DNA from: an uncultured Bifidobacterium sp. | GTDB lineage: Bacteria; Actinomycetota; Actinomycetes; S36-B12; UBA5976 | Direction of reading: 5' to 3' | Assembly: GCA_964456135.1 (NCBI GenBank) | Contig: CAYVZD010000003.1 | Location: 18,905-60,293 of the forward strand | Length of the DNA stretch: 41,389 bases | Shown: positions 1 through 41,389 of the stretch, piece after piece | How positions within the stretch are numbered: position 1 is the first letter of the stretch | How the letters are laid out: each line of letters opens with the position of its first letter | Translations under genes and position numbers: made by a program | The notes under the pieces: generated by a model | Seen by the model: the letters and a program-made list of their open reading frames with translations, nothing else | Told to the model about the DNA's origin: nothing | Databases searched by the model: none

Positions 1-1610
1 AAAATTATCGAGTTTTAGTAATTGAAGCTGGAAAAGAGTTTAAAGATCATGAGTACGCAAAGACTTCTTGGCGGCTACGCAAATTTCTATTTGCTCCCGC
101 TTTGCGTTGCTTTGGAATTCAACGAATCCATAGATTGCCCAATGTTTTAGTTTTGGCTGGCGCAGGTGTTGGTGGTGGATCACTTGTCTATGCAAACACT
201 ATGTATGAACCAATGAAAGAGTTTTTCGCCCAAGGTCCGTGGGCCAAAATTACTGATTGGCAAAAAGAATTAAAGCCTTTTTATGATTTAGCAAGACGCA
301 TGTTAGGCGTAGTGGAAAATCCAGTTTTCACTCCTGCGGACAAAGCAATGCAGTCAGTTGCCCAGCGAATGGGAGTTGAAACTTCATTTCGCCTAGCCCC
401 AGTTGCAGTTCATTTTGGAAAACAACCTGGTGAATTGCATGAAGATCCATATTTTGGAGGAGTAGGACCAGCCCGAAAAGGCTGTACAAACTGTGGCGAA
501 TGTATGACTGGGTGCCGGCATAATGCCAAAAATACTTTGGATAAAAATTATTTAGCCTTGGCTCGCAAACTTGGCGCACAAATTTTATCGATGACAACTG
601 TGAATAAAATTTCTCAAGTTGGTGACGAATGGATTATTAACACTACGCGAACTGGTGGAATTAAAAAACAATCGTTTAAGGCTAAACATGTTGTCGTTGC
701 TGCTGGAACGTATAACACGCAAAAACTTCTACATGAAATGAAAAATACTGGAAACTTACCGAATATTTCTGAACGTCTCGGTTATTTATCTAGAACTAAT
801 TCTGAAGCGCTACTCGGTGCAGTTGCTGACAAAATATCTGAGCCAGACTTTACAACTGGTGTTGCAATTACCTCTTCATTTTTTCCTGAAGACCAAACAC
901 ACATTCAACCGGTTCGATACGGCGTTGGCTCAAATGCCATGGGTTTATTGGCGACGGTATTTACAGATGGTGATGAAAACATTCCTCGATGGCGAATCTG
1001 GATTGCGCAAGTTATCCGCCATCCACTAGAAGCAATCAAGGGTCTTTGGGTAAAAAATTGGTCGCAACGGACAATTATTGCTTTAGTAATGCAAAGTCTG
1101 GATAGTTCGATCACTGTATTTGGAAAGCAGCGCAAGTTTTTTAGAAGCTGGAAATTAAGCAGTCGCCAAGGTGAAGGTAAACCAAACCCAACTTGGTTGC
1201 CGATTGCCAATAAAGTTGCTCGAGAATTATCCCAAGTAATTTCAGGAAAACCGATGGGAAATCTTGGCGAAGTGATCAACGCCCCATTCACGGCACATTT
1301 TGTAGGTGGTTGTGTGATTGGTGAAAGCGCAAATCACGGAGTAATCGATGCCTATCATCGAGTATTTGGTCATCCAGGATTGCACATTGTTGATGGATCA
1401 ACGATTTCTGGAAATTTAGGTGTAAACCCATCTTTAACAATTACTGCACAAGCTGAGCGCGCATTTGCAATGTGGCCCAATAATGGTGAGCAAGATTTAC
1501 GTCCGATGCTTGGGGCCGCATATCAACCAGTGGAGTGGATATATCCGGCTAATCCAATTGTCCCTAAAGGTGCTATCGGGGAACTGAAACTCAACGCCAT
1601 TAGTTCATGA
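1..1610 (+). CDS. GMC-family FAD oxidoreductase (cholesterol oxidase/ChoD-like), 5' end cut by the window edge
   Basis: The frame of the 102..1610 ORF stays open back to nt 3 (NYRVLVIEAGKEF...), so the listed TTG is not the true start. The C-terminal GMC signature is present (HPGLHIVDGSTISGNLGVNPSLTITAQAERA). A ChoD-like gene next to the gua genes is a recurrent actinobacterial arrangement (from memory). Confidence 0.8.
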   Translation, partial: NYRVLVIEAGKEFKDHEYAKTSWRLRKFLFAPALRCFGIQRIHRLPNVLVLAGAGVGGGSLVYANTMYEPMKEFFAQGPWAKITDWQKELKPFYDLARRMLGVVENPVFTPADKAMQSVAQRMGVETSFRLAPVAVHFGKQPGELHEDPYFGGVGPARKGCTNCGECMTGCRHNAKNTLDKNYLALARKLGAQILSMTTVNKISQVGDEWIINTTRTGGIKKQSFKAKHVVVAAGTYNTQKLLHEMKNTGNLPNISERLGYLSRTNSEALLGAVADKISEPDFTTGVAITSSFFPEDQTHIQPVRYGVGSNAMGLLATVFTDGDENIPRWRIWIAQVIRHPLEAIKGLWVKNWSQRTIIALVMQSLDSSITVFGKQRKFFRSWKLSSRQGEGKPNPTWLPIANKVARELSQVISGKPMGNLGEVINAPFTAHFVGGCVIGESANHGVIDAYHRVFGHPGLHIVDGSTISGNLGVNPSLTITAQAERAFAMWPNNGEQDLRPMLGAAYQPVEWIYPANPIVPKGAIGELKLNAISS

Positions 1611-1635
1611 AATTTGTAACCAATAGGCTAGGAAA

Positions 1636-3201
1636 GTGACTACCGCGCGTCCAGTTTTGGTTATTGATTATGGTGCGCAGTATGCACAGTTAATTGCCAG
1701 ACGTATTCGTGAAGCAAATATTTACTCTGAAGTCGTGCCAAGCAGTATGTCTGTGGCAGATTTGTTACTTAAAAATCCACAAGCAATTGTGCTGTCAGGT
1801 GGACCATCAAGTGTTTATGCACCTGGAGCTCCACAAGTTGATCCAAAGTTATTTGAAACAGGTCTACCAATTTTCGGAATTTGCTATGGATTTCAAGCAA
1901 TGGCAAGCGCTCTTGGCGGACAAGTAACTAAAACTGGTTTATCCGAATTCGGTGCAACGCAATTAACTGTTACTAAGTCTGGCTGCCTATTTGCCGATTT
2001 ACCTAAATCCCAAAATGTTTGGATGAGCCACGGTGACAGTGTGCAAGTAGCACCGCAAGGTTTTGAAGTGATTGCAACCACTGCAGGAGCGCCAATTGCT
2101 GCATTCGAAAATTTGGCACAGAAATTTGCTGGAGTTCAATTTCATCCCGAAGTTATGCACTCTGAATATGGGCAAAAAGTTTTAGAACACTTCTTATATG
2201 ACATCGCTGGACTTAAACCAGATTGGACCCCCGCTGGAATAGTGGATGAACAAGTTTCGCGAATCAAAGAACAAATCGGTCAGCACCAAGTGATTTGTGG
2301 CTTATCTGGGGGAGTTGATTCAGCCGTAGCTGCAGCATTAGTACATAAAGCTGTTGGCGATAATTTAACTTGCGTGTTTGTTGACCATGGATTACTTAGA
2401 TTAGGTGAACGCGAGCAAGTAGAACGAGATTATGTTGCGGCAACTGGCATCAAACTAGTTGTAGTAGATGCTTCCGATCGTTTTCTTGCTGAACTATCTG
2501 GTGTCACTGATCCGGAAGAAAAGCGAAAAATAATTGGCCACCTGTTTATTCGAGTATTCGAAGATACTGCACGCAAATTAGTTGAAGATGCTGGAAACAG
2601 TGGAAACCCAATCAAGTATTTAGTTCAGGGAACTTTATATCCAGATGTTGTCGAAAGTGGTGGCGGTACAGGTGCGGCCACTATTAAGTCACATCACAAC
2701 GTGGGTGGTTTACCAGATGATTTAGATTTCGAACTTTGCGAACCGTTAAGAGAATTATTCAAAGATGAAGTCAGAGCTGTGGGACGTCAACTGGGTTTGC
2801 CTGAAGAAATGGTGATGCGCCATCCATTCCCTGGACCAGGTTTAGGAATTCGAATTGTTGGAAGCGTTGATAAACAGCGGCTAGATATTTTGCGGGCTGC
2901 AGATGCGATAGTTCGTGAAGAAATCTCGCTGGCGGGATTAACTAGCAGTATTTGGCAATTTCCAGTCGTGCTACTTGCTGATGTTCGCAGTGTTGGCGTA
3001 CAGGGTGATGGTCGAACTTATGGCCATCCGATTGTGCTGCGACCTGTTTCTAGCGAGGATGCGATGACTGCTGACTGGACTCGCTTGCCTTATGAATTAC
3101 TGGCAAAAATATCGACACGCATTACTAACGAGGTTCGTGAAGTAAATCGTGTTGTACTAGATGTAACCAGTAAACCTCCAGGCACGATTGAATGGGAATA
3201 G
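1636..3201 (+). CDS. guaA: GMP synthase (glutamine-hydrolysing)
   Basis: 521 aa with a GTG start. It has an N-terminal class-I glutamine amidotransferase domain (GICYGFQ, HPE), an ATP-PPase P-loop (SGGVDSAV) and the typical C-terminal dimerisation domain ending in PPGTIEWE. Confidence 0.97.
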
Positions 3202-3204
3202 AAA

Positions 3205-3555
3205 ATGGAATTCGTTTATAAGTTAATTGTTGTTCTTCACTTTGTTGGCCTTTCCTCACTTCTAGGTGGCTTCTTAGTGCAAATGTCTAGCGCAACAAAA
3301 GGCATAAACCCAGCCATGTTTCATGGTGCGCTCACTCAATTAGTAACTGGACTTGGCCTAGCTGGAATATTGTCTGCAGGGCTGTTAGCCGATGAAACTG
3401 TAGATCACACAAAAATTGGAATTAAATTAGGTGTTGCACTAGCAGTGCTTATTGTTGTGCTCATTGGACGTAAATCAACAACCGATGCAAAAAGTATGTG
3501 GGCTGCAGTTGGTGGCTTAACAATGCTTAATGTGATTGTCGCTGTCTTTATTTAA
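3205..3555 (+). CDS. small integral membrane protein, function unknown
   Basis: 116 aa, with 3-4 hydrophobic helices. It starts 3 nt after the guaA stop. I recognise no family motif. Confidence 0.55.
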   Translation: MEFVYKLIVVLHFVGLSSLLGGFLVQMSSATKGINPAMFHGALTQLVTGLGLAGILSAGLLADETVDHTKIGIKLGVALAVLIVVLIGRKSTTDAKSMWAAVGGLTMLNVIVAVFI

Positions 3556-3558
3556 CTT

Positions 3559-4320
3559 TTAATCGGGCAATTTAATTTGTCGAAATCCTTCGGCAAGTGT
3601 GCCTTCTGGTAAACCAGCTCGACTTGCCGCAAGTTTTTGCCATTCGCGTACCATGCCAGCTAGGTCGTCCAGGTGACTTACTTGACTTGCATGCGCGCTA
3701 ATCGCTTGTATTTTTTGATCAAATTTTGATGTCACATCCAGCCAATGATTTGGATTTGCATCACCTTGTAGCCAAAGCCAACTGACTGTCCAAGCCTCCA
3801 AGCCCTCTTTTAGACGCAAGTCCGAATACGCATATGGATTTCGAACTGCTGGGTAAAGCGCTCGGGTAGTTGCTTCGCCTGCAGCCATGTGATCAGGATG
3901 CGTGGCAGGCAGGCGTTCCCAATTTCGTTCAGGCGTTTGGGTAATTACCAGCTGCGGTTTAACTTTTCGCATGATTTGCACAATATCTTTTTGTACATCG
4001 TGACTTGGTTCTAAGTAGCCATCTTTATAACCAAGAAAATTTATGTCGCTAACACCTAAAACTTTTCCAGCCGCTATTTGTTCGGCTCTGCGAATTGCTG
4101 GTATTTGTGCTCGGTCAGTTTCATCATCAAAACCTCCTGCATCACCGTCTGTGCAAATGCAATACGAGACTGATATACCTAACTCGGTTAGCGTGGCAAT
4201 AGTTCCACCCGCACCGAAATCAACATCATCTGGGTGTGCAGTTACTACTAGAACTCGCTCGACTCCCTCTGGGATACCGAATCTTTCATCTTTTTCTAAG
4301 TTTTGGTTAATCGAACTCAC
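3559..4320 (-). CDS. PIG-L/LmbE-family N-acetylglucosaminyl deacetylase
   Basis: 253 aa with a GTG start. The zinc-site motifs AHPDDVDFGAGG and HPDH (THPDHMAAGEA) are typical of the LmbE/MshB/Mca superfamily. The exact substrate cannot be assigned. Confidence 0.85.
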   Translation of the reverse strand: MSSINQNLEKDERFGIPEGVERVLVVTAHPDDVDFGAGGTIATLTELGISVSYCICTDGDAGGFDDETDRAQIPAIRRAEQIAAGKVLGVSDINFLGYKDGYLEPSHDVQKDIVQIMRKVKPQLVITQTPERNWERLPATHPDHMAAGEATTRALYPAVRNPYAYSDLRLKEGLEAWTVSWLWLQGDANPNHWLDVTSKFDQKIQAISAHASQVSHLDDLAGMVREWQKLAASRAGLPEGTLAEGFRQIKLPD

Positions 4321-4336
4321 GTACTCAACTCTAGAG

Positions 4337-6574
4337 GTGTCAGCACACGAACGTAGAATCGTACCTGTGCCTGCGCATTTATTAGATGACTTAAACGAAC
4401 CTCAGCGTCAGGCAGTAACTCATTCGGGATCGCCACTATTAGTAGTCGCTGGTGCTGGCTCTGGGAAAACAAGAGTACTCACTCGGCGCATTGCATATTT
4501 ATTGGCGCAACGAAATGTTCATCCAGGTGAAATTTTAGCCATCACTTTCACCAATAAAGCTGCCAATGAAATGAAGGAGCGGGTGGCTCACATCGTTGGA
4601 CCACAAGCACGAGTTATGTGGGTTTCGACATTTCACTCTGCTTGCGTGAGAATCCTGCGTAATGAAGCAAAAAGACTTGGGTTAAAGCCAACCTTCAGTA
4701 TTTATGACACTCAAGACTCAGTTCGGTTGATGACTTTAGTGGCAAAAGATCTTGGGATTGACCCAAAAACTTATTCAGCTAAGTACTTGCTAAGTCAGGT
4801 CAGCAATCTAAAAAATGAATTAATCGACTACGAAATTGCTGTAACTAAAGCTCAAACAACTCAAGAACAAACAGTTGCTGAAGTCTATGGCGAGTATCAA
4901 CGAAGATTGATGCGCGCAAGTGCAGTCGACTTTGACGATTTAATTGGCCATACTGTTGCACTACTTCAAGCATTCCCTGATGTAGCCACCTCGTACCATC
5001 GTCGATTTAGACATGTGTTGGTCGATGAGTACCAAGACACCAATCATGCACAATATGTTTTGATTCGAGAATTAGTAGGCAATGGAAGCGATGGGGTAGA
5101 GCCAGCCGAACTATGTGTAGTTGGTGATTCCGATCAGAGTATTTACGCGTTTCGTGGCGCGAATATCCGTAACATCATGGAATTTGAAAGAGATTATTCA
5201 AAATCAAAAACTGTCGTACTCGAACAAAACTATCGATCCACACAGAACATCCTGTCTGCTGCAAATGCAGTGATTGACAAGAATGCAGGTAGACCCAAGA
5301 AAAATTTATGGACAGCACAAGGTGCGGGTGAAAAAATCTTTGTCTATTCAGCTACTGATGAACATCACGAGGCAGACTTTATTGTTCGTAAACTTCGAGA
5401 GTTAATTGATCAAAACAATTTTGCCTATAAAGACATTGCTGTCTTTTATCGCACCAATAATCAATCTCGAAGTGTGGAAGAAGTCTTTATTCGCAGCGGA
5501 ATTCCATACAAAGTTGTTGGCGGCACCCGATTCTATGAACGCAAAGAAATTCGAGATGCATTGGCATATTTGCGAACCATTGTTAATCCAGCAGATGATG
5601 TGTCGTTGCGCCGAATACTTAACACACCAAGACGCGGTATAGGAGATAAAGCTGAAGAGGCGGTAGAAAATTTTGCTCGCCGAGAAAAAATTACATTCAG
5701 TGAAGCAATCGACCGAGTGAGTGAAATTAATACTCTTGCGGCCCGCTCCCAAAATGCATTGAAAGAATTTGGGGGACTGCTCAATTTATTGCGAGTCATG
5801 GACGATTCAGGTGCTGGGCCAAGTGAAATCGTCCATACTGTTTTGGAATCATCAGGATTATTGAAAGAACTTGCTCAAAGTAAAGATCCGCAAGACGAAG
5901 TTCGAATTGAAAATTTGGCAGAACTTGAAAATGTTGCACGTGAATTTGAAGAACAATTTCAGGCTGAAAACGAAGAGAAAAAACCAGCTCGGCTAGCCGA
6001 TTTTCTTGAACGTGTTTCTCTTGTTGCTGACTCGGATGAAATTCCTAAAGACGATGCTCACGGTGGTGTTGTAACAATGATGACTTTGCACACAGCAAAA
6101 GGCCTTGAATTTCCAGTTGTATTTTTAACTGGAATGGAAGAAGGTATTTTTCCGCACCAACGGGCACTTGGTTCAGACACCGAACTACAAGAAGAACGTC
6201 GACTTGCATATGTTGGTATGACCCGAGCAATGCAGCGATTGTTTTTAACTAGAGCTTCGACAAGATCAACTTGGGGTCAACCTAACTACAACCCCGAGTC
6301 TCGGTTTATAGCTGAGTTGCCAGATGAATTGATCGAACGCCAAGGAGAAGAATTTACTCCACTTGGATTAAGCGGAGATTTTGAACGCACCCCTAAACGC
6401 CAAGAGCCGGTAATGGTTTTGGCAATCGGCGATCGAGTACTGCATGACAAATTTGGTATGGGAACTGTCACTGCAGTTCAAGGAGAAAATGAAAAAGCAG
6501 AGGCAACAATCGACTTTAAGAGTGCTGGGATTAAGCGCCTGTTACTGCGTTATGCCCCAGTAGAGAAACTTTAA
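4337..6574 (+). CDS. pcrA: ATP-dependent DNA helicase PcrA/UvrD1 (SF1)
   Basis: Walker A motif AGAGSGKT, DEYQD, the QNYRS motif and a C-terminal Tudor-like tail (GDRVLHDKFGMGTV). The ORF track extends to 4043, but that part is antisense to the PIG-L gene. The realistic start is the GTG at 4337 (alternative GTG at 4367), just before the LLDDLNEPQRQAV helicase N-terminus. Confidence 0.9.
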   Translation: MSAHERRIVPVPAHLLDDLNEPQRQAVTHSGSPLLVVAGAGSGKTRVLTRRIAYLLAQRNVHPGEILAITFTNKAANEMKERVAHIVGPQARVMWVSTFHSACVRILRNEAKRLGLKPTFSIYDTQDSVRLMTLVAKDLGIDPKTYSAKYLLSQVSNLKNELIDYEIAVTKAQTTQEQTVAEVYGEYQRRLMRASAVDFDDLIGHTVALLQAFPDVATSYHRRFRHVLVDEYQDTNHAQYVLIRELVGNGSDGVEPAELCVVGDSDQSIYAFRGANIRNIMEFERDYSKSKTVVLEQNYRSTQNILSAANAVIDKNAGRPKKNLWTAQGAGEKIFVYSATDEHHEADFIVRKLRELIDQNNFAYKDIAVFYRTNNQSRSVEEVFIRSGIPYKVVGGTRFYERKEIRDALAYLRTIVNPADDVSLRRILNTPRRGIGDKAEEAVENFARREKITFSEAIDRVSEINTLAARSQNALKEFGGLLNLLRVMDDSGAGPSEIVHTVLESSGLLKELAQSKDPQDEVRIENLAELENVAREFEEQFQAENEEKKPARLADFLERVSLVADSDEIPKDDAHGGVVTMMTLHTAKGLEFPVVFLTGMEEGIFPHQRALGSDTELQEERRLAYVGMTRAMQRLFLTRASTRSTWGQPNYNPESRFIAELPDELIERQGEEFTPLGLSGDFERTPKRQEPVMVLAIGDRVLHDKFGMGTVTAVQGENEKAEATIDFKSAGIKRLLLRYAPVEKL

Positions 6575-6584
6575 TTAAAAAGAA

Positions 6585-7574
6585 TTACTCAGTTCCCCAA
6601 AGCCAACCAGCAGGGTTAATGAATTGACCGTCTTTAAGAACTTCAAGATGTAAGTGCGGACCGGTCACTTTTCCTGTTGCACCAGAAAGTCCAATGTTGG
6701 TTCCAGCTGTAATAAATCCGCCAGTTTCAAAAATTGTTGATAGGTGGTTATAAGTAGTCATGTAGCCATCGCCATGGTCAATGACAATTCGATAACCGTA
6801 CGAACCTTCATAACCTGCTTCAATAATCGTTCCGGAAGCCGCTGCATAAACTCGAGTGCCGACTGGAACGCGAAAATCAAGGCCGGTATGAACACCACCA
6901 GACCAAATTCGACCACGTTGCATAAATCGTGCTGATAGCTGGTAACCATCCTGCACAGGAACTAGAACTTTTCCGATAGTTTCAATGCGCTGTGCCTGAA
7001 CAATTGCGGCCTGTTTTTTAGCTTCTGCTTGGCGGATAGCTTCAGCTACCTGAGCTTCAGCTTCGGCAGCTGCGGCCCGAGCAATTTCTTGCTGTTGCAC
7101 TTGGAGTGCGGCTTGCTGATTCGCATCCTCTTGGACTTGGTCAATCAGAGTAATTAAATCTTCTGTTGAACCAGCTAATGCTTGGATTGCTCTGATATCT
7201 TCTGACTTCAAAGTTGGAGTGGTGTCGATTACCGCAAGTATGTCTGTGGCAGGATCTGCGACAGTCGAAGCTTGGGCTGAGGCTTCGGCGTCTTGTAAAG
7301 TTTCGCGTTCGTTTGTACGGCTAGCAGCCTGAACTCGGTTGATTAAGTTATTTGTAATCGCAGTTGTTTTAACCACTGGGATAGTGGTGGTCGTATCAGG
7401 CGCCTCATTTGCGATGTTGGTGTTCAGGGTAGGAACAGTGCTGCCACCAGTTACGACTACTGAGCTAACTCCGGCCAGGCCAAGTAAGGCTGATACAGAT
7501 TTGGGTTTAACCGCTTTTTTCTTCGGGGCGCTATGTCGTCCGGCGCGGTGGCGGCCACGTGCTGAATCGCCCAT
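6585..7574 (-). CDS. M23-family peptidoglycan DD-metalloendopeptidase with N-terminal membrane anchor and Ala/Gln-rich coiled coil
   Basis: 329 aa. It has a basic N-terminus followed by a hydrophobic segment, a coiled-coil stretch (QQAALQVQQQEIARAAAAEAEAQVAEAIRQAEAKK) and a C-terminal LytM domain (HTGLDF...GPHLHLEV). Its position between uvrD1 and sucC matches Rv0950c synteny (from memory). Confidence 0.9.
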   Translation of the reverse strand: MGDSARGRHRAGRHSAPKKKAVKPKSVSALLGLAGVSSVVVTGGSTVPTLNTNIANEAPDTTTTIPVVKTTAITNNLINRVQAASRTNERETLQDAEASAQASTVADPATDILAVIDTTPTLKSEDIRAIQALAGSTEDLITLIDQVQEDANQQAALQVQQQEIARAAAAEAEAQVAEAIRQAEAKKQAAIVQAQRIETIGKVLVPVQDGYQLSARFMQRGRIWSGGVHTGLDFRVPVGTRVYAAASGTIIEAGYEGSYGYRIVIDHGDGYMTTYNHLSTIFETGGFITAGTNIGLSGATGKVTGPHLHLEVLKDGQFINPAGWLWGTE

Positions 7575-7786
7575 TAGCCACCCTTTCGCCGGTTGTGCGA
7601 AACCAACGACTAGGTCGGCTCGCGCAAAAATCCTTTATTTACCTATTCTTTTTTACCTGACAACAGCCGATTTAGGAAACGCAAATGTTATGTCTGTGAA
7701 ATTATTGACATAATTAATGCAAAATTTGCCGATAATTCGTCAGAAAATACCTATAAACATGGGATAAAACACAATTTATTTGCGGT

Positions 7787-7800
7787 GTGAGAAGTCTCAC
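7787..7800. promoter_or_regulatory. perfect 6-2-6 palindrome GTGAGA-AG-TCTCAC in the divergent intergenic region (candidate operator)
   Basis: Read directly from the sequence: gtgagaagtctcac is its own reverse complement. It lies in the 328-nt A/T-rich gap between the M23 peptidase gene (-) and the B12-domain gene (+). A 2-nt spacer is too short for an RNA hairpin loop, so a dimeric DNA-binding site is more plausible. The regulator is unknown. Confidence 0.3.
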
Positions 7801-7902
7801 TTAGTACCTTATTAATTATTAATACTTCAACCCTTTGTTTTTGGGTGCGCCCAAATTGCTCAATAGTGGCTTAATTATTGAATAACTCTATATTTAGTCG
7901 AT

Positions 7903-8352
7903 ATGGACACCTCACCGCTTGCAAATAAAACCCAATCAGCGGGGACCGATAACGCGGGGATCGATAGAACTGTGCGAGTTCTGGTGGCCAAAGCAGGTCT
8001 TGATGGCCATGATCGTGGTGCCAAAGTTGTAGTCAGAGCCCTAGAAGATGCCGGTGTTCAAGTTTTCTACACCGGACTACATCAAACGCCAGCTCAGATT
8101 GTGCAGGCCGCAATTGAGCACCAGGTCGGTGCAATTGGCATCTCAGTATTATCTGGCGCCCATGAAACTGTTTTTCCGGAAGTACTTGGCTTGTTGAAAG
8201 ATAAGCAGCGCACTGACATTGTCGTATTTGGTGGCGGCGTAATTCCGCAGGATGACATTCCGGCGTTACTCGAGGAAGGAGTAAAAGTTATTTTTACTCC
8301 AGGTACTCCACTTTCCACACTTACTGGCTGGGTAATCGACAACCTGCGTTAA
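7903..8352 (+). CDS. cobalamin-binding domain protein (methylmalonyl-CoA mutase small/B12-binding subunit)
   Basis: 149 aa. It carries the DxHxxG base-off/His-on motif (GLDGHDRGAKVV), SxL (ISVLSGAH) and GG (VVFGGGVIP), which is the C-terminal domain of MCM-type mutases encoded as a stand-alone gene. Confidence 0.85.
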   Translation: MDTSPLANKTQSAGTDNAGIDRTVRVLVAKAGLDGHDRGAKVVVRALEDAGVQVFYTGLHQTPAQIVQAAIEHQVGAIGISVLSGAHETVFPEVLGLLKDKQRTDIVVFGGGVIPQDDIPALLEEGVKVIFTPGTPLSTLTGWVIDNLR

Positions 8353-8426
8353 TCGCCAATCATCGGTTGACCTAATCTGGACTAGGAAGAAATCTCGATC
8401 TCCCGTAAGTAGGAAGTGTTCCAAAC

Positions 8427-9602
8427 GTGGACCTATACGAATATCAAGCAAAAGAATTATTCGGCGCACATGGTGTTCCAGTTGTGCCTGGATTTGTTTG
8501 CACCACTCCCGAAGAAGCTAAAGCTGCCGCAACAAAAATCGGTGACACAGTTGTAGTCAAGGCTCAGGTTAAAACTGGTGGCCGCGGAAAAGCTGGCGGC
8601 GTTAAGTTGGCCCAAAGTGCAGATGAAGCACTAGATCGAGCCAAAGATATTCTTGGCCTTGATATCAAGGGCCACATAGTTCATAAAGTTTTAGTAACTG
8701 CAGCAGCAGAAATTGCAGAAGAGTACTACGTTTCCTTTTTACTTGATCGGGCTAATCGAACTTTCTTAGCGATGGCAAGTGTCGAAGGTGGCATGGACAT
8801 TGAAGAAGTGGCTGCAACGAAGCCTGAAGCATTAGCGAAAATTAGAGTTGATGCAATTGAGGGTTGCACCGAACAAAAAGCTGCTGAAATTGCAGATGCA
8901 GCAAAGTTTCCCGCTGAAGTTAGAGAACAAGTAATTTCTATACTGCAAAAACTTTGGGACGTCTTAATCAAAGAAGATGCAACTCTAGTTGAAGTAAATC
9001 CATTAGCTAAAACACCAGATGGCAAAGTTTTAGCCCTTGATGGAAAAGTTTCACTTGATGACAATGCACAATTTCGGCATGAATCTCATATTTCGTTAAT
9101 CGATAATTCAACGACTGATCCGATTGAACTTAGGGCAAAAGAATTTGATCTCAACTACGTGAAGTTACAAGGTGAAGTTGGAATCATTGGAAATGGTGCT
9201 GGTCTGGTTATGTCCACACTCGACGTTGTTGCATACGCCGGTGAAGAATTTGGTGGAGTAAAGCCAGCCAACTTTTTAGACATTGGTGGTGGCGCTAGCG
9301 CACAAGTAATGGCTAATGGTTTAGACATTGTGCTTGGCGATCCAGATGTAAAAGCAGTATTTGTGAATGTCTTTGGCGGAATTACAGCTTGTGACGCGGT
9401 TGCAAATGGAATTGTGCAAGCGATTGGAATGTTGGCGCAGCGCGGTGAACCTGTAACTAAGCCAATTGTTTGTCGAATCGATGGCAATAATGCAAGCGAA
9501 GGTCGTCGCATACTTGATGAATCAGGAATTGCTGTGATTGAACGTGTTGAAACCATGGATGATGCTGCACGCAGAGTCGCACAACTGGCTGCTGGTAAGT
9601 AG
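8427..9602 (+). CDS. sucC: succinate--CoA ligase (ADP-forming) beta subunit
   Basis: 391 aa with a GTG start, preceded by AGGAAG. The N-terminus [12 protein letters not shown] is canonical, and the ATP-grasp and CoA-ligase domains are full length. Confidence 0.97.
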
Positions 9603-9611
9603 GGAATAGTA

Positions 9612-10481
9612 ATGGCAATTTTTCTAGATAAAAACAGCAAGATTTTAGTTCAAGGAATGACCGGAGCTGAAGGCACAAAGCACACCCGTCGCATGATTGC
9701 TTCTGGCACCAACGTTGTAGCCGGAGTTACTCCGGGTAAGGGCGGGCAAGAAGTCGATGGAATTCCTGTTTTTAATTCAGTTGGTGAAGCGATGGAGAAA
9801 ACCGGAGCCAATGTTTCGGTAGTTTTTGTGCCACCAAAGTTTGCCAAGGCTGCTGTAGTTGAAGCAGTTGATGCAGCTATTCCGCTTTGTGTGGTGATTA
9901 CTGAAGGAATTCCGGTGCATGACACCGCGTCGTTTTTTCAGTACGCGCAAAACAAAGGTAAAACACGAATTATTGGACCTAACTGCCCAGGGTTAATTAG
10001 TCCTGAGCAATCCAATGCTGGAATCATTCCAGGTGACATTACTAAAAAAGGTCGAATTGGTTTAGTTTCAAAATCAGGAACACTGACTTACCAAATGATG
10101 TTTGAATTGCGCGATTTAGGTTTTTCAACTTGCGTTGGTATCGGTGGCGATCCAATCATTGGAACAACTCACATAGATTGCTTGGCAGCATTTCAAAACG
10201 ATCCAGATACCGATGTCATAGTGATGATTGGTGAAATAGGTGGCGATGCCGAAGAGCGTGCAGCTGCATTTATCAAAGACAACGTCACGAAACCAGTAGT
10301 TGGTTACGTTGCTGGGTTTACTGCTCCTGAGGGCAAAACCATGGGACATGCAGGTGCAATCGTTTCTGGCTCCAGTGGTACTGCAGCAGCAAAGAAAGAT
10401 GCGCTCGAAGCAGTTGGTGTTCGTGTTGGAAAAACTCCAAGTGAAACAGCTCGACTAGTTCGCGAAGTAATTAGTAAGTAA
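9612..10481 (+). CDS. sucD: succinate--CoA ligase alpha subunit
   Basis: 289 aa. It has [13 protein letters not shown], the phosphohistidine loop GHAGAIVSG, and lies immediately downstream of sucC. Confidence 0.97.
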
Positions 10482-10551
10482 TTTTGCGCAACTAGATTCT
10501 GTTTAGGGTGTCGGATCACTAAATTGCGAACAAACCTGCGAACATTTTTAT

Positions 10552-11835
10552 GTGTCAATCCCGAACAATCGTCGCATTGCATCTGTAACTGAACAATGGC
10601 GACAGCCACATGACGATACTCAGGTAACAAATTACCCTGCTATTTTGGCAAGTTTGATTGCTGCATTTGTGGCTGCACTCGTTGGGTTGATGCTGTCATT
10701 TCTAGTGGTGATGGTTATTTGGCTATTTGCTGCTCATGGAAATGAATCAACTTTTCAGGTGGTTCGAGCATCAGCCATCGCATGGCAAGCAACACATTTA
10801 GTAAATGTTTCAATTAGTGGGACAACCATTGGTTTATTACCTTGGGGATTTTTAATTATTCCTGTATTTACAATTTCAAAAACAATGCAATGGGCAATTA
10901 AAAGTGCGCAACCAAAATCTGCAAAGCAATTCTGGGCGACTGCAATTTTTTATCTTATGTTTTATGGCGCAATTAGTAGTTTGATTTCTTTAATCAGTTC
11001 AACAGCTGGCTTACGGACAGATTTTGTTAATGCATTTACGTCAAGCGCCCTCTTGGCACTTATTGTTTGTAGCGGAATAGTTTTAACTTTCTCTCCGAAT
11101 CCAACTTTTTTGCTGACTAAATTACCAAAAGAATTTGTTGCTGGGTTAAAACCTGGCTTGGTTATATTTTTGATTTTTTGGTTAGTAAGTTCGTTACTAA
11201 CTGCAGCTCTGCTGGTCTTGAGATGGAGTGAAATTAAAACTGTTTCAGGTTTAATGGCGCCAAATAATCTCGATCAAATATTTCTTACTTTGCTAAGTAT
11301 TGGCTACCTACCGACCATAATCACTTGGGTCTATTCATATTTATTTGGAGCAACTATTTATCTAGGTGGAAGTGCGATAGTTAATACGAGTGTTGTAGCC
11401 CCCGGTGCGTTACCAGCATTCCCGCTACTTTCTATTTTGCCCAACGAAATTTACACTTGGACAAAATATTTGATCATAATTCCAGTTTTTATTGGCTGTT
11501 TAATTTATTTTTTGATTCCACGTGAGCCATGGAAAGCTAAAGGCGATTCACTTCCAGTTGCGCTGTCACACACAATTAGAATCCGTGAATTTATTCGCAT
11601 TTTGGCAGCTCTTGCTGTAGTGGGAGTTTTTACTTGGCTACTAGCAAGTTTTTCGAGTGGACCACTAGGTTCTGCTTACCTATCTTTTATGGGCCCAAAG
11701 GCCTTAGAAGTTTCATTGCAGACGGTGAAAGTGTTTGGTATCGCGGCGATAGTTACCTTATTAATTCCAAGAGTTATTCTGGCGATTATTTTCTGGTGGA
11801 CGCATCGACCAAAATCACCAAAACCAAATCCATAG
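10552..11835 (+). CDS. polytopic membrane protein, PerM-like (DUF6350-type)
   Basis: 427 aa with a GTG start and about 10 or more hydrophobic helices. The family call rests on conserved position between sucD and purN, as for M. tuberculosis perM/Rv0955 (from memory), rather than on a recognised motif. The start codon is uncertain. Confidence 0.55.
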   Translation: MSIPNNRRIASVTEQWRQPHDDTQVTNYPAILASLIAAFVAALVGLMLSFLVVMVIWLFAAHGNESTFQVVRASAIAWQATHLVNVSISGTTIGLLPWGFLIIPVFTISKTMQWAIKSAQPKSAKQFWATAIFYLMFYGAISSLISLISSTAGLRTDFVNAFTSSALLALIVCSGIVLTFSPNPTFLLTKLPKEFVAGLKPGLVIFLIFWLVSSLLTAALLVLRWSEIKTVSGLMAPNNLDQIFLTLLSIGYLPTIITWVYSYLFGATIYLGGSAIVNTSVVAPGALPAFPLLSILPNEIYTWTKYLIIIPVFIGCLIYFLIPREPWKAKGDSLPVALSHTIRIREFIRILAALAVVGVFTWLLASFSSGPLGSAYLSFMGPKALEVSLQTVKVFGIAAIVTLLIPRVILAIIFWWTHRPKSPKPNP

Positions 11836-11844
11836 ACTTCTCTT

Positions 11845-12426
11845 GTGACCGATTTTCGAATAGTTGTTTTGGCATCTGGATCGGGCACCCTTTTCCAAGC
11901 ATTAATTGATCAGCAGGATCTACATCAAGGCAAATTAGTTGGGCTAATCACAGACGTCGATTGTCCTGCAATTGACCGAGCGAAAAATTCGGCGATCCCA
12001 ACATTTTTAGTTCCATTAAATTCTGATCGAACCAAGTGGGATCAAGAATTAGCAAGAGTTTTAGCTGAACTAAACCCAGATTTAATTGTTTCGGCTGGAT
12101 TTATGAAAATCCTCGGTCATAAAGTGCTTGCCCAGTTCAAAGGAAAAATTATTAATACCCATCCAGCTCTTTTACCTAAATTTCCTGGCAGCCATGCAGT
12201 TGCTGATGCTTTGACTGCTGGAGAAAAAGTCACTGGGAGTACGATTCATTTCGTGGATGAAGGTGTAGATACTGGAGAAGTGATTACCCAAAAAGTGGTC
12301 GAGATTTTGCCGTCCGACTCCATCCAAACTTTACATGAACGTATCAAGCAGGTTGAAAAAGAATTACTGGTAAAAGTTGTAGCTCAATTTGTTTCAAGGG
12401 AACTGCTAGTCAAGGCAGGCAATTAA
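11845..12426 (+). CDS. purN: phosphoribosylglycinamide formyltransferase
   Basis: 193 aa with a GTG start. It has [16 protein letters not shown], the [13 protein letters not shown] catalytic motif, and lies upstream of purH. Confidence 0.93.
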
Positions 12427-12427
12427 C

Positions 12428-13987
12428 TTGAGCGATCGAATAAAAATTAACCGTGCGTTAGTTAGTGTCTCTGACAAAACTGGGTTAGTTGAGTTAGCTA
12501 CAGAATTGCACAATAACGGTGTCGAAATAGTTTCAACTGGAAGCACTGCACAAACTATTTCACAGGCGGGGATCCCAGTTACTGAAGTAAAAGAGGTAAC
12601 TGGGTTTACGGAATGTCTTGATGGTCGGGTAAAAACGTTACATCCAAACATTCATGCGGGCTTATTGGCTGATTTAACAAAACCAGAACATGTTAGGCAA
12701 CTAAAAGAACTAAAGATCACACCGTTTGAATTAGCAATTGTGAATTTGTATCCATTCTTGAAAACTGTTCAATCTGGCGCGAATGTTAGTGAATGTATTG
12801 AACAAATTGATATTGGTGGACCTGCTCTGGTTAGGGCCGGAGCAAAAAATCATCTCAATGTTGCTGTAGTTGTTAATCCAGCTTTGTACCCGCAATTACT
12901 CGATGCAGTGAAACAGGGTGGATTTACGTTGAGTGAACGGCAAAGTCTTGCTGTTAAAGCATTCAGTCACGTTGCTGAGTATGACGTTTCGGTAGCTACT
13001 TGGTTGGCAAAAAACCTAGCGGACAGTGACCAGGAATTTCCAAATTGGATTGGCAAAGTTTGGCATCGCCAGGCTCACCTACGCTACGGCGAAAACCCTC
13101 ATCAACGTGCAGCCGTTTATAAATCTGCCCAAACTGAAATTGGGTTAGCAAACTCTTTACAACTTCATGGCAAAGAAATGTCTTACAACAACTATGTTGA
13201 CGCCGATGCTGCTAGGCGAGCTGCTTACGACCATACACAACCAGCAGTAGCAATTATTAAACACGCAAACCCTTGTGGAATTGCCATCGGCTCAGACATC
13301 AATAGTGCTTACAAGGCAGCACATGCAACTGATCCAGTTTCGGCTTTCGGTGGAGTAATTGCGGCCAATAGAGAAGTAAATGCAGTTATGGCGGCAGCTG
13401 TAAGTGAAGTTTTTACCGAGGTTATTGTGGCACCAAGTTTTGAAAAAGAAGCACTTGAAATCTTGCGCAGAAAAGAAAATTTACGAATTTTGCAGGTTGA
13501 AGATGTGTCTACAGAAATTAATTATGAATCGCGCCCAATAACTGGGGGGATGCTTGTGCAAACTACAGATGTATTTCAAGCAAATGATTTTGATCCAAAG
13601 AATTGGAAATTAGTTTCGGGTAGCCCAGCAGACGAAGAAACAATCAGCGATTTAGTTTTTGCCTGGCGTGCGAGTCGATGCGTTAAATCGAATGGAATTT
13701 TATTGGCAAAATCGGGTGCCGCAGTTGGAATTGGAATGGGACAAGTAAATCGAGTCGATAGTGCGCGTCTGGCAGTAAGTAGAGCAGGTGCTTCTCGAGC
13801 AGCGAATAGTGTGGCTGCCTCTGATGCTTTTTTCCCATTTGCTGATGGACTTCAAGTTTTATTGGATGCTGGAGTAAAAGCAATCGTGCAACCAGGTGGA
13901 TCAGTTCGAGATAGTGAAGTTATTGAGGCGGCAAACAAAGCCGGTGTGACAATGTATTTCACTGATACGAGGCATTTTTTCCATTGA
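12428..13987 (+). CDS. purH: bifunctional AICAR transformylase / IMP cyclohydrolase
   Basis: 519 aa with a TTG start 1 nt after the purN stop. It has an MGS-like N-terminal domain ([11 protein letters not shown]...GRVKTLHP) and an AICARFT domain ending in TDTRHFFH. Confidence 0.96.
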
Positions 13988-15009
13988 GTAAAGTCGCAAA
14001 AAAACAAAAAGTAAATCCTTGGCATTTATTAATTGGGTTATTAGTAGCCACATTCAATAGTTCGCAAGCCAGAGTGAATGGTGAGTTAGGCGCGGTTTTA
14101 GATAATGCAATTGTTGCTGCTTTAGTTTCATTTGGTTCAGGGTTAACTATTTTGTTTATCGGTCTTGCTTTAATCAAACCGGCTCGAAAAGCATATTTCG
14201 GAGTTCCAAAATTAATTCGAACTCAAAAGTTACATTGGTGGCAAATTATTGGTGGAACTGCCGGTGCTTTATTTGTCATCGGACAGGGCTTTGTTGTTCC
14301 GGTAGTTGGGGTGGCAATTTTTGTTATATCAGTTGTTGCAGGGCAAACTTGCGCATCTTTGCTTGTCGATAAATATGGTTTAGGTCCTGCTGGGCCAAAA
14401 CCAGTTACGATTCTTCGAGTTTTTTCAGCTGGTTTGGCAGTTGTGGGAGTGGTTATCGCAGTTCTTGGTCGCGCTCACACAGGAACATTTAATTTACCGA
14501 TGGTTATTTATATGTTTACTGTTGGCGCGCTTACTTCGGCTCAGCATGCGATGAATGGGCGAGTTGCACAAGAGACCAGACAACCTTGGGCTACAACGAC
14601 ACTTAATTTCACCGTTGGGATGACGGTACTGTTGATTTTGTTCCTGCTTTATAACTTAATTACCGATGTAGCTATTCCTATTCCACCAGCACCGTGGGAA
14701 CAGCCACTTCTATGGACCGGCGGTGCAATTGGAATCGTATTCATTGTTTCGGCAGTCGTGCTTGTTCGTACACTTGGGATTTTGATTTTTGCTTTAGTTT
14801 CAGTAGTTGGACAACTATTAGGTGCTGTGCTTCTCGATATCTTTTTTCCAACGCCTGGCAATACCGTTACTTTCCAAGTTTTACTTGGAATCGCAATTAC
14901 AGTTGTGGCAGTGATAATCGCATCGTTACAATCCAATGTGACAAGCGCTCAAGAGAAAAATGAAGTATTTGTCCCAGAGGCTGATCCTGCTTCAGTTACT
15001 ACGGATTAA
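13984..15009 (+). CDS. DMT-superfamily membrane protein (tandem DUF606/YdcZ-like halves)
   Basis: 341 aa with a TTG start overlapping the purH stop by 4 nt. It has about 10 TM helices in two similar halves. The family assignment comes from the overall pattern only. Confidence 0.55.
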
Positions 15010-15010
15010 G

Positions 15011-15277
15011 ATGAAACGTTTATTTGCTAAGCAATGGCCAGCCTTACTGGTTTATTTCGCTGTTTCATTGGCCATGGTGGTGGCTGTCCAACTTAATTTC
15101 AGAACTGGTGCAATCGGGTTGGCACTCTGCGTACTGCTAGCTTTCCTGTTGCGTTTTTACTTACCGGATGCCAAAGCGGGTTGGCTTAAATCGCGTCGGC
15201 GCAGGATCGACCTAACTTTTCTTGCGGCCTTGGGTGTGGCCTTATTGATTTTGGCTCTTGTGGTTCCTTATCGGTAA
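15011..15277 (+). CDS. small membrane protein (DUF3017-like)
   Basis: The ATG at 15011 (MKRLFAKQWPALLVYF...) lies 1 nt after the upstream stop. It encodes 88 aa with two hydrophobic helices around a basic loop (KSRRRRID). The track ORF start at 14960 lies inside the previous gene and is unlikely. Confidence 0.5.
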   Translation: MKRLFAKQWPALLVYFAVSLAMVVAVQLNFRTGAIGLALCVLLAFLLRFYLPDAKAGWLKSRRRRIDLTFLAALGVALLILALVVPYR

Positions 15278-15375
15278 CCGCAGTAATTATTAAAAATTGC
15301 AAGCCGTAGAATTTATGTATCTTGAGGTCAAGACATTTTAGGTCTGACTTAGATTATTGAAGGGTTGCGATCACA

Positions 15376-16326
15376 TTGGCCGGAAAAGTTACCGTTGTAG
15401 GCGCAGGTTTTTACGGTTCAACAACTGCACAGCGAATTGCTGAATACAACATAGTGGACACAGTTGTGCTGACTGACATTCTGGAAGGTAAACCAGAAGG
15501 ATTAGCGCTCGATCTAAATCAGTCTCGATCAATCGAAGGATTTGAAACTAAAGTAATTGGGCAAACCACTACTCCTGATGGCCAAGGATACGAAGCCATT
15601 GCTGGATCTGACGTTGTTGTTATTACAGCAGGGCTACCACGTAAACCAGGTATGAGCCGAATGGATTTAATTGAAACAAACGCAAAAATTGTTCGGTCAG
15701 TTGCAGAGAATGTGGCCAAACACGCACCAAACTCGGTGATCATAGTTGTTTCTAACCCGTTAGATGAAATGACCGCACTTGCACAATTAGCAAGCGGCTT
15801 TCCAAAAGAACGAGTTATGGGACAAGCCGGAATGCTAGATACCGCTCGCTTTACAAATTTTGTTGCCGAAGAACTTAAGGTTCCAGTTGCTTCAGTGCAG
15901 ACTTTAACGCTTGGATCACACGGTGACACCATGGTTCCGGTTCCATCACGATGCACAGTTGATGGCAAGCCGCTAAGTGAATTGTTGTCTGCAGAAAAAA
16001 TTGAAGAACTGGTTGTCCGTACTCGAAATGGTGGAGCCGAAGTAGTTGCTTTACTAAAAACTGGATCTGCTTATTACGCTCCATCAGCAGCAGCCGCGCG
16101 AATGGCCAAAGCTGTGATCGAAGATTCAGGTGCAGTAATGCCAGTGTGTGCTTGGGTCGATGGCGAATACGGAATTAATGGCGTTTACCTCGGTGTTGAA
16201 GCCCAAATAGGTAAGGGCGGCATTAAGAAAGTTGTTGAAACAAAACTTTCCGAAAAAGAACTTGCTGGTCTTAAAGAAGCCGCTGAAGCTGTTCGCGAAA
16301 AACAAGCAGACGTAAAAGATTTATAA
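15376..16326 (+). CDS. mdh: malate dehydrogenase (LDH-like, type 3)
   Basis: 316 aa with a TTG start. It has the Rossmann motif VVGAGFYG and the substrate loop GLPRKPGMSRMDL. The Arg at the MDH/LDH discriminating position indicates malate specificity. The catalytic-His region LGSHGD is present. Confidence 0.95.
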   Translation: MAGKVTVVGAGFYGSTTAQRIAEYNIVDTVVLTDILEGKPEGLALDLNQSRSIEGFETKVIGQTTTPDGQGYEAIAGSDVVVITAGLPRKPGMSRMDLIETNAKIVRSVAENVAKHAPNSVIIVVSNPLDEMTALAQLASGFPKERVMGQAGMLDTARFTNFVAEELKVPVASVQTLTLGSHGDTMVPVPSRCTVDGKPLSELLSAEKIEELVVRTRNGGAEVVALLKTGSAYYAPSAAAARMAKAVIEDSGAVMPVCAWVDGEYGINGVYLGVEAQIGKGGIKKVVETKLSEKELAGLKEAAEAVREKQADVKDL

Positions 16327-16341
16327 AAAGAGAAGTTGAGC

Positions 16342-17556
16342 ATGTCAAAGATAAAAGTCCAAGGAACTGTCGTTGATCTAGACGGCGACGAGATGACCCG
16401 AATTATTTGGTCATTTATTAAAGAACAACTAATCCTTCCTTATCTGGATATAAACATTGATTATTACGACCTTGGTATTGAAAATCGAGATGCGACAGAT
16501 GATCAAGTAACTGTAGATGCCGCTAATGCAATCAAAAAGCATGGCGTAGGTATTAAGTGCGCAACAATCACCCCAGATGAAGCGCGCGTTAAGGAATTTG
16601 GTCTAAAGAAAATGTGGAAGTCACCAAATGGAACAATCCGCAACATTTTAGGTGGCGTAATATTCCGAGAACCAATCATCATCAGTAACATCCCACGTTT
16701 GGTTCCAGGTTGGACAAAGCCCATCATTGTAGGTCGACATGCCTTTGGTGATCAGTACAAAGCCACAGATACAAAAATCCCAGGCGAAGGTACCCTAACG
16801 TTAACTTTCACACCTAAAGATGGCAGTGCACCAATTGAATTAAATGTTTTCGATTTCCCAAGTAGTGGCGTTGCTTTAGCTATGTACAACTTGGACGAAT
16901 CAATTCGTGAATTTGCTAGAGCAAGTATGCGATATGGATTGAGTCGAAAATATCCGGTTTATCTTTCGACAAAAAATACAATTCTTAAAGCGTATGACGG
17001 TCGATTTAAAGATATTTTTCAAGAAGTCTTTGAGACAGAATTCAAATCTGAATTTGATCAAGCTGGAATCACATACGAACACCGATTAATTGATGACATG
17101 GTAGCCAGTGCTCTTAAGTGGGAGGGTGGTTATGTCTGGGCATGTAAAAACTACGATGGCGATGTGCAAAGTGACACAGTTGCTCAAGGTTTCGGATCGC
17201 TCGGGTTAATGACAAGTGTTCTAATGACACCAGATGGTAAAACGATTGAAGCTGAAGCGGCACACGGAACTGTTACGCGCCATTACCGTCAACATCAACA
17301 AGGTAAGGCAACCTCGACAAATCCGATTGCCTCGATTTTCGCTTGGACTCAAGGATTAGCCCACCGAGGCAAGCTAGATGGCACACCAGAAGTAACAAAC
17401 TTTGCGCAGACACTTGAGCGAGTCTGTATCGAAACTGTCGAAAGCGGAAAGATGACCAAAGATTTAGCGGTTTTGATTTCTGATAGTCAGCCATACTTAA
17501 CCACCGAAGAATTCTTGGCTGCGATCAACGAAAACTTGCAGAAAGCAATGGCTTAA
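16342..17556 (+). CDS. icd: NADP-dependent isocitrate dehydrogenase, eukaryote-like homodimeric subfamily II
   Basis: The sequence is very close to IDH1-type enzymes ([49 protein letters not shown]). I prefer the ATG at 16342, which is 7 nt after AGAGAAG. The in-frame TTG at 16336 is the alternative. Confidence 0.95.
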
Positions 17557-17567
17557 TAGGTTTATTT

Positions 17568-18383
17568 GTGCTTGGCGTAGTAACGGTAAATGTAAACGGA
17601 GTACGAGCCACTGCCCGTCGTGGCGGGCTGGATTGGATTAAGAAACAACTTGATTCAGGTGAAGTTCAGGTTGTTTGTTTACAAGAAGTTAGATCTACTA
17701 CTGACCAACTGCATGAGGAATTAGCTAAAGCCAACCTTTCTGAACTTGCGGTAGCACATGACTCGAGTGCAAGACTTGGGCACTCTGGAGTAGCTATCTT
17801 AAGTACGTTGCCCTTAAGTAAAGTAAAAACTGGGATTGGGCCAAAAGAGTTTGCTAATACTGGCAGATTCGTTCAAGCAACTATTGCGACAAAAAAAGCT
17901 GAAGTAACTGTTGCTTCAATCTATGTACATGCTGGAGATGTTGAGAAACCTGTTCAACAAGAAAAGTATCGTTTTTTAGATGCGCTTAGTAAAAAATTAA
18001 AAACTGCTCAACAAGCCGGAGATTTGTTTCTCGCTTGTGGTGATTTAAATGTTGCCCATCGAGAAGCTGATTTAAAAAATTGGAAAGGGAATATCGGCAA
18101 AGCCGGTTTTCTTGAAGAAGAAAGAGCATACTTCGATCATTGGTTTGAAAAAATTGGCATTGTAGATTTAGGAAGGCACCATGCTGGAGATGTCGAAGGT
18201 CCATACACTTGGTGGTCTTGGCGCGGTAAAGCTTTTGATACCGATACTGGATGGCGAATTGACTATCACTTAAGTACAAAAGAATTAGCAAAACACTTGG
18301 CTGAAGTTAAAGTTACGAGAGCCAAGTCGTATGCCCAAAGGTGGAGTGATCATGCACCTGTTACAGCAAAATTCGCGCTGTAA
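17568..18383 (+). CDS. xthA: exodeoxyribonuclease III (AP endonuclease)
   Basis: 271 aa with a GTG start. The EEP-fold motifs are present: VNVNGVRA, CLQEV, GDLNVAH, RIDY, SDHAPV. Confidence 0.92.
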   Translation: MLGVVTVNVNGVRATARRGGLDWIKKQLDSGEVQVVCLQEVRSTTDQLHEELAKANLSELAVAHDSSARLGHSGVAILSTLPLSKVKTGIGPKEFANTGRFVQATIATKKAEVTVASIYVHAGDVEKPVQQEKYRFLDALSKKLKTAQQAGDLFLACGDLNVAHREADLKNWKGNIGKAGFLEEERAYFDHWFEKIGIVDLGRHHAGDVEGPYTWWSWRGKAFDTDTGWRIDYHLSTKELAKHLAEVKVTRAKSYAQRWSDHAPVTAKFAL

Positions 18384-18424
18384 ACAAAGTTGCTATATTG
18401 GGATTTGCTTAATTTGAAGGGCAA

Positions 18425-19717
18425 ATGAATAATTTCTGGCAGACCATTTCGATGGTGCTTTTATTTACAATTATTGGCGGCGTATTCGCTGCCGCTGAAA
18501 CCGCGCTAATTTCACTTCGTGACAGTCAAGTTAAAAAATTAAGCACAACTAAAGGTCGCCGTGGAAAACGTCTAGAAAAACTTATGGAAAATCCAAGTAG
18601 ATTCTTGGGTGCAGTTCAGGTTGGCGTCACATTAGCTGGGTTCTTGTCTGCTGGCTATGGCGCTTCACGCCTCGTCCCGATTTTTTCGCCCTTTCTTAGT
18701 GACCTTGGTTTGAGTGAGAATTTTTCAGAAACTATCGCGTTTGTTTTTGGTACGTTACTCATCGCATACATATCTTTAGTCATTGGTGAACTTACGCCGA
18801 AGAGATTGGCTCTACAACATGCCGAACGTTATGCATTATTTTTGGCTAGCTCAGTAGATGTAATGGCGAAATTTACGGCACCATTTATTTGGCTTCTTTC
18901 CAAGTCAAGTGACGCAATCGTTCGCCTACTCGGCGGAGATCCGGCCGCTGGAAAAGAACAAATTTCTGAAGAAGAATTACGTGGCATGGTGGCAGCGCAC
19001 GAAGAGCTAACCCATGAAGAACGTGAACTGATTGCAGATGTATTTAGTGCCGGCGACCGTGAGATCAAAGAAATTATGATCCCGCGAACAGAAGTTGCCT
19101 TTCTTGATTCTGATTTACCCGTATTTAAAGCAGTAAAGATAATTGCGGATAAACCTCACTCGCGGTACCCGGTTGCCGATGAATCGCAAGATGATGTGGT
19201 TGGTTTTGTCCACGTACGAGATCTTCTTGATCCCGAGTTACAAGGTCGCTCAATTCGGATTGGCGATCTAGCCCGCGAAGTATTGCGCTTACCTGGATCA
19301 AAGCAGTTAATTCCTACCTTGACGCAAATGCGTGCAGAAAGTGCACACATGGCAATAGTCGTAGATGAATATGGCGGCACCGCAGGAATCATCACTCTTG
19401 AAGATTTAGTTGAAGAACTCATTGGCGACATTCGTGATGAATATGACACAGATGAATCTGAGGGTGTAATTAAGCCAGACACTGATTTAGTTGTTGACGG
19501 CCTGTTAAATCTTGATGACTTTAATGACGAAACTTCAATTGAACTGCCAGATGGACCATATGAAACTGCTGCAGGTTTTATCGCAGCCAGATTAGGTCGA
19601 TTACCTATGGTTAACGATGAAGTTAGTGTCCCTGGCGGAAAATTAACTGTGGTTGAGATGGATGGTCGCCGAGTTTCGCGGATACATGTCGTACGACAAT
19701 TGCAAAATAAGGCATGA
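18425..19717 (+). CDS. CNNM/hemolysin-family membrane protein (DUF21 + CBS pair + CorC_HlyC)
   Basis: 430 aa. It has an N-terminal 4-TM DUF21 domain (AAETALISL), a tandem CBS region (IMIPRTEV...HSRYPV, MAIVVDEYGGTAGIITLEDLVEELIG) and a C-terminal transporter-associated domain. Confidence 0.88.
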   Translation: MNNFWQTISMVLLFTIIGGVFAAAETALISLRDSQVKKLSTTKGRRGKRLEKLMENPSRFLGAVQVGVTLAGFLSAGYGASRLVPIFSPFLSDLGLSENFSETIAFVFGTLLIAYISLVIGELTPKRLALQHAERYALFLASSVDVMAKFTAPFIWLLSKSSDAIVRLLGGDPAAGKEQISEEELRGMVAAHEELTHEERELIADVFSAGDREIKEIMIPRTEVAFLDSDLPVFKAVKIIADKPHSRYPVADESQDDVVGFVHVRDLLDPELQGRSIRIGDLAREVLRLPGSKQLIPTLTQMRAESAHMAIVVDEYGGTAGIITLEDLVEELIGDIRDEYDTDESEGVIKPDTDLVVDGLLNLDDFNDETSIELPDGPYETAAGFIAARLGRLPMVNDEVSVPGGKLTVVEMDGRRVSRIHVVRQLQNKA

Positions 19718-19729
19718 CACAATAGACCA

Positions 19730-20722
19730 GTGAGTAAACCAAGAGTTTTATCTGGCATCCAACCAACGCATGACAGTTTTCACATTGGAAATCACCTAGG
19801 TGCGTTGAAAAATTGGGTGGCGATGCAAGAGTCGCACGATTGCGTCTACTTCATAGCCGACTTACACGCTATTACTGTTGAGCACGATCCTAAACTTTTA
19901 AAGGAGAGAACGCTTGTCTCTTATGCTCAATTACTAGCACTTGGAATTGATCCAGAAAAATCAACTTTGTTGGTACAAAGCCAAGTTCCACAACATGCTC
20001 AACTTATGTGGGTTATGTCTTGTATCACGGGTATCGGTGAAGCAAACCGCATGACGCAATTCAAGGATAAATCTGCAAAAGGTGGCGCAGCTTCAGCGAG
20101 CGTAGGTTTACTCACCTACCCAATACTTCAAGCCGCGGATATCTTGCTCTACCAAGCAAATCAAGTACCAGTTGGTGAAGACCAGCGACAACATCTAGAG
20201 CTAACTAGAGATTTGGCGCTACGTTTTAATAATCGTTTTGGTGAGGTGTTCACCGTTCCAGAAGCCTTTATTGTAAAAGAAACTGCAAAAATAATGGATT
20301 TGCAGGAACCAACAGCGAAAATGAGTAAGTCATCACCAAGTGGATGTATCAATTTATTAGATCCAATTAAAGTGACCGAAAAGAAATTCAAATCTGCGGT
20401 TACTGACTCAGAAACTGAGATTAAATTTGACCAAGCCAAGAAACCTGGCGTTTCTAATTTGCTGCTAATTAATAGTGCCTACTCTGGCAAAGCAGTGCCA
20501 CAGTTAGTTAATGATTTTGCTGGACGGATGTATGGAGACCTCAAAAAAGATACAGCAGAAGTTGTAATTTCTTTCATTGAGCCCTATCAAGCACGAGTAC
20601 AAGAATTGCTCACAGAAAAATCAGAATTAGAAAAGTTGATGCATGTTGGAGCGACAAAAGCTCAAGAGATTGCCCAAAAAACATTAACTAGTGTTTATGA
20701 AAAAGTTGGTTTTGCAAAGTAA
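19730..20722 (+). CDS. trpS: tryptophan--tRNA ligase
   Basis: 330 aa with a GTG start. It has the class-I HIGH variant (FHIGNHLG), KMSKS, and the [13 protein letters not shown] motif. Confidence 0.96.
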
Positions 20723-21375
20723 TGAGTTGGGATGTCGTCCTATTTGATCTTGATGGGACTTTGACTGATTCAGGTCTTGGTGTTGGAAATGGCGTTCTTT
20801 ATGCAATTCGAGAAATGGGTTTTCCAGAACCAGAGCCAAGCGAGTTGCGCAAATACCTAGGCCCACCACTTTGGACTTCATTCCGAGATTTTGCTGGAAT
20901 GGATGAAGAGCAAACAAAATTAGCTGTTGAGTTATATCGAAAGTATTACAACGAAACTGGCGCTTATGAAAACAGTGTTTATCAAGGTATCCCAGAACTA
21001 TTAACTGAATTAAACAAAAAAGAAAAACGCCTAGCTGTTGCTACATCTAAAGTTGATTATGCGGCAGTAAATATATTGCGGCACTTTAATTTGGATCATC
21101 ACTTTGACGTAATTGCAGGTGGTGATGAACATGGAACGCATCGAGGCACAAAGGCATTGGTAATTGCACATGCGCTAGATGAATTAAGTATGTGTGACGG
21201 GGCTTCAATCGTGATGATCGGTGATCGCGAGCATGACGTCCATGGAGCCGCTGAACATAAATTGCCTGCAATCGGTGTTACTTGGGGTTACGCCGAAGAA
21301 GGCGAGTTAGCCAAAGCTGGGGCAATGGACATAGTTGATTCAGTTGACCAACTAGCCGAATTACTTCTTAGCTAA
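20722..21375 (+). CDS. HAD-superfamily hydrolase, subfamily IA (phosphoglycolate phosphatase-like)
   Basis: 217 aa. HAD motif I is VLFDLDGTLTDS, motif II is ATSK and motif IV is GDREHD. The ATG overlaps the trpS stop by 1 nt. Confidence 0.85.
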   Translation: MSWDVVLFDLDGTLTDSGLGVGNGVLYAIREMGFPEPEPSELRKYLGPPLWTSFRDFAGMDEEQTKLAVELYRKYYNETGAYENSVYQGIPELLTELNKKEKRLAVATSKVDYAAVNILRHFNLDHHFDVIAGGDEHGTHRGTKALVIAHALDELSMCDGASIVMIGDREHDVHGAAEHKLPAIGVTWGYAEEGELAKAGAMDIVDSVDQLAELLLS

Positions 21376-22184
21376 ATTTTTCCGCGGATTAAGGCTTGTT
21401 TAACTTCTGCAATTGCATGGGTAATTTGAATGCCACGTGGGCAGGCCTCAGTGCAGTTAAAAGTAGTGCGGCATCGCCAGACGCCCTCTTTACTATTTAA
21501 AATTTCCAGACGAGTTTCCGCAGCAGCATCGCGACTATCGAAGATAAAGCGGTGCGCACCAACAATTGCGGCCGGACCGAAGTACTGATTATCTGTCCAA
21601 AAAACAGGGCAGCTACTTGTACAGGCGGCGCACAAAATACATTTTGTGCTGTCATCAAATCTTGCCCGCTCTTCTTGGCTTTGAATTCGTTCCCGTGATG
21701 GCTCGTGACCCTTTGGAATTAGAAATGGCATAACCTCGCGATAGGCAGCGAAGAACGGTTCCATGTCAACAATCAAATCTTTTTCCAGTGGCAAACCTTT
21801 AATTGCCTCAACAGTAATTGGCTTAGTCGAATCTAAATCTTTTATTAGTGTTTTACATGCCAATCGGTTGCGACCATTAATTCTCATGGCATCTGAGCCG
21901 CAAATACCATGAGCACAAGAACGACGAAAACTTAACGTACCGTCTTGTTCCCATTTGATTTTGTGCAGTGCGTCCAAAATTCGATCCGTTGAAAATACTT
22001 CAACTTGGAAGTCTTGCCAGAATGGCTCTTGGTCTACTTCTGGATCAAATCGTCTAACACTTACTGTGACAGTAAAGGGTTTTGGCGCATCACTTGTTGT
22101 ATCACTCGCGGAGTTAATAACGCCTGGATCTACCGAATTCATGGTGCCGACAATGTCAGCTATCTCATCTGCCAAATATGTCAT
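21372..22184 (-). CDS. sdhB: succinate dehydrogenase iron-sulfur subunit
   Basis: 270 aa. The cluster ligand motifs are CAHGICGSDAMRINGRNRLAC, CILCAACTSSCP and CRTTFNCTEACPRG. The ATG shares one nucleotide with the sdhA stop (TAATG). Confidence 0.96.
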   Translation of the reverse strand: MTYLADEIADIVGTMNSVDPGVINSASDTTSDAPKPFTVTVSVRRFDPEVDQEPFWQDFQVEVFSTDRILDALHKIKWEQDGTLSFRRSCAHGICGSDAMRINGRNRLACKTLIKDLDSTKPITVEAIKGLPLEKDLIVDMEPFFAAYREVMPFLIPKGHEPSRERIQSQEERARFDDSTKCILCAACTSSCPVFWTDNQYFGPAAIVGAHRFIFDSRDAAAETRLEILNSKEGVWRCRTTFNCTEACPRGIQITHAIAEVKQALIRGKI

Positions 22185-23929
22185 TAGTACTTACGCTCCA
22201 TCGGTTCATACCTAGTCATTGAAACGGGTTTGTAATCTAGGCGAACACCTGTTTTTGGATCCGGGTAGGCCATAGTGTGTTTCATGAAATTCTTGTCATC
22301 GCGCGTTTGGTAATCTTCACGCGCGTGACCGCCCCGAGTTTCTTTCCGGGCAAGTGCACTTACTACTAGAACTTCGGCAAGTTCAAGCAAGAAGCCAAGT
22401 TCAACAGCTTCAAGTAAGTCGGTGTTATAACGCTTACCTTTATCGTGAATTCCAACGTTTTTGTAGCGCTCTTTGAGAACTTGAATATCAGAAAGCGCTT
22501 TGTTTAACGTTTCATCATTTCGGTAAACCTGCGCGTTTAAATCCATGGTCTCTTGAAGCTCTTTGCGAATTGCAGCGACTCGTTCAGTACCGTCACTTTC
22601 CTTAAGCCCGTTCACCAGTGCTTCAACGGCAGCAGCAGGGTTTTCAGGTAGCTCAACGAAGTAACTGTTTTGTGCGTGTTCCGCCGCATAAATACCAGCA
22701 CGACGACCGAATACGTTTATGTCTAAAAGGGAGTTTGTTCCCAGGCGATTGGCTCCGTGTACTGAAACGCATGCGACTTCACCAGCAGCAAACAATCCAG
22801 GAACAATGTCCGTGTTATTTCGCAATACTTGAGTTTCAACGTTTGTTGGTACTCCGCCCATTGCGTAGTGAGCCGTAGGGAATACCGGAACACGTTCCTT
22901 AATTGGGTCAACACCAAGGTAGGTACGAGCAAATTCAGTGATATCTGGAAGCTTCGATTCGATTTGTTCAGCTGGTAAATGAGTTAGGTCAAGATAGACG
23001 TAATCTTTATTTGGTCCAGCACCACGACCTTCACGAACCTCTTGCACCATTGCGCGAGCAACCATGTCACGTGGGGCTAAGTCTTTAATCGTCGGCGCGT
23101 AACGTTCCATGAAGCGCTCACCTGATGCATTGCGCAGGATTCCACCTTCGCCACGGGCACCTTCTGTTAATAAAACACCAAGTCCAGCTAGACCAGTTGG
23201 ATGGAACTGATAGAACTCCATGTCTTCTAGTGGCAGACCTTTTCGCCAAACAATTCCCATTCCATCGCCAGTCAAAGTGTGAGCGTTAGAAGTGGTTTTA
23301 AAAACTTTGCCAAAGCCACCGGTTGCTAATACAACACTCTTAGCTTGGAAAACGTGAATTTCACCAGTTGCTAGTTCATAGGCAACTACACCGGATGTGA
23401 CTGGATTTCCCTTTTCATCGTCAGTGAGAAGCAGATCCAAAACATAGAACTCGTTAAAGAATTCGACATCATTTTTAATGCAGTTTTGATAAAGAGTTTG
23501 CAGAATCATGTGACCAGTGCGGTCTGCTGCGAAACACGATCTACGCACAGCAGCCTCGCCGTGATTTCTGGTGTGACCACCGAATCGGCGCTGGTCAATT
23601 TTGCCTTCAGGTGTGCGGTTGAATGGCAGACCCATTTTTTCTAGATCGATAACTGCATCAATGGCTTCTTTACACATAACTTCAGCAGCATCTTGATCAA
23701 CTAGGTAGTCGCCACCTTTTACGGTGTCGAAAGTGTGCCATTCCCAGTTATCTTCTTCGACGTTTGCTAGCGCGGCACACATACCGCCTTGTGCAGCACC
23801 CGTGTGTGATCGGGTTGGATAAAGCTTTGTTAATACGGCTGTTCTAGCTCGGGTACTCGATTCAAGTGCCGCGCGCATGCCCGCGCCACCAGCTCCGACA
23901 ATAACAACGTCGTACTTGTGCGTTTGCAT
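22184..23929 (-). CDS. sdhA: succinate dehydrogenase flavoprotein subunit
   Basis: 581 aa. It has the FAD motif [14 protein letters not shown], the covalent-FAD His region [10 protein letters not shown], and HPTG/GARGEGG. Confidence 0.97.
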
Positions 23930-23943
23930 TTAACTCCTTGGCC

Positions 23944-24351
23944 TTAGCCGATATTTGGATCGAAAGTGAAAATAACTAAAGTGCCAAGCATCAAAATGAA
24001 TACGGTCGACACGTAAAGCAATGACTTTAAAATCACGCGAGTATTGTCGCGTTCGGCATAGTCATTAATAATCGTGCGCAATCCGTTGCCACCATGAAGT
24101 AGGGCTAACCAAAGTTGAATTAAATCCCAGGCCTGCCAAAACGGACTCGACCATCTGCCAGCAACAAATGCAAAATTGATTCGTTGAACGCCACCATCAA
24201 GAATGTTCATAATAAAAAGGTGACCCAGAACGAGAAATACCAGCACAACGCCGGAAATTCGCATAAATAACCAAGAATAAAGTTCGTAATTTGTTCGGCC
24301 ACTTCGGCTGGAACGCGGTGCTAATAAAGCTTCAGGTGTTTTTGTACTCAT
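23944..24351 (-). CDS. sdhD: succinate dehydrogenase hydrophobic membrane anchor subunit
   Basis: 135 aa with 3 TM helices. It is the second gene of the sdhCDAB-ordered operon. Confidence 0.8.
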   Translation of the reverse strand: MSTKTPEALLAPRSSRSGRTNYELYSWLFMRISGVVLVFLVLGHLFIMNILDGGVQRINFAFVAGRWSSPFWQAWDLIQLWLALLHGGNGLRTIINDYAERDNTRVILKSLLYVSTVFILMLGTLVIFTFDPNIG

Positions 24352-24353
24352 GA

Positions 24354-24740
24354 TTATTTACCAAACAAACTTTCAATCGTGTGAATCATCATGAAGTAAG
24401 TTCCTGGAATCATTACGGCCACCCAGATTCCAACGATGATCCAAAGTAACTGGCGATGGTACTTAGTACCTTTACTCCAAAAATCAACCAAAATAAGACG
24501 GATTCCATTTAGGGCATGGAATAGAACTGCACCAACTAATCCGACTTCGAGTAGGTTCACGATCGGTGTTTTATAAGTATCAATCACTCGGTCGTATGCA
24601 TCAGGAGATACTCGAACTAATGCAGTATCTAATACATGCACGAATAAAAAGAAAAAGACAGCAACACCAGTTATCCGATGTGCTACCCAAGACCACATAC
24701 CCTCGCGACCGCGATAGAGGGTTCCGTTTATTGACGCCAC
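24354..24740 (-). CDS. sdhC: succinate dehydrogenase cytochrome b subunit
   Basis: 128 aa with 3 TM helices (HRITGVAVFFFLFVHV is the heme-ligand His region). It is the first gene of the operon. Confidence 0.82.
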   Translation of the reverse strand: MASINGTLYRGREGMWSWVAHRITGVAVFFFLFVHVLDTALVRVSPDAYDRVIDTYKTPIVNLLEVGLVGAVLFHALNGIRLILVDFWSKGTKYHRQLLWIIVGIWVAVMIPGTYFMMIHTIESLFGK

Positions 24741-24839
24741 TAAGTGACCTTTCGGTAAAACTGTTGGATTACCTACAGATTAGTGCCGATATGGGGTGCT
24801 TGGCTTCGCCAGATCCCTTTTTGTCAGTAACCTCACATC

Positions 24840-26411
24840 ATGGGTATTTCGGAATCTGGGTTTCCGGTAAAGCCGGTTTACCGCCCAGCTGACCTGACAG
24901 ATTGGGATTCTTCAACCGCACTGGGTGAACCCGGACAGTTCCCGTTCACTCGTGGCGTTTACTCATCGATGTACACGGGTCGCCCCTGGACCATGCGCCA
25001 ATATGCCGGTTTTGGCAGCGCCACTGAATCAAATCGCCGGTATCACGAATTAATTAAAGCTGGGTCAACAGGACTAAGCGTCGCCTTCGATTTACCAACT
25101 CAAATGGGTTACGACTCAGATCACTCTTTGGCACATGGCGAAGTTGGCAAAGTCGGTGTGGCTATCGACTCAATTGACGATATGCGCGAACTATTCGACG
25201 GAATCGCACTTGATCAAATCTCAACTTCGATGACTATCAACGCCCCGGCGGCAACATTACTTTTGATGTATCAGATTATCGCTGAAGAAAAAGGGATCTC
25301 TGGCAATTCTTTAACCGGAACAATTCAAAATGATGTACTAAAAGAATATATTTCCCGTGGCACATATATTTACCCTCCTAACCAATCGCTGCGTCTAATT
25401 ACGGACATCTTTAAATACTGCAAAGTTGAATTACCGAAATGGAATACTATTTCGATTTCTGGATATCACATGAGCGAAGCAGGTGCGACTCCTGCTCAAG
25501 AAGTTGCCTTTACGCTAGCGAATGGAATTGAGTATGTCCGAGCAGCAATAAATGCTGGGCTGGACGTTGATGATTTTGCGCCTCGTCTTGCATTCTTTTT
25601 TGTCGCAAGAACAGTTTTATTGGAAGAAGTTGCTAAATTCCGCGCAGCTAGAAGAATTTGGGCACGGATAATGAAAAATGAATTTGGTGCTAAAGACCCA
25701 AAAAGCCAAATGCTCAGATTCCATACTCAAACAGCCGGTGTTCAACTGGCAGCGCAGCAACCTGAAGTAAATCTCATGCGCATTACGGTGCAAGCATTGG
25801 CTGCAATTTTTGGTGGTACTCAGTCACTTCATACAAATTCTTATGACGAAGCGATTGCTTTGCCCACTGAAAAAGCAGCAAGGTTAGCTGTTCGAACTCA
25901 GCAAGTCTTGGCTTATGAAACAGACATTACAAACACCGTGGATCCGTTTGCCGGTTCTTATGCCGTTGAAGCCATGACTGATTCAGTCGAGGCTGAGATT
26001 TTGCGCTTGATGGAAAAAATTGAACAACTTGGTGGTGCGGCTGCAGCAGTCGAAATTGGTTACCAGAAAAATGCAATAGAAGAAACTGCGTACGACTATG
26101 CACTTCAAATAGAAAAAGGTGAACGCATAGTTGTTGGGGTTAATAAATTCGAAATTGCAGAAGAAGAAAAATACGAACCACTAAAAGTTGATTTAGCAAT
26201 CGAGCAAGCTCAAAAAGAAAAGTTAGAAAAACTTCGAAAATCTAGGGATAACGAAGGCGTACAAGCTGCTCTAGTTGAGTTAAAAAATGCGGCGGCTTCG
26301 ACTGAAAATGTACTTTATCCAATGAAGAAAGCCCTTCAACTAAGGGCAACCGGTGGTGAAGTAGCTGACGCATTGCGTGAAGTTTGGGGAAGTTACCAAC
26401 CGCTAAAATAA
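24840..26411 (+). CDS. methylmalonyl-CoA mutase, catalytic (TIM-barrel) large subunit lacking the B12 domain
   Basis: 523 aa. It has FPFTRGVY, RPWTMRQYAGFG, GLSVAFDLPTQMGYDSD, TIQNDVLKEYISRGTYIYPP and ISISGYHM. It ends after the linker helices, with no DxHxxG domain. Tyr55 in RQYAGF and Arg173 in ISRGTY match the Tyr/Arg pair that distinguishes MCM from isobutyryl-CoA mutase (Phe/Gln), from memory. Confidence 0.9.
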   Translation: MGISESGFPVKPVYRPADLTDWDSSTALGEPGQFPFTRGVYSSMYTGRPWTMRQYAGFGSATESNRRYHELIKAGSTGLSVAFDLPTQMGYDSDHSLAHGEVGKVGVAIDSIDDMRELFDGIALDQISTSMTINAPAATLLLMYQIIAEEKGISGNSLTGTIQNDVLKEYISRGTYIYPPNQSLRLITDIFKYCKVELPKWNTISISGYHMSEAGATPAQEVAFTLANGIEYVRAAINAGLDVDDFAPRLAFFFVARTVLLEEVAKFRAARRIWARIMKNEFGAKDPKSQMLRFHTQTAGVQLAAQQPEVNLMRITVQALAAIFGGTQSLHTNSYDEAIALPTEKAARLAVRTQQVLAYETDITNTVDPFAGSYAVEAMTDSVEAEILRLMEKIEQLGGAAAAVEIGYQKNAIEETAYDYALQIEKGERIVVGVNKFEIAEEEKYEPLKVDLAIEQAQKEKLEKLRKSRDNEGVQAALVELKNAAASTENVLYPMKKALQLRATGGEVADALREVWGSYQPLK

Positions 26412-26479
26412 TTTTGATTACGGAATGCCCTGCTGGCCCACTATGTCGGCGGCCCGTACATCTAGTTTCTGGCGGGTAA

Positions 26480-27868
26480 ATGAACCACGAGAAGCAAGTT
26501 GAGTCAAAAGCAACTCAAATGCATGAATTCGATTCACAATCAACAGAGATTATTTTCTCTTACCTAAGAGAAAGACTTTCACTCAAAGAAACTCCTCTAG
26601 ATTTTCCTGGCGACAAGAATGCTTTGGCCAATGCAATTTCAGGTTTGATAAATCCAAATGGAAATTCAATTTCTAAAGTCATGGAAATTTATGACCAAGT
26701 TATTTCACGCTCAGTAATTTCAGGTGATAGCCCAAGATTTTTTGCCTTCATTCCAGTGGCCCCGACAAAGGCTTCATTATTATTCGACATGATTGTTTCT
26801 GCTGCCTCTTTGCAGGGAATTTCATGGCTAGAAGCTGCCGGAGCTGTTGCTGCAGAAAATCAAGTTTTACATTGGATGGCTGACAGTGCTGGATTACCAA
26901 ATACAGCAGGCGGAACTTTTGTTTCCGGAGGTTCAGCAGCAAACCTGGCTGCCTTAACTGTCGCACGAGATATTGGTCGGCGCAAAATAGATTCAACTGG
27001 AAAACGAATTCCGGTTCGGATAGCAATGAGCAAGCAAGCTCATTCATCTATTGGCAATTCACTTTCAATATTGGATGTTGAGCCACTATTAATTGAGACA
27101 AAAACTGATCAGCTAACTGGAGCTGATTTACGTTTGGCACTTGCTAACCAAGATCCGTCTCAACCACCTGTAGTTGCTGTAGTGGCAACCGCAGGTACGA
27201 CAAATGCTGGAATTGTCGATGATCTATTGAGTATTAGCGAAGTGGCTAAAGAATATGATTTGTGGTTTCACGTAGATGCAGCTTATGGTGGCGCTGCATT
27301 ACTAGCCCCAAGTGTGAAATCACTTTTTTCCGGAATTGAATTCGCCGATTCAATAACAATGGATCCACATAAATGGTGGTTTGCCCCATTTGATGTTGCG
27401 GCAATACTTTATCGAGATCCTAAGTTAGCCAAAGGTGTTCACACACAAAATGCGTCCTACTTGGATGTTTTACATTCCGAAGAAGAAGTTTGGAATCCGA
27501 CGGATTATGCCTATCACTTAACGAGACGAGCAAGAGGTTTGCCGCTTTGGTTCTCGGTCGTCGTTAATGGAACAAATGCTTATCGAGATGCAGTTGAAGC
27601 ATCTTTAACTTTGACGCGAGACGTTGCGCAAATAATTCGAAATCATCCAGATCTTGAGTTAGTTATCGAGCCAACTCTTTCAATAATTCTGTGGCGCCGA
27701 AAAGGATGGCAGCCGCAAGATTATGCCAAGTTGCAAGACCGACTTTTGGAAAGCCAAGTTGCATTTGTGACGCCAACTACCTGGAAGGGTGAAACTGTTG
27801 GTCGTTTTGCATTTGTTAATCCAAATTCGACTCTTCAAATGGTGAATGAAATTTTTGCTCAAATTTAA
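26480..27868 (+). CDS. pyridoxal-phosphate-dependent group II amino-acid decarboxylase
   Basis: 462 aa. It has SPRFFAFIP, SGGSAANLAAL, HVDAAYGGAAL and the PLP-lysine motif DPHKWWFAPFD. The substrate (aromatic amino acid, diaminobutyrate or glutamate type) cannot be read from the sequence. Confidence 0.85.
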   Translation: MNHEKQVESKATQMHEFDSQSTEIIFSYLRERLSLKETPLDFPGDKNALANAISGLINPNGNSISKVMEIYDQVISRSVISGDSPRFFAFIPVAPTKASLLFDMIVSAASLQGISWLEAAGAVAAENQVLHWMADSAGLPNTAGGTFVSGGSAANLAALTVARDIGRRKIDSTGKRIPVRIAMSKQAHSSIGNSLSILDVEPLLIETKTDQLTGADLRLALANQDPSQPPVVAVVATAGTTNAGIVDDLLSISEVAKEYDLWFHVDAAYGGAALLAPSVKSLFSGIEFADSITMDPHKWWFAPFDVAAILYRDPKLAKGVHTQNASYLDVLHSEEEVWNPTDYAYHLTRRARGLPLWFSVVVNGTNAYRDAVEASLTLTRDVAQIIRNHPDLELVIEPTLSIILWRRKGWQPQDYAKLQDRLLESQVAFVTPTTWKGETVGRFAFVNPNSTLQMVNEIFAQI

Positions 27869-27925
27869 TGAAAAAACTTCGAAAGTTAATGCATAAATTG
27901 CTACCGAGTAAGGAAATATAGACAG

Positions 27926-29296
27926 GTGCCCAAAGTAGTAATTATTGGTGGCGGCCCAGGCGGTTACGAGGCAGCTTTAGTTGCAACTCAACTTGGTGGC
28001 GAAGTGACTCTAATTGAACGCGACGGAGTTGGGGGAGCCGCCGTACTAACCGATGTCGTGCCAAGCAAAGCGCTAGTTGCTGTTGCTGAGGCTGCTACTG
28101 ATGCTCGGAGTGCGAACGTAATTGGTGTTCAAACTTCGGATGTAACCATTGAGTTTCAAAAAGTGAATGCCAGACTTAAACAGTGGGCCACCAATCAAAG
28201 CAGACATATTTTTGACTCGCTTATTGCCGCTGGAGTTCAAGTAATAAATGGATCCGGTGAATTGGTTAGTGCAAATCAAGTCAAGGTTGTTAGCACAAGT
28301 GGCCAACAGATACTTGATGCAGATGTGATTTTACTTTCAACCGGGGCACGGCCACGCGAACTTTCCACTGCACTTCCAGATGGTGAACGGATACTAAATT
28401 GGAAGCAACTATATGATTTGCCCGAATTACCTGAGAAATTAATAGTTGTTGGATCCGGTGTGACGGGTGCTGAATTTGCAGGTGCATATCAAGCACTTGG
28501 TTCAAATGTTGTTTTAGTTTCTTCTCGCGAGCAGGTTTTACCCGGTGAAGACTCAGATGCAGCTGCAGTAATAGAACAAGTATTCAGCGACCGCGGAATG
28601 ACGGTACTGAGCAAATCAAGAGCAAAAGCTGTCCGGCGTACTGCCTTAGGCGTAGAAGTTGAGCTTGAATCTGGCGAGATTGTTGATGGCACACACTGTT
28701 TAATCGCAGTTGGAGCCATCCCAAATACAGAGTCACTTAATTTATCTGCTGCTGGTGTTGAGAAAAATGATTCAGGTTTTATTAACGTCGATAAAGTTTC
28801 TCGGACAAACATTCGGGGAATTTATGCTGCTGGTGATTGCACCGGTGTCTTAATGCTTGCATCAGTTGCCGCAATGCAAGGTCGCATTGCGATGCGCCAT
28901 GCGCTGGGGGATGCGGTAAACCCGCTGAACTTAGAAACAGTTTCAAGCAATGTATTTACTGATCCAGAAATTGCGACAGTAGGACTTTCTCAACGTGAAG
29001 CTGAAAGTCAAGCCGATTCCGTTGAGACGGTGATGCTTCCCTTAGCAACAAATGCTCGGGCAAAAATGCAAGGGATCACAGAAGGGTTTGTGAAACTTTA
29101 TTGCAAAACTGACTCTGGAATTGTTGTTGGCGGAGTTGTGGTGGCACCGAAAGCAAGTGAATTAATTTTTGCAATCGCACTTGCAGTAGAAAACCGCCTA
29201 TCGGTAGAACAAATTTCACAGACAATTACTGTTTATCCATCACTAAGCGGATCTGTAGCCGAGGCTGCTCGCCGGTTACGTTTTCGAAATAGTTAG
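27926..29296 (+). CDS. LpdA-type flavoprotein (pyridine nucleotide-disulfide oxidoreductase fold, NAD(P)H-quinone reductase-like) without a redox disulfide
   Basis: 456 aa with a GTG start. The FAD motif is [14 protein letters not shown] and the NAD motif is [12 protein letters not shown]. The position of the E3 motif GGTCLNVGCIPSK reads [13 protein letters not shown]. The C-terminal HPT(L/S)SE reads VYPSLSGS. This resembles M. tuberculosis LpdA/Rv3303c rather than a true dihydrolipoyl dehydrogenase (from memory). Confidence 0.8.
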
Positions 29297-31065
29297 TCAG
29301 TAATTTCTAACAGCACGATGCCACTTGGCACAGTTGTGCCAATTTGTGCAGTTAAGTTGGTCACCGTGCCTGATTTGTGGGCAGTCAATGGTTGCTCCAT
29401 TTTCATCGCCTCTAAAACAATAACTAAGTCACCTTGGTTAACTGACTGACCATCACTCACAGCAACTTTTACTATCGTTCCTTGCATCGGTGATGTGACT
29501 GAATTTCCGGAAGCTCCAGCAGCAGCTTTTTTAACAGACCTTTTTGGAGCGCTACCAGCTGAATTATTTGCTGATTTTGATATTGCCAAATCTGCTGGAA
29601 GTACCACTTCTACTCGGCGACCATTTACTTCGACAGTAATCGGAGCGCGTTGAGCAGATTGAGTTAGCTCGCCTTGATCTCCTGAATAAGGAGGGATTTG
29701 ATTATTGAATTCCGTCTCTATCCAGCGAGTATGAACTTTAAAGGATTCCGCAGGATCAAGAGGAGCAAACGCTGGGTCGTTAACCACAACTTGATGGAAA
29801 GTTAATGCAGTTGCGATTCCATTTATTTGGAATTCAGAAAGCGCACGACGTGATCTTTCAATTGCCTCGTTGCGATCACGTCCAGTCACAATTAATTTAG
29901 CCAGCAGCGAATCGAAATTGCCGCCAATCACATCACCTTGAGTAAATCCAGCATCAAGGCGAATTCCTGGACCACTTGGTGGTTCCCAAACGGTTAATGA
30001 ACCTGGAGCAGGTAAAAATCCGCGACCTGGATCTTCACCATTAATTCGAAATTCAATTGAATGTCCGCGAATTTCAGGATCTGAGTATCCAAGTTTTTCA
30101 CCCTGGGCAATTCTGAATTGTTCACGAACTAAATCGAGTCCAGTTACCTCTTCGCTAACAGGATGTTCAACCTGCAAGCGAGTATTTACCTCAAGAAAAG
30201 AAATAGTTCCATCCGCACCAATAAGAAATTCACAGGTTCCGGCGCCAACGTATCCAGCTTCTTTCATGATGGCTTTACTTGATGCATAGAGCTCATCCCG
30301 TTGTGCATCCGTCAAAAACGGTGCCGGAGCTTCTTCAACTAATTTTTGGTGACGCCTTTGTAGCGAGCAGTCACGGGTCGAAACAACGACTACGTTTCCA
30401 TGTTCATCTGCCAAACACTGAGTTTCAACGTGACGAGGATTATCTAAGTAACGTTCCACGAAACATTCACCACGACCGAATGCGGCAACTGCTTCACGAA
30501 CAGCAGATTCATAAAGTTCAGGAATTTCTTCAAGTGTTCGAGCAACTTTTAAGCCGCGACCACCGCCACCAAATGCCGCCTTGATCGCGATAGGCAAGCC
30601 ATTTTCTTTAGCAAATGCCACGACTTCAGAACTATCTTTTACTGGGTCAGCCGTTCCCTTTACTTGAGGAGCACCTGCTTTGGCCGCGATATGTCTGGCC
30701 GAAACTTTGTCACCTAGGTCGCGAATAGCTGCTGGTGGGGGACCAATCCAAATAAGTCCAGCATCAATAACCGCTTGGGCGAAGTCTGCATTTTCGGATA
30801 GAAAGCCGTACCCGGGATGAATTGCGTTTGCCCCAGATTTTTTTGCCGTTGCAATAATTTTGTCTATTACTAAGTAACTTTCAGCTGCAGTTTGGCCACC
30901 AAGAGCGAAAGCCTCATCAGCAGCCTTGACATGTAAAGCGTCTCGGTCAGGCTCGGCATAGACGGCGATACTTTTGTACCCAGCATCTTTACAGGCTCGA
31001 GCAACGCGAATTGCAATTTCGCCTCTATTGGCGATCAGTACCGATTTAATTTTTCGGTTACTCAC
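29293..31065 (-). CDS. accA3: acetyl/propionyl-CoA carboxylase alpha subunit (biotin carboxylase + BCCP)
   Basis: 590 aa with a GTG start. It has a biotin carboxylase ATP-grasp domain ([22 protein letters not shown]) and a C-terminal biotinyl domain with EAMKME. The symbol follows mycobacterial nomenclature, on synteny grounds. Confidence 0.93.
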
Positions 31066-31134
31066 CTAGAACCCCTGTCGAAATACCCTGTTTGGCAAGT
31101 CTATTGTTTCGTAACCCAAGAATAAATATGTGGT

Positions 31135-31755
31135 TTAGTTATCCCACAATTCTGTCCAAGAAATGCCAATCTTTGCAGTTAATTCACGGATCAATAACAT
31201 CGACATTCCTGCAACAGCAGCCACATCACCTTCTATTGATTTTATGAATGCTGCACTTCTACCTTCGTGCGTAAAAGCACCCGCAACATTTAATGGTTCA
31301 CCCGAAGCAACATATCTACCTATTTCTTCGTCGCTTACGTTCGCAAAATGAATATGTGCACCTGCTACACCAGTAATTTCTTGGCCGGTGACCAAATCAG
31401 TAATCCAATGCCCACTATGAAGATAACCAGACTTACCACGCATTGCTTGCCAACGAAGTTTTGCATTTTCGGGAGTTAGTGGTTTGCCATACATTTGCCC
31501 ATCAAATTCCAACATTGAGTCGGCGGCGATGATCAGCAGATTTCGATTTTCTGTGACAGTTATGTCGCTGGCAACCGCTTTACCTTTTGCGGTTGCAAGT
31601 TTTTCAACTAAACCTGCAGGAGAAATTTGTCCGAGTTGTGCTGCAATTGCATCTTCATCTACCGCACTTACTTGGACAAGTGGCGTGACTCCACCATCAA
31701 TAAGTAATCGATATCGTGATGCCGATGCTGAAGCAAGTAGGACTTGACGTTTCAT
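31135..31755 (-). CDS. maf: Maf-family nucleoside triphosphate pyrophosphatase
   Basis: I prefer the start at the ATG at 31755 (MKRQVLLASASASRYRLL...), 4 nt after the accE stop. This gives 206 aa with a Maf-like N-terminal motif. The track ORF start at 31836 would overlap the epsilon-subunit gene. Confidence 0.85.
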   Translation of the reverse strand: MKRQVLLASASASRYRLLIDGGVTPLVQVSAVDEDAIAAQLGQISPAGLVEKLATAKGKAVASDITVTENRNLLIIAADSMLEFDGQMYGKPLTPENAKLRWQAMRGKSGYLHSGHWITDLVTGQEITGVAGAHIHFANVSDEEIGRYVASGEPLNVAGAFTHEGRSAAFIKSIEGDVAAVAGMSMLLIRELTAKIGISWTELWDN

Positions 31756-31759
31756 TTGA

Positions 31760-31975
31760 TTAGTGGGGTAGGGCTGATCTGCGCCACATGTTAGCGCCAT
31801 GAGCAAATTGATTGCGCATTGTTCTGTGTGGTGCATTCCATTCAGGTTTAACGCTTAATTTTTTAGCTTCTTGCGCAGCATAATTTTTTAGCACCACAAT
31901 GATGGCAGCCAGTTCTTCGGCTGTTGGTTCACCGCGGACTACTTTAAATTGCTCTGCGTTATCAGAAAGCGTCAT
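31760..31975 (-). CDS. accE5: acyl-CoA carboxylase epsilon subunit
   Basis: 71 aa. It has [18 protein letters not shown], a Trp-containing tail, and a 4-nt ATGA overlap with the upstream carboxyltransferase gene. This is the classic actinobacterial accD5-accE5 arrangement. Confidence 0.8.
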
Positions 31976-33552
31976 AGCGGAATGTTGCCATGTTTCTTTG
32001 GTGGAAGAGTCTGACGTTTACCCTTCAACGCTCGTAGTCCTCGAATAATCATTACTCGAGTTTCGTGCGGATAAATTACTCGATCTACATATCCGCGTTC
32101 AGCAGCAAGATATGGGTTGGCGAATTTGTCGTCATATTCAGCCATTAAGCGAACGCGCTCGGCCTCTGGATCTGCAGCTTCGGCAATTTCTTTTCGATAC
32201 AAAATATTCACTGCGCCAGAAGCACCCATAACTGCAATTTGTGCAGTTGGCCAAGCTAAATTCAAATCGGCACCTAGGTGCTTTGAACCCATGACGTCGT
32301 AGGCACCACCATATGCTTTTCGTGTGATGACGGTAATTAGTGGCACAGTTGCTTCGGCATATGCATAAAGAAGTTTTGCTCCGCGCCGAATAATTCCTTG
32401 CCATTCTTGGTCAGTACCAGGTAAGAAGCCAGGCACATCAACAAAAGTCAAAACAGGAATGTTGAATGCATCGCAAGTTCGCACAAAGCGCGCTGCCTTT
32501 TCTGAAGCATCGATATCAAGAGTTCCAGCGAACTGCATGGGCTGATTGGCCACAACGCCAACTGGATGTCCATCGACTCGGCCGAAACCAGTAATGATGT
32601 TTGGTGCAAAGAGCGGTTGCGTTTCTAGGAAGTCATCGTCATCAAGAATAATTTCAATGATTTTATGCATGTCATAAGGCTGGTTTGGTGAATCAGGAAT
32701 TAACGTATCGAGTTCGCGATCGTGATCTGTAATTTCCATGATTGAATCCACATCAATTGTTGGGACCTCATCCATGTTGTTACTTGGCAAATAACTCAAT
32801 AGCGTTTTTACGTAATTGAATGCATCATCTTCATCGTGAGCCATGTAGTGGGCAACACCTGATTTTGTGTTGTGTGTTCGTGCACCACCTAAGTCTTCAA
32901 ACTCCACTTCTTCACCAGTGACTGTTTTGATTACATCTGGACCGGTGATGAACATGTGTGAAGTTTTATCAACCATGATTACGAAGTCAGTTAGTGCCGG
33001 AGAATAAACAGCGCCACCGGCATTTGGACCAAGAATTAAAGATATCTGTGGGATTACTCCAGAGGCATGGGTATTTCGTTTGAAAATCTCAGCGTAAAGA
33101 CCAAGTGAAACAACGCCTTCTTGAATGCGGGCACCACCTGAGTCATTCAAACCAATTATTGGTACGCCGGTTTTTAATGCTAGATCCATGACTTTGCAAA
33201 TTTTTTCGCCAAATACTTCACCTAGTGATCCACCGAAAACTGTGAAGTCTTGAGCGAACACGCACACCGGGCGTCCGTCGATTGTTCCGTATCCGGTAAC
33301 AACTCCATCTCCGTAAGGACGAGATTTTTGCATCCCAAAATTGTGTGAGCGGTGTCGGGCTAATCCATCGAGTTGTTGAAAAGATCCTTCATCGAGCAAA
33401 CGCTCTAGTCGCTCCCAAGCTGTTAGCTTGCCTTTAGCGTGCTGTTTATCAACTGATTCTTTACGACGAGTTAAAGATTGTTCGCGGCGATTTTTTAAGT
33501 CCGCAATCTTTCCTGCCGTTGTATGGATGTCAAAAGACTTTTCGGTGCCCAC
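31972..33552 (-). CDS. accD5: propionyl-CoA/acyl-CoA carboxylase carboxyltransferase beta subunit
   Basis: 526 aa with a GTG start, preceded by GGAGGGA. Both carboxyltransferase halves are present ([46 protein letters not shown]). Confidence 0.95.
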
Positions 33553-33588
33553 TAGTCCCTCCGTGCCCTCTTCGCCTACCCTAGCGAT

Positions 33589-34455
33589 GTGGACAGTAAT
33601 CAGGCTAAAAGTGGCTATCCAAAACTTGATATTTCGCGATTAAGTTCCCAGATCAGCCAAGTTGGATGGCTTGAACCCTTAATTTTTGAGCAGGTAACTT
33701 CCACAAATGATATTGCGATTGCAAACCTTGAACAGATCAATTCTGCGCATGGAATTGTCGTAGTTGCAGATGAACAAACAGCTGGTCGGGGGCGTCTTGA
33801 TCGATCTTGGGTTGCGCCCGCTGGTAGTGGTATCGCAATGTCACTCGGAGTAAAAATGCAGTCATTCGCCGTTGAACTCTCGGCGGTTCCGCTGATATGT
33901 GGCTTAGCGGTGAATCGAGCGCTTAAGTCTTTTGGAATTACCAGCTACCTTAAATGGCCAAATGACATTGTTTTTTCAAACACCGATCTTTTTCCAAAAG
34001 TCGACTTAAGCGAGCAGGGTACTGTCACGAAAAGCTTTAATAAAAAAGCAGAAACTGAATTACGAAAAGCAGGCGGTGTGCTGGTTCAGCTTGTGCAAGA
34101 TTCGTTAATAATCGGTATCGGATTAAATGTGACATTAAAGTCGCATGACCTACCAGTTCCGCATGCGACGTCATTACATTTAGAAGGATTTGAAGTTGAT
34201 CGGATAGAACTAATCTGCAAAGTTCTAGAGGAAATAAATTTTTTACAAGGATCAGATATATCTTGGCTAGCTGAATATTCAAAAAATTGCGTCACGCTTG
34301 GAAAAACTGTCTCCGTAACAAATTTTTCGAATCAAACAGTAACTGGTTTGGCACAAGAAGTGCTTCCGACCGGTGCATTACTTTTAAAAAATTTAGAAAA
34401 TTTTTACCAAATAACAGTTGGCGACATAGTGCATTTAGCCGTGGAGTCGAGTTAA
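33589..34455 (+). CDS. birA: biotin--[acetyl-CoA-carboxylase] ligase, group I (no HTH domain)
   Basis: 288 aa with a GTG start. It has [12 protein letters not shown] (GRGRxGRxW loop), KWPNDIV and GIGLNV. The N-terminus is too short for a repressor wHTH domain. It is divergent from accD5, with only a 36-nt gap. Confidence 0.9.
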
Positions 34456-34464
34456 TCTACTTTC

Positions 34465-35133
34465 ATGGTTCGGCTGTTATTAGTCGACGATGACCCTAAG
34501 TTAGTTGACCCGTTAACGAAGGTGCTCAACTCAGACGGCTATGCCGTTGCACATGTTGGCAATGGATCGACTGCAATCGAAAAAATCAAAGTTGATCCAC
34601 CGGATTTAATGCTGCTTGACGTGAATCTTCCTGGAATTGATGGCTTTAAAGTTTGTGAAACTTTACGTAAGCAAGGCTTTGATTTCCCAATCGTTATGAT
34701 CAGCGCAAATTTTGAATCTTCAGATGTAGTACATGGTTTAGAAATTGGTGCAGATGATTACGTCACTAAGCCATTCGAAAAATCAGAGTTATTGGCTAGA
34801 TTGCGAGCAGTTGCACGTCGAACTTTAAATATTGATGTCACCTCAATTTCCAGTGGCCGGATAAAAATTGATCGAAAATCTCATACCTGCTGGGTAGACG
34901 ATGAAGAAGTAGAGCTAACTCGAATCGAGTATTCGTTACTTGATTATTTGATGCAAAACCAAGGTCGAGTATTAAAGCGACAATTAATTATTCGAGAAAT
35001 TTGGGCAACTTCTTGGCTTGGTCCAACCAAAAATTTAGATATGCACATTTCTACGTTGCGCCGCAAGCTTGGCCCTGGTGCAAGTCAATTAAAAACAGTT
35101 CGTGGTGTTGGGTTTCGTTTGGATGCAACATGA
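34465..35133 (+). CDS. OmpR/PhoB-family response regulator
   Basis: 222 aa. The receiver domain has LLVDDD, the phospho-acceptor context LMLLDVNLPGIDG, and KPF. The C-terminal winged helix has LTRIEYSLLDYL and VRGVGFRL. Confidence 0.92.
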   Translation: MVRLLLVDDDPKLVDPLTKVLNSDGYAVAHVGNGSTAIEKIKVDPPDLMLLDVNLPGIDGFKVCETLRKQGFDFPIVMISANFESSDVVHGLEIGADDYVTKPFEKSELLARLRAVARRTLNIDVTSISSGRIKIDRKSHTCWVDDEEVELTRIEYSLLDYLMQNQGRVLKRQLIIREIWATSWLGPTKNLDMHISTLRRKLGPGASQLKTVRGVGFRLDAT

Positions 35134-35819
35134 GTAACTCAGACGTACTTTCGGAAGTTTTGCGGTTTGGCGCGTTGTTAGCACATCAACTAAAAAATCC
35201 TTTAACAGCATTGAGTTTAAATCTTGAAGAGTTAACCGAGCGATTTGATGGAACTGATTATGCAAAGATCGCTGCACAGTCACATGCGCAAGTAATGCAA
35301 ATGAATAAATTAATTGAGCAAATTTTTGCCCTTTGGCAGCTTGCCGTAAAAGAAGAAATTACATCGATTGATTTAGTTGAAACGACTAAATCTGTAACTA
35401 AAAATTTCGAAAAAGAATTTCGTAACTCGAATAGAACGATTGAAATTTCTAAAGCTGAAAAACTATTTGTATTGGGATGTGCTCAACTCGAAGCCCAAGT
35501 TTTAGCGGTCTTGATTGACAACTCACTTAAACATGGTGCTGGCAGAACCAAAATTAGTATTTGTAAGAAAGATCAACATGCTGAAATCAGAATTCAAGAT
35601 GAAGGTGCAGGTATAAACCCGAGACTCAAAAATCGGCTCATGAATTTCGGGGCGACCACGACTGGTAATGGCGTTGGATTAGCTTGGGCAAAAAATCAAG
35701 TTTTGCATGATGGTGGTCGACTAGAAGTTACTTCTTTTTCACCAGCCGTGTTTAGTCTCTACTTAAAACTTGACCCAGTCATTCATGGTTTTGACATGAT
35801 GAATGAGGAAGTTGATTAA
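35130..35819 (+). CDS. minimal cytoplasmic histidine kinase (DHp + catalytic domain only)
   Basis: The ATG at 35130 overlaps the regulator's TGA (ATGA). It encodes 229 aa. The H-box LAHQLKNPLTAL has its His at residue 19. The N-box is LIDNSLKHG, G1 is QDEGAGI and G2 is GNGVGL. There is no hydrophobic segment and no room for a PAS, HAMP or GAF domain. The track ORF start at 35001 (TTG) lies inside the regulator gene. Confidence 0.8.
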   Translation: MSNSDVLSEVLRFGALLAHQLKNPLTALSLNLEELTERFDGTDYAKIAAQSHAQVMQMNKLIEQIFALWQLAVKEEITSIDLVETTKSVTKNFEKEFRNSNRTIEISKAEKLFVLGCAQLEAQVLAVLIDNSLKHGAGRTKISICKKDQHAEIRIQDEGAGINPRLKNRLMNFGATTTGNGVGLAWAKNQVLHDGGRLEVTSFSPAVFSLYLKLDPVIHGFDMMNEEVD

Positions 35820-36271
35820 TCGATCGGCAAAACCGTTTCTTCTGGGAAAACCCAATTGTGATACGCCCAAAATCTAAACATTGTGCCTAGAACTAATCCG
35901 ACACCGTTTGCACTGATGTTGTCTGCAAGCGCGCTTTGGAAACCTAGGACGTAATGGCTTACAAACAAGCACGTTAATGCGATCGCCATTCCCACTGCAT
36001 TAATTCCGATAAATAAGGTGTACTCGCGACGAAAGGTACGTCGTGAACGCTTATTAAACGTCCAATGACGATTACCAAAATAAGCAAATGTGGTTGCGAT
36101 GATAACGCTTGTAGCTTTAGCAGTTAGTGGTTTGTCGTACAGAATTCCTTGTCCATCTGCAAACCTTAGGAAATTAAAAACTGATAAGTCGATAACGTAG
36201 GCAATAAGTCCGATCACGCCGAATTTACTTAGTTCACGACTAAACCGGTCAATTAAACCCTGAATATTCAC
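35816..36271 (-). CDS. GtrA-family membrane protein
   Basis: 151 aa with 4 TM helices and the GtrA-like N-terminal pattern (KFGVIGLIAYVIDLSVFNFL). Its stop codon interlocks with the kinase stop codon. Confidence 0.8.
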   Translation of the reverse strand: MNIQGLIDRFSRELSKFGVIGLIAYVIDLSVFNFLRFADGQGILYDKPLTAKATSVIIATTFAYFGNRHWTFNKRSRRTFRREYTLFIGINAVGMAIALTCLFVSHYVLGFQSALADNISANGVGLVLGTMFRFWAYHNWVFPEETVLPID

Positions 36272-36425
36272 TAACTAATCGTAACTGGCGCTGTGCCTAT
36301 TTATATGGAGGCATATTTGTTAGTTATCCATTTAAGTACTGGCCTATTTATCTAGGGTGGATTACGGAAATACCTTTTGCGTCATTTTCGGGGTAAATTT
36401 CTCGTATTAATCGAAAGGCGCTGCG

Positions 36426-37103
36426 GTGGTAGCTCGAATTTTGGTTGTCGACGATGATCAGGCAATCTCAGAAATTCTTGGCATCGTTTTACGCGCCGAA
36501 GGGTTTGAACCATCTTTTTGTGCTGATGGTGACAAAGCGATGGATGTCTTCCACCAGTCGAATCCCGATTTAGTTTTACTTGACTTAATGCTTCCAGGTC
36601 GTGACGGCATAGATATTTGCAGGGCTATCCGACAAGAAAGTGGAGTTCCGATTGTCATGCTCACTGCCAGAAGTGATTCACAAGATATTGTGACTGGACT
36701 TGAATCTGGTGCTGACGATTACATAGTTAAACCAATTAAAAATAAAGAACTTATAGCCAGAATTAGAGCACGCTTGCGCAAAGTCGAGACTCCTTCAGCT
36801 AAAGAAATTAAAGTTGGCGACCTTGTTATAGACGTTGCTGGTCACGTAGTTCGGCGAGGTAACGATATCTTGCCGCTAACGGTTCTTGAATTTAAATTAT
36901 TAATGACACTAGCTAAACGACCTTGGCAAGTTTTTTCTCGCGAGGTGCTACTTCAAGAAGTTTGGGAATACCAACATTCAGCAGATACTCGGTTAGTCAA
37001 TGTGCACGTGCAGAGACTTCGAGCAAAAGTTGAAAAAGATCCAGAGCGTCCAGAAATTATTTTGACCGTGCGCGGTGTTGGGTATAAAGCAGGAACTGTT
37101 TAG
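36426..37103 (+). CDS. mtrA: response regulator MtrA (OmpR family)
   Basis: 225 aa with a GTG start. It has ILVVDDD, LVLLDLMLPGRDG and VRGVGYKA, and is followed by mtrB and lpqB in the conserved actinobacterial order. Confidence 0.93.
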   Translation: MVARILVVDDDQAISEILGIVLRAEGFEPSFCADGDKAMDVFHQSNPDLVLLDLMLPGRDGIDICRAIRQESGVPIVMLTARSDSQDIVTGLESGADDYIVKPIKNKELIARIRARLRKVETPSAKEIKVGDLVIDVAGHVVRRGNDILPLTVLEFKLLMTLAKRPWQVFSREVLLQEVWEYQHSADTRLVNVHVQRLRAKVEKDPERPEIILTVRGVGYKAGTV

Positions 37104-37106
37104 TTC

Positions 37107-38660
37107 GTGAGCGAAATGAAAAAACGCTCTTCGTTCCCCATGTTTTGGCGACGAAATTTACGGTTACGTCTAGTCACCGTGACAATAGTTCTGTCCTCTA
37201 TAGTTTTAGGACTTTTAGGTGCTCTACTTTTACAGCGGGTAACTTCGGGTTTATTGACTTCTAAAGAATCAAGTGTGATTACGGAAGCAACAGCGGCAGC
37301 TCAAGAAGTTCAACGTATTTTAAATGCATCTGATACTGGAATTAGCACACCGAATGTCACTCGCTTAGTTGACTCTGCAATTACCGCAATCGCAGTAAGA
37401 GCAGGTGCAACTGGTTCGTATGATGCATTGTTACTTGCAAGTCCAGAAATTTCAGGGCAACCCGAACGTGGCACTCGTTTAGTTAGCGAAACTTCAGTAC
37501 CGGATGAACTAAGGCAAGCAGTTCGTGAATCTGGAAAACAGGCCTGGACATACAGTCTGCTTTCTTATGAAGATGGTCGAACTGAAAAAGGAATTGTCGT
37601 TGGCTCCAGTGTCAATATTCCTAGAGTAGGTCCGTACGAACTGTACTTACTTTTTCCGTTGACAGCCGAACAACAAACTTTAAGTTTGGTGCGTGGAGTT
37701 GTTGGCGCCACTGGAATCGCTGTACTAATCGGTCTTGGAGTTCTTGCTTGGTTTGTGACAAGTCGCGTTACCGGCCCAATCAGAAAAGCAGCACAAGTAG
37801 CAAGTGAGTTAGCAGGCGGAGATTTAGATCGCCGACTCACTGTGCGTGGCGAAGATGACCTGGCCAGACTGGCTACTTCGTTTAATGACATGGCTGAAAG
37901 TTTGAAAAGCCAAATTAATCGACTAGAAAGCCTTTCTACGTTGCAACAACAATTTGTCTCAGACGTTTCACATGAGTTGCGCACTCCATTAACTACGGTC
38001 CGAATGGCCAGTGAAATGATTTTTGAAGCACGGAAGCAGTTAGATCCGCAAGTTGCAAGATCAGCTGAACTTTTAAGAAATCAAGTTGACCGATTTGATT
38101 TGCTGCTTAGTGACCTTCTTGAGATGAGCAAAATTGACGCTGGCGTCACAGTTTTAGACGTATCGACTTTTGATTTAAGCGATTTAGTTTCTCAAGAAAT
38201 TGAATCCGCTAATGAAATTGCGAAGAAATACGGAACAAGTATTACTTTCTTCGATCAAGGCGGTAATTCTGTTATCGAGGGTGACGCAAGACGGGTCAGC
38301 CGCATCGTTAGAAACTTGTTAGCAAATGCAATTGAACACGCTGAACAAAAACCAATTGAAGTAAAAATCAAAGGCAATGAATCTGCCGTTAGCGTTGGTG
38401 TTCGCGATTATGGTCAAGGAATGAATGAAACAGATTTAGAGCGAGTCTTCGATCGATTCTGGCGAGCTGACCCCGCTAGACAACGCACTTTGGGAGGAAC
38501 TGGGCTGGGACTTTCAATCTCGATCGAGGATGCCAAGTTACATGAGGGCGACTTAAGTGTTTGGGCCAAGCCAAATCAAGGAGCACACTTTGTTTTAACT
38601 TTGCCGCTGCGCAACGGTGAACCGATTGAACAATTGCCGATTAAGGCAGGTGCGAAATGA
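37107..38660 (+). CDS. mtrB: sensor histidine kinase MtrB
   Basis: 517 aa. It has two TM segments flanking an extracytoplasmic domain, a HAMP domain, the H-box SHELRTPLT, the N-box LLANAIEH, and G-boxes (DYGQGM, GGTGLGLSI). The start could be the GTG at 37107 or the ATG at 37116. Confidence 0.93.
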   Translation: MSEMKKRSSFPMFWRRNLRLRLVTVTIVLSSIVLGLLGALLLQRVTSGLLTSKESSVITEATAAAQEVQRILNASDTGISTPNVTRLVDSAITAIAVRAGATGSYDALLLASPEISGQPERGTRLVSETSVPDELRQAVRESGKQAWTYSLLSYEDGRTEKGIVVGSSVNIPRVGPYELYLLFPLTAEQQTLSLVRGVVGATGIAVLIGLGVLAWFVTSRVTGPIRKAAQVASELAGGDLDRRLTVRGEDDLARLATSFNDMAESLKSQINRLESLSTLQQQFVSDVSHELRTPLTTVRMASEMIFEARKQLDPQVARSAELLRNQVDRFDLLLSDLLEMSKIDAGVTVLDVSTFDLSDLVSQEIESANEIAKKYGTSITFFDQGGNSVIEGDARRVSRIVRNLLANAIEHAEQKPIEVKIKGNESAVSVGVRDYGQGMNETDLERVFDRFWRADPARQRTLGGTGLGLSISIEDAKLHEGDLSVWAKPNQGAHFVLTLPLRNGEPIEQLPIKAGAK

Positions 38661-40360
38661 AAAAAATATTTTTTGTTATCGCAGCCTTGATATTGACTGG
38701 CTGTTCCGGAATTCCATCTTCAGGGTCCATTAAATATGGTCCAGAAATAAACACCATCGAATCTGATCAGTTCATTCAGGTAATTGGTCGTCCGCCAACA
38801 CCTGGAATGACTCCAGAGCAAATAGTTCAAGGTTTTCTTACTGCGATGGCGGACTCAAGAGATGATTACGCGATTGCCAAACAGTATTTGACTACCGGGG
38901 CTGCCCGAAGTTGGAAAAGTTCGGCAGGAATAACGATTTATGATCAAAATAATTTTCAAGTGTCACTCGAAGATACGGTAGCAACTTTAAGTGCAGCCAA
39001 GTTAGGCGAAATAAATTCGACTGGGTATTTATCTGTGGCTGGAGCCGGTGCGACATTAAATTCGCAACTTCGGATAGCCCAGGATATTCAAGGTGAATGG
39101 CGGATTGCTGAATTGGCAGACGGGGTTTTACTCACTATCAACGACATCGATCGAAGCTTTAAAGGCTATCCAATTTATTTCTTCGGACCAGATCGAAAAA
39201 CATTGGTTGCTGACACAGTTTTGTTACCGCAAACTTTAACTGGTTCAGCTACTGCGCTAGTCCAAGCTTTACTTGCTGGGCCATCAAATAAATTAGAAAC
39301 TGCGGTATTTAATTCGTTCCCGACAGGAACTGCGTTGACCTATGGTTCTGTTCCGGTCACTGAAGGCGTTGCAAACATTGACTTAACTAATCAAATACTC
39401 AGCGCTGACCAACAAACTAGATCACTAATGTCTGCGCAACTCACCTGGACATTGAGTACCTTGCCAAACGTTAATTCCATATCAATTACTGTTTCTGGAC
39501 AACCAATAACAGTTGCCGGTGTATCTAGCGCTCAGTCAGTGCGTGATTGGGCACAATTCAATCCAGTGCAATTTACTGGCAATGAAATTTTGCATTATGT
39601 CCGTGATAATCAAGTGTTTTCGTTAAATCTAAATGGTGAAGAAACGCTAGTTGTTCAAGTTAATCCAACTTCGCGCGTAAACATAAGTGAAGTTTTTGGT
39701 GCACCACAAGGAGGAAGCGTTGCTGCTGTTACGACAGATAGCAAGCGCGTACTTGTTAGCACTGGTCGAGGTGGCCAGTTTGAACAGGTAGCTTCTGGTG
39801 AAGCAATTTCCAAACCAAGTTGGGATCAATCTGGTGGAGTGTTTTATTCCGATTACGGAGTGGGAATATTTGAAGTCGACTCAACTCGCGCAGTTCGGCC
39901 AGTCAGTTTTGAAATAAATGAGTTAGCTTCGATCAGTCAGGTGAAGCAAATTGCTGTTGCTAAAGATGGAGTTCGAGTAGCAATGGTTGTTTCAGATGGA
40001 TCAATCGACTTGTTAGTTGGTGGGGCAATTGTTAAAACTTCGAATTCAACCACGATTGTTGGCTTACATTTAATTGAACGAAACATCACCGCAATTAAGG
40101 ATTTAGCTTGGCAAACACCAACTTCAATTGCAGTTTTAGGCAGTGATCCAGCGGGTGGCAATTTAATTATGGATGTTGACATTGCCACTGGGACGCATAC
40201 CTCGACCGTTGCACCGGTCAGTGCACAGTCATTAGCCAGTTCTATTGGCAAGCAAGTTTATGTTGGTACCGTAATTGATTCGAAGGCTGTAATTTCTAGG
40301 CAAGTTGGATCTAACTGGACTGATGTAGTTTCTGGGTATTCACCTTATTTTTCTGAGTGA
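38657..40360 (+). CDS. lpqB: lipoprotein LpqB (MtrAB accessory lipoprotein)
   Basis: 567 aa with an ATGA overlap with mtrB. It has a signal peptide with the lipobox LTGC (MKKIFFVIAALILTGCSG) and sits in the conserved position after mtrB. Confidence 0.9.
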   Translation: MKKIFFVIAALILTGCSGIPSSGSIKYGPEINTIESDQFIQVIGRPPTPGMTPEQIVQGFLTAMADSRDDYAIAKQYLTTGAARSWKSSAGITIYDQNNFQVSLEDTVATLSAAKLGEINSTGYLSVAGAGATLNSQLRIAQDIQGEWRIAELADGVLLTINDIDRSFKGYPIYFFGPDRKTLVADTVLLPQTLTGSATALVQALLAGPSNKLETAVFNSFPTGTALTYGSVPVTEGVANIDLTNQILSADQQTRSLMSAQLTWTLSTLPNVNSISITVSGQPITVAGVSSAQSVRDWAQFNPVQFTGNEILHYVRDNQVFSLNLNGEETLVVQVNPTSRVNISEVFGAPQGGSVAAVTTDSKRVLVSTGRGGQFEQVASGEAISKPSWDQSGGVFYSDYGVGIFEVDSTRAVRPVSFEINELASISQVKQIAVAKDGVRVAMVVSDGSIDLLVGGAIVKTSNSTTIVGLHLIERNITAIKDLAWQTPTSIAVLGSDPAGGNLIMDVDIATGTHTSTVAPVSAQSLASSIGKQVYVGTVIDSKAVISRQVGSNWTDVVSGYSPYFSE

Positions 40361-40394
40361 TTCACACCGTTTGGATTTCCACCTGCGTTTAGTT

Positions 40395-40422
40395 TTCGCT
40401 TAATAATCAGCGAATTCTTTAT
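40395..40422 (+). terminator. weak candidate intrinsic terminator after lpqB
   Basis: TTCGCT (40395-40400) and AGCGAA (40409-40414) form a 6-bp stem with an 8-nt loop, followed by TTCTTTAT. The stem is A/U-poor but short, so termination activity is doubtful. Confidence 0.3.
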
Positions 40423-40433
40423 CTACTCAAAAA

Positions 40434-41048
40434 ATGTCATCCTTAATACTCGATTTACTTTTCACCCCAATTTGCCTTGGCTGTAAAAAACTTGGTGATC
40501 ATGTTTGTCGTGATTGCTTGAACAGGTTAAAAATCGTAAATCGCCATGATTTAGCCGGGATTGAAGATTTAATTTGTGCAAGCGATTATTTGGGATGGCT
40601 CCGTGATCAAGTCGTCGCTTATAAATCTGGCAAATACCAAAATGCAATTGGCTTGGCTCAGGTTTTGATTTCTAAATGCTTGTCTGAATTGCCCGGATAT
40701 TCATTGGTGCCAATTCCATCAAGCCCAGAGAAAATTAAGAATAGGGGAATCGACACGATTGGCCACATAACTCAAAAAATTCAAAATTTGTTGCCTTCTG
40801 TTTCGGTATCTCCGGTATTGAAATTAACTAAAAATCTTCCTGATCAAGTAGGTCTAACTAAAGCGCAGCGACTCAAAAATCTGCAGGCTGCGTTTACCTG
40901 CACAAAAACCCTTACAAAGCCCGTAATTCTTGTTGATGATGTGGTTACTACGGGTGCAACTTTAACTAGTGCCGCACAAACGCTACTTAAATGTGGAGCG
41001 CCAAAAGTTTACGCTGTTGGATTATGTGCTACTGAAAAACTAAGTTAA
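40434..41048 (+). CDS. comFC: ComF-family protein (phosphoribosyltransferase domain, ComFC-like)
   Basis: 204 aa. It has an N-terminal 4-Cys zinc-finger-like motif (CLGC...CRDC) and the PRT-fold motif ILVDDVVTTGATL. The position after lpqB is as in mycobacteria (Rv3242c, from memory). Confidence 0.85.
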   Translation: MSSLILDLLFTPICLGCKKLGDHVCRDCLNRLKIVNRHDLAGIEDLICASDYLGWLRDQVVAYKSGKYQNAIGLAQVLISKCLSELPGYSLVPIPSSPEKIKNRGIDTIGHITQKIQNLLPSVSVSPVLKLTKNLPDQVGLTKAQRLKNLQAAFTCTKTLTKPVILVDDVVTTGATLTSAAQTLLKCGAPKVYAVGLCATEKLS

Positions 41049-41059
41049 TTTATTACTAC

Positions 41060-41323
41060 GGCATCCACCTGGGTCCGTGATTGCGTTCGACAAGTAAACC
41101 TTCGAAGATTATTTGTCTAACAAGCCGATGCCAGCCGCAGGCAAAGCGGTCCACGTAAGACGACTCTTGGTCGTTGAGCACGGTGCGGTTTAGAAGTAAG
41201 ACCTGCCTGATGAGCAAAAAAATTACTTGTCAGAGAGTATTAGTAGTGGCGAATAGACGCTGCGAAAATTCCAGTAGGCGATTGTGGGGTCGAAAATCAG
41301 GTCGGCCAGGTGGATGTCTTTTT
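41060..41323 (+). ncRNA. candidate structured non-coding RNA downstream of comFC (position consistent with the raiA-motif RNA)
   Basis: A 13-bp terminal helix pairs 41060-41072 (GGCATCCACCTGG) with 41306-41318 (CCAGGTGGATGTC). Twelve pairs are Watson-Crick and one is G-U. The helix is followed directly by a T5 run at 41319-41323. Internal hairpins include CCGC-AGGCAAA-GCGG (41135-41149) and ACGAC-TCTTG-GTCGT (41160-41174). There is also a possible 6-bp helix GACCTG/CAGGTC (41200-41205 with 41298-41303). No ORF of 60 aa or more is present. My hand count gives 52 G+C in 41061-41160, against 31 in the intergenic stretch 7701-7800. The class assignment rests on synteny only; I cannot recall the raiA consensus well enough to align it. 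Confidence 0.5.
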
Positions 41324-41389
41324 AAATGCCAAAACGGCGGTGTCGGGCGGCATAAGAGCGAAGTGCACGCAGGAAATCAACTTTTCGAA

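Follow-up and report, generated by a model that had tools for sequence, protein, structure and literature searches.

The window (the whole stretch of DNA analysed, 41,389 nt) showed ordinary housekeeping gene content throughout, and close to its end the spacer between two convergent genes was found to hold the gene for a raiA-motif RNA on the + strand. The elements at this locus are as follows.

40434–41048 (+), ComF-family protein of 204 aa with a zinc ribbon and a phosphoribosyltransferase-like domain; upstream neighbour
41064–41314 (+), raiA-motif RNA, full-length match to the RF03072 covariance model
41319–41323 (+), T5 tract after helix P1; 41322–41323 form part of the complement of the uppS stop codon
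41322–41389 (−), 3' end of uppS (undecaprenyl diphosphate synthase), convergent; stop codon 41322–41324; runs off the window

The upstream protein matched the comF profile TIGR00201 with an E value of 8e-21, below the cut-off of that profile, and its homologs are named "ComF family protein". The genes upstream are ordered mtrA, mtrB, lpqB and comF, and mtrB was recognized by NF040691 (604 bits, above the cut-off). The comF stop codon is separated from G41060, on the same strand, by 11 nt, and comF and uppS are 273 nt apart. Only the last 22 codons of uppS lie inside the window, where 41322–41387 (−) translates to RKVDFLRALRSYAARHRRFGI*; this peptide matches the UppS C-terminus at the related locus L002, and the relatives read RKVDFLRALRAYAARNRRFGI* (PF01255, E 6e-72). 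The preliminary description, made from the letters alone, had seen no open reading frame of at least 60 aa within the final 340 nt; this is correct for complete frames, whereas 41322–41389 on the − strand does code for the UppS C-terminus. Neither hpf nor khpA or khpB was found in the 41-kb window.

The RNA region has a G+C content of 49.8%, compared with 43.4% for the whole window and 43.5% for coding sequence. When the counts of the preliminary description were repeated, both were exact (52 G+C per 100 nt at 41061–41160 and 31 per 100 nt at 7701–7800). Its further claim that this is the most G+C-rich non-coding stretch is true among the long spacers, of which the RNA stretch is the highest, but a 68-nt spacer at 26412–26479 reaches 54%; that short spacer folded no better than its shuffles (z −0.04). 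The + strand of the RNA region was predicted to fold at −90.5 kcal/mol (z −3.29), and none of 200 shuffled sequences did as well; the − strand folded more weakly (z −2.57). Elsewhere in the window, the 328-nt spacer at 7575–7902 showed marginal folding (z −1.96), and the window scan gave no Rfam match there.

Identification of the raiA-motif RNA

The whole window was scanned against all 4227 Rfam families, and a single match was obtained, to raiA (RF03072) at 41064–41314 (+), with 155.4 bits and an E value of 4.7e-39 (gathering score 101.3). The match covered positions 1–209 of the 209 of the model and was not truncated, so that the 41-kb window carries one copy; members of the family occur singly on the chromosome. 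In a permissive scan of 40900–41389 the next-best hits, with E values of about 1, scored far below their gathering thresholds, and none of the families proposed as controls (6S, tmRNA and RNase P) competed with raiA. On account of the covariance-model match, the absence of a competing family and the covariation among relatives described below, 41060–41318 (+) was shown to be the gene for a raiA-motif RNA, known as ModT in Clostridioides difficile. The central proposal of the preliminary description, a raiA-motif RNA directly after comFC and in the same orientation, was thus borne out, and its fallback, an unclassified structured RNA, became superfluous with a full-length RF03072 match.

Canonical for a known family and found in the usual position, the gene represents no new kind of RNA. 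Standard Rfam annotation would label the stretch automatically; the practical value is that the stretch should be annotated as raiA RNA and the end of the window as uppS. For the explanation as a whole, which comprises the raiA identity, the fold, a trans-acting mode, and the inferred ends and function, we estimate a probability of roughly 90%, with lower odds for the ends and the function taken singly.

Architecture of the RNA

The stems were mapped with the guidance of the cryo-EM description of the 253-nt raiA RNA of Nocardioides sp. Iso805N (PMC12968392). The resulting elements, all on the + strand, are listed from the 5' end.

41060–41063 (+), outward extension of P1a, 5' strand, 4 bp; pairs with 41315–41318
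41064–41072 (+), P1a, 5' strand; pairs with 41306–41314
41073–41074 (+), GU bulge in the 5' strand of P1, a feature described in PMC12968392
41075–41077 with 41303–41305 (+), P1b, invariant in the subgroup
41078–41081 with 41296–41299 (+), P1c, invariant in the subgroup
41084–41122 (+), P2, optional stem-loop, stem 41085–41097 with 41109–41121; not in the Rfam consensus
41100–41107 (+), P2 apex CUUCGAAG, an 8-nt palindrome, invariant in the subgroup and present once in the window
41124–41150 (+), kinked hairpin P3a/P3b; P3a 41124–41127 with 41147–41150, P3b 41130–41132 with 41140–41142
41128–41129 (AU) against 41143–41146 (AAAG) (+), P3 internal loop, asymmetric and A-rich
41134–41139 (+), PK1, 5' strand, apical loop GCCGCA of P3b; pairs with 41184–41189
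41151–41154 (+), P4, 5' strand CCAC; pairs with GUGG at 41284–41287; invariant, placed after PMC12968392
41155–41179 (+), P5 hairpin; three pairs with compensatory changes
41181–41182 (+), PK2 (putative), 5' strand CG; pairs with 41291–41292 (C-G, G-C)
41184–41189 (+), PK1, 3' strand UGCGGU; pairs with 41134–41139
41190–41199 (+), single-stranded linker UUAGAAGUAA between PK1 and P6, signature UUAGA(C/A)GUAA
41202–41278 (+), P6-P7-P8 multi-stem domain; compensatory changes in every stem
41202–41206 with 41274–41278 (+), P6; one pair with compensatory change
41207–41214 with 41226–41233 (+), P7; four or more pairs with compensatory changes
41237–41241 with 41267–41271 (+), P8a; three pairs with compensatory changes
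41241–41245 (UAGUA) against 41264–41267 (GAAA) (+), P8 E-loop, mapped from the Rfam match and the solved structure
41246–41251 with 41258–41263 (+), P8b; two pairs with compensatory changes
41284–41314 (+), 3' strands of P4, PK2, P1c, P1b and P1a with the GGU bulge, from the covariance-model match and the mapping
41300–41302 (+), GGU bulge in the 3' strand of P1, a feature described in PMC12968392
41315–41318 (+), outward extension of P1a, 3' strand; pairs with 41060–41063

As listed, the RNA belongs to the largest described raiA subtype, with stems P1–P8 and the pseudoknots PK1 and PK2. It had been anticipated as a compact representative of its class; with 251 nt (259 nt with the full P1) and all eight stems it is not one, given that family members reach down to 113 nt (PMC12968392). 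Compared with the family (Weinberg et al. 2017, PMC5737381; Soares et al. 2024, PMC10861870), the full-length model match, P1–P8 and PK1 are shared, probably also PK2, as are the GU and GGU bulges in P1, the UUAGA(C/A)GUAA linker and the P8 E-loop. The three-segment P1 with its GU and GGU bulges, a criterion of the family, is present. The optional stem P2 occurs in 42% of raiA family members (PMC12968392), and the multi-stem P7/P8 domain with an E-loop in 68% of members.

The 13-bp helix noticed in the preliminary description between 41060–41072 and 41306–41318 (12 Watson-Crick pairs and one G-U pair) corresponds to the P1a of the family plus four further pairs. These four pairs were also considered as a special terminator stem, which was rejected, since P1 is normally extended by 4–6 bp across the roughly 120 actinobacterial raiA loci among the matches listed. 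Similarly, a 37-nt "insertion" relative to the Rfam model (41086–41122) was considered as a novelty and proved to be the known optional stem P2.

In the predicted fold, a rigid core of P3a/P3b, P4, PK1 and PK2 would be closed by the long three-segment arm of P1; P2, P5, P7 and P8 would point outward, and the linker UUAGAAGUAA would stay single-stranded.

Conservation and covariation among relatives

Relatives were reached through ComF homologs and DNA patterns. An exact look-up of the window's ComF found no identical protein on record, and scanning genome contigs with LpqB as the single protein yielded no relative. A full-length raiA match (146–157 bits) stands directly behind comF in all relatives whose sequence extends far enough past that gene. 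One relative, L153 (contig JACCDO010337048.1, 22.6 kb), is identical to the window over the stretches compared, and the L153 locus breaks off within the RNA. The scan of species-representative genomes with a DNA pattern returned at least 120 stretches, nearly all of them P2-type raiA loci; among the matches listed are the Nocardioides locus of the solved structure and several MAGs of Candidatus Nanopelagicales. The relatives are labelled Candidatus Nanopelagicales or unclassified Actinomycetota, with freshwater MAGs among them. Between genomes whose comF DNA is only 58–61% identical, the RNA is 80–91% identical.

Covariation was analysed in 17 distinct sequences of the low-G+C subgroup to which the window's RNA belongs. 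RNAalifold, run without the Rfam model, recovered P1, P2, P5, P6, P7 and P8, with compensatory change in 24 pairs. When the cryo-EM-type structure including both pseudoknots was imposed, 93.8% of cells paired, compared with 32–46% with slid partners, and both-sided change was seen in 22 pairs, compared with 1–10 in the slid controls. The covariation score was 0.207, which 0 of 500 shuffles reached, versus 0.114 in the shuffles.

All 13 pairs of the terminal helix are kept in the 17 relatives, and four of them show compensatory changes, as the preliminary description had wished to see examined. Within P1a, two pairs carry U-A/C-G swaps (8 of the 17 sequences each) and a third pair does so in one of the 17; in the outward extension the four pairs are kept in 17/17 relatives, one with a compensatory change. 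The 39-nt P2 hairpin shows compensatory changes too. P1b, P1c, P3, P4, PK1 and PK2 are invariant or changed on one side only, and for these elements the covariation in the 17-sequence set speaks neither for nor against. P3a and P3b are 100% paired in the 17 sequences, with no both-sided changes, and the P3 sequence matches the Nocardioides numbering G61–G83 (PMC12968392); the support for P3a/P3b, as sequence evidence, is identity to the solved structure and not covariation. The six pairs of PK1 are formed in 17/17 sequences, with one-sided changes only. PK2, of only two pairs, is paired in 91% of cells, with one pair broken in three relatives and no covariation. The core helices in general are, at the level of sequence, supported by identity to the solved structure and not by covariation. 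At the level of the whole family, the P1c pair that is A17-U here and G-C in other Actinomycetota is compensatory. The linker 10-mer UUAGAAGUAA is found in 15/17 relatives and reads UUAGAAAUAA in the other two. Taken together, homology and covariation establish the predicted fold, in which PK2 is putative.

The same alignment bears on whether the region could instead code for a small protein, for example the antisense 53-aa frame at 41056–41217 that stands in the list of open reading frames. A similar antisense frame exists in Nocardioides, and several relatives have long stop-free frames, a measure that does not separate coding from non-coding sequence. Among the relatives, however, indels of 1, 2 and 7 nt fall within the span of the frame, and the substitutions are compensatory stem pairs and do not follow codon position. 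The amino-acid similarity of the antisense frame follows automatically from the conservation of the RNA, and the covariance model accounts for the whole stretch. Next to no probability was therefore left for a coding role.

Gene order around the RNA

The place directly after comFC, in the mtrA-mtrB-lpqB-comF neighbourhood, is common to the window and the family; this neighbourhood is listed for Actinomycetota by the paper on the family (PMC5737381; PMC10861870), in which comFC stands upstream of the RNA in 74% of members and raiA/hpf downstream in 66%, the latter being the source of the name and not a defining property. hpf had been predicted as the next gene beyond the RNA. Instead, the downstream gene is the convergent uppS on the − strand, and within 2.5 kb downstream in the subgroup relatives hpf was not found, L090 excepted. 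In the subgroup its place is taken by a convergent uppS, by a paiB-like gene together with uppS, or by a gene for an MFS transporter. Among the P2-type loci listed, hpf mostly follows the RNA on the same strand at a distance of 33–190 nt, and it lies farther downstream in some. The window RNA thus differs from 66% of the family, and from nearly all other P2-type loci listed, in not standing before raiA/hpf, and a further difference is the convergent uppS, the stop codon of which is only 3 nt away from the extended P1. The low-G+C subgroup has mostly lost the raiA-hpf linkage, and its RNA is still tied to comF.

Ends of the transcript

One further element was noted upstream of the RNA.

41046–41051 (+), −10-like hexamer TAATTT (TANNNT), 8 nt before G41060; begins with the three bases of the comF stop codon

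A TANNNT hexamer precedes the conserved GGCA start of the RNA (GGCG in L151) by 6–8 nt in almost the whole subgroup, and there it invariably begins with the stop codon of comF. TAATTT may be a −10 element, with the stop codon confounding its conservation, and G41060 is likely the 5' end of the RNA. A sigma-70 scan of the + strand found no promoter, and the terminator scan found nothing at the raiA locus. At the 3' end, the preliminary description was right that a U5 tract (T5 at 41319–41323) follows the helix on the + strand only. Its view that this tract defines the 3' end did not hold up: the tract is not conserved, with relatives reading CUUUAA, UAAAUA, UCAAAU, UUCAAC and others. It overlaps the uppS stop codon, and a separate terminator hairpin would not fit into the 3 nt that remain between the extended P1 and uppS. 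From these sequence features, transcription probably starts near G41060 from a TAATTT promoter, and the RNA would end at 41314–41323, at or just after the 3' strand of P1.

An alternative origin is that the RNA is a structured 3' UTR of comF, produced by read-through and then trimmed to the P1-closed domain, and is not an independent gene. The comF stop codon only 11 nt from G41060, the failure of the scan to find a + strand sigma-70-type promoter, the tight and constant comF-RNA spacing across the subgroup, and the comFC found upstream in 74% of family members would all agree with such an origin. It is nevertheless considered unlikely: the C. difficile RNA is transcribed from a SigA promoter of its own, with one intergenic start site, TANNNT stays constantly 6–8 nt from the GGCA start in the subgroup, and the gap between comF and the RNA extends up to about 250–400 nt in other Actinomycetota, which argues against obligate co-transcription. 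The question bears on biogenesis only, and the identity of the RNA is unaffected by it.

The U tract also bears on the proposal that the stretch is a structured spacer or bidirectional terminator between comF and uppS, of which the helix and U5 would be functional and the interior incidental. Convergent genes so closely spaced, and a long closing helix rich in G+C with T5 behind it on the + strand, are what such a terminator would look like. Yet it is the interior that is most conserved (80–91% identity, with core and linker invariant), and in relatives that keep the comF/uppS arrangement the internal motifs have not been lost. The same RNA stands beside a co-oriented hpf in about 100 other loci among the matches listed. 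With the U tract not conserved and the terminator scan empty here, the proposal is hardly credible, and the raiA gene remains the preferred reading.

The P2 arm and its apex

Across Actinomycetota, P2 is hypervariable, with a length of 23–53 nt. In the low-G+C subgroup its apex is fixed as the palindrome (C)UUCGAAG and the stem below covaries; an invariant apex on an otherwise hypervariable stem sets this subgroup apart from the family. In a sample drawn with a loop-independent pattern, (C/U)UUCGAAG was found at the apex of 28/29 metagenomic members.

It is conceivable, at rather long odds, that the apex is a lineage-specific interaction module. It might be a self-complementary kissing loop dimerising the RNA, a T-loop-like UUCGA module docking a partner, or a duplicate of the linker's GAAG(U) element and hence a second site for a KH-domain protein. 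If true, it would give a natural handle on the partner of raiA RNAs; the invariant apex itself is a small comparative lead.

Mode of action

Downstream of the RNA there is only uppS, which lies on the opposite strand with its 3' end 3 nt beyond the extended P1. This leaves the RNA no cis target here, and the cis-regulatory role given by its Rfam type label is excluded at this locus by gene arrangement alone. The alternative of a ligand-sensing riboswitch or leader that acts in cis on a neighbouring gene was nonetheless weighed. The Rfam type field reads "Cis-reg; riboswitch", the complex conserved fold resembles that of riboswitch aptamers, and most of the P2-type loci listed have a co-oriented hpf directly behind the RNA. 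Against these points, the opposite orientation of the downstream gene recurs across most of the subgroup, the locus has no expression platform, and published deletions were complemented in trans, with a cis role ruled out. A riboswitch is accordingly regarded as very improbable.

By analogy with the published members, the most likely mode is that of a trans-acting, protein-binding structured RNA; the raiA RNA here would be free-standing and not a leader. In clostridia, deletions of raiA/ModT were complemented in trans and a cis role was ruled out by the authors (PMC11706538, PMC10861870). The clostridial RNAs are very abundant and stable, with effects on the passage from growth to stationary phase and on sporulation, aggregation and the c-di-GMP level (PMC11706538, PMC10861870), and all raiA/ModT phenotypes come from spore-forming Clostridia (PMC11706538, PMC10861870). 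The window RNA, if similarly abundant and stable, would bind proteins by way of its exposed linker and its P1 arm, the candidates being KhpA/KhpB-type KH-domain proteins, and this binding would tune the growth-to-stationary transition. The odds that it is an abundant, stable, protein-binding RNA with such a tuning role are put at about even, the idea being drawn from the clostridial work alone.

The KhpA-KhpB heterodimer has been published to bind four family members, the Nocardioides RNA included, with a Kd of about 2 uM, and the exposed linker UUAGA(C/A)GUAA has been proposed as the KhpA/KhpB docking site. The published affinity is micromolar and the complexes are heterogeneous, and the C. 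difficile authors state that KhpB analyses revealed no ModT binding. The link of KhpA/KhpB to raiA RNA is weak.

Comparison with characterized members

The closest characterized counterpart is the 253-nt raiA RNA of Nocardioides sp. Iso805N (locus L045), solved by cryo-EM at 3.0 A (He et al. 2026, PMC12968392). The two RNAs belong to the same subtype (P2 + P8), with 251 nt versus 253 nt and a P2 of 39 nt in both, and share identical numbering at G10/U11, G14, U19, G20, A60, G61–G67, A70–A76 and A80–G83. They are 66% identical, compared with 44% for comF, in hosts of very different G+C content. P7 has about 8 bp and an A-rich 11-nt loop in the window RNA, whereas it has 14 bp in Nocardioides; the window P5 is 3 nt longer. 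The variable linker position is A in the window (UUAGAAGUAA) and C in Nocardioides (UUAGACGUAA), and one P1c pair is A-U in the window and G-C in Nocardioides. Moreover, Nocardioides sp. Iso805N retains the classical comF-RNA-hpf order, which the window does not.

ModT of C. difficile and the raiA RNA of Clostridium acetobutylicum belong to the same family as the window RNA and share its conserved core; functional data exist for these members only (PMC11706538, PMC10861870). In contrast to the window RNA, the clostridial RNAs are without P2 and are 204–215 nt long, and they have an intergenic SigA promoter, to which some species add a separate downstream terminator that gives rise to a long isoform (PMC11706538, PMC10861870). 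At the window locus there is no room for an intergenic promoter or a separate terminator of the clostridial type.

Few structured RNAs of bacteria with an unsolved biochemical function are as widespread as raiA/ModT, and each lineage that keeps it adds a constraint. Here, a low-G+C actinobacterium with a coding density of about 95% retains an eight-stem raiA at near-maximal size. The locus fits the published picture of a housekeeping-type RNA that acts in trans, and adds little to it. What is new is small: the lost hpf linkage of the subgroup, the invariant P2 apex, and the comF stop codon that doubles as part of a −10-like hexamer.

As a side observation, at least 12 complete metagenomic contigs end within the raiA gene, and the window itself ends 75 nt past the RNA. 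Contig breaks in raiA are expected from near-identical sequence among co-occurring strains.

Conserved elements of P2 and P1c in the low-G+C subgroup

The optional stem-loop P2 of the raiA RNA (41084-41122) was found to be hypervariable except at its apex (41100-41107), where the palindrome (C)UUCGAAG is invariant throughout the low-G+C relatives of the window RNA (hereafter the subgroup), and the stem beneath it covaries. The palindrome was located at the same position in the comparison loci L002, L005, L007, L011, L013, L025, L026, L044, L051, L085, L086, L090, L113, L115, L116 and L135-L163, and it was present in 28 of the 29 metagenomic members retrieved by a loop-independent pattern. The apex includes a T-loop-like UUCGA, and the GAAG of the conserved single-stranded linker (41190-41199) recurs in it. 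Moreover, within P1c, a part of the closing stem, the pair formed by 41080 with 41297 is A-U in the subgroup (GTGATTG...ATCAGG) and G-C in other Actinomycetota (GTGGTTG...ACCAGG); the swap is compensatory, in a helix that does not otherwise vary, and the A-U pair provides a handy signature for searching out the subgroup.

Genomic context of the raiA RNA

Adjacency to hpf was observed at nearly all other P2-type actinobacterial loci (compared over L016-L134), whereas it has been lost in the subgroup (compared over L002-L013, L025, L026, L044, L051, L085, L086, L113, L115, L116 and L148), with L090 as the exception. Despite this loss, the attachment of the RNA to comF is kept at the subgroup loci. 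Upstream, a TANNNT hexamer (41046-41051 in the window, with its counterparts in the alignment of relatives) precedes the RNA's conserved GGCA start by 6-8 nt throughout the subgroup, its first three bases being the comF stop codon (TAA/TAG); the hexamer may be a -10 element overlapping that stop codon. Two features on the opposite strand adjoin or overlap the RNA.

41322-41389, - strand, uppS, convergent and cut by the window end
41056-41217, - strand, ORF of 53 aa, antisense to the raiA RNA

The uppS stop codon (41322-41324) begins 3 nt beyond the extended P1 of the raiA RNA and shares bases with the T5 tract. It follows that the transcripts of uppS and raiA either end within a few bases of one another or overlap in antisense. 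RF03072 is still typed in Rfam as 'Cis-reg; riboswitch'; action in trans has been shown by published genetics, and no co-oriented gene lies downstream of the raiA RNA at the window locus.

The antisense ORF was considered as a coding sequence, given that a comparable ORF occurs in Nocardioides (L045, 2020-2325). This similarity arises because the RNA itself is conserved, and indels of 1, 2 and 7 nt in relatives oppose a coding role.

At least 12 complete metagenomic contigs are broken inside the raiA gene (L001, L006, L007, L008, L010, L136, L142, L148, L151, L154, L157 and L158), and the window itself ends (41389) 75 nt past the RNA. These breaks probably arise because, as with rRNA genes, assembly graphs are split by an RNA that is nearly identical among co-occurring strains.

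Other features of the window

The longest spacer of the window (7575-7902; 328 nt, 36% G+C) is flanked by divergent genes for an M23 peptidase and a B12-binding-domain protein. It folds slightly better than its shuffles (z -1.96), and no Rfam match, including the cobalamin riboswitch, was obtained for it. Just upstream of gtrA and mtrAB, a second response regulator (34465-35133) lies next to a short histidine kinase (35001-35819; 272 aa or less) without an obvious sensor domain. The two mechanical ORFs overlap by 133 nt, and the kinase start has therefore probably been called too early.
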